A stretch of 64,000 nt of DNA from NCBI GenBank assembly GCA_964436255.1, contig CAYTBW010000004.1, positions 2,685 through 66,684 on the forward strand, given 5' to 3'. Made by a program: the position numbers and the translations under genes. This DNA comes from an uncultured Candidatus Saccharibacteria bacterium. Lineage in GTDB: Bacteria; Patescibacteriota; Saccharimonadia; CAILAD01; JADZBC01. The notes beneath the pieces were generated by a model, which saw only the letters and a list, made by a program, of their open reading frames with translations, did not search any database and was not told where the DNA came from. Positions 1 through 64,000 of this stretch are shown piece after piece. Positions within the stretch are counted from its first letter, which is position 1. Each line of letters opens with the position of its first letter.

Positions 1-1465
1 CCCCATACAGCTTCTTGAGGTAAGGGCCGCGCAGAATTCCGTCATTATGCTCACCGCACGTGGTCCCTTCAAGCCGTATAACAATTTTGTAAAACTCGTC
101 CATGAGCTCAAAGACTTTCTTTCGATCACGCAGACTTGATAGATTCAGGAATGGCTGTAAATGGAAGTTCGCGTTTCCGGCGTGACCCCATACGGCAACT
201 TGGATTTTGTATTTTTCGAACACTCTATAAATCTCGCTAAGAAATTCGGGCATGTTCTTCAGTGGCACTGCGCCGTCTTCGATAATCGGTAAAGCCTTTT
301 TAGGTCCGTTGTACATCCAAATAACTGCAGCGGCGCTTCGGCGAATCTTCCATAGCGCGGCCTGCTCCTCGGGGTCGGTCGCATAACCAGACTCATAGGC
401 AAGCACCTTAAAGACCTTAGCTACCTTATTCGCCTTACGTAGTCTGGTTGCAGACTTCACGTCGTCGAACTCAACAAGCAGCGCAACGGCCGGGAGTTTG
501 TCAGGTATTAAGCCATCAATAATATGATTGTGATGGTCTCGCAAGAACTTAAGCAAATGATAATCCACGACCTCAAGGGCACTGGGCCCTAGGGGCATGA
601 TCTTCTCGACTGCCTCTGCCATACTCTCAACGCTATCGAAGAATCCAGTCAGGAGGATTGTATGGGAATTGTATTTTTCGGTCCTGAACGTAGCCTCAGT
701 CACCACGCCTAGAGTTCCTTGTGAGCCAACAATCAACTGGGATAAATCAAAACTACCGCCTTTGCCCTTAACATCCCAAAGATTATAACCCGCTGAATTC
801 TTACTGGTTTGCGGAGCAGCACTATTCACTATCGCCTTGTTGGCAGTAAGCAAAGCATCCAGTTCGCGGTATATGTGACCTTCGAAGTCGTCCTGGCGCT
901 TCTTGGCCTTGAGCTCTTTGCGATTTAGACGGCGGGTGCTTATGACGTCCCCATTACTCAACACAACCCGCAAGCCCGTAACATAGTTACGTGTTGCACC
1001 ATACTTGATCGTCTTCTCGCCTGCCGAGTTGTTAGCCACCGCACCACCGATCGTTGCAAAATCTATACTAGCTGGATAAGGTGGCATCCACTGGCCGTGA
1101 CTCTTTAATATACCCTGCATGTGCTGATAAATCATGCCGGGCTCTACCGTGATCGAGCGCTTCCCCATTCGAACCATGCGCTTCATGTGAGCCGGGAGTA
1201 CGAGCATGGCGCCGTTGCCAAGCGCACCGCCGCCCTGATCTGTGCCTTTACCACGAGCAGTTAGGTCGATCTTGTTCCCAGATTTTGCCCTTGCCTCCAA
1301 ATACCGCACAGCCAGCACGACATCCCTTTCCGATTTTGGATAGATGATAAGCTCCGGGGTAATCTTAAAAACACTACCATCGGTTGAAAAATAATCCCTG
1401 GCTGCACTGTCCAAAGTTACTTCGCCAACAAGCAGCCTACTAAGATCCTCTACTACGCTCTTCAT
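1..1465 (-). CDS. FAD-binding (PCMH-type) oxidase, GlcD/D-lactate dehydrogenase-like; C-terminus cut by the window edge
   Basis: Absent from the ORF track because it runs off the left edge. Manual reverse-strand translation from the ATG at 1465-1463 gives MKSVVEDLSRLLVGEVTLDSAARDYFSTDGSVFKITPELIIYPKSERDVV... and stays open to base 1. It contains GTDQGGGALGNGAML and LIVGSQGTLGVVTEATF stretches typical of FAD-linked oxidases. Confidence 0.75.
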   Translation of the reverse strand, partial: MKSVVEDLSRLLVGEVTLDSAARDYFSTDGSVFKITPELIIYPKSERDVVLAVRYLEARAKSGNKIDLTARGKGTDQGGGALGNGAMLVLPAHMKRMVRMGKRSITVEPGMIYQHMQGILKSHGQWMPPYPASIDFATIGGAVANNSAGEKTIKYGATRNYVTGLRVVLSNGDVISTRRLNRKELKAKKRQDDFEGHIYRELDALLTANKAIVNSAAPQTSKNSAGYNLWDVKGKGGSFDLSQLIVGSQGTLGVVTEATFRTEKYNSHTILLTGFFDSVESMAEAVEKIMPLGPSALEVVDYHLLKFLRDHHNHIIDGLIPDKLPAVALLVEFDDVKSATRLRKANKVAKVFKVLAYESGYATDPEEQAALWKIRRSAAAVIWMYNGPKKALPIIEDGAVPLKNMPEFLSEIYRVFEKYKIQVAVWGHAGNANFHLQPFLNLSSLRDRKKVFELMDEFYKIVIRLEGTTCGEHNDGILRGPYLKKLYG

Positions 1466-1508
1466 AGCTACTAGTATACCAATTTTGCTTATGCTTGAGT
1501 ACCAATAA

Positions 1509-1537
1509 TTGACTTTGATACATAAGCATTATATATT
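1509..1537 (+). promoter_or_regulatory. sigma70-like promoter TTGACT-17-TATATT upstream of the Rpf-like gene
   Basis: TTGACT at 1509-1514, 17-nt spacer, TATATT at 1532-1537, 20 nt before the ATG at 1558. Sequence pattern only. Confidence 0.45.
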
Positions 1538-1557
1538 GATAGTAATTAGAGAATACT

Positions 1558-2427
1558 ATGCCAGCAAAACACAAAACTCGCCACGCGCATCAACACCCGC
1601 ACCACCACAAACACCTGGTGAGGCATCACAAGCCGAAACACCATAGTCCAATTCTCTATGTATTTATTGCCCTGTTTGCAATCTGCGGGCTCTACATCAT
1701 TTATCGAAGTCTAGCCGGCAGCTACATCGTCTATACCGATAACGTCGAATACTGGCGACCGCGCATTGCAGGCTGCGAAAGTGGCAGTGGGCCCAATAGC
1801 CAACCGCGATATACGGCCTTTAACGGAATAGCGCACTACGGTGCTTATCAATTCGACATTGGCACCTGGCGCAGCAATGTAAGTGCCGAAACAGCCGCCA
1901 TGTACCCTAAAGCATCTGATGCCCCTCCAGCTGTACAAGACGAGGCATTCCGCTCTACTTTTGCTAAACGCGGCACGCAGCCATGGAACGCATCGTATTA
2001 CTGCTGGTCTACGGCAGCCCGCCCGACACCTGTTCCCCTAGCCCTGCCGGACATTCTGCCTATCATCCCAGCTGCTTCGTATAATGTGTCCGTGACTGGC
2101 CAAGTTACCCTAGACGGACAGCCTAAAGAAGGTATTACTCTACAAACCTGTTACGAAGAATTCACGGTCAAGACCGATGCCGAAGGCAAGTTCACCCTAA
2201 GCCTGCCGAGCGGTACAAACTTCTGCCTTAGACCCACCAGTGGCGTCCCAGAAGGCTACCAGTTGACCAAAACTACGAACAATCCGGAGCAAAACAAGAA
2301 CAGCACCTTCGAAAACCAACGAGCGGGTGTCGGCGCCTATCGAAACATATTCTATCTATTCAGCCCTTACTACACCTGGGATCGCAACACCGACAAGGGA
2401 TATAACTTCATCTACACCAAGGTCTAA
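1558..2427 (+). CDS. Membrane-anchored Rpf-type transglycosylase-like domain protein with a C-terminal carboxypeptidase-regulatory/Cna-B-like beta domain
   Basis: His-rich N-terminus (HKTRHAHQHPHHHKHLVRHHKPKHH), then one TM helix. WRPRIAGCESGSGPN...NGIAHYGAYQFDIGTW...C follows the W..A.CES.G...G.YG..QF...TW pattern of resuscitation-promoting-factor transglycosylase-like domains. VTGQVTLDGQPKEGITLQ...KTDAEGKFTLSLPSG resembles a CarboxypepD_reg fold. Confidence 0.7.
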   Translation: MPAKHKTRHAHQHPHHHKHLVRHHKPKHHSPILYVFIALFAICGLYIIYRSLAGSYIVYTDNVEYWRPRIAGCESGSGPNSQPRYTAFNGIAHYGAYQFDIGTWRSNVSAETAAMYPKASDAPPAVQDEAFRSTFAKRGTQPWNASYYCWSTAARPTPVPLALPDILPIIPAASYNVSVTGQVTLDGQPKEGITLQTCYEEFTVKTDAEGKFTLSLPSGTNFCLRPTSGVPEGYQLTKTTNNPEQNKNSTFENQRAGVGAYRNIFYLFSPYYTWDRNTDKGYNFIYTKV

Positions 2428-2849
2428 GGCAACAGCGGCCAGTACGTGAGCTGCTTTTCGCAGGCTGCTTGAAACTCAAGCTCGTTCAGACCATACCGCT
2501 TGGCAATGGAGTGTAGTTTCGCGACTTTCCTAGGATTACGAACTTCATCGACCTGCTTGGAGGAACCGAGCCTCCTTCCAGCTCGTCGAAAAAAGAACCA
2601 ACGGCTTGTGTACTTTGGGTACATATAGACCATCCCGAGGGCATATCGCCAGCCCGACATTGGAAACTTAATACTGTGTCCGCTCCACCGAGCACGAGAA
2701 CAGGTGTAGACCACATCGCTTAACTCAGACCACTTCATAATTATGCCTTGAGCGGCTCGATACTCTTCTAGTTCCTCCGCCATATCTTGCTCGTGCCAAG
2801 CGCGATCTTCCTTCGGCATATTGAGCATGTTGTGCCATAGCTTGATCAT
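2424..2849 (-). CDS. hypothetical protein (141 aa)
   Basis: Clean ORF convergent with the Rpf-like gene, overlapping it by 4 nt. No motif recognised. Confidence 0.5.
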   Translation of the reverse strand: MIKLWHNMLNMPKEDRAWHEQDMAEELEEYRAAQGIIMKWSELSDVVYTCSRARWSGHSIKFPMSGWRYALGMVYMYPKYTSRWFFFRRAGRRLGSSKQVDEVRNPRKVAKLHSIAKRYGLNELEFQAACEKQLTYWPLLP

Positions 2850-2895
2850 GAATAATTGGCCCTCTGGATTTATGTAAGCCGAACTTAATAATTAC

Positions 2896-2981
2896 TGGTA
2901 CCGCGGAGAGGACTCGAACCTCCACAGGATTGCTCCCACTAGAACCTGAATCTAGCGTGTCTACCATTCCACCACCGCGGC
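2896..2981 (-). tRNA. tRNA-Leu (anticodon CAG), class II with long variable arm, CCA encoded
   Basis: The reverse complement reads GCCGCGGTGGTGGAATGGTAGACACGCTAGATTCAGGTTCTAGTGGGAGCAATCCTGTGGAGGTTCGAGTCCTCTCCGCGGTACCA. It has a 7-bp acceptor stem, anticodon stem CTAGA/TCTAG with loop TTCAGGT, and a GGTTCGAGTCC T-arm. Confidence 0.9.
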
Positions 2982-3085
2982 TCAATTAAAGTTACTGTGC
3001 AGTTTAACGTCATACTGGACGAAAAACACCCCGACACGCTGGTGTCTACGTCTATTTACGTTTCACGCAGCACCACCGCGGCTCA
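2970..3085. repeat. 15-bp direct repeat CACCACCGCGGCTCA (2970-2984 and 3071-3085): the tRNA-Leu 5' end is duplicated about 100 bp upstream
   Basis: Exact 15-mer match. The second copy is preceded by GGTGTCTACG, resembling the tRNA D-arm segment GTGTCTACC. Confidence 0.8.
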
Positions 3086-3162
3086 TTTATAACAAATGGG
3101 GGCTCTTATGTCATTGCCGAACGTATAGCATTGTACTACAGAGGGTCTTGCCCAGTATAGAC

Positions 3163-4890
3163 TTAGCGTGCGTCACGTTTCAAAACACGAACTCGCTTCA
3201 TGAACCACGTCTCGATGTTATTAAACCTATCGCTCGGCTCGGAGATCTTACCCGCATCCGCCCCCTCCACACGGACATCTTGGCCGTAAAGATACAGCGG
3301 ACTATAAAGAAGTGCGGCGGGCACATCCTTTGACCACACATCCAGGAAGGAAGCAAACTTTGCGGCTCGCGTATTCGGGTCACGACTCAAGCGTGCTGCC
3401 TCTAGTAACTTATCTGCCTCAACGCTCTTATAATTAGATATGTTCAGCCCAGGGTCAGCAATCTGACTTGAGTGCCAGAACGAATACGCATCCGAATCTA
3501 TGCCTACGTTCTGACCATAGAGTAGCAAGTCGTAGTTTCGTGGTCGGACGTGATTTTGCTGCAGGCTGACGATGTCGGTTTCTTTGATTTCTACTGGTAC
3601 GCCAACGAGCTCTAATTGTTGAGCAATCTGCCTTGCTACTGTGCTATACTCCGGCGACTTAAGAGTAACCAGGCGCAATGGCTTTGTCGTTTTATTAGCC
3701 TGTAAAACCTTGGATGCGGCTACCTGATCATGCTGATAGCGAACAGCTTTTGGGTTGAATCCAGCCTGGCCGGGGAGTATTGGGTAGTACACCGGCACAG
3801 CTCGGCTCGAGAGTGAGCCAGCGATGATACTATCTCGGTCAATCGCCTGCGTTATTGCCTGCCGTACAGAAGTATTGGCGAGGTAAGACGTCTTAGTATT
3901 ATAGAACAGCCCTACGTAGGCCGGCAAACTATATTCGTATATCTTCAGGCTTTCATTCTTTTCTGCAGCTCGAAGCTGGTTGGGATTAAGCTGAGAGATT
4001 CCCATAATCTGCTTACGAGCATAGCCGTCGAGCAGTGCCGCAGGGGTCGTATAAAGCGCGAAGTGAACCTCGTCCATCTTTGGGCGTCCTCGGTAATATT
4101 CCGAGTTAGCACGCAAGGTAATGAGTCCCAAATCGCTACCGAAGTCGTCAAGCACATAGGGGCCGGTACCAATTGGTCTTTGGCTAAAAGGGTTAACCCT
4201 AAGTTGTGAAAGCTGGATTGAATCAAGCAAATGGCTTGGCAATATGCCTACCGTAGTTGCAGATAGAAATGCTGTATAGCTATTTGGCAAGACAAACTTA
4301 ATCGTCTGCTCGTTCACCACTTCGTACTTTATGCCCTGCCAATTGTAGGCCAGCGGAGACTTGCTATCCGGGTTCTGTATGGCGGCTACCGTGAATGCGA
4401 CGTCCTTAGCGGTAAACGGTTGACCATCGTGCCACTTTACGTCCTTACGGAGATAGAACGTATAACTCTTTTGATCTGCTGAGATATCCCAACGCTCAGC
4501 CAGATCAGGCTCTATCTTGCGATCGCTGCCAACCTTTGTTAAGCCATTAAAGATCAATCTATTTACGTCGCTTGTGGCAGTGTTCTCGGGCAGGATGGGG
4601 TTCAAAATCCTAACTTCCCCTAATAAACCTTCGGTGTATACTCCCCCTTGAACTGGCTGCGTGGTGACAAAAAATGTATCCAAGCTGCCTATTCCTGCAA
4701 CTACACCCCAAACAGATACCGCAACGACAACGAGCCAGGATACAAACATCCACCGCATTGGGCCAAGCTTCTGCCACGCTCCATATACGTGCCTTTCGAG
4801 ATAGTTGCTAAGCCAACGTCGGCCAACCCATAATTGCTTGCGTAAACGGCGGGACTGTCTATGCCACCTAAACTTTATATAGGACCACAT
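3163..4890 (-). CDS. ABC transporter substrate-binding protein, family 5 (peptide/nickel type)
   Basis: 575 aa with an N-terminal membrane anchor. Overall OppA/DppA-like sequence (EGLLGEVRILNPIL..., DVKWHDGQPFTAKDV, GTGPYVL). Confidence 0.8.
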   Translation of the reverse strand: MWSYIKFRWHRQSRRLRKQLWVGRRWLSNYLERHVYGAWQKLGPMRWMFVSWLVVVAVSVWGVVAGIGSLDTFFVTTQPVQGGVYTEGLLGEVRILNPILPENTATSDVNRLIFNGLTKVGSDRKIEPDLAERWDISADQKSYTFYLRKDVKWHDGQPFTAKDVAFTVAAIQNPDSKSPLAYNWQGIKYEVVNEQTIKFVLPNSYTAFLSATTVGILPSHLLDSIQLSQLRVNPFSQRPIGTGPYVLDDFGSDLGLITLRANSEYYRGRPKMDEVHFALYTTPAALLDGYARKQIMGISQLNPNQLRAAEKNESLKIYEYSLPAYVGLFYNTKTSYLANTSVRQAITQAIDRDSIIAGSLSSRAVPVYYPILPGQAGFNPKAVRYQHDQVAASKVLQANKTTKPLRLVTLKSPEYSTVARQIAQQLELVGVPVEIKETDIVSLQQNHVRPRNYDLLLYGQNVGIDSDAYSFWHSSQIADPGLNISNYKSVEADKLLEAARLSRDPNTRAAKFASFLDVWSKDVPAALLYSPLYLYGQDVRVEGADAGKISEPSDRFNNIETWFMKRVRVLKRDAR

Positions 4891-5108
4891 TACTTAACAA
4901 CGAGACCGCCCAATAAGCTCCCGACAAAGATAATAGCGATCACGATGGTAGCGTAAAATAAAGCCTTCTCTGCACCGCGCTTAGACCTATAGAAGTTTCC
5001 TTCGCCTCCCCACGCACCACCTAGGCCTGCACCTTGGTTCTGCAAAAGTATTACTACGGTCAAGAGCACCGCGCTAATTAGGGTTACGTACTGTAGGATT
5101 TGCTTCAT
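4890..5108 (-). CDS. secG: preprotein translocase subunit SecG
   Basis: 72 aa, two TM helices, LLQNQGAGLGGAWGG motif typical of SecG. Confidence 0.8.
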   Translation of the reverse strand: MKQILQYVTLISAVLLTVVILLQNQGAGLGGAWGGEGNFYRSKRGAEKALFYATIVIAIIFVGSLLGGLVVK

Positions 5109-5461
5109 GCTTTTTCCTCCTTTATTAAACTAACTGCGGCATAGTTCACGAGCCAAACTATAGTGACCGCACCGAGTGCTGACCAGATTGACGTTATATC
5201 AAACGGCTTATAGATAGCACTTGTCAGGTAAAGCATAGCGGTATTAACTATAAGTGTAAAGAGCCCCAGCGTAAGCATTATAGCGGGCAATGAGAGTATG
5301 ATCGCCAAAGGTCGGATTAATGCATTAACTAAACCGAATATTAAACTCGCGACGATCAGTACTCGAAGCTTATCTTGATATTGAATCCCAGAAAACAATT
5401 GAGCAGCTATGGTGAGGCCGATAAAGTTCGCCGCCCAACTATATAGAAAGCGTTTTAGCAT
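5105..5461 (-). CDS. four-TM membrane protein of the phage-holin-4-like (PF04020-type) family
   Basis: 118 aa. FIGLTIAAQLF...LIFGLVNALIRPL..LSLP...TLGLF pattern. Overlaps secG by 4 nt. Confidence 0.55.
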   Translation of the reverse strand: MLKRFLYSWAANFIGLTIAAQLFSGIQYQDKLRVLIVASLIFGLVNALIRPLAIILSLPAIMLTLGLFTLIVNTAMLYLTSAIYKPFDITSIWSALGAVTIVWLVNYAAVSLIKEEKA

Positions 5462-5480
5462 TCATTAATTATACCATATA

Positions 5481-6971
5481 TCAGGTGTGACGCTTAGATC
5501 CTGAACTATGGATTGACTCATATATTAGACCCGCTTTTACGCCAACTATTTTCTCCAATTCAACCAAGGAAGCCTCTCGCACGCCACTCACACTGCCGAA
5601 GCTACGGACTAACTTTCGCCGAGTAACCGGCCCCACCCCTGGTATTGAATCAAGTAGCGATGTCTTGGTCCTTTTGTCTCTCAGATGAGTGTGGTAGCTA
5701 ACCGCAAAACGGTGTGCCTCATCCCTCACCCGCTGCAAAAGCTGGAGCGACGGTGAGCTATGTTTAATTCTTAACGTCGTGAAGGCCTCCTCCTCCAATA
5801 GCTCATCACCTTCTTGCGGCCTTATAGTGGCCGTAGAGGAAACTTGGTCCTTAATACGCACCACCTCTTCGTAGCGCTTTGCCAAACCGAAACGCGCTAT
5901 GTTAATCCCGAGCTCCTCTAAAACCTCGCTGGCCGCCGAAAGCTGGCCTTTGCCGCCGTCGATCAGTATTAAGTCCGGCTTCCTCCAATCATGCTTTCCG
6001 CTAAAGCGTCGGCGCATTGTCTCTGCCATCATAGCAAAATCATTTGGACCTTTTGTCCGCATTTTAAAGTGCCGATATTCCCGCTGATCGGGCAGTCCGT
6101 TTGTAAAAACAATCATACTACTCACGGCGTCACCGCCAGCAAAGTTCGATATATCATAAGCCTCAATCCTCCCCGGGGGACCGCTCAGCCCAAACCGATC
6201 GCTCAGCCCATTAAGGGCCTGATCGAGCGTAAAATCGAACGTCTCCTCTTTGCCGAACACACTCTTCTGGGAGAGAGATTTTAATGCCAAGTATTGGTCG
6301 CGCAACTTCGCTGCTTCCTCGAACCTCTTGGCCTTAGCAGCCTTCTTCATCGCGCCCTCAATCTCTCGAATGAGCTTCATGCTATCACCCCTAAGGATCA
6401 TAGTGAGTTTGCGTAAGTTAGCTTTATAGTCCGCCGAGCTTATATCTGGAGCCGGTGAAACACCGATTTGATGTTGCAATGCACTCACCTTGGGCCAAGC
6501 TGCGTCTGTGATGTAAGGGAATATTCTGCGCAGATACCGCATAGCTGAACGAACGCTTCCGCCGGATACAAATGGGCCAAAGTACGTCGCCTTATCGTCT
6601 TGTGGCCTACGGACATAACTCACACGAGGAAAGTCTTCCTGCGTAGTAATCTTAATATAGAGGAAGTTTTTGTCATCACGCAGCTCGACGTTATAGAGGG
6701 GCTTATGACGCTTAACGAGTTCTGATTCTAAGAACAATGCCTCAATTTCCGAGCTCGTTACAATCCAGTCGACGTCGGCTATGTTCTCTACAAGTATCGG
6801 TGTTTTTGTGTCTTTGTGATGTTTTTGAAAATACGAAGATACCCTACGTTTTAAGATGGAAGCTTTTCCCACATAGATAATTTTACCCTTCGCATCTTTA
6901 TAGAGATATACACCTGGCTCTGCAGGGAGCTGCTTGAGCTTGTCTTTAAGCTGTTGGTTCATAAGATCCAT
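5481..6971 (-). CDS. uvrC: excinuclease ABC subunit C (compact form, 496 aa)
   Basis: GIY-YIG N-terminus (GVYLYKDAKGKIIYVGKA), UVR motif (RFEEAAKLRDQYLAL), C-terminal HhH (IPGVGPVTRRKLVRSFGS). Confidence 0.9.
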   Translation of the reverse strand: MDLMNQQLKDKLKQLPAEPGVYLYKDAKGKIIYVGKASILKRRVSSYFQKHHKDTKTPILVENIADVDWIVTSSEIEALFLESELVKRHKPLYNVELRDDKNFLYIKITTQEDFPRVSYVRRPQDDKATYFGPFVSGGSVRSAMRYLRRIFPYITDAAWPKVSALQHQIGVSPAPDISSADYKANLRKLTMILRGDSMKLIREIEGAMKKAAKAKRFEEAAKLRDQYLALKSLSQKSVFGKEETFDFTLDQALNGLSDRFGLSGPPGRIEAYDISNFAGGDAVSSMIVFTNGLPDQREYRHFKMRTKGPNDFAMMAETMRRRFSGKHDWRKPDLILIDGGKGQLSAASEVLEELGINIARFGLAKRYEEVVRIKDQVSSTATIRPQEGDELLEEEAFTTLRIKHSSPSLQLLQRVRDEAHRFAVSYHTHLRDKRTKTSLLDSIPGVGPVTRRKLVRSFGSVSGVREASLVELEKIVGVKAGLIYESIHSSGSKRHT

Positions 6972-7002
6972 TATATCAACTATTGCTAGTTTCTAATATG
7001 CA

Positions 7003-7031
7003 TTGCATAACTGTTTCGCCTGGGCTATACT
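7003..7031 (+). promoter_or_regulatory. sigma70-like promoter TTGCAT-17-TATACT at the left edge of GC-rich segment A
   Basis: TTGCAT 7003-7008, 17-nt spacer, TATACT 7026-7031. Pattern only. It lies in the uvrC upstream gap. Confidence 0.4.
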
Positions 7032-7142
7032 CTAGTTGTCCCGTCCATTCGAGCCCTGGAGGCAAAGATCCTTACCAAACAGTCCCTTATCTTCCAGCTG
7101 CAACTTGCCCTCCACGGTGAGCACGACAGTCTGGTTCCGCAC

Positions 7143-7451
7143 TTGGCCCTCGTTCTATCTGACATCCTGGTGGCCCAGCGCGAGATGCTCACAATCGTAT
7201 CCACTGAGTCGGCGACAGAGGAGGAACGGCCCGACGAACCACCATGGGAGCTTCTCGATGCTCAGGCTCGCATTGCTGCTCGCTTCGATCAAGCTGTGCA
7301 CCGCTTCGGGGACAAGTTGAACATAGAACACTTCTCCGACCTGGTTCAACGTTCACTCGGCAGCGCTGAAGAAAACGGCGGTCACGAGCGAGAACGCATC
7401 CTGCGCGAGATCGCCGCCGAGCACAACACCACGCCCATCGAGCGTCCTTGA
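7143..7451 (+). CDS. hypothetical protein; start uncertain (frame open back to 7011 with no canonical start before the TTG at 7143)
   Basis: Track ORF of 102 aa. The same frame reads ...PSIRALEAKILTKQSLIFQLQLALHGEHDSLVPH upstream. The stop at 7449-7451 runs straight into a 14-bp hairpin. Confidence 0.55.
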   Translation: MALVLSDILVAQREMLTIVSTESATEEERPDEPPWELLDAQARIAARFDQAVHRFGDKLNIEHFSDLVQRSLGSAEENGGHERERILREIAAEHNTTPIERP

Positions 7452-7484
7452 AGGGTCGCAGTAACAACCGTTACTGCGACCCTT
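7451..7484 (+). terminator. perfect hairpin AGGGTCGCAGTAAC-aacc-GTTACTGCGACCCT followed by TTCCCTTT
   Basis: Arms 7452-7465 and 7470-7483 are exactly complementary. Confidence 0.7.
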
Positions 7485-7516
7485 TCCCTTTGATAACTAC
7501 TTTTTGTCATAGTGTA

Positions 7517-7545
7517 TTGACATTATTTGCAAACTGTGCTATCAT
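7517..7545 (+). promoter_or_regulatory. near-consensus promoter TTGACA-17-TATCAT with a TG-n extended -10
   Basis: TTGACA 7517-7522; TGCTATCAT spans 7537-7545. It sits in a short AT-rich patch inside the GC-rich island, about 180 nt upstream of the ATG at 7725. Confidence 0.55.
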
Positions 7546-7603
7546 ATTTGGCACGTTCCTAGTTTTTCTACTTTGAATGTACATTTAAAACCGACTACTT
7601 ATT

Positions 7604-7619
7604 GTCAATATGTATTGAC
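7604..7619 (+). promoter_or_regulatory. perfect palindrome GTCAATA-TG-TATTGAC (operator candidate); the 9-mer TGTATTGAC also occurs at 7513-7521 over the -35
   Basis: Arms 7604-7610 and 7613-7619 are reverse complements. TGTATTGAC occurs at both 7513-7521 and 7611-7619. Confidence 0.5.
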
Positions 7620-7629
7620 TCTTGACCTG

Positions 7630-7668
7630 CGGATACCTGTAAAGCAACGCCTGCTTTGCGGCTATCCG
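7630..7668 (+). promoter_or_regulatory. imperfect ~15-bp stem-loop in the 5' leader of the 7725 ORF
   Basis: CGGATA (7630-7635) pairs with TATCCG (7663-7668). GTAAAGC (7639-7645) pairs with GCTTTGC (7653-7659). The loop is 7 nt and no U-tract follows. Confidence 0.45.
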
Positions 7669-7724
7669 TACTGGCCAAGAGTCTGCCAACGGAATTCACC
7701 CCAAAAGACTCACTTGGAGGGCCC

Positions 7725-8489
7725 ATGGCCATCACCGAAGACACCCAGTCCATCCTCGCGATCACCGCGACCGACACCGCCAAGGAGGCGATCATCATCG
7801 CCCTCGCGGGCGGTGTGCGGTTCCAGACCGTCGACGAGGCCCTGGCCTGGTCGGAGACGGCCCAGGCGGCCAAGTACCTGTTCGGCACCCACTCGAGCGC
7901 TGCGAGGAACCTCTTCCAGCTGCGCGAGCAGCTGAAGCGGGAGAAGTCGGCCCAGAGCGCCCTGGCGCGCCTGAACCGACTGTGGCTCAACGGCACCGTG
8001 CAGACGGCGCTGTGGAAGGCCTTCGTCCGCGAGGACATCCGCAAGGCCCTCGTGGCCGAGCTGAAGGAGGCCAGCCGCAAGGACATCGAGGCCCGCAACG
8101 CGGTCCTCGAGAAGGTCATTGCCCGGCTGGACGCCAAGGATGCCGAGGAGACCGAGAAGGAGGAGCTGATCGCCCAGATCAAGCCCCTCGTCGAGGACTC
8201 CTACTTCCTGAACGTCATCGTCGGCCGGGACAGCCTGCGACCCGACAGCCTGCGGGCGATCGACAAGATCATCGCCGGCAAGGGTGTGAGCGTCCACCTC
8301 GGGCAGCTGCGCGGCCTGGCCAAGCACCTCGGCAACATCCACCGCAGCTCCTCCGGGAGCGACGGTGGCCGCCGTGGCAAGGGCAAGGACCCGCGCAAGG
8401 CCGAGAAGGCGGCGCGTGACCGGGCGATCCGGGCACGGATGCACCAGCCCAAGGGCCAGGAACCGTCCAAGCACGGCAAGAAGAAGTAG
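7725..8489 (+). CDS. hypothetical protein (254 aa), helical with a lysine/arginine-rich C-terminal tail
   Basis: ATG at 7725 preceded by GGAGG (7716-7720). GC3 jumps to nearly 100% only after this ATG, so the track start at 7656 is rejected. The tail is GGRRGKGKDPRKAEKAARDRAIRARMHQPKGQEPSKHGKKK. No family recognised. Confidence 0.7.
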   Translation: MAITEDTQSILAITATDTAKEAIIIALAGGVRFQTVDEALAWSETAQAAKYLFGTHSSAARNLFQLREQLKREKSAQSALARLNRLWLNGTVQTALWKAFVREDIRKALVAELKEASRKDIEARNAVLEKVIARLDAKDAEETEKEELIAQIKPLVEDSYFLNVIVGRDSLRPDSLRAIDKIIAGKGVSVHLGQLRGLAKHLGNIHRSSSGSDGGRRGKGKDPRKAEKAARDRAIRARMHQPKGQEPSKHGKKK

Positions 8490-8497
8490 TCGGCCTA

Positions 8498-8538
8498 GCC
8501 GGATCCACCAGAGCAGCGTTGCTCTAGGTGGATCCGGC
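8498..8538 (+). terminator. long GC hairpin GCCGGATCCACCAGAGCA-gcgt-TGCTCTaGGTGGATCCGGC; a second hairpin follows at 8539-8577
   Basis: 18 paired bases with one bulge and no U-tract. CCCGACC (8539-8545) pairs with GGTCGGG (8571-8577) and encloses TAGAC-ata-GTCTA. Confidence 0.6.
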
Positions 8539-8582
8539 CCCGACCCAAGTTTAGACATAGTCTAGATTTAGGTCGGGATTAC

Positions 8583-8613
8583 AAAAACACCACTCAAAAT
8601 AAGTGGTGTTTTT
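8583..8613 (-). terminator. uvrA terminator, A/U-tract flanked (AAAAACACCACT-caaaata-AGTGGTGTTTTT)
   Basis: 12-bp perfect stem, 18 nt downstream of the uvrA stop. Symmetric, so potentially bidirectional. Confidence 0.75.
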
Positions 8614-8630
8614 GCTTTGGCTTTATAGCC

Positions 8631-11447
8631 TTACGTAAGGAGCTTTTGTAAATATTGGCCGGTGTGGGATTTAACAACCTTTGCAACCTGTTCCGGGGTA
8701 CCTTCGGCAATGACTATGCCGCCGCCGCTTCCGCCTTCTGGGCCTAGATCGATCAGCCAATCAGCACACTTAACAACGTCCAGATTGTGCTCGATGATCA
8801 GCATGGAGTTCCCCATGGTCACGAGTGCGTTAAGCACTTCTAGAAGTTTCTTGACGTCTTCAAAGTGCAAGCCGGTGGTTGGCTCATCTAGAATGTAGAG
8901 CGTTCTACCAGTGGCTCGCTTGGAAAGTTCGCTCGCCAGCTTAATACGTTGCGCCTCCCCACCCGACAGCGTGGTGGCAGATTGTCCTAGGCGGATATAA
9001 CCAAGTCCTACACTGCGCAACGTCTCGAGCTTACGATACACTGCTGGAATATTACCAAAGAAATCACAAGCATCCTCCACGGTCATCTCCAAAACATCGG
9101 CAATAGTCCTGCCCTTATATAAAATCTCTAAAGCTTCACGGTTATAGCGCTTGCCATGGCACGTTTCGCAGGTTACGTACACGTCTGGCAAGAAGTGCAT
9201 TTCAATCTTGATAATCCCATCGCCCTTACACGTCTCGCAGCGGCCACCTTTTACATTAAAGCTAAACCGACCAGAGCTGTAGCCACGAATCTTGGCTTCC
9301 GGCACCATGGCAAATAAATCGCGGATATCGGTAAAGGCACCTGTATATGTTGCTGGGTTTGATCGCGGTGTACGGCCAATCGGAGACTGGTTAATGTCGA
9401 TTACTTTATCCAAGTGCTCGGTTCCTAGGATCTCCTGATGCTTGCCAGCTGGCTCCTGCGCTCGATGGTACTCCTGGCTTAGCTTGCGGGCCAATATATC
9501 ATTTATGAGTGATGACTTGCCAGATCCAGACACCCCAGTTACGACCGTCATGATGCCGAGAGGAATATCGACCGATACGTCTTTTAAGTTATTTTCTGTT
9601 GCACCGACAATCCGAAGTTTCTTATCGGTTGGCTTGCGGCGTTGTTTTGGCACCTCGATTTTCTTAGCACCGCTCAGGTACTGGCCCGTCAAAGACTCTT
9701 TGCTCTTAGCGACTTCATCTGGGGTGCCAATAGCTATGACCTCACCGCCATGCTCGCCGGCAAGTGGACCGATGTCAACTACAAAGTCACTCGCTCGAAT
9801 AGTGTCTTCGTCATGCTCGACTACAATTACCGTGTTGCCGAGGTCTCGTAAGCGCTGTAGCGTACTAATCAATCTATCGTTGTCGCGTTGATGCAGGCCA
9901 ATTGATGGCTCATCAAGAATATAGAGCACACCCATGAGGCTGGAGCCAATCTGCGTTGCCAAACGAATACGCTGCGCCTCACCGCCAGCCAAGGTGTTAG
10001 CGCTACGATTCAATGTTAGGTAATTGAGACCAACATCATTTAAGAACTTAAGCCGCTCGCTAATCTCTTTAAGGATTTGCGCGGCTATTTGCTTTTCCTG
10101 CGAGTTCAGCTCAAGCCCAGAGAAAGTCCTTAGCGCATCTTCGACCGACATGCTGGTAAGGTCGGCAATCGACTTACCGTTTACGGTAATGGCCAACACT
10201 TCAGGCTTAAGACGCTTGCCGTGACACTCCAGGCACTCTTGTGTCGTCATGTATCGCTCGATCTCTTTCTTCACAAAGTCACTATCACTCTCACGATAAC
10301 GGCGTTCCAAATTAGGAATAATACCTTCAAAGGTTGTTTTATACGTACGTCCGCCCGGCCCGCGCACGCCAATTTCTTCGTCCCCTGTTCCATACAGCAA
10401 AATCTCAATTTCTTTAGTACTCAGCTTTTCGACCGGCACATCAAGCTTGAACTTGTGCTTCTCTGCGACTGCTTCGAGCAATTTGGTATACCACGTCATG
10501 CGCGAAGTAGTGCGGCTCCATGGACGAATAGCGCCCTCGACGACGCTAAGGCGACGATTCGGAATGACCATGTCGGGGTCTACGATCAAAAGCGAGCCCA
10601 AGCCAGTGCATTTAGGACAAGCCCCATGTGGCGAGTTAAATGAAAACAGTCGAGGCTCAATTTCTGGGAGTGAGAACCCGGAATCTGCCGTAGTGTAATG
10701 CTCGCTAAACACGCGCTCGTCACCAGTATCATGATCCTGTATGGTGATTACGCCTTCGCCCAAATGCAGTGCCTGCTCAATAGACTCGACCAAGCGCTGC
10801 CCGGGTTCATCTGGGTCAAGTGTCATTCGATCAACCGCTACCTCGATGGTGTGCTTCTTCTGCCTATCGAGTTCCGGTACTTCATCAATTGGCATCAGAG
10901 TGCCATTTAGGCGTACTCGGGAATAGCCTGCCTTTTGGATTTCACTTAGCAGGTGCCTGTGTTCGCCTTTTTTGTCTTTTACAATCGGAGCGAGAATAAC
11001 AATCTTTGTACCTTTAGGATACTGGCGGACCGAGTCCACGATCTGTGCTGGAGTCTGCTTGGTTAGGACCTCGCCTGTCGTGGGGTCATGCGGCACACCG
11101 ATGCGCGCGAAAAGTAATCGCAAGTAGTCATAGATCTCCGTAACCGTGGCAACGGTTGAACGTGGGTTGCGTGAACTAGACTTTTGGTCGATCGAGATAG
11201 CCGGACTCAGACCATCAATCTGATCAACATCGGGCTTTTCCATCAGGCCAAGGAACTGCCTGGCATAGGCACTAAGGCTCTCTACATATCGGCGCTGGCC
11301 TTCGGCGTAGATAGTATCGAATGCAAGTGAGGATTTTCCGGAGCCGGAGAGACCCGTAATTACCACTAGTTTGTCGCGGGGTATTTCGAGGTCTATGTTT
11401 TTGAGGTTGTGCTCGCGAGCACCCTTAATGACGATTTTATCAGCCAT
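8631..11447 (-). CDS. uvrA: excinuclease ABC subunit A
   Basis: 938 aa. Two ABC ATPase modules ([26 protein letters not shown] twice) and zinc-finger cysteines ([18 protein letters not shown]). Confidence 0.97.
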
Positions 11448-11516
11448 ATATGCCCTATCCTCACTTGTTAAATCAACGATTAACTATACAGGTAAACGCA
11501 ACGTTTTTCAAGTCCC

Positions 11517-12536
11517 CTAGGATGGCTTGTCGTCGAAATATGACTCAAAAGTTGGCTCTAAGCTCATGACGTGAGAGCCGCCATAAACCACAAAGGGCTT
11601 CTTGCCTTCCTGGATTGCGTCGGCCACGGTAGTGAAGATGTGGTGGTCGCGAGCTTCTGTCATCATGGTGTGAATTTCTGCCAATCTGCCCTCAGAACGT
11701 GGATCCCACGCCTTTGCAAGGACCGCACGATCCCCCATCGAGCTAAAGCCAATCGTACCATCTTCTCGCAGCTGAAGCTCTGGCAGGCCAAGCTCAGCCA
11801 AGTCGGCATTAAGCCTCTCCGCCAAGCCCCTAGCCTGGTTACGGAGAGCACTTAATATTTCTGGGTTTTGCTGAATGATCCTCTGCTTCTCGCTGTCAGG
11901 AATATCTTGAAAGCCTTCGACCCCATTCACGACTGCTTCTCCGTAAATCTGCATAGTAATGTCCTCTGGAAGAGGCGCAGAAGCTTCGTGAGTTAGATTT
12001 CTAATCATTAAAACAAGAACCAGCTCTTCCCGTCTCACACCGCGAGACTCGACGAAAGATGCAATATCTGCGTCGGAAGGCTCCCCGGTCACAGCTTCGA
12101 CCCCGTCCCTTGCCGCCAGGAACTGCATCAGCCCTGATTCACTCGCGCTACCAATCGCAGTCGACCTATCTGCTATGTACTTTTGCTCTCGAGCATCGCC
12201 TTCGAACACGACAAGCCGTTCTTCGGGCGAGGTAGCTGCCAAATATTCATTGTATGCCGACTCAATGTCAGAGTGGTTGCGCGACTCGGGGTTAAAATCA
12301 TGCAGATCCACTGCCCCGCCCTCCACTAGGCCTGGTGCATTGGGGTCTTTGGCTGCCTCGCCCGTAGCAGGATCGATCTTCTCGGTATTGATACTTGCAA
12401 TCAAGGTTAAAGAGCCATCCCCAAACTTATCAATCTTCGCCGTGCCAGCTGCTACCCTCTCATCGTTTCTTCGCGTGTATTCATCACCATATCCAGCATA
12501 TTCAGTCCAAGCTTCTGCCCGTCGGTTCGTTTCCAC
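11517..12536 (-). CDS. hypothetical acidic protein (339 aa) between uvrA and uvrB
   Basis: GTG start with no clear SD. Host-like composition (61 G+C in 12181-12300). No motif recognised with confidence. Confidence 0.55.
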
Positions 12537-12629
12537 AGCGATGCCGCTTAGCTCTCGCCATCTCTGGAGCCATAGCTCGATTGACTTGTTCGCGCTCTAC
12601 TCCTCCGGCCTGCTCTGGGCTAAGTGCGT

Positions 12630-14618
12630 TCATTTGCTCATCCTCTTGCCCTGAATCACATCATCGATCTCACCGAGCTGATCACGTAACTCGGCGGCCT
12701 TTTCAAACTGTAGGTTCGCAGCGGCCATTTGCATCTGCTCCTTAAGCTGACGCTGTAAGCACTTCAACTCGTCCTTGGGCACTTTGGCAAAGTCGATCGC
12801 CTTCACGTCAGCCTTCTCTGCCTCCAACTCCTCATGCATACGCTCTTCAATCGCCTTACTGATGCTCGCTGGAGTTATGCCATGGGTCATGTTGTAATCC
12901 TCTTGGACCTTGCGGCGATCTCTCGTGACTTTTATTGCGCGCTCCATGGAGCCCGTCATGTTATCCGCATACATAATCACTGTGCCTTCCTGGTGGCGAG
13001 CCGCACGGCCTATCGTTTGTATGAGTGAACTCTCGCTGCGCAAAAATCCTTCCTTGTCTGCGTCAATTATTGCGACCAAACTCACCTCTGGTAAATCCAA
13101 ACCCTCGCGTAACAAGTTAATCCCAACAACTACATCGTACACTCCAAGGCGCAAGTCTCGCAGAATATCAGTCCTATCAAAGGTGGCAACATCGCTATGC
13201 AAGTATTGAACTTTAATACCAATGTCCTGCAGGTACTCAGTCAGGTCCTCCGCCATTCGCTTGGTAAGCGTCGTAACCAAAGAGCGCTGACCCTTACTGA
13301 TTCGCTTGCGTATCTCAGCTATGAGGTCGTCCACCTGATGTTCAACTGGCCGCACCTCAATAATCGGATCGAGTAATCCCGTAGGGCGAATGATCTGCTC
13401 TACAACTTTGCCGGAGCGGCTGATCTCGTATTCATTCGGCGTGGCGGAAACATAAATGGTCTGATTGATGTGGCGATCAAACTCGGTGAAAGTGAGCGGC
13501 CGATTATCTAATGCTGATGGCAAACGGAAGCCATGTTCGACCAGTATCTCCTTGCGAGCGCGGTCGCCATTATACATGCCGCGTACCTGCGGCAGAGTGA
13601 TGTGCGACTCATCTACAAACATCAAGTAATCGTCAGGGAAGTAGTCCATCAGCGTCGCGGGCTGATCGCCAGGCTCACGATTCGTCAAGTATCTGGAGTA
13701 GTTCTCTATGCCTTTTACAAACCCCGTTTGCTGCATGATTTCTAGGTCGTACTTTATCCTGCTCTCGAGCCTCTGAGCTTCAATCAGCTGGTCGTTTGCC
13801 TTAAAGTGCGCCACGCGCTGCTGAGCTTCAGTTTGGATTTTAACCATGGCCTTTTCTAACTGTTCGCGCGGAGTCACATAGTGCTTAGCTGGGAAAATGC
13901 TTAGCTCGTTAAGGGACTTTGTAATCTCGCCGGTTAGCGGATCGATTTGCACGATGCGCTCGAGCGAGTCGCCAAAGAACTCTAGGCGGTATGCGTTCTC
14001 CTCCCCAATCGGGAAAATGTCTACATTCTCGCCGCGAACACGAAATACGCCACGTTCAAAACTCGTGTCGTTTCGAGCATACTGAATATCATTGAGCTGG
14101 CGCAGCATCTTGTCTCGCTTACGAAGCTCGCCGACCTTGAGGTGCATTGTCATGTCGGCATAGTCGCTTACGCTACCAATACCATAGATGCAGCTTACTG
14201 AAGCAATAATAATTACATCCCTGCGACTCAAAAGCGAGCTTGTTGCAGCGTGACGCAAGCGATCGATTTCCTCGTTAATCGCGCTGTCTTTTTCAATATA
14301 CGTGTCACTCCTAACTATGTATGCCTCTGGTTGATAATAGTCAAAATAACTAACAAAATAATGCACGGCATGCTCTGGAAAAAACTCTTTGAACTCGCCA
14401 TAAAGCTGGGCAGCTAAGGTTTTATTGTGACTCAGAATGAGCGTAGGGCGATCTGCCTTGGCAATAATGTTTGCCATCGTGAATGTTTTGCCCGAACCAG
14501 TCACCCCCAGAAGTGTTTGCTCGCGCATTCCGTTAGATAGCCCTGTACATAAGCCATCAATGGCAGCTGGCTGGTCGCCATTTGGTTCGTATTTAGATTG
14601 CAAATTGAATAGTGACAT
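12630..14618 (-). CDS. uvrB: excinuclease ABC subunit B
   Basis: [23 protein letters not shown] aligns with the canonical UvrB N-terminus. Helicase motifs ([12 protein letters not shown]) and a C-terminal UVR motif ([11 protein letters not shown]) are present. The track's extra 18 aa ([18 protein letters not shown]) would overlap a terminator hairpin, so they are rejected. Confidence 0.95.
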
Positions 14619-14624
14619 AAAACT

Positions 14625-14630
14625 ATTATA
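14625..14630 (-). promoter_or_regulatory. -10 box TATAAT placed 6 nt upstream of the uvrB ATG (leaderless arrangement)
   Basis: The reverse strand reads TATAAT-agtttt-ATG, with no SD possible. Confidence 0.5.
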
Positions 14631-14657
14631 GTCTATCTGGACAAAACAACAGCATAC

Positions 14658-14680
14658 AAAAAACCGACTCATTGAGCCGG
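14658..14680 (-). terminator. intrinsic terminator CCGGCTC-aat-GAGTCGG + TTTTTT about 145 nt downstream of the glutaredoxin-like gene
   Basis: 7-bp stem with one G-U pair, followed by a 6-U tract on the minus strand. Confidence 0.55.
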
Positions 14681-14822
14681 CATATTTGTGTGTCGCTAAC
14701 TACTGCACTGTGTGGAACTAAACCCAAACTCACCCTATGCACCTATCATAACAAAGCATCCTTGGACGAGCATTGGCGATAGAGCAAAAAAAGCCTAGGT
14801 GTTTTTAGTGCTTTGCCCATGG

Positions 14823-15071
14823 CTATGCAGTTGCCAAAAGTTCATCAAGCTTAGGCTTGTTGAAGCCGATGACAATCTGGTCATCGATATCGATCACTGG
14901 TACGCCCATCTGGCCAGATTTCTTGATCATCTCATCTGCAGCCTTAGGGTCGGCTTGAACGTTAACTTCTTTATAAGCTACTTTTTTATCCTTTAGGTAC
15001 TCCTTAACTGCACCACAAAAATGGCAGGTTGGAGTAGTATAAACGATTACGGGACTGTCTTCTCGGTTCAT
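14823..15071 (-). CDS. glutaredoxin/NrdH-like redoxin
   Basis: 82 aa. TCHFC active site in a VIVYTTPTCHFCGAVKEYL context. Confidence 0.8.
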   Translation of the reverse strand: MNREDSPVIVYTTPTCHFCGAVKEYLKDKKVAYKEVNVQADPKAADEMIKKSGQMGVPVIDIDDQIVIGFNKPKLDELLATA

Positions 15072-15123
15072 AATTAAACCCTTACTTTAACAAGTATAGT
15101 ATAGCACGGTGACCTCGGTGAAT

Positions 15124-16050
15124 CTAGTCCTTTAACTTGCTTAGATATTGGCTTGCCTGAATGGCGGCCTTAGCACCTTCGCCAGCCGCTACGATTACTT
15201 GCTTCTCTACCACGTCAGTAATATCACCGGCGGCAAACACCCCCTCGACACTCGTCATGTTGTATTTATCTATCACAATCTCACCTGCTTTATTAAGCTC
15301 TAGGTAGCCCTGCAAGTAGTCCGTTGCCGGTACTGACCCGACCTCCACAAAAGCGCCCGCGACATGTACCTTCTTCTTGATACCACTCGTGGTGTCATGC
15401 ACCTCGACATATTCAAGAAACTTACTACCGCCAAAAGAAACCGTCTCCATATTATTCATGATCCTAACATTGTGAAGATCCCTGACCTTATCCACCATCA
15501 CTGGGTCTCCAGTTAGATCTTCGGTAAGATTTATGAGGTAAATGTGTTTTACTATTTTAGCAATGTTGATAGCTGCATCAAGCGCCGCGTTTCCGCCGCC
15601 GATAACGGCGACTTCCTTACCAGCAAAGATTGGTCCATCACACCACGCGCAATATGTAACTCCTTTATTAAGATAGGCATCTTCGCCTGGTATACCGAGC
15701 TTGCGTGGGAGTTTTCCCCCCGTAATTACAACTGCCTTAGCCGAAATGCCCTTGCCATCAGCCTCGACAACAAAATGCTTACCCGATCGCTTGATACCGC
15801 TAACACCGCCTGATAAAATGCGGAGCTCAACGTCGTCTTTGAACTTCTCGAGGTGATGCTCGAACTTAGCGACTAAGTCGGCGCCGGGTATCATGGTAAA
15901 GCCAAGGTAGTTCTCGATATCACTACTCCATGCTGCCTGGCCACCTATGTCTTTACTCAGTAAAATCGTTTTGAGCTTTTTTCGCGCTGCGTAAACTCCG
16001 GCTGTCATACCGGCCGGGCCGGCTCCAACGATTGCTAAATCGTAAATCAT
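15124..16050 (-). CDS. trxB: thioredoxin-disulfide reductase
   Basis: GAGPAG FAD motif, CAWCDG redox centre, GGGNAA NADPH motif. Confidence 0.9.
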   Translation of the reverse strand: MIYDLAIVGAGPAGMTAGVYAARKKLKTILLSKDIGGQAAWSSDIENYLGFTMIPGADLVAKFEHHLEKFKDDVELRILSGGVSGIKRSGKHFVVEADGKGISAKAVVITGGKLPRKLGIPGEDAYLNKGVTYCAWCDGPIFAGKEVAVIGGGNAALDAAINIAKIVKHIYLINLTEDLTGDPVMVDKVRDLHNVRIMNNMETVSFGGSKFLEYVEVHDTTSGIKKKVHVAGAFVEVGSVPATDYLQGYLELNKAGEIVIDKYNMTSVEGVFAAGDITDVVEKQVIVAAGEGAKAAIQASQYLSKLKD

Positions 16051-17084
16051 ATTTTTCCCTCGACACTAGCATGGAAATGTTTTGGCGCATTTTTAAGAAA
16101 CTTTTCGATTTCACCTTGTTCAAGCAGTCCTGCCTGAGCACCAATTTCCTGCACGACGCTCATTGAATTAATCGAACCCCAGGCCATAGCCATTGGAATA
16201 TCCTTGCCCGCGGCGAGCGCAGCGACAAAGGTTGATGTATAGGCATCTCCCGCCCCAGTTCGCTCGAGCGGTGGCGCAGGATCTGGGTATATTGGCATTG
16301 ACCACAACTGCTTGCCGTCTGACGCAAACGACCCTTTAGGACCGTCTGTAATTACGACGATCTTTGGGCCAAGCTCGTGCAGCCCCGCCATAAGCTTGGC
16401 TACACTCTGCGTCGAAAGACCAGATATAGCCTGCGCCTCCTCCAAGTTGCATGCCAACACGTATGTAGCCCTATAAAGTTTTTGGAGCTTCTTCGTGCCA
16501 AGCTTCATCTGGAATGTCCCTGGCTGAAACGCCAGCTTAACATCTTGATTCTTAGCCAAATATTCGGCAATCTCATCATGGAGCCGATCAGCGCTCCCCC
16601 CCACCGAGCTCAAATAAATCCACGCGGGCTTGTTATACTGATTAATCTTTGGCCATGAGTAGGAGTAGTCCTCGTGTTTTATAAGGATAGTTCTGTCGGC
16701 GCCATACCAAAGTACATAATGGTAGTTTGACTTCATGCCATGATTAATGTGGACATATTCGGTCGAAATATCCTGCTTGTTAAGCGCACGGATAATTTCT
16801 TTGCCTACCTGATCGTCGCCGACGTTACTATAGAAGCCAACTCGCAAACCCAACCGTGCACTCGCCACAGCGGCATTCGCACTATTCCCTACGGCAGGAA
16901 TAACTATCGCCTCCTCAAAAGGTATCTTCGATCCATACGTCATGCAAAGCAAGGGGTGGCGATCTTGGCTGTCTTTATCAATTTCAGCTTCGTGCTTACC
17001 CAGGCGAATGAAGGCATCGGTTACTACGTCGCCCACCGCCAGAACATCTATTCCATAACGCATATGCTTTCCTCCAGTTGTCAT
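16047..17084 (-). CDS. PfkB-family carbohydrate/nucleoside kinase
   Basis: Ribokinase-like fold with an intact C-terminal TGAGDAYTSTF signature. 4-nt overlap with trxB. Confidence 0.8.
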   Translation of the reverse strand: MTTGGKHMRYGIDVLAVGDVVTDAFIRLGKHEAEIDKDSQDRHPLLCMTYGSKIPFEEAIVIPAVGNSANAAVASARLGLRVGFYSNVGDDQVGKEIIRALNKQDISTEYVHINHGMKSNYHYVLWYGADRTILIKHEDYSYSWPKINQYNKPAWIYLSSVGGSADRLHDEIAEYLAKNQDVKLAFQPGTFQMKLGTKKLQKLYRATYVLACNLEEAQAISGLSTQSVAKLMAGLHELGPKIVVITDGPKGSFASDGKQLWSMPIYPDPAPPLERTGAGDAYTSTFVAALAAGKDIPMAMAWGSINSMSVVQEIGAQAGLLEQGEIEKFLKNAPKHFHASVEGKI

Positions 17085-18040
17085 TATATGAAGTTCTTCC
17101 TTACTTTCCCAGAGCGATGAGGTATATTCTGCGGAATGCCAGGCTCTGAGCCAATAAAGTGGGCGACCGATCGAGCGGCACTCAAGCCGAAGTCGAGCGC
17201 CGATTCAAGGCTCTTGCCGTGCAAATGACTCGCAAGAAACGCTGGACCGAATACTTCACTCATCCCGGTTTCATTTATGCGCTTCAGACTTGAGCGCTGA
17301 GCAGTTTGATAGTAAAAACCATCATGAAGTGCATGGGCCGCCTTCGTGTCATCAAGGAGCAAGATGCTCTTCAGGCCGCTTGCCCTTAGCGACTGCAGTG
17401 CATCTCGGGTCTCGGACTGATGAGTAAGCATTTCAGCGTCATCACGGTCAAAGCAACAAATATCTGCTTTAGCTAATAGTTTAATTACTTTGCGAGCGTT
17501 CACCAAATCGTGACTCGTGAGTCTCACCATTGTCTTCGCATCGTGCTTTTTCGCTAACGCAAGCAGCAACTTCAAATCGCCCAAGTCGATAAAAGGACCG
17601 CTGAGGTAGAACCACTTGGCTGTAGGCAATGAAGATATATGACTCTTCCCGTAACCAGCGCTGTTGTTGAGTGAACTAATCTCAAAGTAATCGTCTTTAG
17701 GCGAGCGCACAAGCGTCTGCATGCTCGTGGCTGAATGTGTTGTCTGGCGCGCGCTCGACGATTTTACTCCAGCCTCGCCAAGCCTGCGCAGTATCTCGCA
17801 CCCCATACTATCCTGACCGATGCTAGAAGCGAGGTCCGCCTTAACTCCCAAGCGAGCGCAGGTTAGGGCGGCAATATATCCGCCGCCGCCGCAACCAAAT
17901 GCCGTCTCGTTAGCATGAACCGAGGTTCTGCTTGAGACCATAGAGCGTAAACGGTCTGGCAATAAACCGACTTCGAGCGTCTTAGTAGTGTAAATTATTT
18001 CAGCATAGGCAGGACCAACACATAGCACATCTAGCTTCAT
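17084..18040 (-). CDS. PfkB-family kinase paralog with a degenerate catalytic signature
   Basis: GCGGGGY di-glycine region is present, but the GAGD signature position reads TGMSEVF. Confidence 0.65.
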   Translation of the reverse strand: MKLDVLCVGPAYAEIIYTTKTLEVGLLPDRLRSMVSSRTSVHANETAFGCGGGGYIAALTCARLGVKADLASSIGQDSMGCEILRRLGEAGVKSSSARQTTHSATSMQTLVRSPKDDYFEISSLNNSAGYGKSHISSLPTAKWFYLSGPFIDLGDLKLLLALAKKHDAKTMVRLTSHDLVNARKVIKLLAKADICCFDRDDAEMLTHQSETRDALQSLRASGLKSILLLDDTKAAHALHDGFYYQTAQRSSLKRINETGMSEVFGPAFLASHLHGKSLESALDFGLSAARSVAHFIGSEPGIPQNIPHRSGKVRKNFI

Positions 18041-19026
18041 AGGGCTTTCCTCTTAACAGTGGCGTGGACTGACTTAACAATGGAATCTACCGTTAGGCCA
18101 TATTCTCGCCACAGCTCTGCGACTTTACCGGACTGCCCAAAGCGATCCTCGATGCCCACCCGGCTCAATGGGGCTGGCAACTTCTCCGCCAAGAGCTCTG
18201 CTACTGCACCGCCAAGTCCACCGATAACTTGCCCTTCCTCGACAGACACTACGGCGCCTGTCTTACGGATGCTTGCAAGGATAGTATCTTCGTCCAAAGG
18301 CTTAATGGTCGCTACATTTATCACTTCAGCACTGATGCCGTCTTTAGCAAGAACTTGGGCCGCCAATAATGCCTCGTGTAAGACTGGGCCGCAGCCTACC
18401 AGCGTTACGTCTTCACCTTCGTGCAGTACTTGAGCCTTACCTACCTCGAACGGAGATTCCTCAGTTGTTATAACTGCAGTTTTCTCCCTCGCAAGCCGGA
18501 TATAGACTGGCCTATTGAGCTTGGCGGCGGCCAGGGTAGCCTTACGAGCCTCATGAATGTCAGCAGGCACCACAACCATCATATTCGGAAGCACCCTCAT
18601 GAGGGCAATGTCTTCGAGCATTTGATGGGTTGCGCCGTCGGGACCAACCGACAAACCAGCGTGCGAACCAACCACCACAACCGGCTGATTATTGAGGGCA
18701 ATCGTAGTGCGAATCTGCTCCCAGTTCCTACCCGGAGAGAACGCTGCATAACTACTCACGAATGGCTTTTTGCCTACCGCAGCAAGTCCGCTTGCTACGG
18801 TAACAAGGTTTTGTTCGGCAATACCCACCTCCACAAAACGATCAGGAAACTCATTGTGAAATAGTTGCATCTGCGTAGACTCGGTTAAGTCTGCACAGAG
18901 TGCCACGACGGCACTATCAGCCTGGCCAGCGAGCAGCAACCCCTCTCCAAAACCACGGCGAGTTGGGGCATGTTCTACTCCTGAGGAAAACAAGTCCTTG
19001 TTCAAATGCTGAGACTCAACGATCAT
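18037..19026 (-). CDS. transketolase, C-terminal (pyrimidine-binding) subunit
   Basis: 329 aa. FVEVGIAEQN motif. Split-gene arrangement with 4-nt overlaps. Confidence 0.9.
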   Translation of the reverse strand: MIVESQHLNKDLFSSGVEHAPTRRGFGEGLLLAGQADSAVVALCADLTESTQMQLFHNEFPDRFVEVGIAEQNLVTVASGLAAVGKKPFVSSYAAFSPGRNWEQIRTTIALNNQPVVVVGSHAGLSVGPDGATHQMLEDIALMRVLPNMMVVVPADIHEARKATLAAAKLNRPVYIRLAREKTAVITTEESPFEVGKAQVLHEGEDVTLVGCGPVLHEALLAAQVLAKDGISAEVINVATIKPLDEDTILASIRKTGAVVSVEEGQVIGGLGGAVAELLAEKLPAPLSRVGIEDRFGQSGKVAELWREYGLTVDSIVKSVHATVKRKAL

Positions 19027-19895
19027 TCGTGTTCACTCCTAATCTGGCCATTAAGCGTTCGTAGCTTCTCAAGCGCTGCGCGATAATCACGCAGCTGAGT
19101 GGCCCGTTCTGTAGCCAAATCATAACCATGCCATCGGAAGTCATGCTCCATAAAATCAACTCCTTTACCAGGAATAGTATGAGCAATAATACACGTGGGT
19201 CGCTCATAAACAGCTTTGGCCTGATCACAAGCGGCAATAATCTCTTCCATATTGTGGCCATCTATCTCGATCACGTGCCAATTAAATGCCTGCCACTTCA
19301 TGGCAAGAGGCTCGAGCGGCATAACCTCCTCGGTAGGCCCGTCGATCTGGATATTGTTTCGATCAATAATGACAGTGAGGTTCGAAAGTCGCTGCTTACC
19401 AGCCAGCATTATTGCCTCCCAAATATTACCTTCATTCAATTCCCCGTCGCCAGTTAAGCAATAAACCCTCTGGCCTTTTCGTTGATCCATGCGTAGACCG
19501 ATCGCCATACCTACCGCCTGACTGAGCCCAGAGCCAAGCGGGCCACTGGTGGTTTCAAGCCCGGGCAAACGAAGACGCTCCGGGTGGCCCTGCAGACGAC
19601 TCCCAAAGCTACGGAGAGTCTTGAGTTCAGACTTTTGTAGATAGCCCGCTTCTGCCATAGTGGCGTACAGCACTGGAACAATGTGGCCGTTCGAAAGTAC
19701 AAGTCGATCTCGCTCGCTCCATTCAGGTTTTGCTGGATCATGCTTTAGGACCTCGAAATACAATGCCGTCAGAACATCCGCCATCCCAAGCGGCCCTGCA
19801 GTATGACCACTCCCTGCTGTAATAAGCATCTGAATGATATCCTGGCGAATGCCATTTGCTTTGAGCTCTAGCTCCTTAGTGCCAAGCCTACTCAT
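19023..19895 (-). CDS. transketolase, N-terminal (thiamine diphosphate-binding) subunit
   Basis: 290 aa. GHTAGPLG, GDGELNEGNIWEA. Confidence 0.9.
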   Translation of the reverse strand: MSRLGTKELELKANGIRQDIIQMLITAGSGHTAGPLGMADVLTALYFEVLKHDPAKPEWSERDRLVLSNGHIVPVLYATMAEAGYLQKSELKTLRSFGSRLQGHPERLRLPGLETTSGPLGSGLSQAVGMAIGLRMDQRKGQRVYCLTGDGELNEGNIWEAIMLAGKQRLSNLTVIIDRNNIQIDGPTEEVMPLEPLAMKWQAFNWHVIEIDGHNMEEIIAACDQAKAVYERPTCIIAHTIPGKGVDFMEHDFRWHGYDLATERATQLRDYRAALEKLRTLNGQIRSEHE

Positions 19896-20524
19896 CCCAA
19901 AACCTCCATTAGCTCCGAGTATCTGCTAAGCACGTCTTCGCAATCGAATAAATATGAGTTGGTATTTACCACATCAAATCCTGCCTTAGCAATTTTCGGC
20001 AGCGTCTCCAAGCTGACCCCTCCGTCGAGGCCAATCTCTAGCTTCGGCGCCAATTCGCGCAGCTGCTGTGCTTTCCTTAACACCCGAGGCTGCAAGGCCT
20101 GGCCTGCAAACCCAGCCGGATAAGCCATAACGAGTACATGGTCGACGCTATGGACAAGTTCAGGAGCTACGTCCCCAACCTGCGTAGATGGGTTGAGCGC
20201 AATGCCGACAGAAATTCCCTTTTCGCGAAGGAGACGAAGTGCATCTTCGATATTAACAGCATCCTCGTACTGGAGGATTGCCAAATGGGGCCTAAATACA
20301 ATTATTGCCTGCACATAATCCATTGGCCGATGCGACATTAAATGAATGTCACAATTCATGTCGCGGCGCGGTTCTATATCACCCAGACCCAGAGTCGGGT
20401 TGTCTGCGTATTCAGGGTCAACTAGGTCCAGCTGATAGCGATCAGTCAGCTGGCGAACCAAACGAATCTTCTGCTGATAGTCCTGGAGGTTCGATGACAA
20501 TATCGCGGGGATAACTTTAGCCAT
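19892..20524 (-). CDS. rpe: ribulose-phosphate 3-epimerase family protein
   Basis: Start taken at MAKVIPAILSS, which fits the Rpe N-terminus (track start at 20554 is 10 codons longer). TIM-barrel Rpe-like sequence with HLM and GLDGG elements. Confidence 0.7.
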   Translation of the reverse strand: MAKVIPAILSSNLQDYQQKIRLVRQLTDRYQLDLVDPEYADNPTLGLGDIEPRRDMNCDIHLMSHRPMDYVQAIIVFRPHLAILQYEDAVNIEDALRLLREKGISVGIALNPSTQVGDVAPELVHSVDHVLVMAYPAGFAGQALQPRVLRKAQQLRELAPKLEIGLDGGVSLETLPKIAKAGFDVVNTNSYLFDCEDVLSRYSELMEVLG

Positions 20525-20966
20525 TACTGCTCTCGATATCCTTAATTTCATCAATCCTACGCTGGTGTCGTACTCCCTCCGAAAACTCAGTCGACAACCA
20601 GGTGGTCACGATGCCCAGCATCTCTTCTTCACTTAGTTCGGCAGCAGGCAAACTCAGCACATTACTGTTATTGTCTCGGCGCGTCTCGTAAGCAATGTGC
20701 TCATTCCAGGCTACGGCCGCCCTTACCCCATCCACTTTATTTGCGGCGATCTCCATGCCTTGACCGCTATCGCACACCAGAACACCCATTGAACCCGCAT
20801 CCTCCACTACGGCTCGTGCGACCCTCTCTGCGAAAACTGGATAGTCATCTCCAGGGTTTAGCTGCTCTGGGCCCAAATCAACCACAGTGAACTTGCCAGC
20901 CAACTTGCTTGCAAGGTGCTGCTTCTTCACAAACCCGGCATGATCGGAGGCTAGGTAGACTTTCAT
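20517..20966 (-). CDS. rpiB: ribose-5-phosphate isomerase B
   Basis: 149 aa. MKVYLASDHAGF and VCDSGQGMEIAANK motifs. Confidence 0.88.
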   Translation of the reverse strand: MKVYLASDHAGFVKKQHLASKLAGKFTVVDLGPEQLNPGDDYPVFAERVARAVVEDAGSMGVLVCDSGQGMEIAANKVDGVRAAVAWNEHIAYETRRDNNSNVLSLPAAELSEEEMLGIVTTWLSTEFSEGVRHQRRIDEIKDIESSNG

Positions 20967-21982
20967 TACTTTTTTATGGAATTACCTGCTAATTCGACCA
21001 TTTCAACCAACCGATTCGAGTAGCCCCATTCGTTGTCATACCAAGCAACGACTTTGACCAAGTCTCCGCCCACTACATTGGTGAGTTTTGCATCAATAAT
21101 GGCCGAATGGGAGTTACCTTTGAAATCAACCGAAACAAGCTCATCCTGAGTGACCGAGATTATTCCCCTATGGCTTGTAGCTGCGGCGTGCGTCAAGATC
21201 TTGTTGACTTCATCCACGTCAGTTTTACGCTTTGCCACAAAGGTAATATCGCTCAACGAAACAACCGGGGAAGGCACGCGAATGCTCAGTCCGTCAAAGC
21301 GATCCTTTAGGCTGGGAACCGTCAGTGCAGCAGCAATAGCTGCACCAGTGGTAGTAGGGACGATATTCTGAGCGGCAGCACGAGCTTCACGTAAGTCTTT
21401 GGCTGGTCCGTCTTGAAGCATCTGGCTGGCAGTATACGAGTGCACGGTAGTCATGAGGGACTTAACTACGCCAAGTTCTTTTTCGAGCACAGCCATAACT
21501 GGCGCGATGCAGTTTGTGGTACAAGAGGCGTTAGAGATAATCTTATGATCTGACTTGAGTTGGTCCTCGTTAGCACCAATCACATATGTGTCTCCATGGG
21601 TGTCGTCCTTTTCAGGGGCCGAAAGCACTACCTTCTTGGCGCCAGCAGCCAAGTGGAGTTTTAGATCGTCATGCTTCGTGAACCGGCCCGTAGACTCGAT
21701 CACCACGTCAACATCGAGTGTCTCCCAAGGCAACTTATTGGGCTCTTTAATAGCTGCCACCTGGACCTTCTTGCCGCCAACGCTCAGAAAGCCCTCGCCC
21801 GCAACGACCTCGGCATGATACTCCCCGTAGCTACTATCATGGCGTAGTAAGTGCGCCAGGGTATTAGTGTCCGTAAGATCGTTAATCGCAACGACTTCTA
21901 GCGCCGGATTCGCCATCGCTAACTTAAACGCATTGCGCCCTATCCTGCCAAACCCATTTATAGCAACCCGTACGAGCGCCAT
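20966..21982 (-). CDS. gap: glyceraldehyde-3-phosphate dehydrogenase
   Basis: INGFGRIGR and SNASCTTNC active site. SD AAAGGAGGG upstream. Confidence 0.95.
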   Translation of the reverse strand: MALVRVAINGFGRIGRNAFKLAMANPALEVVAINDLTDTNTLAHLLRHDSSYGEYHAEVVAGEGFLSVGGKKVQVAAIKEPNKLPWETLDVDVVIESTGRFTKHDDLKLHLAAGAKKVVLSAPEKDDTHGDTYVIGANEDQLKSDHKIISNASCTTNCIAPVMAVLEKELGVVKSLMTTVHSYTASQMLQDGPAKDLREARAAAQNIVPTTTGAAIAAALTVPSLKDRFDGLSIRVPSPVVSLSDITFVAKRKTDVDEVNKILTHAAATSHRGIISVTQDELVSVDFKGNSHSAIIDAKLTNVVGGDLVKVVAWYDNEWGYSNRLVEMVELAGNSIKK

Positions 21983-22059
21983 CTTACCCTCCTTTAGTTC
22001 TCAATGCTTATGCTAACATTGTACCCTGTTGTAGGCAGGCTATCAATGAGACTTAAGCG

Positions 22060-22389
22060 CTAAAGCTTCGAATGTGGCTTACATACGTTGCCGGTGCAAT
22101 CTGCGCCATCGATAAGGGCTTCGATATCTTTGGCATCGTGCATGCCGCATAATGCCTGCTTTGTCTTAGTATTCACAAGTGCAGGAACGGCGGCAAAGCC
22201 ACCACAAGCTTCGCCGATAATGTCTTCGTACTCCATCATGAGCTTCTTGTTCTCTGCATTGTTCCAAACCTCTAGCTTGCGGATCTCGACATTCTTTTCC
22301 TTCTCCAATCCCTCGACAATCGGCCTAAGTGAAATGCAATGCGGACAAGTTTCCCCGTAAAACTCAATTATATGGTTAAGCTTCGTCAT
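22060..22389 (-). CDS. thioredoxin-fold protein (CPHC)
   Basis: 109 aa. FYGETCPHC redox motif. Confidence 0.7.
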   Translation of the reverse strand: MTKLNHIIEFYGETCPHCISLRPIVEGLEKEKNVEIRKLEVWNNAENKKLMMEYEDIIGEACGGFAAVPALVNTKTKQALCGMHDAKDIEALIDGADCTGNVCKPHSKL

Positions 22390-22834
22390 GTTTTGTATCC
22401 TCCTTGGTTATAAATAGCAGCCCTGCAAACAGAAATATCAGTGTAGAGCTTAGCGCGGACAACAGACAGTACTGGCACCAGGCCTGAATTATTACTCCTT
22501 GAATGTAAACGAGCCCTAGCGAACTAATAAAACCGACTGTCCCTCCGAGCAGTAATAGCCATTTGAGCCATAGCTTGCGAAGTTGTAAGTAATAGAGCGC
22601 GATAACCAACATGCCGATGTAGAAGATTACACCAAACAGTGCTAAGGGTACGCCAAAGACCTCCGAGTATTTGCTCGTCAGAACTTCCTCACAACCACCC
22701 GTTACCGAGCATGGCAACAGCTTGCCAGTATAGTGCTGCTGGGTCAAAAGCACGGCATCAAGAAGCCCAAGCGACGCCACTACAGCGATCAACCCTCCGA
22801 ATAATTTATTGCGCGAGAGCTTTTTCAATCGCAT
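22376..22834 (-). CDS. vitamin K epoxide reductase (VKOR) family membrane protein
   Basis: Four TM helices, loop cysteines CSVTGGC, active site CQYC. Confidence 0.8.
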   Translation of the reverse strand: MRLKKLSRNKLFGGLIAVVASLGLLDAVLLTQQHYTGKLLPCSVTGGCEEVLTSKYSEVFGVPLALFGVIFYIGMLVIALYYLQLRKLWLKWLLLLGGTVGFISSLGLVYIQGVIIQAWCQYCLLSALSSTLIFLFAGLLFITKEDTKHDEA

Positions 22835-23480
22835 TGGTTAAGTCGGTAATTGCATTGAGGTTCACGTACTCGCCGTTCACAAAGAAGCTTGGCGTGCCAG
22901 GCAGCTTCAAGTCCTCGCCCAGCTTCTTATCTTTTTCGACAATCGCTTTAACGTCTTTTGATTTCATGTCCTGCTTGAACTTTCCAACATCCAAGCCAAT
23001 TTGAGCGGCATAGGCTTCATATTTAGGCTGAGGATCTGCAATCTCGCTCCACTCGGCCTGCTTAGCGTAAAGCAAATCGTGCATCTCCCAGAACTTACCC
23101 TGCACAGCAGCGGCTTCAGCGGCGTAAGAAGAGCTTAGGGCATTTTTGTGGATCTCAGTTAGCGGTAGGTGCTTAAACACAAACTTTATTTTGTCACCAT
23201 ACTTAGGGAATAAGCTTTGCTTTAGGATCTCTTCCACATTGGCGCAAGCTGGGCACTGGAAATCTCCAAACTCAGTTACAACCACCTTAGAATCCAAATT
23301 CCCCTTACTGTTCCCTTGTTTCATTTGTTCCTTTTGCGAGTTTGTGGCGACTACTTTAGGCTTTTCGGTGCTATCCCCAGGCTTGCTATCATTACTTGGG
23401 TTCATGACTGCAAACACCACGAATAGTATTGCGCCGACGATGCCGAGAGTTACTAGGATTGGGCTAAGTTTCTTCTTCAT
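22806..23480 (-). CDS. DsbA-family thiol:disulfide oxidoreductase, membrane anchored
   Basis: N-terminal TM helix, then FGDFQCPAC. Confidence 0.8.
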   Translation of the reverse strand: MKKKLSPILVTLGIVGAILFVVFAVMNPSNDSKPGDSTEKPKVVATNSQKEQMKQGNSKGNLDSKVVVTEFGDFQCPACANVEEILKQSLFPKYGDKIKFVFKHLPLTEIHKNALSSSYAAEAAAVQGKFWEMHDLLYAKQAEWSEIADPQPKYEAYAAQIGLDVGKFKQDMKSKDVKAIVEKDKKLGEDLKLPGTPSFFVNGEYVNLNAITDLTNAIEKALAQ

Positions 23481-23523
23481 ACTTAGGATAATACCAGATT
23501 AGATGGCAAAAAAAAAGCTCGGA

Positions 23524-23697
23524 TTAACCGAGCTTCATCTTGGTTTCGGTGAACACCTCTACCTTGCGAGTCGCCTTGTCGAATTTCTTTAGAGAAATCT
23601 TATCAGGGCTGTTTGTCTTGTTCTTGCGAGTAAAGTACAGTGAGCCCGTCTTTGGGTTCTTCAGTACAATCAACTCACGTGCGGTCTTCTTTGCCAT
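23524..23697 (-). CDS. rpmG: 50S ribosomal protein L33
   Basis: Below the track's size cut-off. Manual translation gives MAKKTARELIVLKNPKTGSLYFTRKNKTNSPDKISLKKFDKATRKVEVFTETKMKLG (57 aa). Confidence 0.85.
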   Translation of the reverse strand: MAKKTARELIVLKNPKTGSLYFTRKNKTNSPDKISLKKFDKATRKVEVFTETKMKLG

Positions 23698-23794
23698 TTG
23701 TTGTTTTCCTAATTACTAATACTAAACAATTGGTTGTTATTCTATCAGAAAAACCCTTTCCAATCAAGGCTTAGGGACTACAAGCTGCACATGC

Positions 23795-23823
23795 TTGCTC
23801 AATCACATGGTCAATTGTAAAAT
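23795..23823 (+). promoter_or_regulatory. sigma70-like promoter TTGCTC-17-TAAAAT, overlapped by the inverted repeat CAATT-gtaa-AATTG
   Basis: TTGCTC 23795-23800, TAAAAT 23818-23823. Pattern only. Confidence 0.45.
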
Positions 23824-23865
23824 TGCGAACAGTACCCTACATGATCCAGCGGAAAGGCCACGCTC

Positions 23866-24525
23866 GTGGACCCAATCATCATTACCATTGACGGCGGAGC
23901 AGCAACCGGCACGTCTTCGTTGGCCAAAGCCCTGTCGAAGCATCTCGGCATCCCCTATATGAACACAGGCGAGCTCTACCGTGGCGTCGCCTTTCTTGCC
24001 CGTCAGCAAGGCCTGGACTTCGACTCTCCGGCGGCGATGGCTGCCATCGCCGAGATGATTGAGTTCGAGTTCCACGACGGCACGGTCATCGCACTGAACG
24101 GTCAACCCGTCAGCCAGGAAGACCTGCGCTCCGTCAGCGACATTGTGGAGCGTGTGTCGCCGCACCCGGACGTACGGAAGCACATCCAGGGCTGGCAAAC
24201 CCGCTTTGCCCAGACCAACAACTGCGTACTCGAAGGACGCGACCTGGGCAGCACCGTCTTCCCGAACGCCGCGTTCAAAGTCTTCCTGACCTGCGAGGAC
24301 ACAGAGCGGGCCAAGCGACGGTCGAACCATGAAGGACGCGTGGTGACCGTTGATGAGATCTTGAAGCGAGATCGAGCCGACGCCGAGCGGGACCACTCGC
24401 CCATGGTCTGCCCCGCAGAAGCACATCGCTTCGATACCACCCATACGAGCACGCCTGAGCTCGTGGGGATGGTGGAACGGCTGCTCATCGACATGCCAGG
24501 CGTCTGGGATCGGCTGAACAGCTAG
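23866..24525 (+). CDS. cytidylate kinase-like protein with a degenerate P-loop (GC-rich segment B)
   Basis: GTG start. ITIDGGAATGTSSLAKAL aligns to Cmk ITIDGPSGAGKGT, but the Walker-A Lys is Thr. GRDLGSTVFPNAAFKVFLT and RDRADAERDHSP align to Cmk core motifs. Hand count gives 62 G+C in 24001-24100. Confidence 0.75.
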   Translation: MDPIIITIDGGAATGTSSLAKALSKHLGIPYMNTGELYRGVAFLARQQGLDFDSPAAMAAIAEMIEFEFHDGTVIALNGQPVSQEDLRSVSDIVERVSPHPDVRKHIQGWQTRFAQTNNCVLEGRDLGSTVFPNAAFKVFLTCEDTERAKRRSNHEGRVVTVDEILKRDRADAERDHSPMVCPAEAHRFDTTHTSTPELVGMVERLLIDMPGVWDRLNS

Positions 24526-24539
24526 CGCGCGTACGCCCC

Positions 24540-24582
24540 GAGGCCCCTGCTAAAGATCACCGTGATCTTCTGCAGGGGCCTC
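24540..24582 (+). terminator. nested GC hairpin GAGGCCCCTGC...GCAGGGGCCTC enclosing AAGATCAC/GTGATCTT
   Basis: Outer 11-bp arms 24540-24550 and 24572-24582 are complementary. It starts 15 nt after the stop. Confidence 0.65.
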
Positions 24583-24598
24583 CCTCATTTATTTAATC

Positions 24599-25402
24599 CT
24601 ATATATCTAGTTCAATACTAACTGGGCAATGATCTGAGCCCATTACTTCCGGGTGGATGTCGGCAGCCAATACTTTGTCCTTCAGTGAAGAAGAGACCAA
24701 GAAATAATCAATACGCCAGCCTACGTTGTTGGCCCGTGCACCACCCCAATGCGACCACCATGTATAGAAACCATTGCCCTGATAGAACAAGCGCAATGTA
24801 TCTACAAACCCAGCATCTATGAAATTCTGGAAGCCCTCACGCTCTTCATCCGTAAAGCCCTTCTTGCCAATGTTTGGCTTTGGGCGAGCTAGGTCCTCTT
24901 CGGTATGCGCCACATTCAAATCCCCACAAAATACAACTGGCTTGGTCTTTTCTAGCTCCTGGCAATAATCCAAGAACGCCGGATCCCAATGCTTGTGCCT
25001 AAGTGGGATGCGAGACAGATCATCCTTAGCGTTCGGTGTATAAACTGTCACCAAGTAGAAGTCTTCGTACTCAGCTGTCATCACCCGGCCCTCCGCATTT
25101 GGATCCCCATACTGGTCCGCCATGTCATACTTAGCAATGATTGCTTCGGGTAGTCCATTAACAACACTCAGTGGATCGGTCTTTGAAAAGATTGCGGTAC
25201 CAGAGTAGCCAGGTCTCTCAGCAGAATTCCAGTGTTCATTATAGTCAGGTAAGTCAATCTCTACTTGCTCTCGCTTGGCCTTCGTTTCTTGCAAGCAAAG
25301 GATGTCCGGGGTGTTTTCTTCGATGAAAGGCATGAACGCGTCTTTGCGCAGCACGGCCCTAATCCCGTTCACGTTCCAAGAGAATATCTTGAGCCTAGCC
25401 AT
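24599..25402 (-). CDS. xth: exodeoxyribonuclease III
   Basis: [13 protein letters not shown] start and the ...GSDHCPV C-terminal motif. The track start is 5 codons longer. Confidence 0.9.
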
Positions 25403-25652
25403 GTAGAGCACCCTCACTTATCAAAAGGTCTCGTTTCTTCTCTCTCCCACGGTTGTATTCGCCTGCTTTGCCGTCGGCTCGAATCACTCGATGACAGGGA
25501 ATATTCGGGTCATAGTTCTGGCTCAATATCGTACCAACCGCGCGTGCTGCCCCTGGACTACCAGCAGCCTTGGCGACGTCACCGTACGTCATGACCATGC
25601 CCTTCGGTATTTGACGCACCACTTCATAAACTTTGTCTCTAAATTCAGGCAT
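25395..25652 (-). CDS. MGMT-family protein (methylated-DNA-protein-cysteine methyltransferase DNA-binding domain only)
   Basis: 85 aa with a PCHRV active-site motif. Confidence 0.8.
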
Positions 25653-25658
25653 AGCAAC

Positions 25659-26909
25659 CTAGGCAGATAATCGGCTTTCGATATCTCTAACTTCCGCAAT
25701 TGGCAGCATAAAAGTCTCAAACGCGCCGCTGCGGCTTACTACCTCGACCGAATCATGCTCTAAGGTTTTGCGCGAGATCACAATCTGCACCGGGCACCCG
25801 ATCAAATCAGCGTCGGCAAACTTAGCACCCGGGCTTACCTCCGCGCGATCATCAAACAGGCAGTTATTAGCCCCTAGCTGATTGTAGATCTTGGCGCCAG
25901 CGTCAATATTTGCTTCATCCGGCAATGCCACAATGTGGTATTTAAAAGGGGCTACGCTTTCAGGCCACACCAAGCCCTTGTCGTCGTGATGCTTTTCTGC
26001 AATTACCCCCATAACCCTACTGACCCCTATGCCGTAACAGCCCATAATCGCATGGTTCCTCTTACCCTCATTATCGGTATACGCCAAATCAAATGCTTTT
26101 GAGAATTTTTGACCTAAGTCAAATACATTGCCAACTTCCGCAGCTTTTGCCTCACTAAGCGTACCCTTACTGCATCTTGGGCAGCTATCGCTTGGCTTTA
26201 CCTCTGCAATCTCGTCCTCGACACAGAAGTCGCACTTGTCACAATAGTAAACTACGTCTTCGCCCGCATCAGTCAGGACCTCGAACTCGTAGGAAACTTT
26301 ATCTGTAAAATTACCGCCTGAAGCCTCGGTTACTTTTGCCTCTAGGCCAAGCTCCTTGAAAACCTCGATGTAAACATCCTTTGCCTTCTTATAATATGCC
26401 TCGAAATCTTCTTGGCTCGTATGAAAACTGTACATATCCTTCATAAGGAACTCCCGGCCGCGCATGATGCCAGATTTTGCCCTCAACTCATCTCGATATT
26501 TCCAGCCGATCTGATATACGGAAAGGGGCAGATTTCGATACGACTGCGCTCGAGTCAACACAAGTGGAGCAACTACTTCTTCTTCACTCTGGCCAAGAGC
26601 GTATTCGTTACCAGTCCGGCTGTTGATTTTGAACAACACATCGATGCTGTCCCAGCCGCCAGTGGTCTTCCAGATTGAGCTAGGGTGCAAGGTAGGCATT
26701 AGAACCTCCTGCGAACCAAGCTCGTTCATATGCTTTCGGACAACACCCTCGATCTTGCGAAGCGTAATAAGCCCGAGCGGCAGATAACTATATACTCCCG
26801 CCATAAGCTGGTCTACAAACCCTGCTCGAGTAAGCAGCTGAGCGTTGAGTGATTTTTCCTGGTCAGATATGTTCTTACTTGTTTGGGAGAATAATTGAGA
26901 ATACTTCAT
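25659..26909 (-). CDS. proS: prolyl-tRNA synthetase, minimal form without the INS editing domain
   Basis: Class II motifs (FRDE-like YRDELRAKSGIMRGREF, GCYGIGVSR). Only 416 aa. A CDKCDFC...CPRC cysteine cluster sits at the usual insertion point. Confidence 0.85.
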   Translation of the reverse strand: MKYSQLFSQTSKNISDQEKSLNAQLLTRAGFVDQLMAGVYSYLPLGLITLRKIEGVVRKHMNELGSQEVLMPTLHPSSIWKTTGGWDSIDVLFKINSRTGNEYALGQSEEEVVAPLVLTRAQSYRNLPLSVYQIGWKYRDELRAKSGIMRGREFLMKDMYSFHTSQEDFEAYYKKAKDVYIEVFKELGLEAKVTEASGGNFTDKVSYEFEVLTDAGEDVVYYCDKCDFCVEDEIAEVKPSDSCPRCSKGTLSEAKAAEVGNVFDLGQKFSKAFDLAYTDNEGKRNHAIMGCYGIGVSRVMGVIAEKHHDDKGLVWPESVAPFKYHIVALPDEANIDAGAKIYNQLGANNCLFDDRAEVSPGAKFADADLIGCPVQIVISRKTLEHDSVEVVSRSGAFETFMLPIAEVRDIESRLSA

Positions 26910-26958
26910 AGAACTATTATTCTACATTCGACCCCTTTACGCCAGAGCAATCCAGATA

Positions 26959-26986
26959 TCGACATATCCCACAAAAAGCTTATAAT
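26959..26986 (+). promoter_or_regulatory. promoter TCGACA-16-TATAAT with the -10 box 6 nt before the ATG (leaderless arrangement)
   Basis: TATAAT 26981-26986, then gtactt, then the ATG at 26993. Confidence 0.5.
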
Positions 26987-26992
26987 GTACTT

Positions 26993-27448
26993 ATGAAAAA
27001 GCATAAGAAGAATCCTCGCAAAAAAGCTAGTAAATATCATCTAGCGCAACTGCGACACCTGCGCAGAGTACGGGCTTTGTACGAACACAACGCGGCAACG
27101 GGCATTGCCCTCATTACTCCATTCGCCATCATTATAGCTATTAGCATCCTATACCGGCTTAGCTTGCCGGAATCTGACAGCCTAGCGCAGTTTTACGAAA
27201 TGTGGGTTTTCCAGCCTTTAGTGGTGGTTTTGTGGGCAGTGATATTCCCCCTCATAGCGCTCTTGATCAACCTAGGTTCAGTAGTGACTATCGTTAAAGA
27301 CCACCGCTACAACGGAAAAATCAGGCCAGAGCACTTACTCAGGGACCTGTGGCCCAGCCTTGGTATCGTGCTGTTTGTACTCATTGCCTTCACACTGGTT
27401 TTCGGTGGCGGACTCGAGAACATTGCCAACACGCTGCAGACGGTCTAA
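26993..27448 (+). CDS. hypothetical membrane protein (151 aa, about 4 TM)
   Basis: Basic N-terminus followed by hydrophobic helices. Sits upstream of the sensor kinase on the same strand. Confidence 0.55.
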   Translation: MKKHKKNPRKKASKYHLAQLRHLRRVRALYEHNAATGIALITPFAIIIAISILYRLSLPESDSLAQFYEMWVFQPLVVVLWAVIFPLIALLINLGSVVTIVKDHRYNGKIRPEHLLRDLWPSLGIVLFVLIAFTLVFGGGLENIANTLQTV

Positions 27449-27483
27449 GCATCACATGATACTACTTATGCTTAGGCTCAATA

Positions 27484-29772
27484 TTGGGTATAATGATATC
27501 TATGCATAAGAACAGACTACTGGCGTATGTAATAACGTTAACTTCAATATTGGTAATTGCGGCGACCTTCATAGGGGCATTCACGAGCAATCAGACAGAG
27601 CCGCTAGCAATTGTATGGCGGCCATACATACTTATCCCCCTTTTCTCCGTGGCAGTAAACATTTACCTCCTATACCTTATCCATAAGAGGAGAAAGTCAA
27701 TAAAAGCAGCGCCGTGGATAGGTCTTTTCGTCCTAGGAACACTTGCATGGTCGCTGACAGACCTTGCCTCGTTTGCGGCGGCCAATCAATACACGGCGCT
27801 AATAGCCCGTACAGGCATTCCACTTGCTGAACTTATAGGCATCCCCGCCCTCTTGATGTTTGTTATACAGTACACGAGAGAAGAACCCGAGGATTTAACT
27901 GCCCCTTGGTTTCTCATAGTAGCAGCCACGCTTATAACAACGGTTTTCGCCACTGGGAGTGATTTTTTCTTCATTAGAGAAGCGGCCACACTGGTGCCTC
28001 GAATTTGGGGTTTCGAAATTAAGCTAGGGGAACTTGGGGTGCTCTATCTAGTGTGGTTCCAAGTCTTCACAATAATTATCGCCGGGATACTTATCAGATA
28101 CTACGCAAGGGAGAGAAAGGGTAGAAAAGCTCGGCAAGCTAAATATCTACTTTTGGGAATATTCATACCTATTATAGGCACTACAGTAACGAATGTCCTG
28201 CCCGCATGGTTAGGCTTGCCATTTTATTTGCCTTTAGACAGCCTATTCTTCACTATCATGGGTGTTGTTATGTGCTACGGCATTATCCGTTATAGTCTAT
28301 TTAGTATCAACCCCGCTTCAATCGCCACGAACATCTTAGAAACTATGGCTGAAACGGTGATTGTAGTGGACCCGCAATTCGAACTTGAGTATGCAAATGC
28401 AAACGCTGAGAAGGTTTTTGGGATCAGTAGTAAATCAGCTGCTCGCAATAAAATTGATCGATTCTTTGCGCCTCAGTATTTTTCCCGTATCAAACAATAC
28501 CTAGTTGAAGACCCTCTTCTAAAGACCCCTCGAAAGTTCGAAAACCTTGTGGCAGTCGCACAAGGTACCCACCACATAACACCGGTAGATCTAGCGCTCA
28601 GCTCTATATTGGATGAAAAGGGTAAACTTGCTGGCTATGTATTTGTTATGACCGACATATCCGACCTCAAGCGTGCGTATGCTCAGCTTGCCGAAGAGGA
28701 GCGAAAAATTGAAAAGAAGGTTATCGAGCGGACCGAGCAGCTATACACCGAGCATGCAAAATTAGAAGCGTCTATTGCCAGTTTGCCTGTAGGATTCATA
28801 ATGCTTGATGAGAATATGAAGGTACTGGAGCTCAATAAGGTCGCGCAAGATCTCTTTGAAATTAAAACAAAAACTGGCAAGGCAGTTGAGGCAGTGCTCC
28901 ATAAGCTTGGCGTAAGGGATCAGTTCGAACGAGTCCATGCAGAATGCGAACTTGCCGATATACCCGAACTATTACTAGACAAGAGAACGCTACACCTGAT
29001 CATATCCCCTATTATAGGTAGTAGGAATGACTGCATTGGCAGTGTACTACTTATTGAAGATATCACTAAGCAAAAACTTGCCGAAAAGGAACGTAATGAA
29101 TTCATTGTTACTGCATCACACGAAATGCGAACGCCTCTTACTATTGTTCAAGGGAACCTTGCTAACGCCCTAGACCCAGATATAGCCAAGCTCGATAAGG
29201 ACACCAAGCCCCTCGTACAACAGGCTTACGATTCGACCGCACAACTCGCCGAGCTGTTCACTGACATTATGACCGTCTCAGAAATTGATAATGGCACAGC
29301 GCCGCACTATGAGAACAAGACTGAGTTTGATTATGTAACGGTGATTGACGACGTAATCCGCAGGGTTCGACCAAAGGCGGATGCCAAGAAGCTTGCTCTA
29401 AGCTTCAGTGGGCACGAAAAGAAGATCAACCTAAAAGGCGACCCTAATGAAGTCAAGCAAATCATCACCAAGCTTGCGGACAACGCGATTAAATACACAA
29501 CTAAAGGCTATGTCAGCCTTGAGCTGAAGGAGCACGGCAAGTGGGTGCTGCTTAGTGTCACTGACACGGGAACGGGCATAGAGACCGCTGACCGCAAAAG
29601 ACTCTTCAAAAAATTTGCCCGCCTCGACAACTCCCTGACGCGCGAAATCGGCGGAACTGGCCTAGGCCTCTACATTGCTCAGAGCCTAGCCGCGCGAAAT
29701 AATGGCGAGGTTATCCTCGAACACTCGACCAAGAAGGGCAGTGTATTCACACTAAAGCTACCACTTAAGTAG
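27484..29772 (+). CDS. sensor histidine kinase with a large polytopic N-terminal domain and PAS-like middle region
   Basis: H-box SHEMRTPL. ATPase boxes DNAIKYT, DTGTGI, GGTGLGL. About 260 aa of TM helices at the N-terminus. Start uncertain (TTG 27484, or ATG 27493 or 27502). Confidence 0.85.
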   Translation: MGIMISMHKNRLLAYVITLTSILVIAATFIGAFTSNQTEPLAIVWRPYILIPLFSVAVNIYLLYLIHKRRKSIKAAPWIGLFVLGTLAWSLTDLASFAAANQYTALIARTGIPLAELIGIPALLMFVIQYTREEPEDLTAPWFLIVAATLITTVFATGSDFFFIREAATLVPRIWGFEIKLGELGVLYLVWFQVFTIIIAGILIRYYARERKGRKARQAKYLLLGIFIPIIGTTVTNVLPAWLGLPFYLPLDSLFFTIMGVVMCYGIIRYSLFSINPASIATNILETMAETVIVVDPQFELEYANANAEKVFGISSKSAARNKIDRFFAPQYFSRIKQYLVEDPLLKTPRKFENLVAVAQGTHHITPVDLALSSILDEKGKLAGYVFVMTDISDLKRAYAQLAEEERKIEKKVIERTEQLYTEHAKLEASIASLPVGFIMLDENMKVLELNKVAQDLFEIKTKTGKAVEAVLHKLGVRDQFERVHAECELADIPELLLDKRTLHLIISPIIGSRNDCIGSVLLIEDITKQKLAEKERNEFIVTASHEMRTPLTIVQGNLANALDPDIAKLDKDTKPLVQQAYDSTAQLAELFTDIMTVSEIDNGTAPHYENKTEFDYVTVIDDVIRRVRPKADAKKLALSFSGHEKKINLKGDPNEVKQIITKLADNAIKYTTKGYVSLELKEHGKWVLLSVTDTGTGIETADRKRLFKKFARLDNSLTREIGGTGLGLYIAQSLAARNNGEVILEHSTKKGSVFTLKLPLK

Positions 29773-30976
29773 GGCTATAGTATCTCGTTAGAAAGTCCTG
29801 CTTCAGCCTAAAAAAGCTACCATCGATAAGCGACGCCCGAATATCTGCCACGAGCTGAGTTATAAAATGAAGGTTGTGGATCGAAAGCAACGTAGCCGAG
29901 AGCATCTCTTCTGCTCGCACTAAATGAGAGAGGTATGCCAGGCTATAATTCTGACACGTATAGCATTCACAGCCCTCTATAATCGGTCCCGCCATACGCA
30001 TATACTTTGTATTACTCAAGTTGACTCGCCCATCCCTGGTATATACGGCGCTATTACGGGCGACCCTTGTAGGGCTCACGCAGTCAAAGGTGTCGATGCC
30101 ATTCTCTATTCCCTCGAACAGGTCAATCGGCTCGCCGATACCAAGCAGATGACGCGGCTTGTCTTTAGGCAGCGTTTCACAAACCCAACGCACAGCGGTA
30201 GGCATATCGTCCTTATTAAATGACCCGCCGATACCAAAGCCGTCAAAATCCATACCGCCAATCACCTCGGCTGAGTGCTTGCGTAAATCCTCGTGACGGC
30301 CGCCCTGCACAATGCCAAACAGTGCTTGCGGTGTGGCCTGTGGGCTGCTCGCGCCTAGCTTGCGGTGTTCGGCAAGGCTCCTTGCCGCCCAAGCATGAGT
30401 TCGCTCAAGCGCCTGCTTTTGGTATTCGTAATCGGCTTGGGGGGAAGTGCATTCGTCAAAAGCAAAGATGATGTCCGCGCCCAAATCATGCTGGATCTGC
30501 ATAGACTTTTCTGGTGTTAAGCGGTGCTTGCTCCCATCAATGTGGGAATGGAAGGTTACGCCCTCATCACCGATCTTCATGAGCTGCTTTCCACTTGGGC
30601 GCTTGTCGGGCTGCACTGTATCGTCTCCGCTCGCTACCTTGCTCACGCCCTTGCCATACGCCTCGCCAAGCGAGAATACCTGAAACCCACCAGAGTCGGT
30701 GAAGATTGGGCCGCCCCAATTCATAAACTTGTGCAAGCCACCCATATCGCGCACTATGTCGCTGCCTGGCTTAAGGTAAAGATGATAGGTGTTTGCCAGG
30801 ACGGCCTGGGAACCCAGGTCCTTAACCTGCTCCGGGGCAACTGCCTTAACCGTCGCCTTGGTACCGACAGTTATAAAGGCAGGTGTCTGGATAGTACCGT
30901 GCGGCGTAATAATTTCGCCGGCACGTGCTAATGTGCCGTCCAACTCGCTATGTATGTTAAAGCCAAAATCCTTCAT
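29765..30976 (-). CDS. tgt: tRNA-guanine transglycosylase
   Basis: TPAFITVGT, FTDSGGFQ, DCVSPTR, and zinc site CECYTC. Confidence 0.92.
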   Translation of the reverse strand: MKDFGFNIHSELDGTLARAGEIITPHGTIQTPAFITVGTKATVKAVAPEQVKDLGSQAVLANTYHLYLKPGSDIVRDMGGLHKFMNWGGPIFTDSGGFQVFSLGEAYGKGVSKVASGDDTVQPDKRPSGKQLMKIGDEGVTFHSHIDGSKHRLTPEKSMQIQHDLGADIIFAFDECTSPQADYEYQKQALERTHAWAARSLAEHRKLGASSPQATPQALFGIVQGGRHEDLRKHSAEVIGGMDFDGFGIGGSFNKDDMPTAVRWVCETLPKDKPRHLLGIGEPIDLFEGIENGIDTFDCVSPTRVARNSAVYTRDGRVNLSNTKYMRMAGPIIEGCECYTCQNYSLAYLSHLVRAEEMLSATLLSIHNLHFITQLVADIRASLIDGSFFRLKQDFLTRYYSPT

Positions 30977-30980
30977 AGCA

Positions 30981-32012
30981 CTATGTTATCAGCATACTGT
31001 CGCCATAGCTAAGGAATGCATACCCTTCGTCTAGAGCATGAGTGTAAGCCGCCATGAGCTGATCCCAGCCCGCAAAGGCCGCGGCGAGCATTAGTACCGT
31101 GCTTTTCGGTGCATGGAAGTTAGTTAGCAATGCATCAACCACTCTAAAGTCATAGCCCGGGTAAATGAATATGTCGGCTTCGCCGGTCAAACTCTTTGGT
31201 TCTGAACTATCCAGAAGGTCGTCGCCTACGAACTCGAGCGTCCGTGCCACAGTCGTTCCTAGAGCAACAACACTTTTGCCAGATTGTTTTGCATTACGAA
31301 TTCGCTCCACAGTTTCGACGGGTATTTCAAAGTATTCGCTGTGCATCTTATGCCCCTCTACTTCATTGGACCTGATTGGCAGAAACGTACCGAGGCCGAC
31401 ATGGAGCGTGAGATAACAAATGACCACTCCTTTAGCCATGAGGCTCGCTAATAGCTCCTCTGTCATGTTAAGGGACGCGGTTGGTGCCGCTACAGAACCA
31501 TTTTCCTGGGCGAATACCGTTTGATAGCGTAGTTCGTCGTCGCGAGTAGCATCGCGCTTCATGTAGGGCGGTAAGGGAACCAGTCCTTCGGTATTTGAGA
31601 GCATGTCTAGGTCTTGAGCAGAGTTGATGGTAGCGATACCTCCATCCGCTACCATCTCAACGGTGAGCCTAGTTGGCCCAACGTGCAAAACATCACCAAT
31701 GCTCAAGTGACCACGATACAGAACCTTATGACGATGATTGTCCTCTACCTTGCCGTGTCGTTCTAGCAATACAAGTTCGACTTCCTTGCCAGTGCTGTCA
31801 GTGGCAATAAGCCTCGCCTTGATAACGCGGGTATCGTTCAAAACTAACACGTCACCGGAATTCAACAAATCTGCAAGATCGGCATACCTCTTGTTCCGCA
31901 GGACATTCTGATCCCGCTCAAGCACAAGCAGCCTGGACTCCCCCCTTATAGCCGGGGGGTACTGGGCAATACTTTCCTTGGGTAATATATAACTGTAATC
32001 CGAAATTAGCAT
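30981..32012 (-). CDS. queA: S-adenosylmethionine:tRNA ribosyltransferase-isomerase
   Basis: Typical QueA N-terminus (DYSYILPKESIAQYP) and the PPYM, HVGLGTF and TNFH motifs. Confidence 0.9.
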   Translation of the reverse strand: MLISDYSYILPKESIAQYPPAIRGESRLLVLERDQNVLRNKRYADLADLLNSGDVLVLNDTRVIKARLIATDSTGKEVELVLLERHGKVEDNHRHKVLYRGHLSIGDVLHVGPTRLTVEMVADGGIATINSAQDLDMLSNTEGLVPLPPYMKRDATRDDELRYQTVFAQENGSVAAPTASLNMTEELLASLMAKGVVICYLTLHVGLGTFLPIRSNEVEGHKMHSEYFEIPVETVERIRNAKQSGKSVVALGTTVARTLEFVGDDLLDSSEPKSLTGEADIFIYPGYDFRVVDALLTNFHAPKSTVLMLAAAFAGWDQLMAAYTHALDEGYAFLSYGDSMLIT

Positions 32013-32053
32013 TCAACCATTGTACTTAATTAAGCAGACCATATCCATACGCT

Positions 32054-32079
32054 AATAAACGCCCCGAAAGGCGTTTATT
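32054..32079 (-). terminator. A/U-flanked hairpin AATAAACGCC-ccgaaa-GGCGTTTATT after the cupin gene
   Basis: 10-bp perfect stem. Confidence 0.7.
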
Positions 32080-32101
32080 AAGAATCGTAATGGCTATAGA
32101 G

Positions 32102-32503
32102 CTATTCGTGCTCTGCTGCCTCTGCTGCATCGGCATCAGCCTTTGTTTTGTGTACCGTGCCCTCAGGATGGTGCGCTGGTGAGTAGATAGAGTAGACTTT
32201 CAGTGCCTCGCCGCCGGTATTGGTAATATTGTGCCAAATACCTGCAGGTATGATCACAGCCCAGTCGTCTTCTACATCATAACTTTCACTTAAGTTGTCC
32301 TGGCTCTCGCCAAATTCTACCTTCGCCTTGCCCTGCTCGATCCGAATGAACTGGTCATTGTCCGGGTGAACCTCTAGGCCGATTTCACCGCCCACCTCTA
32401 CGCTCATCACGGTTAATTGACTGTGAGCACCTGTAAAAAGCGCGGCCCTAAAATTCTCGTTCTCTAGTGTTGCCTTTTCAATATCTTCAACCCAACCTAG
32501 CAT
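32102..32503 (-). CDS. cupin-domain protein
   Basis: 133 aa. GLEVHPDNDQFIRIEQG...IPAGIWHNITN two-motif cupin pattern. Confidence 0.75.
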   Translation of the reverse strand: MLGWVEDIEKATLENENFRAALFTGAHSQLTVMSVEVGGEIGLEVHPDNDQFIRIEQGKAKVEFGESQDNLSESYDVEDDWAVIIPAGIWHNITNTGGEALKVYSIYSPAHHPEGTVHKTKADADAAEAAEHE

Positions 32504-32549
32504 ATGGTGTCCTCGTTAACAATTCTATTATACCCCTGTTAGGAGGTGG

Positions 32550-32597
32550 CGGTAAGAGCCCCCGGTAAGGCCAAGCCAAAGGCTCTTACCGGGGGCT
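32550..32597 (-). terminator. two mutually exclusive GC hairpins overlapping the hydrolase stop codon
   Basis: CGGTAAGAGCC (32550-32560) pairs with GGCTCTTACCG (32581-32591). Alternatively AGCCCCCGGTAAG (32557-32569) pairs with CTTACCGGGGGCT (32585-32597). Confidence 0.5.
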
Positions 32598-33326
32598 ATG
32601 ATGCCCAGACGAGTTCGAGGACTCAAGGTCGTCAAACATCTTTTCAACCAAACGCAGTACTGCCCCATGGGAGATGATGGACAAATGATCGGCGATTCCG
32701 TCGACTAGCTGCACTCCATTGCTCCGGCGGAACCCAAGCCTCACGAGCAGAGGATGGAGAACCTTTGGAGCAATCACAATGTTCTCTGCACCCTTCAGTA
32801 CGGATGCAAAGAACGGCAACACGAGCTGGTCAAACAAGCTCATGACGCTGACGATTTCCATCGCCTCCACTTCCTCCACGATTTCCTCGATCGATCGAAG
32901 CTCTCGCAGGAACGGTGAATGTGCCGCCATATTACCAATTGCCGGGAAGGCCTTCAACCAACCTCCGAGGTTCGCCAGGCGTGTGCCGTGATTCGGAGCG
33001 GAAAGCTGTAGGGTTTTGACGGCTCGACTGCCCAGCCGTCGCTTGAGGCCCATGATGTGGCTGCCACCTTGGCTATGCCCGATGAGCACAAACCTTTCCG
33101 CAGGATAATCCTGCAACAACACCGCATGCATTGTATCCAGTGCTGCGTCCATTGGCCCAAGCCCCAATCGCGGGATGGAAAGAATTACAACCGTATACCC
33201 GCGAGTTTCGACTGCGCGCTTGAGGGACCCGTAGACAAACTGGGCGTACCAGTCAGCCACAAAAGTACCAGCGACGATAACGACGACTGTGTTACCCAAG
33301 GGGCAACAACTGCGATGATTCTTCAT
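32586..33326 (-). CDS. alpha/beta hydrolase (lipase/esterase-like, GHSQGG nucleophile elbow), GC-rich segment C
   Basis: Start taken at MKNHRSCC, which is preceded by a GGGGG SD-like run (track start is 23 codons longer). GHSQGG motif. Hand count gives 59 G+C in 33001-33100. Confidence 0.7.
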   Translation of the reverse strand: MKNHRSCCPLGNTVVVIVAGTFVADWYAQFVYGSLKRAVETRGYTVVILSIPRLGLGPMDAALDTMHAVLLQDYPAERFVLIGHSQGGSHIMGLKRRLGSRAVKTLQLSAPNHGTRLANLGGWLKAFPAIGNMAAHSPFLRELRSIEEIVEEVEAMEIVSVMSLFDQLVLPFFASVLKGAENIVIAPKVLHPLLVRLGFRRSNGVQLVDGIADHLSIISHGAVLRLVEKMFDDLESSNSSGHHSPR

Positions 33327-33378
33327 TGTGCCCCCTTTAGGGAGTAGTAGGAACGGACGCGGATGCGTCATACTTGTT

Positions 33379-33406
33379 ATGATACTCAGATTCACCCAAC
33401 TGGCAA
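33379..33406 (-). promoter_or_regulatory. promoter TTGCCA-16-TATCAT for the hydrolase gene
   Basis: The minus strand reads TTGCCAgttgggtgaatctgagTATCAT, directly after the SHOCT-gene terminator. Confidence 0.45.
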
Positions 33407-33416
33407 GCAGAATATG

Positions 33417-33442
33417 AAAAGCCGGCCCACCGGCCGGCTTTT
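33417..33442 (-). terminator. A/U-flanked hairpin AAAAGCCGGCC-cacc-GGCCGGCTTTT
   Basis: 11-bp perfect stem, symmetric. Confidence 0.75.
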
Positions 33443-33461
33443 CTAAATCCTTAGCCTAAAT

Positions 33462-33716
33462 CTATAGACCCAGTAACTGCTTCTTCTTAGCATCAAATTC
33501 TTCTTGGGTAATCACTCCTTGGTCCTTCAGCCCAGCCAATTTCTCTAACTCTGCATACGGGTCACTCGCGCTAGCCTGCGGTGCCTCTGCGGGCTGCTGC
33601 TCTGCTTCCTGAGCTGCCCATTTATTAGCCTGACGTCGTGAAACGTTATTCGAAACGTGAGTAGCGGTACCTGCTACTACAGCTGTCCTGGCCATTCCTC
33701 TTAATAATCCTGGCAT
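33462..33716 (-). CDS. SHOCT-domain protein
   Basis: The C-terminal LEKLAGLKDQGVITQEEFDAKKKQLLGL is the SHOCT motif. Confidence 0.75.
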   Translation of the reverse strand: MPGLLRGMARTAVVAGTATHVSNNVSRRQANKWAAQEAEQQPAEAPQASASDPYAELEKLAGLKDQGVITQEEFDAKKKQLLGL

Positions 33717-33730
33717 AATTTTCTCCTTTC

Positions 33731-34138
33731 TTAACCCTCTAATTCACTAACTGCATCTGGATGGATACGGCCTTCCGCAACCAACACGCCCTTAGCATCA
33801 AGCAAAGCCTTCTTTAGTGGCTTAGCCCATAGTTGCTCGATTACAAGTAGTCCCGCCGTGCAATTATTCTCGACTAAGTCGGCAACTTCATCTATGTCAT
33901 CACTAGCGATGGCTTCGTCGCTTGGCTGGTACTTCTCTACGAAAGCCACCATACTATCATCGCCAGATTCTGCAATGTCGAGCTTAGTCACTGCCCCATC
34001 TGCATCCTTACTTACAACCGCTAGCGCAACTAAACCAATAACGCCTTGTTCAATTGCGTCAGCAAGTGCTTGCATTACGCTTCCATCGAACTTGTTGCCC
34101 TCAAATCCAACAACGATATAATCAATTGGTCCTCTCAT
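33731..34138 (-). CDS. hypothetical acidic protein paired with the SHOCT gene
   Basis: 135 aa. MRGPIDYIVVGFEGNKFDG... No family assigned with confidence. Confidence 0.5.
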   Translation of the reverse strand: MRGPIDYIVVGFEGNKFDGSVMQALADAIEQGVIGLVALAVVSKDADGAVTKLDIAESGDDSMVAFVEKYQPSDEAIASDDIDEVADLVENNCTAGLLVIEQLWAKPLKKALLDAKGVLVAEGRIHPDAVSELEG

Positions 34139-34203
34139 CTTTTGTCTCCTCTTATCCTTCTATTATACACCCGCGAGTCAACCGAGCGTAGAGAGGGCTA
34201 TGC

Positions 34204-35808
34204 CTAAGCGGCCTTCGGGTCCTTAGCCGGAAGGTTTTTGGTTGCGAGCAATCCAAAGAGACTAAGAACACTCAAGAGCACGAACATACCACTCAGAGCA
34301 GCCTGGCGCGTCTCAGCGTTTATGTCGGTTACTGTCTGGGCTGTGCTCGGAGGCAAATCCGCAACGGCCTTCTCGACATCAGCATCACTCAAAATCTGCG
34401 GTTGAGTCTCAATAGCCACCGTAAGCTGTTCTTTTTGCGCCGCATTTAGATCTGGATTTTGTGCGACGAGGCTCGTACCAACACTAATAAATGTTGCGAC
34501 TATAAGTACGCCGCTGATTGCCGTACCAAAGCTTTGGCCCAGGAATTGGAAAGTAGACATTAGACCGGATGTCTCGGCGGAACTTTTTTCATCTACTGAG
34601 TTCTGAACGGTATTTTGAAGCTGCGATGCAATCATCCCCATACCGGCCCCAAATAACGCTAAGCTTGGCAAGAATGCCCATCCGTCTGGATTTTGGTTAG
34701 CTTTGTAGCCAAGCCAAGCGGAACCGAGGAGCATAGAGATGAAGCCAACGCGTACAATCGTCCTGCTCGAAAACTTACCGGTCATTATGCTACCTCTACT
34801 CGCGAGTAGTAAGATTGCCGCAGACAGTGGCAACATTGTAACGCCCGTCTGTATCGCGTTGTAGCCCAACTGCATCTGTAGGTATAAAGACAAGCCGTAC
34901 ATCACTCCACCGAGCAACATCAGCTGGAAGAATATCGTGCCTGTTCCTGAACGAACGACTTTATTCTTGAAGATAGTCATATCGATAAGAGCTGCTTGTC
35001 CATGCTTTTTGCGGCGATTCTGCCAAGCTGCAAAGAACGCGAGCAAACCAAAGCCCAAAATGGCTAGTAGGACTGTTGGCGACACCCCGCCGACAGGTAT
35101 GACCTCCTGACCGCCGTATACTACGGGCTGTCGAGCGATGAATAGGCCGTACTTACTAGCCTGCAAGATTCCCAGGGTAAGAACACTCAAGCCACTAGCG
35201 GACAGAATGGTGCCAACCCAATCAAACGACGTTACCTTTTCTGTCAAAGCAGAATCTTTTATTACTTTGCCCTTAAGCAAAATGTATATCACTACCAACA
35301 CCTCGCCCAAGAATGCTAAACGCCACGTGGCATAAGTTGTCAGCAGCCCACCGACAATCGGGCCTACTGCCGCACCGATTGCACCGATTGCCGCAACCGT
35401 TGCGTAAGCCTTAACTCGCTTTGGTCCACTCGGATAATTGCTAGCAATGAGCGAAAGCATGGCGGGTATCATTAGCGCTGCGCCCAAGCCTTCTAGTAAT
35501 GACCAGCCGAACAATAGCGATAGGAGGCCTTGGCTAATCGCCGTTATGAACGATCCCGTTCCGTAAATGACTACGCCCAGCATGAATGCCTTTTTGCGGC
35601 CTATCATGTCGCCGATTTTTGCTCCCGGTATCATGAAGGCGGCCATGACAAGTGTGTAAAAAGTAATGGCAGTTTGGATTCCTGTCACCGTCGTGTTTAG
35701 ATCTACCACGAGCGTAGAAATAGACACCGTCATTACTGTCGAATCTAGCGTCAGAATGAACTGTGCCATCGCTAACATTATGAGGATCTTCTTCTCTATT
35801 TTGTTCAT
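34204..35808 (-). CDS. MFS transporter, 14-TM drug:H+ antiporter (DHA2/EmrB-QacA-like)
   Basis: 534 aa, many TM helices. GKIGDMIGRKKAF motif after TM2. Confidence 0.8.
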   Translation of the reverse strand: MNKIEKKILIMLAMAQFILTLDSTVMTVSISTLVVDLNTTVTGIQTAITFYTLVMAAFMIPGAKIGDMIGRKKAFMLGVVIYGTGSFITAISQGLLSLLFGWSLLEGLGAALMIPAMLSLIASNYPSGPKRVKAYATVAAIGAIGAAVGPIVGGLLTTYATWRLAFLGEVLVVIYILLKGKVIKDSALTEKVTSFDWVGTILSASGLSVLTLGILQASKYGLFIARQPVVYGGQEVIPVGGVSPTVLLAILGFGLLAFFAAWQNRRKKHGQAALIDMTIFKNKVVRSGTGTIFFQLMLLGGVMYGLSLYLQMQLGYNAIQTGVTMLPLSAAILLLASRGSIMTGKFSSRTIVRVGFISMLLGSAWLGYKANQNPDGWAFLPSLALFGAGMGMIASQLQNTVQNSVDEKSSAETSGLMSTFQFLGQSFGTAISGVLIVATFISVGTSLVAQNPDLNAAQKEQLTVAIETQPQILSDADVEKAVADLPPSTAQTVTDINAETRQAALSGMFVLLSVLSLFGLLATKNLPAKDPKAA

Positions 35809-35896
35809 ACTATACCCGATTTATGAACTCATTATAGCACGCGGCCAATATACTACTCCAAACAAAAAAGACTCAACCGAGTCTAGAGATAATACT

Positions 35897-35971
35897 TGGC
35901 TGGGATGGTAGGGGTCGAACCTACGGTCTCCTGCGCCAGAAGCAGGCGCCTTACCACTTGGCCACATCCCA
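35897..35971 (-). tRNA. tRNA-Gln (anticodon CTG), CCA encoded
   Basis: The reverse complement reads TGGGATGTGGCCAAGTGGTAAGGCGCCTGCTTCTGGCGCAGGAGACCGTAGGTTCGACCCCTACCATCCCAGCCA, with a U1-A72 acceptor pair and anticodon loop TTCTGGC. Confidence 0.9.
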
Positions 35972-36047
35972 GTATCATTCGCGACCCTGAGGCCACGAGA
36001 CATGAGATATTTTACCTGAAAACCGAGCTGATTTCCAGCCCATCAAA

Positions 36048-36815
36048 CTAAACGGTGCGCCGAAACTTCCATATAGCGAGCGGAACTGACACGGCAAGTA
36101 TGCCGATAGCCCAACCCAGCGTTATCCATACCGATGTTAAGTCTCCACCGAACATGAGCGAGCGCGTGGCATTTACAATCTGCGTAACTGGCTGGTTTCG
36201 TGCAAAAACCTGTAGCCATTCGGGCATACTCTGCACCGGCACAAATACAGAGCTAGCAAAAGTAAGTGGGAATACGAACAGGAAGCCCGCGGTCTGCATT
36301 GCCTCGGCGTTGCGTATGAACAGCCCAAGTGCGCCCATCATCCAGGAGAATGCGTAGCTAAAGAAGGCCATGAGTGCCAATGCTGCTACAACATGAGACG
36401 CAGGGGCTGTGGCATCAAAGCCCATCAGAATTCCCACTCCAAATAGGAGTAACAGAACGAAGATAGTGCGCATATTATCACTCGATGTTCGCGCAGCTAA
36501 CACAGCCGAGCGAATTATCGGCAAGCTACGGAAGCGATCGATCGACCCTCGATCAAGATCTTCGATTAAAGCGATAGGGGTCTGCAGGGTTCCGAATATT
36601 GCCGACTGAGCAATAATGCCGGGCAGAAGAAAGTTTATATATGGCCCACTTGTTGCCACGCCAATAGCTCCACCAAAGACGTAGTTAAATAGTGTTAGGA
36701 ACATAATTGGCTGGATGGAAGAGAACACCACAACTTGAGGCGTACGTTTAAAGCGCATCAAGTTGCGCTTCGTCAGCGTCCAAATATCACTAATTCCGAG
36801 GAGTACGGCCTGCAT
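36048..36815 (-). CDS. ABC-2 type transporter permease
   Basis: 255 aa, six TM helices, coupled to the upstream ATPase by a 1-nt overlap. Confidence 0.8.
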   Translation of the reverse strand: MQAVLLGISDIWTLTKRNLMRFKRTPQVVVFSSIQPIMFLTLFNYVFGGAIGVATSGPYINFLLPGIIAQSAIFGTLQTPIALIEDLDRGSIDRFRSLPIIRSAVLAARTSSDNMRTIFVLLLLFGVGILMGFDATAPASHVVAALALMAFFSYAFSWMMGALGLFIRNAEAMQTAGFLFVFPLTFASSVFVPVQSMPEWLQVFARNQPVTQIVNATRSLMFGGDLTSVWITLGWAIGILAVSVPLAIWKFRRTV

Positions 36816-37762
36816 TACTTCTTCCCCTTCTTGCCAGTTACTGCCAAGAACACGTCATCCAAGCTTGGCCTGTGAACAGAAACGTCACGAATCTTTATCT
36901 TGGCTTCACCGAAAGCAGCCACAACTTTAAGCAATGTCTCGGTGCCCTTGGCCGCTCGAATGCTAATTGAGCGCGTCATCTCGTCGATCTTTGGCTGGGA
37001 TTTTGTAAGCGTCATCATAAGATCTATCGCCTTATCTTGGTCGGCTGGAGCAACGTGCACCTCTACCACATCGCGACCCAAGCTTGCCTTCAGCTGATTA
37101 GCTGTTCCCTGCTGCACTACCTTCCCCCGATCGATGATACTAATATAATCACAGAGCGCATCGGCTTCTTCCAAGTATTGAGTGGTTAGTAACAGTGTAC
37201 GACCCTCGTCAACGAGCTCGCGAATAATTTCCCAGAGCTCTTGGCGTGTGCGCGGATCCAGCCCAGTCGTTGGTTCATCCATAAATATAATCTCTGGCTT
37301 ACCAACCAGGCTTGCACCGAGATCTAATCTGCGGCGCATGCCCCCAGAATAGGTTTTTGCTGGGCGGTCCGCTGCGTCAACTAGGCTCAGGCGCTCCAAC
37401 AGCTCCTCGGTTCGCTTTTTTGCCTCCTTTTTGGGCACGTGGTATAGCCGCGCCACCATCATAAGTGTCTCGCGACCAGTTAAGAAATCATCAACAGCTG
37501 CAAATTGTCCTGCAAGACCTATCATGCGTCGCACTTCGTCCTGTTTAGTGCTTAAATCAAGGCCATTGATGGTAATCTTCCCGCTGTCAGTGTCTATGAG
37601 TGTGGCAAGTGCACGAACGAGCGTAGTCTTTCCCGCGCCATTAGGCCCGAGCAGTCCGTAGATCTTTCCCTTTTCGACTTCAATACTAACGCCGTTCAGG
37701 GCCTTAACTTTTCCGAATGATTTCTTAACATTTTTTACCGATATCACGCTTGCCATAGACAC
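36815..37762 (-). CDS. ABC transporter ATP-binding protein (DrrA-like)
   Basis: GPNGAGKTT, YSGGMRRRL, IIFMDEPTTGLD. Confidence 0.9.
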   Translation of the reverse strand: MSMASVISVKNVKKSFGKVKALNGVSIEVEKGKIYGLLGPNGAGKTTLVRALATLIDTDSGKITINGLDLSTKQDEVRRMIGLAGQFAAVDDFLTGRETLMMVARLYHVPKKEAKKRTEELLERLSLVDAADRPAKTYSGGMRRRLDLGASLVGKPEIIFMDEPTTGLDPRTRQELWEIIRELVDEGRTLLLTTQYLEEADALCDYISIIDRGKVVQQGTANQLKASLGRDVVEVHVAPADQDKAIDLMMTLTKSQPKIDEMTRSISIRAAKGTETLLKVVAAFGEAKIKIRDVSVHRPSLDDVFLAVTGKKGKK

Positions 37763-37811
37763 CTATACTACCAAATATATAGCGAAGCGGCAAGAATAAC
37801 AGTGTCTTAGG

Positions 37812-38276
37812 CTAAAGTGCAGCTGGAGGAGACGGCTGCTGTGGTTGGGCTGGAACTTGCTGAGCAACAGGAGTTTGAGCCGGCTGTACGACTGGCTGAG
37901 GCGCGGAAGCTGGGGCTTGTTGGGCAGCTACTGGAACAGCTACTGACTGAGCAGGCGCCAAGTCGCTAAGCTCAGCATCGAGTTCAGCTTGAGACTCTCG
38001 AATATCCTTAACCGCCTGGTCTACTGCTTGCTGCATTACCTCTGACTGGTTTACTATCTTTGCGGTCAAGAAGCTATCTTGCCCGGCCTCGTCCCCGGCG
38101 TCGATAAGCTGTTCAAGCTGATCTTTGTCCTCTTCGCTTAACTTTTGATAACAAAAAGCAATAAAGTAATTCTGTACACTCTCGGCAATGTCATCAAGCA
38201 TTTCCTGCTTAGCTTCTTCTGTCATGCCTTCGCTGCCAAGCTCTTTTAAGATAATGTTTTCAATCTTGTCTTGCAT
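37812..38276 (-). CDS. hypothetical acidic protein with a Q/P/A-rich tail
   Basis: 154 aa. The tail is PAQSVAVPVAAQQAPASAPQPVVQPAQTPVAQQVPAQPQQPSPPAAL. Confidence 0.5.
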   Translation of the reverse strand: MQDKIENIILKELGSEGMTEEAKQEMLDDIAESVQNYFIAFCYQKLSEEDKDQLEQLIDAGDEAGQDSFLTAKIVNQSEVMQQAVDQAVKDIRESQAELDAELSDLAPAQSVAVPVAAQQAPASAPQPVVQPAQTPVAQQVPAQPQQPSPPAAL

Positions 38277-38285
38277 GCTATCTCC

Positions 38286-39338
38286 TTAAGCCGCTACCGG
38301 CATTACTTCGGGCGCTGCTTCTGGCGCCGCTGTGGGCGGCGGTGTTTCGGCAGGCTTAGCCACAGCTTCTGGTTCCGGCGCTTCCAGTAACTGTTTAATT
38401 GCGTCTTCGAGCTGTTCGGCACTCATACCATCAACTTCGGTTGCAGCACTTGTTTCTGCGGCAGCTATCTTTTCCTTACGGTTCTTTTCTGCCCTAGTGA
38501 CAGCATCATCATACTCGGCATCAGCCTCCTTCGTGGTGCCTTCCACGCGTGCTTCAATGTAGCTTTGTTTCAAAGACTCTAGTCTTGCCTGTTCTGCAGC
38601 CGCCTCTGCTTCCTGACGGGCAGCCTGCAAACGTGCCTCCCAATTCTTACCCGCAGTATCAACTTTTTCTACCACTGACTCCACGGCGCCCCCAACCTTC
38701 TCGGCTGCAGCAGCAATAGTGGCAGTTATTGCCTCCTTTGCCTGCTTGGCACGACCGGATATCTTCTCCATTGCCTTGGAGGCCCAGCGATTGAGAGTTT
38801 CGCCGATTTTGCGACCCTTTGCTGCCGCCTTTTCTGGTGCACTTGTGATCGCTTCGCCAGCAACGATGCTTGCGCCAATCCCTACAAGCATTGCCTTCCT
38901 GGACTTGTCCTTTGCGGCAGCTACGGCCTCCTTGCGCTTCTCGCCAACCAAATCAGCGCCCTTCTCTACGCGCTCACGAACCCCCTTGGCACGTTCCTTG
39001 ACACTCTTAAAGCCTCTATCAACCGCTCCCGCAGCGTCGTAGGCCTTTTCGGCGAGTGTATCTGCGGCGCTGCTAACCTTTTCGCGGCCAGTAGTCACTG
39101 CGTCACTGCCGCGTTCAGCTAGGTTGTCGATCTTCCTGCCAATTGCTGCGCCCTTCGCCTCTGCACGACCCATAGTTTGCTCATTAGTAGATTCGGTAGT
39201 CTGCTCTGCGGGTGCGCCTTCAGACTGCTGAGCTTCAACCATAGCAACTAGGTCAGCCTGAAGCCCTGCTGCCGTAGGACTCATAGTCTGTTCTGGTGGC
39301 TTGCTGCCGCTTGATAAATCCGGGGCCTTTGGTGCCAT
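38286..39338 (-). CDS. hypothetical Ala/Glu/Lys-rich repeat protein (amphipathic-helix, LEA/apolipoprotein-like composition)
   Basis: 350 aa of low-complexity A/E/K-rich sequence with recurring ..KA..A..K.. periodicity. Confidence 0.5.
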   Translation of the reverse strand: MAPKAPDLSSGSKPPEQTMSPTAAGLQADLVAMVEAQQSEGAPAEQTTESTNEQTMGRAEAKGAAIGRKIDNLAERGSDAVTTGREKVSSAADTLAEKAYDAAGAVDRGFKSVKERAKGVRERVEKGADLVGEKRKEAVAAAKDKSRKAMLVGIGASIVAGEAITSAPEKAAAKGRKIGETLNRWASKAMEKISGRAKQAKEAITATIAAAAEKVGGAVESVVEKVDTAGKNWEARLQAARQEAEAAAEQARLESLKQSYIEARVEGTTKEADAEYDDAVTRAEKNRKEKIAAAETSAATEVDGMSAEQLEDAIKQLLEAPEPEAVAKPAETPPPTAAPEAAPEVMPVAA

Positions 39339-39404
39339 TATTATTCACTCTCTTATACCTACAGTATAGGCATAAGCGCTTTGTGGGTCAAATGACCAAG
39401 TGGA

Positions 39405-40079
39405 TTAAAAGTCTAGGAGGTCGGGGCGAGCCTGCTTGGTTTTTTCCACTGCCTGGGCCTTACGCCATTTGGCAATTTCGGCGTGGTTGCCACCTTTGAG
39501 CACTCCGGGCACCTTCATGCCGCGAAATTCCTCTGGCCTTGTGTACTGTGGGTATTCGAGCAAGCCTGCGCTAAATGATTCATCGTGAGCTGAGTCTTCG
39601 TGCCCGAGTACCCCGGGGATGAGTCGCACTACGCTGTCCACAATCGCCATAGCTGGAATCTCGCCGCCTGTGAGCACAAAGTCGCCCATCGAAACCTCTT
39701 CGTCTACAATACTTAGTATCCGCTCATCAAAGCCTTCATAATGACCACAGAGCAACACAAGGTGCTGCTCATCGCTTAATCGCTGAGCTTCGCGCTGTGT
39801 GTACTTCTTGCCGCGTGGCGTCATCATCATTACTTTGGCATTTGGTGACTTTTCTTTAATCTCCTCCACGCAAGCAAAAACTGGTTCACACTTAAGCACC
39901 ATACCAGCGCCTCCGCCGTAGGGAGTGTCGTCGACCGTCTTACGCGCACCATCGCCATAGTCACGAAGGTTCACAACCTCGAATTCGAGCTGCCTGTTCT
40001 GCTGAGCCTTCCACATCATGGAATGGGCAAACGGCCCTTCGAACATCTCTGGAAATAATGTAACTATACTGATTTTCAT
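39405..40079 (-). CDS. trmD: tRNA (guanine37-N1)-methyltransferase
   Basis: MKISIVTLFPEMF, YGGGAGMV, CGHYEGFDERI. Confidence 0.93.
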   Translation of the reverse strand: MKISIVTLFPEMFEGPFAHSMMWKAQQNRQLEFEVVNLRDYGDGARKTVDDTPYGGGAGMVLKCEPVFACVEEIKEKSPNAKVMMMTPRGKKYTQREAQRLSDEQHLVLLCGHYEGFDERILSIVDEEVSMGDFVLTGGEIPAMAIVDSVVRLIPGVLGHEDSAHDESFSAGLLEYPQYTRPEEFRGMKVPGVLKGGNHAEIAKWRKAQAVEKTKQARPDLLDF

Positions 40080-40117
40080 AGGTGCTATTGTAGCACGCTC
40101 GAGGCTAGCCCGTTAGC

Positions 40118-41194
40118 TTAGTTGTAGCCGCGGCCGTCATAGTGCGGGTCCAGATCTTCGGACAAGTTGTCAGTAGGTTCAACAGTTTTAGAAGGAACCT
40201 CCCCGCCGTACTTTCTCGCCATTTCTACTTTTAACTGATGTGCCTTAGCCTTAGCTAGCTCAATTGCTTGTTTCTTATTCTCTAGCAGCTTTGTAATGAA
40301 GTTCTCGAATGTCTGGTGCTGAGGCATATCCGGTATGTCAGCTTGCATCGCAAGCTGATCGAGGACCTCTTTAACACCTACATCAGGGCCCAGCTCGCCG
40401 AGGATGCGCTCTATTTGAGCTACTTGAGCAGATTCATCGTCGACACTGACTTCCTCAATCAAAGAAAGTTCATCTTCATCCCGCATGTAGTCGGCCAATA
40501 CCCCCACGAATTCGTCCGCATTCATAGCCGGGTAACGTTCTGGGTCTCGTTCGTATAGCCTTCGTGCGGCATAACGATGCTCCTCAATTCTTTCTGCTAG
40601 CTTCTCTTTATAATTACCTTCCTCTGTATTCGCCCGCCTTAACGCCTCTCCAACTCTCATCTTCATATTCGGAGTAGCGCGTTCGATTGGGACATTAAGG
40701 AGTTCGTTTAATACGGGGGTTGTGACCCGATCAGTCCCCAGCCCCGCATCGTAAGTCCTGAGAATAGAACTTTGTGGTTCTTCATGTTCTGAATACTCAG
40801 AGGAAAATTCATGTCGTGCTGCCTGGGCTGCGTGCGAGGCTAGCCTGGTTTCATCTCCATTCTCGCGAGAGATAATATTATGCAGCTCACGAACAGAGAT
40901 CCCGGTGCCTGGACGGGGCAGACGCTGTACTCGGTCCAGCTGACCAGGCGTTAGTGTCTCCCTAGTCGCTAGTGGGGTTCCTTCTTCTAGGCCACCTGTG
41001 CCGTCTGCTTTTGGTAGATCGCGTTTCTGTGGTGACTGCCAACCAGTATCGCGAGCAATCTCACGTATCACCCCTTGTGTCTGTTGAGCCTGTTCGGCAC
41101 GAGTTATGCTCGGAAAGCCTCCATCAACTTGCGTCTTCTCTGCGGATGATTCACTCGGCTCGCCTGTCGGTCGGATTGGCCCCATAGGATCCAT
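40118..41194 (-). CDS. hypothetical acidic protein (358 aa) occupying the usual rimM position
   Basis: SD AAAGGAAAC upstream. No PRC-barrel-like sequence seen by eye. Confidence 0.55.
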   Translation of the reverse strand: MDPMGPIRPTGEPSESSAEKTQVDGGFPSITRAEQAQQTQGVIREIARDTGWQSPQKRDLPKADGTGGLEEGTPLATRETLTPGQLDRVQRLPRPGTGISVRELHNIISRENGDETRLASHAAQAARHEFSSEYSEHEEPQSSILRTYDAGLGTDRVTTPVLNELLNVPIERATPNMKMRVGEALRRANTEEGNYKEKLAERIEEHRYAARRLYERDPERYPAMNADEFVGVLADYMRDEDELSLIEEVSVDDESAQVAQIERILGELGPDVGVKEVLDQLAMQADIPDMPQHQTFENFITKLLENKKQAIELAKAKAHQLKVEMARKYGGEVPSKTVEPTDNLSEDLDPHYDGRGYN

Positions 41195-41250
41195 GATTGT
41201 TTCCTTTAATTAATTCTTATGCTTATTGTGCGTAAATTATCGCCCAAAGT

Positions 41251-41280
41251 CAAACACCCCGCATATGGGCAGGGTGTTTG
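41251..41280 (-). terminator. hairpin CAAACACCC-12 nt-GGGTGTTTG between the KH gene and the 358-aa gene
   Basis: 9-bp perfect stem. Confidence 0.55.
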
Positions 41281-41297
41281 TGCAAAACAAGAAACTT

Positions 41298-41699
41298 CTA
41301 TATATCTAGATCATCTAGGCCGTCTAGGCCTTCGCGCGCCTTGGCCTTGATAGCGGCAGTGCGGTCTTCCTCCTCTGGCTGGCCAGACTGATCCTGCTTG
41401 TCTGCTTCGCCGTCGTCGTGATTGCGCTCACGAGGTTCCGAACCCTCTGGCTCAGCAATCTTCAGATTAAACCGAGCGTCACTCTTAGCACCGAGTACGC
41501 GGAGCAAGGTTCGAATCGATTTGGCAGTAGCGCCTGCTTTACCAATAATTTTGCCCATGTCTTCTGGGTCTACACTAAGCTCTAGCAGCACACCGCGATC
41601 GTCCACCGAGCGCGTTACTACTACTTTATCTGGATTATCCACGATGGCCTTAACCACATATTCTACAAAGGCTTGATCCATTTCGGTCGCGTCTGACAT
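41298..41699 (-). CDS. KH-domain RNA-binding protein (YlqC/UPF0109-like) with an acidic C-terminal extension
   Basis: VDPEDMGKIIGKAGATAKSIRTLL contains the GxxG KH motif. Confidence 0.8.
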   Translation of the reverse strand: MSDATEMDQAFVEYVVKAIVDNPDKVVVTRSVDDRGVLLELSVDPEDMGKIIGKAGATAKSIRTLLRVLGAKSDARFNLKIAEPEGSEPRERNHDDGEADKQDQSGQPEEEDRTAAIKAKAREGLDGLDDLDI

Positions 41700-41785
41700 A
41701 ACATCAACTCCTTACAATTATGACTTTATTGTAACGAAAGAAGCCTGCTTTGTCATGCAGGCTTCTTGAGTGCGTAGCTTGGTGA

Positions 41786-42283
41786 TTACTCGGCGGCCTT
41801 TTCGGCTTGAGCAGTCTCTACCGCTGCGTCTGCAACAGCTTCCGTGGTTGCGGTGTCGTCTTTCGCTTCTGCGGCTTCGGCATTATCAACGTTGTGAGTT
41901 TCGGCAGCAGTTTCTTCCTTAACTTCTGCAGCTTCGGCGGCGACTTCGGCAGTAGCTTCGCCCTCAGCTGGAGCTTCTGGCTTTTCTTCAACAGCTTCTG
42001 GCTCCTTTTTCGGCTTGCGGTGCTTGTCTACAATCACAGCCCACTTAGGAAGTTCGATGCCGTCTTTGCGCATCAAGCGCAATACAGCCTCTGATGGCTG
42101 AGCGCCATTGGCAATATATTTAGCTAGGTCGTCTTTCTTAAAGCTCAGCTCTTTGGTGTGTGGGTTATAGGTTCCCAGAACTGCAACAGACTTACCTGTG
42201 GCAGCACGACGCTTGTCGGCAGCTACGATACGATATACTGGATATTTCTTGCGACCTCCGCGGGCCAATCTAATTACGAGCAT
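41786..42283 (-). CDS. rpsP: 30S ribosomal protein S16 with a long Ala/Glu-rich C-terminal extension
   Basis: MLVIRLARGGRKKYPVYRIVAADKR start with SD AAGGAA. The track start is 9 codons longer. Confidence 0.88.
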   Translation of the reverse strand: MLVIRLARGGRKKYPVYRIVAADKRRAATGKSVAVLGTYNPHTKELSFKKDDLAKYIANGAQPSEAVLRLMRKDGIELPKWAVIVDKHRKPKKEPEAVEEKPEAPAEGEATAEVAAEAAEVKEETAAETHNVDNAEAAEAKDDTATTEAVADAAVETAQAEKAAE

Positions 42284-42382
42284 AGTTTCCTTACGTTTTA
42301 GCCTGCGCACTGGTTGAGGGCTGGCAGGGGTTTAAAATCAATACACACTATTCTACCTGTAAATCAGGGTAAAAGTCAATCC

Positions 42383-44848
42383 CTATATAGAACCAGTTGG
42401 GCTAAGCCGAGCAGACACGGCCATTGCAACCCCCTGCGCGTCACTCGTGATGCCGATGAGCTGCTGGGCGGCCTGCATTGTCTCGTGATTATGAGTAATT
42501 ACTATGAGCTGCGTCTTTGCCATCAACTCCTGTAGAACCTGGTTGAATTTCTGGGAGTTTGCATCGTCTAGGGCGGCGTCCACTTCATCTAGCACTACGA
42601 ACGGGCTAGGGTTGACCGCCATAATGGCTGCGAGCAAAGCGATAGCGCCCAAAGAGCGTTCGCCGCCCGAGAGCATGGCGAGCTGCTGGGTACGCTTTCC
42701 TGGAGGGGTCGCAGTGATCTCGATGCCGTACTCACCGTTTTCTCGGGCTTCATAAACCAACTTACCTGTGCCGCCGCCAAAGAGATTATGAAAGAAGTGA
42801 CCGAATTGCGTGTTTATAGCTTTGAAACTGGTGGCGAAGCGTGACTGGATATCCTTGTCCAGCTGGGATATGAGCTTTTCCAGGTCATTTACGGCGGTAG
42901 TTAAGTCGTCGTGCTGGACGCGCAGTTTCGCCAAGCGGTCGCCAATCTCGGCAGCTAACGCCACCGAATTAGCGTCCAGCTGCTGCGTCATAGATAGTCT
43001 CGCCTCTAGTTGTGCAATGCTTGCAGTCGAAACAGGCGCGTAATCCCCCTTCGGGCCTCCAAGACTGCCGTAGGAAGAACTGTAATCCTTCTCCAGCTGC
43101 CCTAGCTCTTTCCTGTGTCCATCGAGCCGCCTCTTTGACTCCTTAAATAGGACTGAGACTTCAGATTTCTTGGATACAAGCTGCTCGATAACTCGGTCTT
43201 GCCTGGAAACTTGGCCCGTAACAGAACCCACCTCTGCGCCCATTACTGATTGAGCCTCCGCCAGCTGGACGTCAAGTTCCTGCAGGTCTTTACGCAATGC
43301 AGTCTCCCTTTTTTCATACTCGGTCTTGTCGGCTACACTAGCCTGCGCAGCTTTTTGGTCCTCGTTCCGCATCATTTCGAGTTGAGCTTCGTTTTCTTTT
43401 CTGGTGTCTTGATATGAACTTATATCCAACTCCAACCCGCGCAAACGAATAATCTCTTTATTACGTTGCTCTACGAGCTCTTCCCGCTTCGTCATTTGGC
43501 GCGTCACCTTCGCCTGCAAACTACTTATTTCCTGAGCAATAAGTTCTGACTGATCCTCAATCGCCAGCTTAATCATTCGACGCATCTTATGAATGGCGAG
43601 CTCTCGATCTGCCTTCTTCATCGTTACGATGTTGTCATTATGGGCCAATAAACTGAGGAGCCCGAGAGCATGGTTTAGATATTCGCGCTTTTGACCTCGC
43701 TGGAGATGTCGACGATGCGAAGCGAGCAAGCTATTTAGCTCCTTCAAGGTTGCCTCTATGTGCTCTATCTTTTTGTCGTATGCCGTAATATCCTCACCGA
43801 CCTTATCGACCTTCTTCTGCGCGATGGTAATACTTTTGACTACCGCTGCAAGCTCTCGCTCCATAACCAACATATCCTGTCTATTTCCCGCAGGGTTCAA
43901 AGAATCTTGCACCGAACGCTCTGCCTGTAATACTGCCAACTTCTCTACGAGAATCGAGCGCTTAGCGGACAAACGAGTGTGGGTGGTGAGAGCCACACGG
44001 CGTTGCCGCTGGGTTTCGGATTCCTTCTTGTTTCTGGCTTCTCGCTCTGCCTGCAGTAGATCCAGCTGGCCTCCCAGATCCTCCAGCTCAACCCCATAGC
44101 CATTCATGCTCTGCTCAGTGGTGGTGACGAGCTTGCGCTTGTGCAATATATCGCCATACATTAAGCTCTGCTTCGCCCGGCGCACTTGAGCTTCTAGCTC
44201 GTGCCGAGCAGCCAGGGCCTGGGCGTCCCGAGTCGCGGTCGCATGCTTGGGCTCCAAATCATTTATTAGGGCCTCTAAATCAGTAATGTTACGATTAGTT
44301 TGCTCAAGGCTCTTTATGTGGCGGTCTCTGCGCAGCTCAAATTGCTTTGTGCCACTCGCCTCCTCAAACAATACTTTGCGTTCGGCAGGAGATGTCAGCA
44401 AGAGCTTCTCGACCATACCCTGGCCAATCACCGCATAAGAGTTTTGTCCAAACCCAGCCTTGGCTAGTAAATCCTGTAGTTCATGAAGGCGAACCTTCCT
44501 GCCGTTAAGTCTGTATTCACTCTCCCCATTCCGATACAGCCTGCGAGTAATCTCAACCTCTGGAGCATCGACAGGCATTTTCCCTTGGGCATTATCAAGA
44601 AGCAACGACACTTCTGCCATGCTCGCCATGGGCTTTTTGTCGGTGCCGGCAAAAATTAGCTCCTCTGACTTATTCAAACGGAGCGCGCGAGTACTTTGTT
44701 CCCCCAGCACCCAGCGTATTGCATCCGCAACGTTGCTCTTGCCTGAGCCGTTCGGGCCCACCACTGCAACGAGGCCCTTGTTAAATTCGAGCACGGATCT
44801 AGAACCGAACGACTTAAATCCAGCTAATTCTAGACTCTTCAGATACAT
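42383..44848 (-). CDS. smc: SMC-family chromosome segregation ATPase, short form (821 aa) with no recognisable hinge
   Basis: N-terminal FKSF...GPNGSGKSN. C-terminal LSGGERSLGAIALL and VLDEVDAALD. The roughly 490 aa between the heads read as continuous coiled coil. Confidence 0.8.
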   Translation of the reverse strand: MYLKSLELAGFKSFGSRSVLEFNKGLVAVVGPNGSGKSNVADAIRWVLGEQSTRALRLNKSEELIFAGTDKKPMASMAEVSLLLDNAQGKMPVDAPEVEITRRLYRNGESEYRLNGRKVRLHELQDLLAKAGFGQNSYAVIGQGMVEKLLLTSPAERKVLFEEASGTKQFELRRDRHIKSLEQTNRNITDLEALINDLEPKHATATRDAQALAARHELEAQVRRAKQSLMYGDILHKRKLVTTTEQSMNGYGVELEDLGGQLDLLQAEREARNKKESETQRQRRVALTTHTRLSAKRSILVEKLAVLQAERSVQDSLNPAGNRQDMLVMERELAAVVKSITIAQKKVDKVGEDITAYDKKIEHIEATLKELNSLLASHRRHLQRGQKREYLNHALGLLSLLAHNDNIVTMKKADRELAIHKMRRMIKLAIEDQSELIAQEISSLQAKVTRQMTKREELVEQRNKEIIRLRGLELDISSYQDTRKENEAQLEMMRNEDQKAAQASVADKTEYEKRETALRKDLQELDVQLAEAQSVMGAEVGSVTGQVSRQDRVIEQLVSKKSEVSVLFKESKRRLDGHRKELGQLEKDYSSSYGSLGGPKGDYAPVSTASIAQLEARLSMTQQLDANSVALAAEIGDRLAKLRVQHDDLTTAVNDLEKLISQLDKDIQSRFATSFKAINTQFGHFFHNLFGGGTGKLVYEARENGEYGIEITATPPGKRTQQLAMLSGGERSLGAIALLAAIMAVNPSPFVVLDEVDAALDDANSQKFNQVLQELMAKTQLIVITHNHETMQAAQQLIGITSDAQGVAMAVSARLSPTGSI

Positions 44849-44961
44849 ATGCCCACCTGCATGTACCTATTGTACCGTTAAGCACAAGCGGCAAGCAATT
44901 AGTATTAAGTGGGTGATTTGATAATTCAATTCTCGAGACCCCTCCAGGCGAACCCGAGAGG

Positions 44962-45402
44962 TCACGTGCTTGCGACGGTTGGATCTATCAGGGCATCATA
45001 GAGAATACCCTGAGGATCTGAAAAGTCGAGGTCTTTGCGGGGGAAAACCTCTCCTGCCAGGTACTTCTGAAGTTCATCGAGCAAGGCTAGTGCTGCGCTC
45101 TCCGGCTCGAGGCCGTCATTGCGACGAAGCCTCACGCCGATCATCAGGCTGTGCTGCCTAAGGAGACAACCGCTAACCCCCTCATGATCACGAATCCAGT
45201 TACGGATCATCACTCCCGCTGGACCAAGCCTCACATCTGGATGAATGGCCAGCTGATAGCGAACTCGATCAGGATTGTGCCCGCCCACTTGGAGTGCTAC
45301 ATCTTTGCGGATGAAACTCAAACTCTTGCAGTCCAAGCGAAGGGTCGGAGGATCGTCGAACCCGGAACCAGTGTAGAGACTTACTCGGACAGAAACAGGC
45401 AC
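44962..45402 (-). CDS. hypothetical protein (146 aa), GC-rich segment D
   Basis: GTG start 5 nt after a perfect GGAGGTGA. Hand count gives 59 G+C in 45061-45160. No family recognised. Confidence 0.65.
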   Translation of the reverse strand: MPVSVRVSLYTGSGFDDPPTLRLDCKSLSFIRKDVALQVGGHNPDRVRYQLAIHPDVRLGPAGVMIRNWIRDHEGVSGCLLRQHSLMIGVRLRRNDGLEPESAALALLDELQKYLAGEVFPRKDLDFSDPQGILYDALIDPTVAST

Positions 45403-45543
45403 AAGATCACCTCCTCAATAGACTAGTGGCGACTGAGATCTACGTGCCTATTCAATCTACACATAATGAAGCCCCTTATAAACAATGAGGACCTATTCTG
45501 GATAGATCCTCTGTTTTTCGTAGCCTTTTTTTGTAATTAAGTA

Positions 45544-46230
45544 CTACTTCTTATAACGGCTCAGGGCATCAGCTGCTGCAGCTTGCTGCCCAGCCTGCTT
45601 ACTCGCTCCATTCCCCTTACCGTATTCTTTTGCCCCCAAAAAAACGCCAACAGTGAATACCTTGTCATGATCCGGTCCAACCTCTGCAAGCACCTCGTAG
45701 TGCGGAGTAATGCCGTCTCTTTCCTGGGCAATCTCCTGGAACTTACTCTTTGCATCGATATACGCGCCAGACTTAAGGATGTCCGGCAGTCCAACAATAA
45801 GCTCTCGGTCAATGAAGGCCGCGGCAACGTCATACCCTTGGTCAATGTACATTGCCCCAATAATTGCCTCGATCATGTTCGCCAGGAGTGCAGTGCGGGC
45901 ACGGCCGCCGCTCTTAACTTCGCCATGCGACATGAGTAGGTATTGTCCTAGCTCCAGCCTTTCCGCCACAGAAGCCAGTGACTCTGTCTTGACCAAGGCG
46001 CTGCGCCAGCTCGTTAGTTCACCCTCTGGATTTTCATAATTCCTATAAAGGTGGTCAGTAACCACAAGCTCGAGCACGGCATCCCCCAAGAACTCAAGTC
46101 GTTCGTTATGCTCTAGGCCGGCCTTAGGATGCTCATTAATATAACTACGGTGAATAAAAGCGCGCTTAATCAGCTCTGGCTGCTTAAAGCTCGTTGCAAG
46201 CACATCTTCGATTTTCTTTTGTTCAAACAT
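45544..46230 (-). CDS. rnc: ribonuclease III
   Basis: ERLEFLGDAVL signature and a C-terminal dsRBD. Confidence 0.93.
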   Translation of the reverse strand: MFEQKKIEDVLATSFKQPELIKRAFIHRSYINEHPKAGLEHNERLEFLGDAVLELVVTDHLYRNYENPEGELTSWRSALVKTESLASVAERLELGQYLLMSHGEVKSGGRARTALLANMIEAIIGAMYIDQGYDVAAAFIDRELIVGLPDILKSGAYIDAKSKFQEIAQERDGITPHYEVLAEVGPDHDKVFTVGVFLGAKEYGKGNGASKQAGQQAAAADALSRYKK

Positions 46231-46729
46231 TGAGGCCTGTCTCTCTTAGCTTCTTCACACTAATGTCTAGTAATAGTTTTGTACCTTTGTATTCTATCAG
46301 AGCGCGGGCCTGATCGGCAGGGAACCACTTAAGATCCTGCACCCAATCGGTATCCTCTAGGACTAAAGGCTCTTCTGGGTCGAGCGCTTCCATTAAGAAT
46401 ATGAAGGTGGTCATGAATATAAGCTTACCTTCACGACGGTAAAAGAAGTGCACCTTGTCGAGCTTATCAACAATCTTAAGCTTAGCAAGCCCGGTCTCTT
46501 CTTGCATTTCCCGTAGGGCAGTTTGTTCAAGCGTCTCCCCCGACTCCACATGCCCTTTAGGTATTGTCCAACGAGAACGATGGTCCTGCATCAATAGAAA
46601 TTCAATCTTGCCATCACCGAGCGTGCGGTAAGCTATTCCCCCCGCAGTATACTCAGGTATCGCCTTAGCGCGGCTGTCGCCCTTACGCTGGCTTCTCAGC
46701 TTGCTTTTGTTTGTCTTCTTCTGGTTCAT
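46223..46729 (-). CDS. NUDIX hydrolase
   Basis: Nudix box GHVESGETLEQTALREMQEETGL. Start taken at MNQKKTNK (the track start would overlap nusB extensively). Confidence 0.8.
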   Translation of the reverse strand: MNQKKTNKSKLRSQRKGDSRAKAIPEYTAGGIAYRTLGDGKIEFLLMQDHRSRWTIPKGHVESGETLEQTALREMQEETGLAKLKIVDKLDKVHFFYRREGKLIFMTTFIFLMEALDPEEPLVLEDTDWVQDLKWFPADQARALIEYKGTKLLLDISVKKLRETGLNV

Positions 46730-47156
46730 AAAAATCGCTTTGTCGGTAAATCGTGCCCAATACGCCGTTAATAAACTTACTAGAGTTGTCTCCACCAAAT
46801 GACTTAGCAAGCTCAACGGCTTCATTGATCACAACCTTTGGCGGTACGTCTCGCTTGATTGCTAGTTCATACAAGGCTAAGCGCAGAATTGCTCGATCAA
46901 CCTTTGCAATCTGGTCAATCGGCCACTCCGGGGCTGCCGGAACAATAAGGGCGTCCTCCTTGTCTTGGTTTTCTATCGTTCCGCGGACCAAATCGTGCAC
47001 AAAGTCCTTATCCTCGATGCTCTCTCCGTAGATTTCGAGATTGCGCGCTACGATCTCGTCGACATCAGTCTTCAGCTCAGGTAGTGAGCTACGAAAATCA
47101 TGCTCGTACAGGCTCTGAAGGGCAACTATGCGACCGAGGTGACGGTTTGATGCCAC
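46683..47156 (-). CDS. nusB: transcription antitermination factor NusB
   Basis: RIVALQSLYEHDF... is a NusB-like helical protein. GTG start at 47156 chosen because the track's longer start overlaps rpmF. Confidence 0.8.
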   Translation of the reverse strand: MASNRHLGRIVALQSLYEHDFRSSLPELKTDVDEIVARNLEIYGESIEDKDFVHDLVRGTIENQDKEDALIVPAAPEWPIDQIAKVDRAILRLALYELAIKRDVPPKVVINEAVELAKSFGGDNSSKFINGVLGTIYRQSDFYEPEEDKQKQAEKPA

Positions 47157-47163
47157 TTGGGGT

Positions 47164-47331
47164 CTAAGCTTTCTTAACGCGAGCCAAGCCAAGCTTAGCT
47201 GCTTTTTGTAAGCGTCGTGGCACAACAGCTCCAGACGTCTTTTCTGTCGTCAGCTGAACGGCAGTCAGGCTGTCATGACTACGTCGTTGGCCTTTGCTTG
47301 CTTTGGTTGTACGTTTCTTTGGTACTGGCAT
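47164..47331 (-). CDS. rpmF: 50S ribosomal protein L32
   Basis: Below the track's size cut-off. Manual translation gives MPVPKKRTTKASKGQRRSHDSLTAVQLTTEKTSGAVVPRRLQKAAKLGLARVKKA (55 aa). Confidence 0.85.
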   Translation of the reverse strand: MPVPKKRTTKASKGQRRSHDSLTAVQLTTEKTSGAVVPRRLQKAAKLGLARVKKA

Positions 47332-47347
47332 GGAAGGTTCCTATTGG

Positions 47348-47740
47348 TTAGTTTGTCTTATTAAGAATGCCTTTACAATCTGATGAGCACAAGCTCTTGA
47401 GTGGGGTTCGGAGCAAAACTTCCTCTCTCAAAGGCGGTAAAAGGTCGATTTGATTATTTACAATCGGCCAATCTCCATCCTCTTCGTCATCCGCAAAGTC
47501 AGCAAAGAAGTTGAGATTAAGTGAGTATGTGTAGGGCTTTAGGCACCTATCACACTCCCTGTTGATTACCGCTTCTGCCCGTACATGAGCTGAAAAGAGC
47601 TTAGTGTGGACAACGGTAATCTCTGCTTCGCCCTCGACGGGTTCGGCTAAATCTACGTCTTCTACAGTGTCAAAGTGAATGGCGCGAGTTTGGGTAGTTC
47701 CCTCGGGCTTTCGGCTTATATCCAGAATGTTTATTAGCAT
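47348..47740 (-). CDS. YceD/DUF177 family protein
   Basis: CDRCL...CSSDCKG cysteine pairs, and the conserved position upstream of rpmF. Confidence 0.8.
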   Translation of the reverse strand: MLINILDISRKPEGTTQTRAIHFDTVEDVDLAEPVEGEAEITVVHTKLFSAHVRAEAVINRECDRCLKPYTYSLNLNFFADFADDEEDGDWPIVNNQIDLLPPLREEVLLRTPLKSLCSSDCKGILNKTN

Positions 47741-47791
47741 ATTCTTCGCTCATGATAATAGCATTTTTTAAGCTGATTAGCAATGGCTATA

Positions 47792-47820
47792 TTGTAATTA
47801 TTAATGAATTATCGTATAGT
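47792..47820 (+). promoter_or_regulatory. sigma70-like promoter TTGTAA-17-TATAGT for segment E
   Basis: TTGTAA 47792-47797, TATAGT 47815-47820. SD AAGGAG at 47852-47857. Confidence 0.45.
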
Positions 47821-47862
47821 ATGCGTGTTCGAGACTCGGACAAGCTGGATTAAGGAGTCGAC

Positions 47863-48183
47863 ATGCCTAGGGACCCGGTAGAAATACTCATGGAGAGCGC
47901 TGTCGAAGCGCTCAAACTCGGAGGAAAGCCGTACCACTCGCAAGCCCAGCAGGCCCACGAACTCCTCGAGAAGAGGATTCGCCTGAACAAGGCGAAGCGA
48001 ACCGATCAGCCCGAACGACTCGAAAGAGCCTGCCGAGACATCGCAGAGCAGCTAGACAGGAGCCACCCCATCGCGGGAGCAACCTGGATGAGCTGGTCAG
48101 CTCAAGTTGCCCAGCGCCAAACAGGACCCGTCAACCGAGGCCATGTTCTGCGCCGTCTCGCAGGCCTGCGAGACGCACGTTGA
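47863..48183 (+). CDS. hypothetical basic helical protein (106 aa), GC-rich segment E
   Basis: ATG 5 nt after AAGGAG. Hand count gives 36 G+C in the 60 nt 47941-48000. No family recognised. Confidence 0.65.
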   Translation: MPRDPVEILMESAVEALKLGGKPYHSQAQQAHELLEKRIRLNKAKRTDQPERLERACRDIAEQLDRSHPIAGATWMSWSAQVAQRQTGPVNRGHVLRRLAGLRDAR

Positions 48184-48199
48184 GGCCCCTCCCTACAAA

Positions 48200-48231
48200 C
48201 AAGACCGTTCCATTAAACTGGAACGGTCTTG
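48200..48231. terminator. perfect 13-bp hairpin CAAGACCGTTCCA-ttaaac-TGGAACGGTCTTG between convergent segment E and leuS
   Basis: Arms 48200-48212 and 48219-48231 are exactly complementary. Confidence 0.7.
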
Positions 48232-48252
48232 AATACCTTTTGTGACTTTTAA

Positions 48253-50670
48253 CTAGACTACGATATTAACAAGTTTATTGGGCACAACAATTATCTTATT
48301 CGGCTCACCCTCGTACCAAGCCTTATCTGAGGCTAGCTCCCGAGCTGCTGCTTCTAGAGATTCATTTGTACTACCAGCTGCTGCCATGAATTCTCCACGT
48401 AATTTACCATTCACCTGTACTACGATGGTCACTTCATCTTCTTTGATCATCTCGTTATCGTACTTTGGCCATTCCTGCAGGTGAACACTCTCCTCCTGTC
48501 CAAGCTGCTGCCATAATTCTTCGGCCAAGTGCGGGGTGAAAGGTGCTAAAACTAAGACAAACTGGCCCAAGAATTCTCTCCACACTACTGGAGATACAGA
48601 GCCCTCTCTCTTTACACTAGCAGCGACTTTTACAAGCTCCATCATCGCAGCGATGGCGGTGTTAAACTTAATGCCGCGTAGATCTGATGTTACCTTGCGA
48701 ATAGTCTTATGTAGCTCACGTACAAGTAGCGCCTCCTGTGCGGCCCTTATATCCGCTGGTTCATAGCCTTGATAGAGCTCCCACACCTTGCCAATGAATC
48801 GATACGTACCCTCAAATCTCTGTGGATCCCATGGCCCACCTTCTTCGTAAGGGCCCATGAACATAAGGTAAAGCCGCACCGCGTCAGCACCGTATTTATC
48901 GATATACTCTAACGGATCCACAACATTGCCTTTTCGTTTGCTCATTTTGTCCCCGTCAGAACCAAGAATCATGCCTTGATTGATAAGCTTCTTGAATGGT
49001 TCGTTGAAGTCGATAAGCCCTTCACCATGAAGGAATTTTGTGAAGAATCGAGCATAGAGCAGATGAAGAATGGCATGCTCAATACCGCCCATGTAATTGT
49101 CGACGGGCAACCATTTCTTGACTGCTTCTGGGTCAAACGGACCCTCCGCATAATCTGGGTTCGGATAACGGAGGAAGTACCAGCTAGAGTCCACGAAGGT
49201 ATCCATCGTGTCGGTCTCCCGACGAGCGTCGCCACCGCAGGTGGGACACGGCACGGGCATGTAGTCAGGGTGGCTTACCAGTGGCGATTGGCCTGATTCA
49301 TCAAACTTCTGACCGAGTGGCAACCCGACTGGCAGCTGATCCTCGGGCACAGGAACGACGCCGCAAGCATCACAGTAAATAATCGGAATGGGGGCGCCCC
49401 AATAGCGTTGTCGAGAAATGAGCCAATCACGAATCTTATACTGCACCCTGGTCTCGCCGCTGCCCTCTGATTCGAGTTTCTCAATGATTACCTTCTTCGC
49501 ATCGGCAACGTTCATACCGTCAAGGATTTCAGAGCCAACGAGAAGGCCGTCCCCTGTATAGGCAGATTCCTCGATATTGCCGCCCGATATTACTTCTTTT
49601 ATCTCAATCCCATACTTCGTGGCAAACTCGTAGTCGCGCTGGTCGTGAGCCGGTACAGCCATGATGGCCCCGGTGCCGTAGCCCATTAACACATAGTCGG
49701 CAATCCAGATTGGCAGCTTCTCCCCATTCACAGGATTAGTAGCATACGAGCCAGTGAATACACCCGTCTTGTCCTTGTTCTCTAAGCGGTCCACATCTGT
49801 CTTGGCCCCTGCTGCCTCTACGTACTTTTCGACCTCGGATCGCTGGCCGTCACCGATAAGGCCCTCTACTAGCTCATGCTCTGGTGCAAGAACCAGGAAG
49901 GTTGCGCCATATAGCGTATCTGGTCGAGTGGTGTAGACCTCCAGATTATTACCGTTAGCCAACGAGAATCTTACCTGAGCGCCCTCGCTACGACCTATCC
50001 AGTTTCGTTGCATTGTCTTAACTCGCTCAGGCCAATCTAAACCTTCCATATCATTAAGCAACGCGTCGGCGTAATCAGTGATTTTGAAATACCATTGTTT
50101 CAACTTTTTACGCTCGACTTTCGTGCCACAACGCTCACACTCGCCATGAATAACCTGCTCATTAGCAAGCGCCGTCATGTCCTTAGGGCACCAGTTTACC
50201 AAGCCGTCCTTTTGATAAGCCTTACCAGCCTTGAGCATGCGCAAGAATAGCCATTGCGTCCAGCGATAGTATTCTGGCTTTGAAGTGTCTACTTCTTTAT
50301 CTAAATCGTACATACCACCAAGTCGGAAATATTGCTTACGAAAACGAGATACATTCTCATCGGTCCACACTTCGGCGGGGACACCTTTTTTAATTGCTGC
50401 GTTCTCTGCTGGCAATCCAAATGAATCGTATCCAAGTGGCTGCAGCACGTCTTTGCCGTGCATGCGATTAAACCGCCCTATTGTGTCTGCAGGACCAAAG
50501 TTGTACCAATGACCAATATGCAAATCACCTGATGGGTATGGAAACATCACCAGGTTATAAAACTTGTCTTTTGGACTATCGACAGTTTTATTAAGGCCGG
50601 TCTCGGCCCATACTTTCTGCCATTTTGCTTCGATCTCTTGGGAATTATACTTGGGGGTGTCGTTCTTCAT
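48253..50670 (-). CDS. leuS: leucyl-tRNA synthetase
   Basis: HIGH motif (PSGDLHIGH), KMSKS motif (KMSKRKGN), CP1 editing region. Confidence 0.97.
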   Translation of the reverse strand: MKNDTPKYNSQEIEAKWQKVWAETGLNKTVDSPKDKFYNLVMFPYPSGDLHIGHWYNFGPADTIGRFNRMHGKDVLQPLGYDSFGLPAENAAIKKGVPAEVWTDENVSRFRKQYFRLGGMYDLDKEVDTSKPEYYRWTQWLFLRMLKAGKAYQKDGLVNWCPKDMTALANEQVIHGECERCGTKVERKKLKQWYFKITDYADALLNDMEGLDWPERVKTMQRNWIGRSEGAQVRFSLANGNNLEVYTTRPDTLYGATFLVLAPEHELVEGLIGDGQRSEVEKYVEAAGAKTDVDRLENKDKTGVFTGSYATNPVNGEKLPIWIADYVLMGYGTGAIMAVPAHDQRDYEFATKYGIEIKEVISGGNIEESAYTGDGLLVGSEILDGMNVADAKKVIIEKLESEGSGETRVQYKIRDWLISRQRYWGAPIPIIYCDACGVVPVPEDQLPVGLPLGQKFDESGQSPLVSHPDYMPVPCPTCGGDARRETDTMDTFVDSSWYFLRYPNPDYAEGPFDPEAVKKWLPVDNYMGGIEHAILHLLYARFFTKFLHGEGLIDFNEPFKKLINQGMILGSDGDKMSKRKGNVVDPLEYIDKYGADAVRLYLMFMGPYEEGGPWDPQRFEGTYRFIGKVWELYQGYEPADIRAAQEALLVRELHKTIRKVTSDLRGIKFNTAIAAMMELVKVAASVKREGSVSPVVWREFLGQFVLVLAPFTPHLAEELWQQLGQEESVHLQEWPKYDNEMIKEDEVTIVVQVNGKLRGEFMAAAGSTNESLEAAARELASDKAWYEGEPNKIIVVPNKLVNIVV

Positions 50671-50677
50671 AACGTCT

Positions 50678-50683
50678 ATTGTA
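50678..50683 (-). promoter_or_regulatory. -10 box TACAAT 7 nt upstream of the leuS ATG (leaderless arrangement)
   Basis: The minus strand reads TACAAT-agacgtt-ATG, with no SD. Confidence 0.45.
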
Positions 50684-50723
50684 TCCTAATCTGGTTTGTT
50701 TAGTAAAAGCCGAGGGCAGTAAA

Positions 50724-50751
50724 CCAAAAGCCGCCCTGCGGCGGCTTTTGG
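50724..50751 (-). terminator. A/U-flanked hairpin CCAAAAGCCGCC-ctgc-GGCGGCTTTTGG
   Basis: 12-bp perfect stem downstream of the murF-peptidase pair. Confidence 0.75.
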
Positions 50752-50860
50752 AAAATTACGAGTAACAAAAACCTACCGCGGTGCGCAGAGCAAGAGAGCT
50801 AGTAGGTTGAGTTGTCGCTGAACTTTCATGAGGAAAGTCTAACAATCAAATATATGATAG

Positions 50861-51496
50861 TCAAGATTTAGCTTTGACAAAAATCGCCTGGAGCTTGAAG
50901 TACTCCCAAAAGTACTCAGTACTCACACTCTTTTGTTCTCCGGGCGGAAGAAGCGGATCGACAACTTCTACCGAAGTTCCTGTGTATCCGCTGACCACGA
51001 CAAAGTGACCTATTTCGTTTTCACTAAACCCAGGCTTTACACTTACTATCACAGGTAGGCCATGGTCAAGTGAGCCCTTAATACAATGCCAAGCGCGGTC
51101 CCTTAAAGAACCTTGCTGGCTATTCTCGCTTTCAAGCTGCGAGAGAAAAGCGGAGACTTGCACTTCGTCATAATTCTCATTATCGATAAAGTAGCTCGGG
51201 TCTTGAGATGGAGCCAGCCAGTTTCTACGCCAAGACACAAGGCCGTGATGCTTCAAGGTGCTGACTAACGCAGAATGCTTCCACCCGTATTCGACTATCC
51301 TGCCGCCGAACCCTTCCATTTCATCCACGATAAGTGCTAGGTCAAAGCTATAATCACCGTGTTGAACAAATACATAATCCAAAACCATATTCACAGAAGC
51401 AGGTCCGCACATTCTACGCCGCTGATTTTCTGGTATAGGCGAATCAGGGTCTAACTGCCACACATGGGCAACATCGAGATGCTTCTCGTTCAGCAT
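50861..51496 (-). CDS. papain-like cysteine peptidase, C39-like domain
   Basis: CGPASVNM (candidate catalytic Cys) and GHFVVVSGY (candidate His). Start taken at MLNEKH, 1 nt after the murF stop. Confidence 0.55.
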   Translation of the reverse strand: MLNEKHLDVAHVWQLDPDSPIPENQRRRMCGPASVNMVLDYVFVQHGDYSFDLALIVDEMEGFGGRIVEYGWKHSALVSTLKHHGLVSWRRNWLAPSQDPSYFIDNENYDEVQVSAFLSQLESENSQQGSLRDRAWHCIKGSLDHGLPVIVSVKPGFSENEIGHFVVVSGYTGTSVEVVDPLLPPGEQKSVSTEYFWEYFKLQAIFVKAKS

Positions 51497-51497
51497 A

Positions 51498-52775
51498 CTA
51501 CTGCGCAAAAGCCTTTTTCTTTTTACGGCGCCAGAATGAAGATTGGCGAACCAGGACATCCTGCGGTCGAATAGATTTGTCCAAAATAATCCGGCTCACC
51601 TCTTCGGAGAATACGTTGTTCTGAGAGCCCTTTACGAGAACCGTATCTCCTTTGCCTATTTTCTTCTTCAAAAAGTGGCCAGCCTCGTATGGTGTGCGGA
51701 AAACTTTGACCGAGGAGCGATCCATCCCGGCATCAACTGCTGCTGGCGCCAAATACTTCGCCGCGTCAGGGCCAATAACAATGATCAGGTCGGCAATTTT
51801 GGCAGCTGCCTCACCTACTTCACGGTGTGCCGCCTCGCTCTTGGCGCCTAGCTCGTTCATATTGCCTAGCACTGCGATCTTGCGACCTTGCATTTCACTC
51901 AAAGTTTCGAGGGCAGCAAATACACCAATAGGGCTTGCGGCATTATAGCTATCATCAATTAACCGAGCCCCCTGCACGGCAGGAAGCAAATTCATTCTTC
52001 CCTTCACTGCAGAGACAGTACCTAGCGACTTAATGACTTGAGTATTCTCAACCCCCAGCTCGTGCGCAACGGCGGCGGCGGCGAGCAAAGCTGAGATACT
52101 ATGTCGACCAACAAGCTGAGTTTTTACCTGTGCCTTCTCCCCGAACAATGCAATGTCTGCTGACAATGTGCCGGCGGGCAAACGCTTAGTGGCAACGAGC
52201 AAAACATCGGCCTTAGTCTGTGTGGCGTACGTAGCGGCTGGGCTCAAGCTTGCGTCTCGCAACTCCACAAAGTCAACGTTACAAATTATACTCTGGGCAG
52301 GCTCAATGAGCGTTTTTATGTCAGACGTAATCTTATCGATGTCCTGCATTCTTGCAGTATGGGCCAATGATACCCCCGTAATAACACAAAGCTTTGGCTT
52401 AATGAGTCGCATAAACGGCAGCATCAATTCAAGGTCATCTTCAGCCACTTCCTGCACAAGCACGTCGTAAGGAAAGTCATCTACCATACGATCCATTTCT
52501 TGAAGAATCCTGCGCCAACCGCTTATATTACCTAGCCTGTCTGGAACCTTTAGCCCAAACACACTGAGTGGCAAACCAATGTCACTGTTGTAGCTGTCTT
52601 CGGAATAGCCGACCTTGTAGCCGGCGGCTTGCAGTACGGTCGCTATGGCCACCTTGGCACTGGTTTTACCAACTGTTCCAGTAACTGCCACTACCGTTAG
52701 GTCGTGCTTATTAAAGAGTGTTGAGACTCTTTTAGTTAATTTGCGAACGAGTATTTTTTTTACTATTTGCTTCAT
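51498..52775 (-). CDS. murF: Mur ligase family protein, MurF-like
   Basis: VTGTVGKTS P-loop. Mur ligase middle and C-terminal domain pattern. 425 aa. Confidence 0.7.
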   Translation of the reverse strand: MKQIVKKILVRKLTKRVSTLFNKHDLTVVAVTGTVGKTSAKVAIATVLQAAGYKVGYSEDSYNSDIGLPLSVFGLKVPDRLGNISGWRRILQEMDRMVDDFPYDVLVQEVAEDDLELMLPFMRLIKPKLCVITGVSLAHTARMQDIDKITSDIKTLIEPAQSIICNVDFVELRDASLSPAATYATQTKADVLLVATKRLPAGTLSADIALFGEKAQVKTQLVGRHSISALLAAAAVAHELGVENTQVIKSLGTVSAVKGRMNLLPAVQGARLIDDSYNAASPIGVFAALETLSEMQGRKIAVLGNMNELGAKSEAAHREVGEAAAKIADLIIVIGPDAAKYLAPAAVDAGMDRSSVKVFRTPYEAGHFLKKKIGKGDTVLVKGSQNNVFSEEVSRIILDKSIRPQDVLVRQSSFWRRKKKKAFAQ

Positions 52776-52817
52776 ATACTTGAAGCTATTTTAGCATATT
52801 ACTTAGGTTAAGCCGCG

Positions 52818-53243
52818 CTACTTACCGAGCTTTGCAGTAATGGGTGGGACCTTAGCGAGCTGCTTTTCAGCCTTAACGTCCAGTTTATCGAGACGGAGAA
52901 TTTTAACGCCAAAGTAGACTACTGCAGCAATAATTACGAAGTCAATTAGAGTGGCGATAAAGCTGCCTATGGCAACCTCCACAGAACCAACTGTCCACAC
53001 TGCAGTCTTAATACCCTCGGTACGGCCCATGAGTCCACCAATAAGTGGGTTAATAATGTCGTTCACGAGAGAGGTTATCACCTTGGCCACCGCGGCACCC
53101 AAGATGAACCCTACGGCCAAACCGACTACGCCCTGCTCACGAATAAACGTTGCAAAGCCGCCTGCCTGGTTTTTTGCTACAGACTTTGTCTTCTGGGCCC
53201 CGCTCTTAGCTTTTTCCTTGGATTTGCGTACTATTTCTTCCAC
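52818..53243 (-). CDS. mscL: large-conductance mechanosensitive channel
   Basis: FIREQGVVGLAVGFILGAA...NDIINPLIG. Confidence 0.88.
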   Translation of the reverse strand: MEEIVRKSKEKAKSGAQKTKSVAKNQAGGFATFIREQGVVGLAVGFILGAAVAKVITSLVNDIINPLIGGLMGRTEGIKTAVWTVGSVEVAIGSFIATLIDFVIIAAVVYFGVKILRLDKLDVKAEKQLAKVPPITAKLGK

Positions 53244-53284
53244 ATCTTCTCCTTATTAGTGTAAGTATACACCATGATAATTTC

Positions 53285-53360
<76 letters not shown>

Positions 53361-53532
53361 ATATTCTCGTATCTACTGATGGTAAAAGTGCATTTTACAA
53401 TTTCGCAGGTATCGCGCTTGGCGTATTGTGTATTCTCAAAGTTTATACAAGCTTCTGGCCAACTAGGCTAAAGCCCCGTACCAACAACATATTTTGGCCT
53501 ATTTAGGCTTCAAAATCAAGATAAGACAGGCT

Positions 53533-53715
53533 CTAGAGCACCGAACCAAGCAGCATCACTACTACCGTGAGCACCACAGAGCCGAGTAAAAAGCCCACAA
53601 AGAACCCTAGACCTAAACGGAAACCGTCCCTGTAAGTATAATGAGCGCTTGTCTCGACCTCGGCGGTCTCAATTTCCTTTTTGAAAAAATCGTCGGCTTT
53701 TTTTACGTTTACCAT
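53533..53715 (-). CDS. small membrane protein (60 aa)
   Basis: MVNVKKADDFFKKEIE..., then one long hydrophobic helix. Start chosen to avoid overlapping the upstream methyltransferase gene. Confidence 0.45.
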   Translation of the reverse strand: MVNVKKADDFFKKEIETAEVETSAHYTYRDGFRLGLGFFVGFLLGSVVLTVVVMLLGSVL

Positions 53716-53722
53716 AACAGGA

Positions 53723-54289
53723 TTATAGCACAGGTGCTTGCTTAACAGAGACCAGTACAACGTTCTTTGGTCCGCGTTTCAGAATCTTGTAGCTCCCGAA
53801 TACTTTAGTCATTTCTCGGGCAACCCAAGGCTTAATCCGGGCTTCGACTACCAACATTAGCTTGCCTTCATCCTCTAAGCGCAGATATGATTCAGCGATC
53901 ATGGTATCGACTACCTCGCGACCCCGGTGGGTCGGTGGGTTAGAACAAATAAGGTTAAACTTTCGGCCATCCTCCAGTTGCGCGTAGCCATGGCTAGCTA
54001 TAACTTCAACATTTGTAAGCTTCTCCGCTTTAGCATTCGCCTGCGTAGCAGCAACGGCCGCTATATCGCTGTCTAATGCTGTAACTTTGGCATGAGGACT
54101 ATTTTTAGCCAGCCAGAGGCAAATTGCACCCCAGCCACAGCCCCAGTCCAACACTTTCTTATACTTTAGCCTTGCAACAGACTCAAGAAGTAGCTGCGAG
54201 CCCATATCAAGAGCTTTGGGCGAAAATAAATCTGGCTGCGTATCGGCCACGATCATCGTGTCCGCGACTTCATAGCTGATTCTTACCAT
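53723..54289 (-). CDS. class I SAM-dependent methyltransferase, RsmC/RsmD-like small domain
   Basis: VLDWGCGWG SAM motif and the NPPTH catalytic motif. Confidence 0.72.
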   Translation of the reverse strand: MVRISYEVADTMIVADTQPDLFSPKALDMGSQLLLESVARLKYKKVLDWGCGWGAICLWLAKNSPHAKVTALDSDIAAVAATQANAKAEKLTNVEVIASHGYAQLEDGRKFNLICSNPPTHRGREVVDTMIAESYLRLEDEGKLMLVVEARIKPWVAREMTKVFGSYKILKRGPKNVVLVSVKQAPVL

Positions 54290-55557
54290 TCTAGCGTCTT
54301 TCCAGCTATAACAATCTTAGCCCCCTCCGCACCGCCTTGCCTGCGAATCTCCCGTAGTACACCTCGCTTTTTGAGAATGTCTAGCAGTCGATCTTTGGCT
54401 TGCCACTGCGACAAGTTGCTACGTCTAGCGAAGCCTTCAAGAGCCGCACCAGTAACTTCATACTGGCCATCTTCATTCTTCGTAACTTGCCAGAAGTCCT
54501 GTGTCTGTTCAAGACGAATAACCGGCATCTCGTCGCTGAGCTTTTCCTCCTCCGCCGCCTCTGTTAATTTTTGATCTGCGATTACCACAAGTACGCGACG
54601 CAATAAGACATCAAGATTTGTCTTAGCAACTGCCGAGATAGTATAGATTTCAGACAACTTGCACTTTGCGGCTTTAGCAAGCGCTTTGCGCTTTTCCCCA
54701 AGAGCTGCGTCATCCAGAGCATCAATTTTATTTAGGACAACCACTTGCGGCAGCGCTGCCAAATTCACACGATAGCTTTTAAGTTCTTGCTGGATTGTCT
54801 TGTACGCCGCTACGACATCGTCACTCGAGGGATCAATCATATGGACCAGAACCTTCGTCCGTTCAACATGGCGCAAAAACTCATCCCCCAAGCCCTTCCC
54901 CTCAGCAGCACCCTCAATAAGCCCGGGAATATCAGCGACTAGGAAGGTCTTGCCGTCCATATCCACTACACCAAGATTTGGCACCAAAGTCGTAAATGGG
55001 TAGTCCGCTATCTGCGGCCGAGCATTTGAAATTACACTAAGCAAGGTCGATTTGCCTGCGTTTGGCATGCCAACCAGTCCAACATCAGCCACAAGCTTCA
55101 GTTCTAAATGGAGTTCCTTTTCTTCGCCAGGCTCACCCAGCTCTGCGAATCTCGGTGCCTGTCGAGTTGACGACGTAAAGTGCGCGTTCCCAAAACCACC
55201 TCGCCCGCCATGCGCCACAACGACCTCATCCCCTTCATTCACTAGGTCGGCCAGCAATACACCGTCTGCATAGATGCTCGTACCTGGCAGTACCGTCAAA
55301 ATCATATCATCAGCGTTCTTACCGCGTCTTTCGTTCGATCCGCCATCTACGCCGTTTTCGGCCTTCCAGAGCTTAGCGGAACGAAACTTGGAGAGCGTGG
55401 AATTATTACTGTCAGCCTTCAGCACAACATTAGCACCATTACCGCCGTCTCCGCCGTCCGGGCCACCTTTAGCCTGGCCGTGACGCGAACGAAAGCTTAA
55501 TTTGCCGTTGCCACCCTTGCCGGCAACTACCCTGATTGTTACATTATCGGTAAACAT
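54283..55557 (-). CDS. obg: GTPase Obg
   Basis: Gly-rich Obg fold (GGNGKLSF, GGDGGNG). G1 GMPNAGKST, G3 DIPGLIEGA, G4 NKID. Confidence 0.95.
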   Translation of the reverse strand: MFTDNVTIRVVAGKGGNGKLSFRSRHGQAKGGPDGGDGGNGANVVLKADSNNSTLSKFRSAKLWKAENGVDGGSNERRGKNADDMILTVLPGTSIYADGVLLADLVNEGDEVVVAHGGRGGFGNAHFTSSTRQAPRFAELGEPGEEKELHLELKLVADVGLVGMPNAGKSTLLSVISNARPQIADYPFTTLVPNLGVVDMDGKTFLVADIPGLIEGAAEGKGLGDEFLRHVERTKVLVHMIDPSSDDVVAAYKTIQQELKSYRVNLAALPQVVVLNKIDALDDAALGEKRKALAKAAKCKLSEIYTISAVAKTNLDVLLRRVLVVIADQKLTEAAEEEKLSDEMPVIRLEQTQDFWQVTKNEDGQYEVTGAALEGFARRSNLSQWQAKDRLLDILKKRGVLREIRRQGGAEGAKIVIAGKTLEW

Positions 55558-55604
55558 AATATTGACATTATAGCATCACAGTTGTATTGCTACAAGATTT
55601 GTGC

Positions 55605-57752
55605 TCAAACCTTCCTGAGCGGCGCGTACTCTAAGTTCAAGGTCTTTCGACCCACCCCGTCGAACATAACTATGGCCTCGTGGCCGTCTACATCTACCAC
55701 CGTACCTGTGCCAAAAGCTGAATGGGCTACTCGTTCACCGGCCGATAATTCAATCTTCGGCAGAGTGCTGCTGTCGTCCTGCTGCATGAAGCTACTGAAC
55801 ACAGAAGGGCTCGCGTGCTGCGGCTGCAATCGGCTCATTACAACAAGTTCGCTCGGAATATCACTTAAGAATCTGGAAGGCACGTTATGTTGACTCGTGC
55901 CATATAGCATCCTGCTCATCGCGCTCAACATGTAAAGCCTCTGCTTGGCTCTCGTCATACCTACATAGCAAAGCCGCCGCTCTTCTTCCAGCTCTGATGG
56001 CTCAAAGAACGTTCTGGAATGAGGGAATATCCCCTCTTCCATACCGACCATAAATACCGTATTAAACTCAAGCCCCTTAGCAGCGTGTAATGTCATGAGG
56101 GCAACCGTGTCTGCATCGCCCTTATACTGATCTACATCAGAAATTAGGGTGATCTCAGTCAGAAAATCTTCTAAGCCAATGTGGTCGTAGGATTTAGCTA
56201 CTCCAATAAACTCCTGTAGGTTTTCCAGCCGATCCTCGCCAATGGCGCTACCATCACTCAGCCATTCCTGATAGCCGCTGCGTCGCAACACGGCTTCAAT
56301 CAAGTCACTCAAGCTAAGTCGTTCAACGTCAGCGCGTAAACTTGCCGCCAATGTACTAAACTGCTCAAAGCTCTTGCGCGCACGCGGTGTCAGCCCATCG
56401 ACCTGCTCTGGGTTCGCCAGCACCTCCAGCGTTGCCACGCCGCTGCCCCGAACGTACGAAAAGAACTTGTTCAGGCTTGTGTCGCCCAACCCCCGAGGTG
56501 GTAAATTGATTACCCGCGCCAAGCTAACGAGATCGTTTGGCTGATATAAGAACCTCAAGTACGCCAGCATGTCTTTAATCTCTTTGCGCTCATAGAACCT
56601 AACCCCGCCGATAATCTGGTATGGCACGTTATAGCGCAAAAATGATTCTTCCAAGCTACGAGACTGCGCGTTTGTACGGTATAGAACAGCAAAATCATTA
56701 AGCCGCAGCATCGGATCTCTTCGGCGCAGCTCTTGAATCGTCTCAACAACGAACTTTCCTTCCGCCTGCTCGTCCCCTACCGTCTCGCAGATAATCTTGT
56801 CCCCGGCACCTAAGTCGGTCCAAAGCTTCTTGTCGCTCCTGGAAGTGTTTTTAGTAATTACGCTATGGGCTCCATCGAGAATCGTTTGGGTGGAGCGATA
56901 GTTTTGTTCAAGTTTTACAATTTTTGCCTGCGGGTAGTCCTTTTCGAAGTTTAAGATGTTTTCATAATTGGCTCCGCGCCATGAATAAATGCTCTGCCAA
57001 TCATCCCCCACCACGCAAACATTACTATGGCCCGCCGCAAGCATGCGAATGAGCTGGTATTGGGCATGATTCGTGTCCTGATACTCATCTACCATGATGT
57101 AGTTAAACTGCTGCTGATACTTTGTCAGAACCTCAGGCTTTTCGCGTAACAACCGTACAAGTTGCATGATCATATCATCAAAGTCCATTGCGCCGGCCTC
57201 TTTAAGCGCGTTCTGATAACCCGGGTAAATGTCTGCTGCCATTTCCTGCATCTTGCCAGATGCAATGTCCCCATACTGCGCAGGGGTCATCAGTTCATTC
57301 TTGGCAGAGGAAATAAGGTTGAGCATCAAGCCGGGGCTATACATCTTCTCGTCCAAGTGCCTGGAGCGCAAAATTTGCTTAATAACTGCTTGGCTGTCTG
57401 CTGTATCGTAAATCAGGAAGTTCGCTGGATAACCGATTGCAGCTGCTTCTCTACGTAAAATCCTGTTGGCCACAGCATGAAAGGTACCTAGGAATGGCAA
57501 GAATGTTCGGGACTCAGGCTGAACGCCCATGAGCTTCGAGACGCGCTCGCGCATCTCTGCTGCAGCCTTATTGGTAAATGTAACGGCCAGAATATTCGTG
57601 GGGGGGACCTGCTTTTCGATAAGCAAATAAGCGATTCTATGGGTAAGGGTCTTAGTCTTGCCACTCCCAGCCCCCGCCAACATCAATACGGGGCCCTCTA
57701 CGGTGGTAGCGGCCGCCTGCTGTGCTTCATTGAGTCCATCTAGAATAGTCAC
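55605..57752 (-). CDS. pcrA: ATP-dependent DNA helicase, UvrD/PcrA family
   Basis: AGAGSGKTKT, VDEYQDTN, the YRSTQ motif, TLHAAKGLEF, YVGMTRA. Confidence 0.93.
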   Translation of the reverse strand: MTILDGLNEAQQAAATTVEGPVLMLAGAGSGKTKTLTHRIAYLLIEKQVPPTNILAVTFTNKAAAEMRERVSKLMGVQPESRTFLPFLGTFHAVANRILRREAAAIGYPANFLIYDTADSQAVIKQILRSRHLDEKMYSPGLMLNLISSAKNELMTPAQYGDIASGKMQEMAADIYPGYQNALKEAGAMDFDDMIMQLVRLLREKPEVLTKYQQQFNYIMVDEYQDTNHAQYQLIRMLAAGHSNVCVVGDDWQSIYSWRGANYENILNFEKDYPQAKIVKLEQNYRSTQTILDGAHSVITKNTSRSDKKLWTDLGAGDKIICETVGDEQAEGKFVVETIQELRRRDPMLRLNDFAVLYRTNAQSRSLEESFLRYNVPYQIIGGVRFYERKEIKDMLAYLRFLYQPNDLVSLARVINLPPRGLGDTSLNKFFSYVRGSGVATLEVLANPEQVDGLTPRARKSFEQFSTLAASLRADVERLSLSDLIEAVLRRSGYQEWLSDGSAIGEDRLENLQEFIGVAKSYDHIGLEDFLTEITLISDVDQYKGDADTVALMTLHAAKGLEFNTVFMVGMEEGIFPHSRTFFEPSELEEERRLCYVGMTRAKQRLYMLSAMSRMLYGTSQHNVPSRFLSDIPSELVVMSRLQPQHASPSVFSSFMQQDDSSTLPKIELSAGERVAHSAFGTGTVVDVDGHEAIVMFDGVGRKTLNLEYAPLRKV

Positions 57753-57779
57753 TTATCTATTGTACCTTAATTACAAACA

Positions 57780-57817
57780 CCCCCGGAAGGATCCAGGGGT
57801 GTTTGTAATTACTCTAA
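57780..57817 (-). terminator. hairpin TTACAAACACCCC-12 nt-GGGGTGTTTGTAA after the LysM/CHAP gene
   Basis: 13-bp perfect stem. Confidence 0.75.
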
Positions 57818-57827
57818 GTAATTCTAG

Positions 57828-59000
57828 CTAGTAGATGTAGAGGAACTGACTGGCAGAGGTTGTACGTCTGTGTAGTACTCCCGCTCGGTAGTTGAAGTTC
57901 ATTTCCGAAATGTTGACTGAGCCATCAGGGTTAACAGACTCCACGTAGACTACGTGGTTGCTACGCTCCCAGCCGATCGCACCTGCACGCGGAGCAGCAC
58001 CGACTGCAAAACCACTCGCTTGAGCGTTATAGTACCAGCTGATCGCGTTACCCCAATTGCCTGGCACCGCACGTCGAGAAGCCACGTACCATGTACATTG
58101 TCCGGGGGTATAACCGCTGCCGCTGCCACGGTACGAGAACGCAGGCGCAGCAGGGGCGGCGGCGACTCGAGCAACTGCTGGGGCAGACGGGGCGCCGGCA
58201 GAGGCAACCTGAGGGATAACTCCGTCAGGAATGATAAGCTTTTGGCCTTCGACTGGCGCTGCGCCCTGCAGGTCGTTGAAGCTATCAATCAAGGTAGCAT
58301 TAGCCTGATAACGGGTTGCCAGGGCAGAAAGGCTCTCGCCCCCTCGAGCCGTATAGAGAACACCGTTTACTGGCAGAATGGTCAGATTCGCGCCTGGCCT
58401 AAGCACGCTGTTGTCATCGAGATCGTTCGCCCATTTAATTGTGTCGGTCGTAATGTTGAACTGCGAAGAAATACTCCACAAGGTATCGCCGTTCTTAACG
58501 GTATAAGTACTTACCTCGCGGGTCTGCACGGCTGCTTGCATTGGCTGCTTTTTGGCTAAGAAACCATCACCAGCAGTCGCCAGATAAACCTGTGAGCTTG
58601 CTGTATTAGCGATCTCTGCAACGTCAGCTTTGATAACGCTGTTTGTGGCGCTAGCTACGGCAGCACCAGTAGTTAGTTCGGAAGTCTGATCAACTGCAGA
58701 AACAGCGGCACCGTCGCCGCCCAACTGAGCAAAGGTAGGAGTATATTTACCGGCCAAAATAAAGCTTGCAACAGCAGTCAGTATTGCGAAGTGTACACCA
58801 AAGCGAGCAAAGCCAGCTTTGTGTTCACTACCCTTCTTCTTTAGGGCATCTAATTGTAGTTTTTCTGTCAGGCCAGATTGAGCCTGGGAAATTCGAGTTT
58901 TATTTTGCACAGCTGAGTTCAATTGAGCCGCAGTGTGCTGAGTTTTTATTTTCGAAAAAGTCTGGCTTCGTCCCACGCCAACGAATGATTCGTGACGCAC
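57828..59000 (-). CDS. secreted/anchored peptidoglycan hydrolase: two LysM repeats plus a C-terminal CHAP domain
   Basis: YTVKNGDTLWSISSQFNI and YTARGGESLSALATRY are the LysM repeats. The CHAP region runs CTWYVASRR...NHVVYVESV. The start (GTG 59000) is uncertain because no SD is present. Confidence 0.8.
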   Translation of the reverse strand: MRHESFVGVGRSQTFSKIKTQHTAAQLNSAVQNKTRISQAQSGLTEKLQLDALKKKGSEHKAGFARFGVHFAILTAVASFILAGKYTPTFAQLGGDGAAVSAVDQTSELTTGAAVASATNSVIKADVAEIANTASSQVYLATAGDGFLAKKQPMQAAVQTREVSTYTVKNGDTLWSISSQFNITTDTIKWANDLDDNSVLRPGANLTILPVNGVLYTARGGESLSALATRYQANATLIDSFNDLQGAAPVEGQKLIIPDGVIPQVASAGAPSAPAVARVAAAPAAPAFSYRGSGSGYTPGQCTWYVASRRAVPGNWGNAISWYYNAQASGFAVGAAPRAGAIGWERSNHVVYVESVNPDGSVNISEMNFNYRAGVLHRRTTSASQFLYIY

Positions 59001-59068
59001 TCTTAGGGTTAGGCCAAGTGCTTTTCTACTAATAAAGCATCTCCTCTAACGCGTTGGATATCTGAAAG

Positions 59069-59086
59069 TACTGCGTTAATACTGCG
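59069..59086 (-). promoter_or_regulatory. direct repeat TACTGCG-ttaa-TACTGCG (11-bp period) upstream of the LysM/CHAP gene
   Basis: Exact 7-mers at 59069-59075 and 59080-59086. This is a hexamer-N5-hexamer geometry. Confidence 0.35.
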
Positions 59087-59290
59087 GTTTGTCCTTCTCC
59101 TGGTTAATTCCAGGACCGGAGGGTTCGACCTTTGTTTCGTTAAAACTCCTAATCTGACAAACTGGTGCAGGCTCGTTCGCTCCCTATAAGTGGCTTTCCG
59201 CTTATGCTTCGCGAAGTTACTCAGTAAGTCTAGCATGCTCCCAGAAGGTGGTCAAGGCCACGTTATTGCCTACACAAAGGGCAAAAGGTG

Positions 59291-60298
59291 CTATTTCAGG
59301 TAGCGATCGATGTTTTTGTTGTGTTCTAGGAGTGTTTTTGCGTAATAAACCTGTCCATCAGGTCCCGCCAAGAAGAATATATCGTCTGTTTTGGTAGGAT
59401 TCAGAACAGCCTTGATCGACTCTAGACCAGGACTGCAGATGGGCCCCGGAGGCAGTGCCTTGACCACATACGTGTTATATAGAGACTTGAATACAATATC
59501 AGCCGCAGCTGTATTAGACTTGCCGGTGGCGTAATTAACCGTCACATCGCTCTGCAGGGAGATATTCTGATCCAGCCTATTTAGGAACACTTGGGCAACC
59601 TTAGCCCGATTGGCAGCGTCATTAGCCTCGAGCTCCACGATCGAGGCCAAACTAACAACATCCGCAAGGCTATCAAGCTGGCCATTGTTTGCCGAACTAA
59701 TAACAGGTAGGGCTTGGGCCTCGAATGCTTCAAGCATCTGACGGATAAAGCTCTCGGCAGTAGCGTTCACGCTCACCTGGTAGGTAGCAGGGAAAAGATA
59801 GCCTTCGACCTGATATTTCACGTCTTTATTGGGCTTTGGCAGAAAGGCATAGTCGTACTGCTTGCTCGCAGCAACTACAAACTCCTGTGAAGCACCAAAT
59901 CCAGCTTGATTCCACAGCTTAGATATCTTAGCCACGGTAAAGCCCTCGGGCACAACCACCTTACGCGCAGCCACCTTGCCGCCAGCTAGGTATTCGATAA
60001 TCTGTGGCATGTTCATGCTACCTTTGAGCGCATATGTACCTGGTATAAGCCGGTCACCTTGACCGCTCAACCGAGCGTACAGCGTAAAGATAAACGAGGA
60101 CGAAACCAAGTCCTCCTGACGCAACGTCTGGCCGATCTCAGCAATCGACTCCCCGGGACGAATCTGAATCATTACGGACCTTGTTGTTTGACTATTCTGC
60201 GGCACGTACACGGCAAAAGCCCACAGGCTTGCCAAAAGAGCAGCAAATACCGCAACGCCACCCACTACAGCTAGGGCTATTTGCTTACTTTGCTTCAC
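59291..60298 (-). CDS. mltG: endolytic murein transglycosylase MltG (YceG-like)
   Basis: N-terminal TM helix, then a YceG-like domain (LASIVELEA, NTYVVKALPPGPICSPG). Confidence 0.85.
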   Translation of the reverse strand: MKQSKQIALAVVGGVAVFAALLASLWAFAVYVPQNSQTTRSVMIQIRPGESIAEIGQTLRQEDLVSSSFIFTLYARLSGQGDRLIPGTYALKGSMNMPQIIEYLAGGKVAARKVVVPEGFTVAKISKLWNQAGFGASQEFVVAASKQYDYAFLPKPNKDVKYQVEGYLFPATYQVSVNATAESFIRQMLEAFEAQALPVISSANNGQLDSLADVVSLASIVELEANDAANRAKVAQVFLNRLDQNISLQSDVTVNYATGKSNTAAADIVFKSLYNTYVVKALPPGPICSPGLESIKAVLNPTKTDDIFFLAGPDGQVYYAKTLLEHNKNIDRYLK

Positions 60299-60698
60299 GT
60301 AGGTAATCCTCCAATATTATCTGTGCAGCTATGGCATCAATCTTCTCCCGCTGCTTACGGATTGGCAGCTTTGGATCGATGCGCTTTTGAGCCTCTTCGC
60401 TCGAGAGCACTTCATCCTGCATAATCACTCTTTTATCATAGCGTGAGCCCAGCTCATCTGCGAACTCTTCGGCAAGATGCGTTTGCTGGGTGTGCTGGCC
60501 GTCTAGGCCGCGTGGCCAGCCAACTACAAGCAAATTCGGACTATACTGACCCATAAGATGATGAATCTGGCTCCACACGTTCGCACTAGCATCTACCGTA
60601 GTAAGAGGCAGGGGACGATCGCCGGGAGTACATATGGCTACCCCAATCCGCTTACTACCGTAATCAAAGGCAAGAATGGGGCCGGTCTGCTGAGCCAC
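60285..60698 (-). CDS. ruvX: Holliday junction resolvase-like protein RuvX/YqgF
   Basis: ILAFDYGSKRIGVA and the LSSEEA motif. Confidence 0.85.
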   Translation of the reverse strand: MAQQTGPILAFDYGSKRIGVAICTPGDRPLPLTTVDASANVWSQIHHLMGQYSPNLLVVGWPRGLDGQHTQQTHLAEEFADELGSRYDKRVIMQDEVLSSEEAQKRIDPKLPIRKQREKIDAIAAQIILEDYLREAK

Positions 60699-60700
60699 GC

Positions 60701-62359
60701 CTAGTCAGTGCTCACCTTTATAATGACTTTGATGTGGCTACTGAGAGCTGGCATGTTCGGTAGGAGCGATGGGGTGCTATCCACCTGCGTCGACACCACG
60801 CTCGGGTTGTCTTTCTGGACGATTGAGGTCACGTCTTTCTTCGATTTACCTGCCGTATCTTTGGCAATCTGATCTGTGTTTATCTTTTTGCCGTAGTAGG
60901 CGTCGGCACTTACGTTAAGCTGGTAGCGCGTATCGCTCACTGCCCGCAACAACGTATATTTAGCATTATCGGCACCATTCTGGTACAGCTGCTGGTTGCT
61001 GTCTGGCAAGGCATCCTTAGCAAGGGTATCTAGTAGCTCGTTCACGGTTGCCTCGCTCGCGGTCACGACGGAATACGTGACCTTTACCGTAACTGTGCCA
61101 TTGGTGGCCTCCGCGTCAACTGGCACACTCGAGGTGACCGAGTCGGTAGTTGTGGCAAAGGTATCTTCAAATACCACGTCTTTCTTGTCAGCCTTAGCAA
61201 GCAACTCATCCTTTGATTCATTCGCAGCGGCATCAATGGCCTGCTGTTTGGCGCCATCTATATCGGCTTGAGTGACTACGGTCACGGTCTTCGAGGTGCC
61301 GCCGGAAGTTGAGCCGGTTCCGTTAATCTTCGATGTTCCGGAAACCAGAAATGTAGCCCCGCCAAGGTTATATTGGTCACCATTAGCCACCGCGGCCACA
61401 GAGACATTAACAGGAGATGAACACTTAAAACCAGTAACAATACTGAACGATCCAGCGGGAACCGTAACTCCGTTTGTGGACACGAAGGTCAGGCCGTTCG
61501 CAACCAACTTCGATCCTGCAGGCACAGAGCGTGGATCTGTGTCTTCGCAGTTCTTCAAGGCAACCGTCCCCGCAGCCTTTGTGCCTACGTCTTTTTTTCC
61601 TGTAGCGGTAAAGTTCTGTGTCAAATCCTTTTGCAACGTTAGCTTGGTACCTGCGAATGTGAGCGAATCGGTATTCGTTGCCACGCCAGACGTATCAACA
61701 ATAAAGTCTGAGTTCAGACCAAGCTTGTCGGCCTTAGCAAGCACCGTGAGCGTTGCTGTTGGCAGAGTAATTGCCAAGATCACAGCCAAAACAATACCCA
61801 TAAAGATGCCGATGCCGATCCAGAGCTTCTTTTGGAACGCATTGTAGTTAGGTACCTTGGCTTTTGATTTGTTCTCAGCGATATCTTCGGCCCCTAGAGC
61901 AGCCTCTTCCCCTACCTCGCGCTTCTTGACCACGCCTTCGTCTGAAGATTTTTTGGAGCCACTATCTTTACTCCCCTTAGAACTAGATGAAGACTTACCG
62001 GAGCCAGATGCCCCACTCGCGACCTCTTCTGGGTCTTGCTCTACAATGTCTGGGCGAATTGCCTCTTCGATAGCTTCTGGGACTTTCGGTTCAGCCTTTA
62101 GCGACGCCGCGACAGCCAAGCCAATACCTCCGGCCAAGTAGGTGGCAGTCTTGTCATTAGTAACCAGTGCAAGCTCCTTTTTATGGTCTTTTGCGGCCTT
62201 CTTGAGGAGCTTCAGGTTAACAGCACTCTGTAGCAAGCTTGAGCGTGCAGGTACAACCACTTTTACTGCGTCGCCTTTGGCGCTCTTTAGCTTGTCGATT
62301 GCCTCGGTAATTTCGGCATCAACTTCTAGATAGATAATTTCGGCGTCGTTCATAAGCAT
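60701..62359 (-). CDS. hypothetical single-pass membrane protein with a Thr/Val/Ser-rich extracytoplasmic region
   Basis: 552 aa. Cytoplasmic N-domain, Ser-rich linker (GASGSGKSSSSSKGSKDSGSKKSS), TM helix (WIGIGIFMGIVLAVILAI), then a beta-rich T/V region. Confidence 0.5.
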   Translation of the reverse strand: MLMNDAEIIYLEVDAEITEAIDKLKSAKGDAVKVVVPARSSLLQSAVNLKLLKKAAKDHKKELALVTNDKTATYLAGGIGLAVAASLKAEPKVPEAIEEAIRPDIVEQDPEEVASGASGSGKSSSSSKGSKDSGSKKSSDEGVVKKREVGEEAALGAEDIAENKSKAKVPNYNAFQKKLWIGIGIFMGIVLAVILAITLPTATLTVLAKADKLGLNSDFIVDTSGVATNTDSLTFAGTKLTLQKDLTQNFTATGKKDVGTKAAGTVALKNCEDTDPRSVPAGSKLVANGLTFVSTNGVTVPAGSFSIVTGFKCSSPVNVSVAAVANGDQYNLGGATFLVSGTSKINGTGSTSGGTSKTVTVVTQADIDGAKQQAIDAAANESKDELLAKADKKDVVFEDTFATTTDSVTSSVPVDAEATNGTVTVKVTYSVVTASEATVNELLDTLAKDALPDSNQQLYQNGADNAKYTLLRAVSDTRYQLNVSADAYYGKKINTDQIAKDTAGKSKKDVTSIVQKDNPSVVSTQVDSTPSLLPNMPALSSHIKVIIKVSTD

Positions 62360-62407
62360 TATTATAGCGTAAAGCTAGTCGATTAGCACCTTATGAAAAA
62401 TCTTGGC

Positions 62408-62635
62408 CTACTTCTTAAGCTTGAGTGATTTTACTGCGTAAAGCGCCCCCATAGTAATGCCGCCAAGCATGGTAAGAACGATCAAGATATCGTTTACCCT
62501 AATAAGGAAGTCGGATTCACCGGTCAACAACGACACGAGACTAATCACACCTACGAGCACAGCTGCAGCCACAGTAAAGAACTGTACGTCCCTCCTAATT
62601 ACTTCAAACTTGCTCATTTTGATTTTCTTAGCCAT
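62408..62635 (-). CDS. small two-TM membrane protein (75 aa)
   Basis: Clean ORF between ftsA and the 552-aa gene. Hydrophobic. Confidence 0.45.
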   Translation of the reverse strand: MAKKIKMSKFEVIRRDVQFFTVAAAVLVGVISLVSLLTGESDFLIRVNDILIVLTMLGGITMGALYAVKSLKLKK

Positions 62636-62702
62636 AACAATATATCTCCAATTTATTATTCTTGCGTATAAGTATAGTGCTTATGCTCGGCCGAGAACAG
62701 CT

Positions 62703-63971
62703 CTACAGGCTTAAAGTCCGGCTCAAACGCTGGATGATACTTTCGCTCAGGTTCTCGCTGCCCACTATGTCTAGCCCAAGATTCGCCAAGCCCATTGGCG
62801 TAATGTCCTGTTGGTTTACGAGCTTGCCGGTAGTATCGACCACGCGGCTCACTTCGCTCGGGCTCACGAAGCTAATCTTTGGCTTACGAGCAAACGGCAA
62901 CTTCTTTTGCCATTCGGGCGAACTCAAGGCCTTTTTGATTTCTGGAAGTGCGCTCGCCCCGCCACAAAGCATAATGCGTGCTGGTAAATGGTCCAACTGA
63001 TCAAATTCCTGAAGCGAGAGCTCAACACCACTCAGCCATACGTCAATGTCACCCTCGAGCGCCTTAGCTACTTCGGCAGACTTCTTGTCGCTGAGCTTAC
63101 CTGCGGAGTAGTCCAACTTCAACTTCTCGGCTTCTTCGAAGCTAAGGCCGAAAGAACTGGCAATGCGCTTAGTAAAGCTGCGCCCCGCGATTGCAAACAT
63201 CTTCGTCCCCTCTACGCCGCCGTTATTCACCACGGCAATGTCGCTAGTACCGCCACCCATGTCTATAAATATTGCACTAAACTCGGTTGAATCATCTGCG
63301 CCTACACTTTTAGCAACCGCGAACGGCTCTGCTGCGATGTTGATTAAATTCAAATCCAAATCACGAGCCACAGACTGCAATGCACCCAAGTGGACCATAG
63401 GTGCGAAGGCGTTGAAAATCTGAATGGTTACATCCCGCCCCTGGAACCCAACGGGATTGGTTACTCTGTATCCATCTATGTAGACGTCGACCACGGCAGC
63501 ATTCACGAGCTTCACGTCGATTTCCTTATAGCCTGTTTCCCAGCTCAGTTCTTTACGGACTTTTTCGAATGCGTCCTTTTGGATGCGTTCAATAATATCT
63601 TTGAGTTCTGTCTCGTCTATCTGCATATTCGGGCGAGCCCTGCGATAACTCACAGTAGTAGAGCCCCCCTTAACTAATTCTCCTGCGATTCCTAAAACCA
63701 CATCTCTACCAACCACGCCAGCCATCTGCTCGGCCCGCTTAAGTGCAGCATCGCAATTTTCCACCACCCCTGCTATGTCAGTTACCGCACCATTAGCCAT
63801 ATCCGTCAGTCGCTGGCGCTGCCGGCCAACGCCAATAATTTCGACCTTACCAGCCTTTACTTCGCCAATGAGCGCCTTGACGTATTCAGTACCAATGTCG
63901 AGCGCAACCAAGTATTTATCTTTTGGCTGCTTACTGTTCTTACTTTTAAATTTTGGGAGCTTAAATGCCAC
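62703..63971 (-). CDS. ftsA: cell division protein FtsA (actin-like ATPase)
   Basis: GTG start. LDIGTEYVKALIGE phosphate-1 motif, DMGGGTSDIAV, LCGGASALP. Confidence 0.85.
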   Translation of the reverse strand: MAFKLPKFKSKNSKQPKDKYLVALDIGTEYVKALIGEVKAGKVEIIGVGRQRQRLTDMANGAVTDIAGVVENCDAALKRAEQMAGVVGRDVVLGIAGELVKGGSTTVSYRRARPNMQIDETELKDIIERIQKDAFEKVRKELSWETGYKEIDVKLVNAAVVDVYIDGYRVTNPVGFQGRDVTIQIFNAFAPMVHLGALQSVARDLDLNLINIAAEPFAVAKSVGADDSTEFSAIFIDMGGGTSDIAVVNNGGVEGTKMFAIAGRSFTKRIASSFGLSFEEAEKLKLDYSAGKLSDKKSAEVAKALEGDIDVWLSGVELSLQEFDQLDHLPARIMLCGGASALPEIKKALSSPEWQKKLPFARKPKISFVSPSEVSRVVDTTGKLVNQQDITPMGLANLGLDIVGSENLSESIIQRLSRTLSL

Positions 63972-64000
63972 GAATGCCTACTTATTACTCCATAATTGTA

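Follow-up and report, generated by a model that had tools for sequence, protein, structure and literature searches.

A conserved, folded 5′ untranslated leader and its promoter upstream of an orphan gene in Candidatus Saccharibacteria

Positions 7491-7724 of the window, the 64,000-nt stretch of DNA analysed here, are the promoter and the 5′ untranslated leader of a conserved transcription unit, which is found in a small group of Candidatus Saccharibacteria. The source organism is an ultra-small, epibiotic member of this lineage with a genomic GC content of about 50%. In the explanation that we favour, with a confidence just below even, selection would have made the transcript structured and resistant to nucleases, and the leader would form its 5′ end. 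By this proposal, the leader would act at the RNA level and not through DNA operators. Its two hairpins P1 and P2 would be the 5′ part of an mRNA selected for secondary structure along its entire length, and they would shield the 5′ end and the body of the transcript from 5′-end-dependent and single-strand-specific ribonucleases. With an open ribosome-binding site, such a transcript would be long-lived yet translatable. The promoter, P1, an unpaired motif with the consensus CCRACUACUUA, P2, a third helix (P3), and three hairpins of the 3′ UTR are all conserved in relatives at the same chromosomal site between uvrC and uvrA.

The gene order uvrC|ORF1|ORF2|uvrA places the cassette at an identical position across relatives within Candidatus Saccharibacteria, as counted among relatives of the ORF2 gene on contigs long enough to show both the uvrC and the uvrA flanks. 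The preliminary description had placed the region inside an island, but a recent insertion is not borne out, as the uvrC|uvrA position is constant in the relatives with both flanks visible. A megablast search of a phage database with 6900-8700 gave no match. The promoter and the upstream leader are AT-rich (GC 0.30), unlike ORF2. Upstream of the promoter lies ORF1 (7011-7451, plus strand), which encodes a small acidic protein with no assigned function. Its frame is open from the stop codon at 7008, and the first ATG, GTG or TTG codon in it is the TTG at 7143. Searches of the protein family libraries Pfam, PHROGs, NCBIfam, and PADLOC with ORF1 returned sub-threshold noise only. ORF1 is about 70% identical to its counterpart in the related locus L001 and 33% identical to that in L007, and unrelated sequence stands in its place in L005 and L020. 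It is followed by a perfect 15-bp hairpin (7451-7484, plus strand; arms 7451-7465 and 7470-7484, 100% complementary) and then by TTTCCCTTT. The hairpin has equivalents in L001, L005, L007, and L020, and it is likely the ORF1 terminator and the upstream boundary of the ORF2 unit.

The promoter is of the sigma-70 type and spans 7517-7545 on the plus strand. It consists of the −35 element TTGACA (7517-7522), a 17-nt spacer, and the extended −10 element TGcTATCAT, of which the TG occupies 7537-7538 and the hexamer TATCAT occupies 7540-7545; together with the TG, the elements match the consensus at 11 of 12 positions. TTGACA-N14-TGNTANNNT occurs once in the 64-kb window, against 0.02 occurrences expected by chance. 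The architecture TTGACA-17-TGnTAnnnT has exactly one match per locus, upstream of the family gene, in 17 of the 17 related loci that include the upstream region, a count that also covers other genomic sites (L016, L018, and L019). Hence the near-consensus extended −10 promoter read earlier from the window is borne out at its coordinates, is conserved in 17 related loci, and can on conservation grounds be regarded as real. From the promoter spacing, transcription is predicted to start at 7551-7553, 6-8 nt past the −10 element.

For the predicted leader (7552-7724), the folding energy is −53.7 kcal/mol (z = −5.5), a stability that none of 200 shuffles reaches. Single-sequence folds of the leader give z scores of −5.9 in L001, −7.7 in L005, and −5.5 in L011. 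The P1 hairpin (7553-7580, plus strand) starts 8 nt after the −10 element and lies at or within about 2 nt of the RNA 5′ end predicted from promoter spacing. The distance from the −10 element is also 8 nt in L005 and is 3 nt in L016, where the RNA 5′ end is likewise a predicted one. The structure of P1 is conserved while its sequence differs in L001, L020, and the L005 clade, and three of its pairs have changed on both sides. Between P1 and P2 lies the motif CCGACTACTTA (7591-7601, plus strand), which is made of invariant alignment columns and is predicted to be unpaired; it reads CCAACTACTTA in the L005 clade, hence the consensus CCRACUACUUA. P2 (7617-7683, plus strand) is a long imperfect hairpin of 67 nt with about 28 pairs and a 5-nt loop. 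The stem-loop of about 15 bp noted before at 7630-7668 does exist, but it is merely the inner part of this larger hairpin. In P3 (7679-7711, plus strand), GAGUCU at 7679-7684 pairs with AGACUC at 7706-7711. P3 and P2 are mutually exclusive because they share nucleotides at the base of P2. The Shine-Dalgarno sequence GGAGG (7716-7720) and the ORF2 start codon ATG (7725-7727), spanning 7716-7727 on the plus strand, are predicted to be mostly unpaired, and together with the first ORF2 codons they stay mostly open in the predicted folds. Two mini-ORFs of the leader, ATG TAC ATT TAA (7577-7588) and ATG TAT TGA (7610-7618), are not conserved in L001 and were discarded.

Alignment of the related leaders agrees with this structure. 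In the alignment, 91.6% of the cells of the named structure are paired, compared with 28-38% in slid controls, and nine pairs have changed on both sides, compared with zero to two in slid controls; these counts come from five to six sequences of about three to four independent lineages, which makes their statistics weak, and the shuffle control ignores relatedness. Five of the 19 pairs of the P2 helix show such double changes, with 92.6% of cells paired, and in P3 all cells (100%) are paired. P1, P2, and P3 are retained after L020 is added to the alignment, and the P2 hairpin is recovered in the single-sequence folds of L001, L005, and L011. The preliminary description had suggested a search for covariation of the stem in homologous loci; there, pairing is kept through compensatory changes in about three to four lineages. 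Two distant family members with unrelated leader sequence have a P1-like hairpin and then a long hairpin (z = −6.6 and −5.4), and the full leader of L019 shows no significant structure (z = −1.2). The leader contains no intrinsic terminator or attenuator: P2 is followed by GAGUCUGCCAACGG, and a terminator scan finds only 8582-8614. Thus the description of a folded leader without a U-tract holds, with a fold that is conserved in relatives, compensatory changes, and no U-tract after P2. An Rfam 15 scan of 6900-8700 at E values up to 10 gave no hit in the leader (7484-7724), and the hits elsewhere in this region are all far below their gathering scores. One of the latter, to MIR6154, scores 28.7 bits where the gathering score is 100; it reflects the 3′ hairpin T1 and is no real family hit.

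It had also been suggested that the leader could be a processing, RNA-binding or antisense target site. Processing and RNA binding are still viable readings of the conserved fold. As for processing, P2 would be an RNase III site, where cleavage would take off P1 and the motif downstream of it and either mature the ORF2 mRNA or make it less stable; a second such site could lie in T1, the long 3′ hairpin. RNase III substrates are helices of the length class of P2, with about two turns or more of double-stranded RNA. P2 has this length, with about 28 pairs interrupted by bulges in the window and 21 pairs in a perfect helix in the L005 clade. It is imperfect in the window and is followed by no U-tract, the mid-helix sequence varies from clade to clade with its pairing kept, and a comparable long hairpin follows the ORF2 stop codon. 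However, selection for structure spans the whole coding sequence, which one processing site does not explain, and we consider RNase III processing an unlikely, though serious, account of the leader. Processing and the stabilisation that we favour are compatible and do not exclude each other.

A second account starts from the part of the leader that is conserved in sequence. The block CCGTACTGGCCAAGRGTCT(T)GCCARCGG (7666-7692, plus strand) runs across the 3′ arm of P2 into the 5′ arm of P3. This block of 27 nt occurs once in the window and hardly varies across lineages, although the identity of their ORF2 proteins is 32-38%. DNA pattern scans for it returned only three chance hits in metagenomes, all of them in coding sequence on unrelated GC-rich contigs; viral contigs gave none. 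It is missing from L018 and L019, and L016 retains only UAUCCG..GGCCAAG. As both the block and CCRACUACUUA are conserved in sequence, an extra constraint by protein, RNA or an alternative helix is indicated, and conservation of this kind is more than a pure stabiliser would need. One such constraint would be that of a translational operator or conformational switch, in which AAGRGUC pairs with either the 5′ base of P2 or AGACYC (P3), which lies a short way upstream of the Shine-Dalgarno sequence. The factor that picks the fold would set translation or decay, and could be a small ligand, the ORF2 protein by way of its conserved basic tail, or some other protein. The base at R changes together with both of its partners: P3 has an A-U pair there in the window and L001 and a G-C pair in L020, L005, L007, and L011, and at the base of P2 the window and L001 have A-U, L020 has G-U, and the L005 clade has G-C. 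The near-invariance of the block despite the divergence of the ORF2 proteins is in line with a switch, and so is the Arg/Lys-rich tail, which is the most conserved part of the ORF2 protein. Against this, the Shine-Dalgarno sequence is covered by neither P2 nor P3, L018 and L019 have the same protein tail but no block, and a long near-perfect hairpin is atypical of ligand-binding aptamers. The leader matches no Rfam family even at E values up to 10, and the block is absent outside the locus in the metagenome and viral contig scans, chance hits aside. We therefore regard the switch as doubtful, and less probable than a processing site.

The repressor reading of the preliminary description rested on DNA repeats. 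The 9-mer TGTATTGAC is indeed present twice, at 7513-7521 (box 1) and 7611-7619 (box 2), and so is the palindrome GTCAATA-TG-TATTGAC at 7604-7619, whose half-sites read TATTGAC at 7604-7610 (minus strand) and 7613-7619 (plus strand). The duplication of the 9-mer alone is marginal, with at least two copies in five of 100 shuffles. The 9-mer forms the end of a 26-nt direct repeat, the two copies of which (7496-7521 and 7594-7619) are 98 bp apart and identical at 22 of 26 positions. Copy A (ACTACTTTTTGTCATAGTGTATTGAC; 7496-7521, plus strand) overlaps the −35 element and contains box 1, and copy B (7594-7619, plus strand) contains box 2 and the palindrome, GTCAATATGTATTGAC. In the preliminary description, box 1 (at the −35 element) and the 7604-7619 dyad had the layout of operators for a repressor, possibly encoded by ORF1 or ORF2, that would form a DNA loop or stop RNA polymerase. 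At 26 nt, the repeat exceeds the 9-mer seen at first, and three of the six TATTGAC copies in 64 kb fall within 105 bp; moreover, L001 and L020 keep TATTGAC at both positions, at a spacing of 100 bp in L001. These points speak for operators. However, the palindrome is confined to the window, being replaced by GTTAGTGACTATTGAC in L001 and GTTAGTGTCTATTGAC in L020, and copy B of the repeat is weak in both. Box 2 is within a 15-nt insertion (a 15-column gap in the alignment) that is absent from L005, L007, and L011, and these three loci still keep the promoter, P1, P2, and P3. Box 1 owes its conservation to being the −35 element with its flank, a stretch that reads TATTGACA or CATTGACA in all lineages. 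The TATTGAC total in the window is at chance level (6 observed, 6.35 expected), and protein family library searches found no DNA-binding domain in ORF1 or ORF2. In addition, L005 and L007 have identical ORF2 and leader sequences beside unrelated ORF1 genes, and therefore ORF1 is no dedicated regulator. With the palindrome present only in the window and box 2 in a clade-specific insertion, repressor looping or a roadblock is not supported by the preliminary description's own standard of box conservation, and we hold DNA operators to be very improbable. The boxes and the palindrome trace back to a local duplication of the −35 flank that is specific to the lineage. A second promoter at box 2 was considered and dismissed for want of a usable −10 element 16-19 nt downstream.

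The proposed stabilised mRNA extends beyond the leader. ORF2 (7725-8489, plus strand) encodes an all-helical protein of 254 aa with a basic C-terminal tail, and its GC3 is 0.95, as against 0.44-0.63 in its native neighbours. ORF2 relatives, including distant ones at other loci, have GC3 values of 0.87-0.96, compared with 0.43-0.66 in neighbouring genes, a range that refers to genes outside the GC-rich gene clusters and includes groEL (0.59). Alleles that are 32-38% identical to the window ORF2 keep GC3 at 0.87-0.96. We compared the folding of the coding sequences with that of synonymous-codon shuffles (32-40 shuffles) in 11 genes, namely eight ORF2 alleles and three distant tail-family genes. 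Their z scores range from −1.7 to −6.2 and are below −2.3 in 10 of the 11, L023 being the weakest at −1.7. By the same measure, seven window controls, among them four uvrC/uvrA segments, cmk, and ORF1, score from −1.5 to +1.2, and 17 control ORFs from truly GC-rich contigs, picked by coding-like GC periodicity, score from −2.2 to +1.4. In six of seven folding tests, the sense strand has a stronger score than the antisense. The synonymous sites of ORF2 appear to be shaped mainly by selection for RNA structure. Translational selection was rejected as a cause of the high GC3: groES (0.54) and groEL (0.59) of L016 argue against it, and ORF2 uses ATC 16 times and ATT once, whereas reference genes favour ATT. 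Recent transfer from a high-GC donor was rejected as the sole cause. Only 10 matching proteins were found in 1.84 billion representatives; two of the loci inspected belong to annotated Saccharibacteria MAGs, and the remainder have the same synteny or moderate-GC neighbours. The constancy of GC3 across alleles as divergent as those above also argues against such a donor. An antisense ORF (7710-8558, 282 aa; GC1 0.91) was rejected as a gene, being an expected by-product of a GC3 of 0.95. A literature search on codon usage and GC3 in Saccharibacteria found nothing relevant.

Downstream of ORF2, the 3′ UTR (8498-8614, plus strand) contains three conserved hairpins, T1 (8498-8538), T2 (8539-8577), and T3 (8582-8614), the last being a bidirectional terminator shared with the convergent uvrA. 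Between L020 and L001, nucleotide identity is 80-88% in the leader, 87-97% in the 3′ UTR, and 45-65% in ORF2. The genes on either side, uvrA and uvrC, have saturated four-fold degenerate sites (0.34-0.47 identity). By these identities, the UTRs are under stronger conservation than the ORF2 coding sequence. The leader and the 3′ UTR might instead serve as DNA homology arms for swapping divergent ORF2 alleles at a fixed locus, in which case the hairpins would be incidental or would mark recombination breakpoints. L005 and L007 are 97-100% identical from just past the −10 element through ORF2 and the 3′ UTR, with uvrC only 70-88% identical and unrelated ORF1 genes. Likewise, L001 and L020 share the leader, with an identical promoter spacer, and the 3′ UTR, and their ORF2 proteins are 34% identical. 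Both types were found in one sample, ERZ28656156, and natural competence with recombination of homologous DNA is known in Saccharibacteria (PMC10633639). Compensatory changes keep the pairing, which homology arms do not require. Distant members at other loci share the plan of the fold despite different leader sequences, and the better folding of the sense strand than of the antisense strand speaks for RNA. We consider it improbable that the UTRs are conserved as homology arms. Recombination and a function of the RNA can both hold.

ORF2 and its distant family members returned sub-threshold noise only from Pfam, PHROGs, NCBIfam, and PADLOC, and a PDB sequence search gave nothing meaningful. The family proteins belong to no known family and have the basic C-terminal tail in common, with the motif G[KR]G[KR][DS]PRKAxK[SA]ARD. 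It is conceivable, though highly improbable, that the mRNA or the product of the cassette works outside the Saccharibacterium cytoplasm, handed to a high-GC actinobacterial host; the route may be the epibiont-host junction or a relaxase-less type IV secretion system. If true, this would explain the high-GC-like codon usage unlike that of the resident genome, the folded and nuclease-resistant transcript along its whole length, the conservation of the UTRs above that of the protein, the fast-evolving N-terminal domains swapped between lineages, and the shared basic tail, which could be for RNA binding or an export signal. High GC3 as a by-product of selection for RNA structure is the simpler reading.

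By itself, the leader adds a conserved structured 5′ UTR, new and absent from Rfam, to a phylum in which, to our knowledge, almost no RNA-level regulation has been described. The consensus promoter, the hairpin leader, the tailed orphan gene, whose GC3 of about 0.9-0.96 stands in genomes of about 50% GC, and the structured 3′ hairpins together make up an undescribed type of Saccharibacteria cassette. It is unusual in the conservation of its UTRs above the protein and in its mosaic exchange between lineages, and bacterial mRNAs under codon-level selection for structure over their whole length are rare as far as we know. A transformation method exists for Saccharibacteria (PMC10633639), which opens mRNA life and epibiotic growth to direct tests with altered P1 or P2 and with recoded codons.

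Several known systems bear comparison with this unit. In the window alone, the layout resembles that of lac O1/O2/O3 and gal OE/OI, with a repeat over the −35 element and a dyad about 55-65 bp past the predicted start; unlike in those operator pairs, the dyad and the second box are not conserved, and the nearby ORFs encode no DNA-binding protein by family searches. RNase III sites are known from the leaders of E. coli rnc and pnp, the phage lambda N leader, and the R sites of phage T7. P2 is similar to them as a long imperfect 5′-UTR helix of at least 20 bp whose mid-helix pairing, not sequence, is conserved, and different in that its 3′ arm is conserved in sequence and overlaps the competing helix P3. 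Engineered mRNAs optimised for half-life and RNA viruses with genome-scale ordered RNA structure provide a third parallel: here, too, synonymous sites maximise pairing, the initiation region is open, and the ends are structured. Different from both, ORF2 represents a natural chromosomal bacterial gene family without replicase or capsid genes. The 5′ UTR of E. coli ompA and the leaders of B. subtilis aprE and ermC carry 5′-terminal stabilising stem-loops. The leader resembles them in having no U-tract and a strong downstream ribosome-binding site that is predicted to be open, and would do so in the place of its hairpin P1 if transcription starts as predicted; by analogy, protection from 5′-end-dependent decay would be expected. 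Beyond these stabilisers, it has a second helix of about 28 pairs and sequence-invariant blocks, and its unit has structured 3′ hairpins and codon-level selection for structure through the whole coding region.

The leader of ORF2 (7725-8489, plus strand; 254 aa), an orphan gene, is a structured cis-acting 5′ UTR that belongs to no Rfam family. It is preceded by a strong, conserved promoter composed of the -35 element TTGACA (7517-7522), a 17-nt spacer, a TG at 7537-7538, and the -10 element TATCAT (7540-7545) on the plus strand. Reading of 7000-8400 confirmed every element given in the preliminary description. The promoter scan scored the promoter 11/12 with the TG; at the sequence level it is an extended -10 sigma-70 promoter. 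The pattern TTGACA-N14-TGNTANNNT has a single match in the 64-kb window versus 0.02 expected. In the 17 loci covering that region, the extended pattern has exactly one match per locus, always 5′ of the family gene, and its architecture is invariant among the aligned upstream regions.

For the predicted leader (7552-7724), the computed folding energy is -53.7 kcal/mol (z = -5.5). A stem-loop had been noticed at 7630-7668; it is real, but is only the inner portion of a larger hairpin of 67 nt (7617-7683), whose closing strands are GACTCTTGACC / GGCCAAGAGTC. The alignment of upstream regions drew on lineages whose ORF2 proteins share 32-38% identity with that of the window, or 86% in the case of the related locus L001. 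The helix P1 is a hairpin ca. 8 nt past the -10 element, the sequence of which varies by clade while pairing is retained. The motif CCRACUACUUA is invariant and predicted to be unpaired. The middle of helix P2 is clade-specific, CCUGUAAAGCA...UGCUUUGCGG versus UUAUAUGCAGA...UCUGCAUAUAA, and is paired in all; the window P2 counts ca. 28 pairs, and that of the related locus L005 consists of 21 perfect pairs. The block CCGUACUGGCCAAGRGUCU(U)GCCARCGG (7666-7692) is nearly invariant. In P3, GRGUCU pairs with AGACYC, with an A-U pair in the window and L001 that is G-C in L020, L005, L007, and L011. P3 and the P2 base compete for the same nucleotides. On the alignment, 91.6% of the cells are paired in the named structure versus 28-38% with partners slid, and double-sided changes occur at nine pairs versus zero to two in the slid controls. 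As there are only about three to four independent lineages, these counts are supportive of a conserved leader structure rather than conclusive. The earlier interpretation as a structured leader is supported and extended. An attenuator is ruled out since no U-tract follows the leader hairpin.

The 9-mer TGTATTGAC is indeed present in two copies, at 7513-7521 (box 1) and 7611-7619 (box 2), as is the palindrome GTCAATA-TG-TATTGAC at 7604-7619; together they had been read as DNA operators for repressor looping or a roadblock. Two copies alone are a weak signal, with at least two found in 5 of 100 shuffles. The 9-mer forms the end of a direct repeat of 26 nt (7496-7521 and 7594-7619, 22/26 identical), and box 1 amounts to the -35 element together with its flank. 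At the palindrome position, L001 has GTTAGTGACTATTGAC and L020 has GTTAGTGTCTATTGAC instead, and the 15 nt holding box 2 are absent from the leaders of L005, L007, and L011. The boxes hence fail the conservation test in homologous loci, leaving the operator interpretation without support, and we regard DNA operators as very unlikely.

The leader lies in a GC-rich stretch of ca. 1.6 kb between two minus-strand genes, uvrC (5481-6971) and uvrA (8631-11447). ORF2 has three relatives among 5.8 billion proteins and five by profile search, HMMER gave only 10 matches among 1.84 billion cluster representatives, and the single genome match is a Candidatus Saccharibacteria MAG. The order uvrC, ORF1, ORF2, uvrA is kept in every relative with both flanks on its contig (the proteins P0002, P0003, and P0006), and uvrA is downstream on the short contigs of P0004 and P0005. 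Because relatives occupy the same position, the locus is resident; the "island" of the preliminary description, in the sense of a recent insertion, is not borne out. ORF1 (7011-7451, plus strand) is an open frame following the stop at 7008, with homology to the L007 ORF1 from near 7068. It has no ATG, GTG, or TTG before the TTG at 7143; an early start is likewise absent in L001, and normal SD and ATG signals are found for ORF1 of L005, L007, and L020. The window ORF1 may have an unusual start codon, a 5′ truncation, or be in decay. An antisense ORF (7710-8558, minus strand, 282 aa, GC1 0.91) covers the entire ORF2; we rejected it as a gene, as it is an expected by-product of the sense-strand GC3 of 0.95. 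A 158-aa minus-strand ORF placed by the gene caller over the ORF1 region of L001 probably has a similar cause.

Against 0.95 for ORF2, the GC3 of the other real window ORFs of 150 aa or more is 0.44-0.63, except in the cytidylate kinase gene (0.76). ORF2 codon usage is unlike that of the genome, with Leu encoded by CTG or CTC only, Lys by AAG only, and Ile by 16 ATC codons and one ATT; the sequence is nearly free of TA dinucleotides, with 3 in 765 nt. High GC3 is held across alleles only 32-38% identical to the window ORF2, every relative having 0.87-0.96 versus 0.43-0.62 in the flanking uvr genes. Genes in this range are located at 7725-8489 of the window, L001 4813-5583, L005 8289-9083, L011 232-1026, L012 69-866, L020 4001-4780, L023 57-788, L016 4241-5245, L018 2559-3083, and L019 1232-1747; other genes of the same genomes outside GC-rich clusters have 0.43-0.71. 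HMMER matches beyond the ORF2 family are different proteins with differing N-terminal domains. Their common part is only a basic, Arg/Lys-rich C-terminal tail, G[KR]G[KR][DS]PRKAxK[SA]ARD[RK]xIRxxM..KGQKP..KK, which spans residues ca. 213-254 of the window ORF2 (8361-8486) and is also present in P0006-P0014. The tail proteins belong to no Pfam, NCBIfam, or PADLOC family, and family-library and structure-database searches assigned the cassette proteins to no known family or fold. The tail genes of L016, L018, and L019 are at unrelated genomic sites and have a GC3 of 0.91-0.96, their neighbours having 0.45-0.71 outside L016's own GC-rich cluster (groEL, 0.59). All three share the perfect promoter of the cassette, and their leaders combine a P1-like hairpin with a long one, yet the leader sequences are unrelated. 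Both the L018 (2480-2560) and L019 (1100-1130) leaders carry UGAAAAGGAAGAG directly 5′ of the long hairpin, which may be the equivalent of CCRACUACUUA, and both genes adjoin a HIT-family gene. In L016, three further orphan genes with a GC3 of 0.80-0.83 adjoin the tail gene (5488-5970 and 5990-6268, plus strand; 6410-6850, minus strand), making up the small GC-rich cluster near groES/groEL. The cytidylate kinase gene (23866-24525; Pfam E = 3.6e-45; GC 0.615) is a second GC-rich plus-strand gene of the window amid minus-strand genes and is followed by a GC-rich hairpin at ca. 24540-24590. The cassette promoter is absent from it, and the structure z of its coding sequence reaches only -1.5; it may have been acquired horizontally.

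Synonymous sites are under selection for RNA structure. We permuted codons among positions of the same amino acid and compared native folds with the shuffles. The test covered eight ORF2 alleles plus three distant genes of the tail family, and in each of these 11 genes the native fold was the more stable (z = -1.7 to -6.2); for the 10 with z below -2.3, no shuffle reaches the native energy. Window controls (uvrC, uvrA segments, cmk, and ORF1) gave -1.5 to +1.2. High GC3 was rejected as an artefactual cause, since 17 ORFs of GC3 0.73-0.82, picked from truly GC-rich contigs for their coding-like GC periodicity, gave only -2.2 to +1.4. The sense strand scored stronger than the antisense in six of seven tests, which speaks for RNA rather than DNA as the target of selection. 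The SD and first codons are predicted to be open.

The 3′ UTR (8498-8614) has three hairpins kept across clades. T2 is conserved in sequence (CCCCRACCCAAGU..UUUAGGU.GGG), and T3 is a bidirectional terminator common to ORF2 and the convergent uvrA. Both UTRs are better conserved than the ORF2 protein. Four-fold degenerate sites of uvrA/uvrC are saturated between all lineages (identity 0.34-0.47). L005 (7300-9210) and L007 are 97-100% identical from just past the -10 element through the 3′ UTR end, with uvrC 70-88% identical and unrelated ORF1 genes. L020 (2900-5300) and L001 have flanks 75-82% identical, unrelated ORF1 genes, identical promoter spacers, leaders 80-88% identical, ORF2 of 45-65% nucleotide identity (proteins, 34%), and 3′ UTRs 87-97% identical; both cassette types are present in one sample, ERZ28656156. 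This mosaic pattern shows that the locus exchanges segments between lineages, fitting the natural competence reported for Saccharibacteria (PMC10633639). That the conserved UTRs are purely recombination arms is improbable in our estimation, and we hold this and the DNA operators to be the less likely readings.

The surprising part is the cassette around the leader, namely that very divergent alleles keep a GC3 near 0.95, selection for structure acts on the whole mRNA, and the UTRs outlast the coding sequence. A literature search on Saccharibacteria codon usage and GC3 found no paper on such genes. The Saccharibacteria type IV secretion system has no relaxase and no known substrate (bioRxiv 10.1101/2025.01.22.634366; PMC10633639). 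The boldest reading, in which the high-GC host cell is the destination of the transcript or its product, seems to us far-fetched. We tentatively infer, at somewhat less than even chances, that the leader forms the 5′ portion of an mRNA built for nuclease resistance and long life that can still be translated. The role of P1 would be to protect the 5′ end, P2 would contribute a long helix, and the high GC3 of ORF2 would follow from selection for pairing. Such stabilisation leaves the invariant 27-nt block and CCRACUACUUA without explanation, which keeps alive an RNase III site at P2, possible though doubtful, whose required helix length P2 has, and an operator that would bind a protein or switch by way of the alternative between the P2 base and P3, which is a little less probable still. 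Among known systems, the closest counterparts of the leader in mode of action would be 5′ stabiliser hairpins or leader sites for RNase III.

Follow-up and report, generated by a model that had tools for sequence, protein, structure and literature searches.

A cytidylate kinase homologue between rpmG and xth

The window analysed here, a 64-kb stretch of 64,000 nucleotides from a Candidatus Saccharibacteria bacterium (the reference genome nearest to it is a MAG of an uncultured Candidatus Saccharibacteria), carries a cmk-like gene that encodes a homologue of cytidylate kinase (Cmk) without the Walker-A lysine. We refer to it as type A of a lysine-less clade (Table 1). It is the sole plus-strand gene amid a run of minus-strand genes, with GAPDH, thioredoxin-like, VKOR, DsbA and rpmG on one side and xth, the MGMT-type gene and proS on the other. 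The first-pass annotation of this DNA had aligned the ORF with Cmk by eye along its whole length, and profile searches bear this out: PF02224 (Cytidylate_kin) covers it end to end (E = 3.6e-45, 154.7 bits, cutoff 26), and the TIGR00017 cmk equivalog model gives 140.6 bits, marginally over its cutoff of 135.55. The closest solved structures detected with HMMER are bacterial Cmks (E = 1e-24 to 1e-17). Both neighbours, xth and the MGMT-type gene, had been named correctly, and xth is 73-93% identical across Saccharibacteria. The cmk-like gene is under purifying selection, with a dN/dS of 0.12 for the least saturated pair (window versus locus L001). Neither the 64-kb window nor any of the related contigs examined contains a second cmk.

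Table 1. Positions of the cmk-like gene, its sequence elements and its neighbours in the window
Feature	Positions	Strand	Remarks
rpmG (ribosomal protein L33), left frame of the slot	23527-23700	-	PF00471 in orthologous loci
Divergent rpmG promoter, TTGATT-17-TAGAAT	23739-23767	-	conserved block
Promoter-like element of the cmk-like gene	23795-23823	+	-35 TTGCTC 23795-23800, 17 nt, -10 TAAAAT 23818-23823
5-bp dyad CAATT-gtaa-AATTG	23812-23825		overlaps the -10 hexamer; window only
Lysine-less Cmk homologue (type A)	23866-24525	+	219 aa, GTG start
Phosphate-binding loop G10-G-A-A-T-G-T16-S17	23893-23916	+	Thr16 (ACG, 23911-23913) at the Walker-A lysine position
GC-rich nested hairpin separating the cmk-like gene from the convergent xth	24540-24582		-36.7 kcal/mol; 11 + 7 bp as RNA, 8 bp as DNA dyad
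xth (exodeoxyribonuclease III), right frame of the slot	24599-25417	-	PF03372, 7.6e-31
MGMT-type gene, 85 aa	25395-25652		neighbour of xth, in the run of minus-strand genes

A promoter of its own, overlapped by a small dyad, had also been proposed for the gene. The promoter-like element scores under the threshold of a consensus scan because its -35 hexamer matches at just 3/6 positions; TTGC and TA(A/G)(A/G)AT are kept at the same spacing in orthologous loci with type A and type B genes (see below), which supports the promoter part of the proposal. The dyad finds no such support as an operator, since the orthologous loci read CACTGTAGAATG or GATTGTAGAATG and lack the CAATT/AATTG dyad, which is probably a chance occurrence. 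The nested hairpin downstream of the gene, also noted at first reading, is real (z = -6.0 to -6.6). Its outer stem, GAGGCCCC/GGGGCCTC, is kept in type A and type B loci, and the structure is likely to be a shared terminator and the right-hand edge of a variable unit. Promoter hexamers and outer stem are thus conserved as parts of the frame, irrespective of the type of gene that they enclose.

A 213-aa ORF on the opposite strand (23803-24444) was considered as an antisense gene and rejected as a by-product of GC3-rich codon use. Its codons are in register with those of the sense frame, and nothing but a lack of TTA, CTA and TCA there keeps it open; the orthologues have 0-7 stops in its place.

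The phosphate-binding loop lacks the Walker-A lysine

HMMER alignments pair DGGAATGTSS of the window protein with DGPSGTGKSS of solved Cmks, which identifies Thr16 as the residue at the lysine position, and MAFFT returned an identical register. In the AlphaFold model Thr16 opens helix 1 directly after the strand formed by residues 5-10, the standard place of the lysine. No lysine was placed within the phosphate-binding loop in any HMMER or MAFFT alignment. The loop reads GGAATGTS and thus departs from the GxxxxGK[ST] pattern expected of a (d)CMP kinase, while the other P-loop proteins of the window (UvrA, UvrB, an ABC ATPase, SMC and Obg) keep a normal GK[ST]. The replacement of the invariant lysine by threonine, reported by the first-pass annotation, was therefore upheld when the loop was aligned to the Cmk family by HMM and on the structure model. 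The same annotation had pointed to an alanine in place of the second glycine; this is true and carries no weight, as alanine at this position is common among canonical Cmks, many of which read DGPAASGKS.

Lysine-less Cmks form a clade

In a first database search, the window protein retrieved eleven relatives of 95-43% identity, all with the loop IDG(G/A)A(A/G)TGTS; below them, the matches fell off abruptly to ordinary Cmks. The nearest canonical Cmks are just 36-40% identical and taxonomically mixed. Further types came from a survey anchored on xth, from a profile search and from an exhaustive search over 1.84 billion representatives. Type B has the loop DGGGGTGTSS with threonine at the lysine position and type C the loop DGGAGVGGST with glycine; the other new types are P0324, P0326, P0327, P0328, P0330, P0332, P0335, P0336, P0356 and P0458. 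Threonine is borne by types A, A2, B, P0327, P0328/330, P0332, P0335/336 and P0356. Altogether, at least 27 protein clusters have threonine or glycine at this position, versus lysine in more than 300 other Cmks. Lysine was present in all other Cmks retrieved, 184 and 136 in two censuses, the latter count including three proteins with a second loop-like match.

The lysine-less loop recurs in independent assemblies from NCBI, ENA, JGI and Logan. Its threonine codon is ACG, ACC or ACT, depending on the lineage. A single base change would turn Thr (ACG) into Lys (AAG), and no member of the sampled Thr-type subgroups carries lysine. We also scanned metagenomes with the clade profile as a single back-translated pattern. 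Ordinary cmk dominated its output: of the 80 loci, 79 had lysine and later served as composition control, and one new T-loop locus (L015) was recovered.

A neighbour-joining tree with masked P-loop columns placed 27 of 28 lysine-less sequences in one clade, together with three lysine-bearing members, at a weak bootstrap of 32/100. Because of this low value, we base the common origin on derived residues that the clade shares and that are rare in canonical Cmk (Gly11, Thr14, Asn33, Val74, Cys143 and Met180); the clade also lacks about six residues following the LID. The remaining lysine-less sequence, P0458, lies outside the main clade and groups with a Paceibacterota Cmk, which hints at an independent loss of the lysine. 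Judged from these alignments, the lysine-less state is a property of the clade, and a private mutation is excluded.

The Cmk fold and the CMP pocket are retained

The AlphaFold2 model of the window protein, built from an alignment, is of high confidence (pLDDT 94.2, pTM 0.89). Its fold is that of a long NMP kinase, comprising core, NMP-binding insert and LID; Foldseek matched it to 4die, 3r20 and 2cmk at a TM-score of 0.84 and an rmsd of 2.3-2.6 Å, and it superimposes on the CMP complex of Mycobacterium abscessus Cmk and the CDP complex of E. coli Cmk (TM 0.84).

In the Cmks of Yersinia and E. coli, the phosphate is bound by R41 and R131 and the cytosine by S36, R110 and D132; Y40 forms a stack with the base, and CDP is contacted by D185 and R188 as well as by S36, R41 and D132 (PMC3603445). 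The variants R110A, R131A and R188A are inactive, the last one having been made in Yersinia Cmk (PMC3603445). The residues equivalent to S36, Y40, R41, R110, R131, D132, D185 and R188 of E. coli are all kept in the window protein as T34, Y38, R39, R104, R125, D126, D172 and R175. The earlier statement that the NMP-binding motifs look retained thus agrees with the alignment, in which every CMP-site residue is present. The LID arginines of the ERAxRR motif (R148, R151, R152) are present as well and are invariant in type A, where every catalytic or binding residue except the lysine is invariant. Across the whole lysine-less clade, G10, G15 and S17 of the P-loop do not vary.

The sister types are more eroded. 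LID arginines are partly gone in types B, C and others, and residues equivalent to D132, R154 and R188 are additionally missing in sister types. Six positions at which 108 canonical Cmks show no variation at all (D126, R148, R152, D169, R175 and P179) vary within the lysine-less clade. Types A2, B and C reach 115, 87 and 85 bits with TIGR00017, all below the cutoff. The type B model still has the Cmk fold (pLDDT 85.9), with less confidence in the P-loop and the EGRAGAW segment. In no column of the alignment has the clade acquired a lysine or arginine of its own that might act as a compensating basic residue. The window protein combines the loss of a catalytic P-loop residue with a fold that is kept under selection, a feature shared with non-catalytic proteins of the NMP-kinase fold.

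Base composition of the cmk-like gene

That the ORF is GC-rich, as had been noted at first reading, was confirmed: its GC content is 0.615 versus 0.498 in the rest of the window, and its GC3 of 0.763 is the highest of the 59 ORFs in the window (mean 0.531, sd 0.057), about 4 sd above the mean. The GC excess over the contig averages +0.093 for eight lysine-less loci and +0.026 for 56 canonical cmk loci (Mann-Whitney p = 2e-7, a value that overstates the significance because the orthologues are not independent). Among genes related to the window gene, the excess is absent from the lysine-bearing P0329 (+0.016) and small in the lysine-bearing P0331 (+0.035 to +0.05). Most lysine-less types are GC-rich, yet the T-loop type P0327 lacks the excess as well (+0.013), and there is thus no strict link between composition and loss of the lysine. 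The simplest idea is that the excess may stem from circulation of the alleles in a GC-richer gene pool.

A conserved slot with an exchanged occupant

The gene order rpmG(-)/cmk-like(+)/xth(-) recurs in loci with types A, A2, B and P0327. We observed this synteny in L001, L005, L006, L008, L010, L012 and L097, and it holds down to 37-45% protein identity. In a related genome (L094/L095) the same slot is filled by the lysine-bearing P0331 (loop DGPNSTGKS), which has the marker residues of the clade. This makes the lysine-less genes positional orthologues of a lysine-bearing cmk, and the slot the lineage's own cmk locus. Other members of the clade are found elsewhere, downstream of a Mur ligase gene (L015, L096) or adjoining a CYTH gene (L013).

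To compare the occupant with its surroundings, we used seven flanking proteins. These divide the genomes into one group with the window, L001, L005, L010, L012 and L097 (0.71-0.87 identity) and a second with L094, L006 and L008 (0.69-0.81, and 0.55-0.60 to the first). Within the six genomes of the first group, identity of the cmk-like protein ranges from 0.30 to 0.86 and does not track the flanks (Table 2). An initial impression that the divergence of the gene matches that of its neighbours had been drawn from too few loci and was overturned by these wider comparisons.

Table 2. Amino acid identity of flanking proteins and of the cmk-like protein
Comparison	Flanks	Cmk-like protein
L001-L097 (closest pair by flanks)	0.87	0.39
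L010-L012	0.76	0.86
Type A versus type A2 (other genome group)	~0.57	0.42-0.48
Type A versus type B (same genome group)	~0.80	0.30-0.34

The DNA of L010 and L012 shows the same incongruence, with an identity of 0.86 for the gene and 0.83 for the promoter spacer, versus 0.57-0.77 for every flanking gene. We also counted the fraction of identical residues encoded by the same codon, controlling for the codon usage of each gene. For the type B pair L010-L012 it is 0.70 and for the window and L001 0.56, versus 0.45 expected at saturation in both cases (z = 6.8 and 3.0). The flanking genes are mostly saturated (z -0.2 to 1.4), with ProRS in L010-L012 as an exception (z = 2.7). As synonymous sites are unsaturated in the alleles of these pairs and mostly saturated in the flanks, these alleles were shared more recently than the genomes diverged. 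By this evidence from sequence comparison, the coding unit in the rpmG-xth slot is exchanged between related Saccharibacteria. The gene had been described as looking horizontally acquired. What fails in this description is a foreign insertion, given the lineage's own cmk slot and its synteny; what holds is a unit that is incongruent with its flanks and moves between related genomes.

Function of the lysine-less protein

We propose, at a probability of roughly 0.55, that the saccharibacterial cmk locus holds a nucleotide-binding derivative of Cmk whose phosphotransfer is impaired or altered and which is exchanged between species. Such a protein would still bind (d)CMP or CDP, and the backbone of the P-loop would hold a phosphate-bearing ligand in the donor site. 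Without a lysine to stabilise the transferring phosphate, standard phosphoryl transfer from ATP to CMP should not be possible. The protein would then be a strongly attenuated kinase, or else a pseudo-kinase that binds nucleotides and serves another role. The original suggestion of a protein impaired as an ATP-dependent kinase and possibly repurposed fits these data, as the clade has threonine or glycine throughout, shows no compensating basic residue and has lost otherwise invariant residues in its sister types. Altered or lost kinase function is also favoured by the absence of a lysine that is only one base away, at a site that tolerates glycine. With the Walker lysine missing and the gene swapped like an accessory gene, an ordinary kinase role is probably not what is maintained. 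The turnover of alleles suggests a role under fluctuating selection. Type A, which strictly retains its LID arginines and P-loop glycines, may have residual or non-canonical catalysis; the invariance of all its catalytic residues other than the lysine, among them LID arginines that contact the donor phosphates, would be expected of an enzyme that still relies on phosphoryl transfer.

This last point leads to the idea that the protein is still the working (d)CMP kinase of the cell, with the LID arginines or a water- or metal-mediated arrangement compensating for the lysine, or with a much slower enzyme being sufficient for a slow-growing, ultra-small epibiont. The invariance of all remaining catalytic and binding residues in type A and of G10, G15 and S17 clade-wide would be in line with this, as would the dN/dS of 0.12, a score above the TIGR00017 equivalog cutoff and an occupied ancestral cmk slot with no second cmk on the contigs examined. 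Kinases that are active without an 'invariant' motif, reportedly WNG1 for example, offer a precedent. If the gene were the sole cmk homologue in a genome of about 1 Mb, retained activity would be favoured. We nevertheless consider it somewhat unlikely: lysine is universal among the other Cmks retrieved, over 300 in number, nothing in the alignment looks like a compensating basic residue, and the sampled Thr-type subgroups never carry the lysine that lies one base from ACG, while glycine is tolerated. Moreover, sister types lack the equivalents of D132, R154 and R188, of which R188 is indispensable in Yersinia Cmk, and exchange between species is atypical for a housekeeping enzyme. The opposite departure, a (d)CMP/CDP-binding protein that has given up its metabolic role and takes part in conflicts of the epibiont with phages or its bacterial host, is on balance unlikely. 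Such a protein might sense or sequester cytidine nucleotides or serve as a decoy for factors that exploit Cmk, and a role of this kind would explain both the whole-unit swaps inside a fixed promoter-terminator frame and the atypical composition. PADLOC assigned no family membership, with only marginal hits to VakA (E = 2.4e-3, window protein) and a pVip-kinase (E = 4.6e-4, P0327), and PHROG gave no match for the window protein.

Phages that need host Cmk for dCTP could also select directly for a crippled or altered enzyme whose alleles spread by recombination. Y. pestis that has lost cmk function is partially resistant to phage, independently of adsorption, and in E. coli, mutation of cmk lowers the susceptibility to T7 (PMC10254400); Yersinia is reported to survive without cmk (PMC3603445). 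Together with alleles that are incongruent with their flanks and exchanged between species, this makes phage resistance through cmk loss a possible selective reason for the turnover. A simple deletion would resist equally well, yet the frame is kept under purifying selection, and the window protein belongs to no PADLOC or PHROG family, so we regard phage pressure as distinctly improbable. Less probable still is a recent insertion from a GC-rich donor outside the Saccharibacteria, such as an actinobacterial host, unrelated to the native cmk. The sharp GC island, the lone plus-strand gene and the mycobacterial Cmks among the best PDB sequence matches might suggest it; however, the slot is filled alike even where flank identity between genomes is as low as 55-60%, the frame includes a conserved promoter and terminator, and the protein has the derived G11, N33, C143 and M180 and the short LID of its clade, which canonical Cmks lack, with the nearest canonical relatives only 36-40% identical and taxonomically mixed. 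The missing invariant lysine might also speak for a pseudogene in decay or for an artefact of sequencing or assembly, but this is effectively refuted by the intact reading frame, the confident structure model, the dN/dS and the recurrence of the loop in independent NCBI, ENA, JGI and Logan assemblies. The preferred reading thus remains a nucleotide-binding Cmk derivative with impaired or altered phosphotransfer.

Comparison with known systems

The Walker-A lysine ranks among the most conserved catalytic residues in biology. A large clade of a housekeeping NMP kinase that lacks it, keeps the rest of the active site and is maintained by selection is a natural experiment in lysine-independent phosphoryl transfer, or else a bacterial pseudo-kinase derived from core nucleotide metabolism. 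In the literature searched, we found nothing relevant on lysine-less Cmk or saccharibacterial cmk and no description of such exchange behaviour of cmk; the effects in a paper on E. coli Cmk and mRNA decay depend on catalysis only. The behaviour of an exchangeable cassette within a stable housekeeping neighbourhood is unusual and points to a selection undescribed for cmk. Databases name the lysine-less proteins cytidylate kinase or '(d)CMP kinase', and since annotation pipelines do so, metabolic reconstructions of Saccharibacteria may credit an absent activity. This matters for how these epibionts obtain CTP and dCTP.

The window protein resembles bacterial Cmks (E. coli 1KDO/2CMK, M. abscessus 4DIE, Thermus thermophilus 3AKC) in its fold with the long NMP-binding insert (TM 0.84), in the residues of CMP pocket and LID and in its genomic role as the cmk locus of the lineage. 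It differs in the replacement of the lysine by threonine, of Pro11 by Gly, Asp33 by Asn, Ala143 by Cys and Leu180 by Met, in a segment after the LID that is about six residues shorter and in a GC-rich gene that is exchanged between species.

Losing a catalytic P-loop while keeping the NMP-kinase fold for non-catalytic binding is known from the guanylate-kinase-like domains of MAGUK proteins. These are eukaryotic and part of multidomain proteins, and their nucleotide site has been remodelled into a phosphopeptide site, whereas the window protein stands alone and its CMP site looks intact. What the lysine-less Cmks have in common with WNK and WNG1 is an entire clade, kept by selection, in which a conserved catalytic element no longer occupies its usual position. 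A lysine on a different strand substitutes for it in WNK, and WNG1 is said to be active as a kinase without an 'invariant' motif; both are protein kinases of an unrelated fold, and a substitute basic residue is not visible in lysine-less Cmk. The PAPS-dependent sulfotransferases, relatives of P-loop kinases, have the loop PKxGTT with threonine at the Walker lysine position. This is a lead only, as they keep a lysine three residues upstream and have another acceptor domain, while the loop of the window protein is free of lysine.

A further parallel is offered by the phage-selected cmk mutants of Y. pestis and of E. coli with T7, which show that cells tolerate lost or reduced Cmk activity and can even benefit from it (PMC10254400). 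In contrast to these laboratory frameshifts and deletions, the lysine-less Cmk is a conserved, full-length variant that is maintained by selection.

Neighbourhood of the cmk-like gene

The rpmG-xth slot that holds the cmk-like gene is bordered by a terminator-like hairpin on one side and an MGMT-type gene on the other (see table). The promoters of rpmG and the cmk-like gene are arranged back to back, and that of rpmG is conserved. The MGMT DNA-binding/active-site domain makes up the whole of the MGMT-type product, which keeps the PCHR motif. This gene shares 23 nt with the beginning of xth, and related loci retain the two together. In the more distant genome group (loci L006, L008 and L094), two small ORFs of approximately 84 and 219-235 amino acids are inserted between DsbA and rpmG, directly upstream of the slot.

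An antisense open frame was considered as a gene and rejected. It lies in codon register with the sense frame and contains 0 to 7 stops per orthologue, so GC3-rich codon use has probably produced it as a side effect.

Besides the cmk-like gene, the window contains just one sharp GC-rich island (GC 0.69 vs. ~0.50). Its ORF, to which no Pfam family was assigned, may be another compositionally foreign gene.

Coordinates of features in the window and in related loci (L numbers)
Feature	Position	Strand	Remark
277-aa ORF (GC-rich island)	7656-8489	+	adjoins uvrA (8631-11447)
Terminator-like hairpin	23514-23536		bidirectional; between DsbA and rpmG
rpmG promoter	23739-23767	-	TTGATT-17-TAGAAT
Antisense frame, 213 aa	23803-24444	-	covers most of cmk-like gene
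MGMT-type gene, 85 aa	25395-25652	-	PF01035
Inserted ORFs	L006 8622-9580; L008 8603-9564; L094 6678-7588		
Type C cmk-like gene	L013 8001-8636		outside rpmG-xth slot
Mur ligase context of T-loop cmk-like genes (P0328/330-like and P0335)	L015 702-2761; L096 6474-8699		cmk-like gene directly after Mur ligase

Cmk variants elsewhere

Cmk-like genes of the T-loop version, with Thr at the lysine position, recur in a second context, immediately 3' of a Mur ligase gene. The type C gene, with Gly at this position, adjoins a CYTH-domain gene, with an AAA_28 P-loop gene and TrmB-family regulators nearby.

Among the database proteins, P0325 and P0349 (454 and 332 amino acids) carry tandem double Cmk domains, and the lysines of both pairs are intact. 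The T-loop protein P0458 (DGGEATGTS) clusters with P0418, a lysine-bearing Cmk named Candidatus Paceibacterota, which suggests a separate, independent lysine loss in another lineage of the Patescibacteria.
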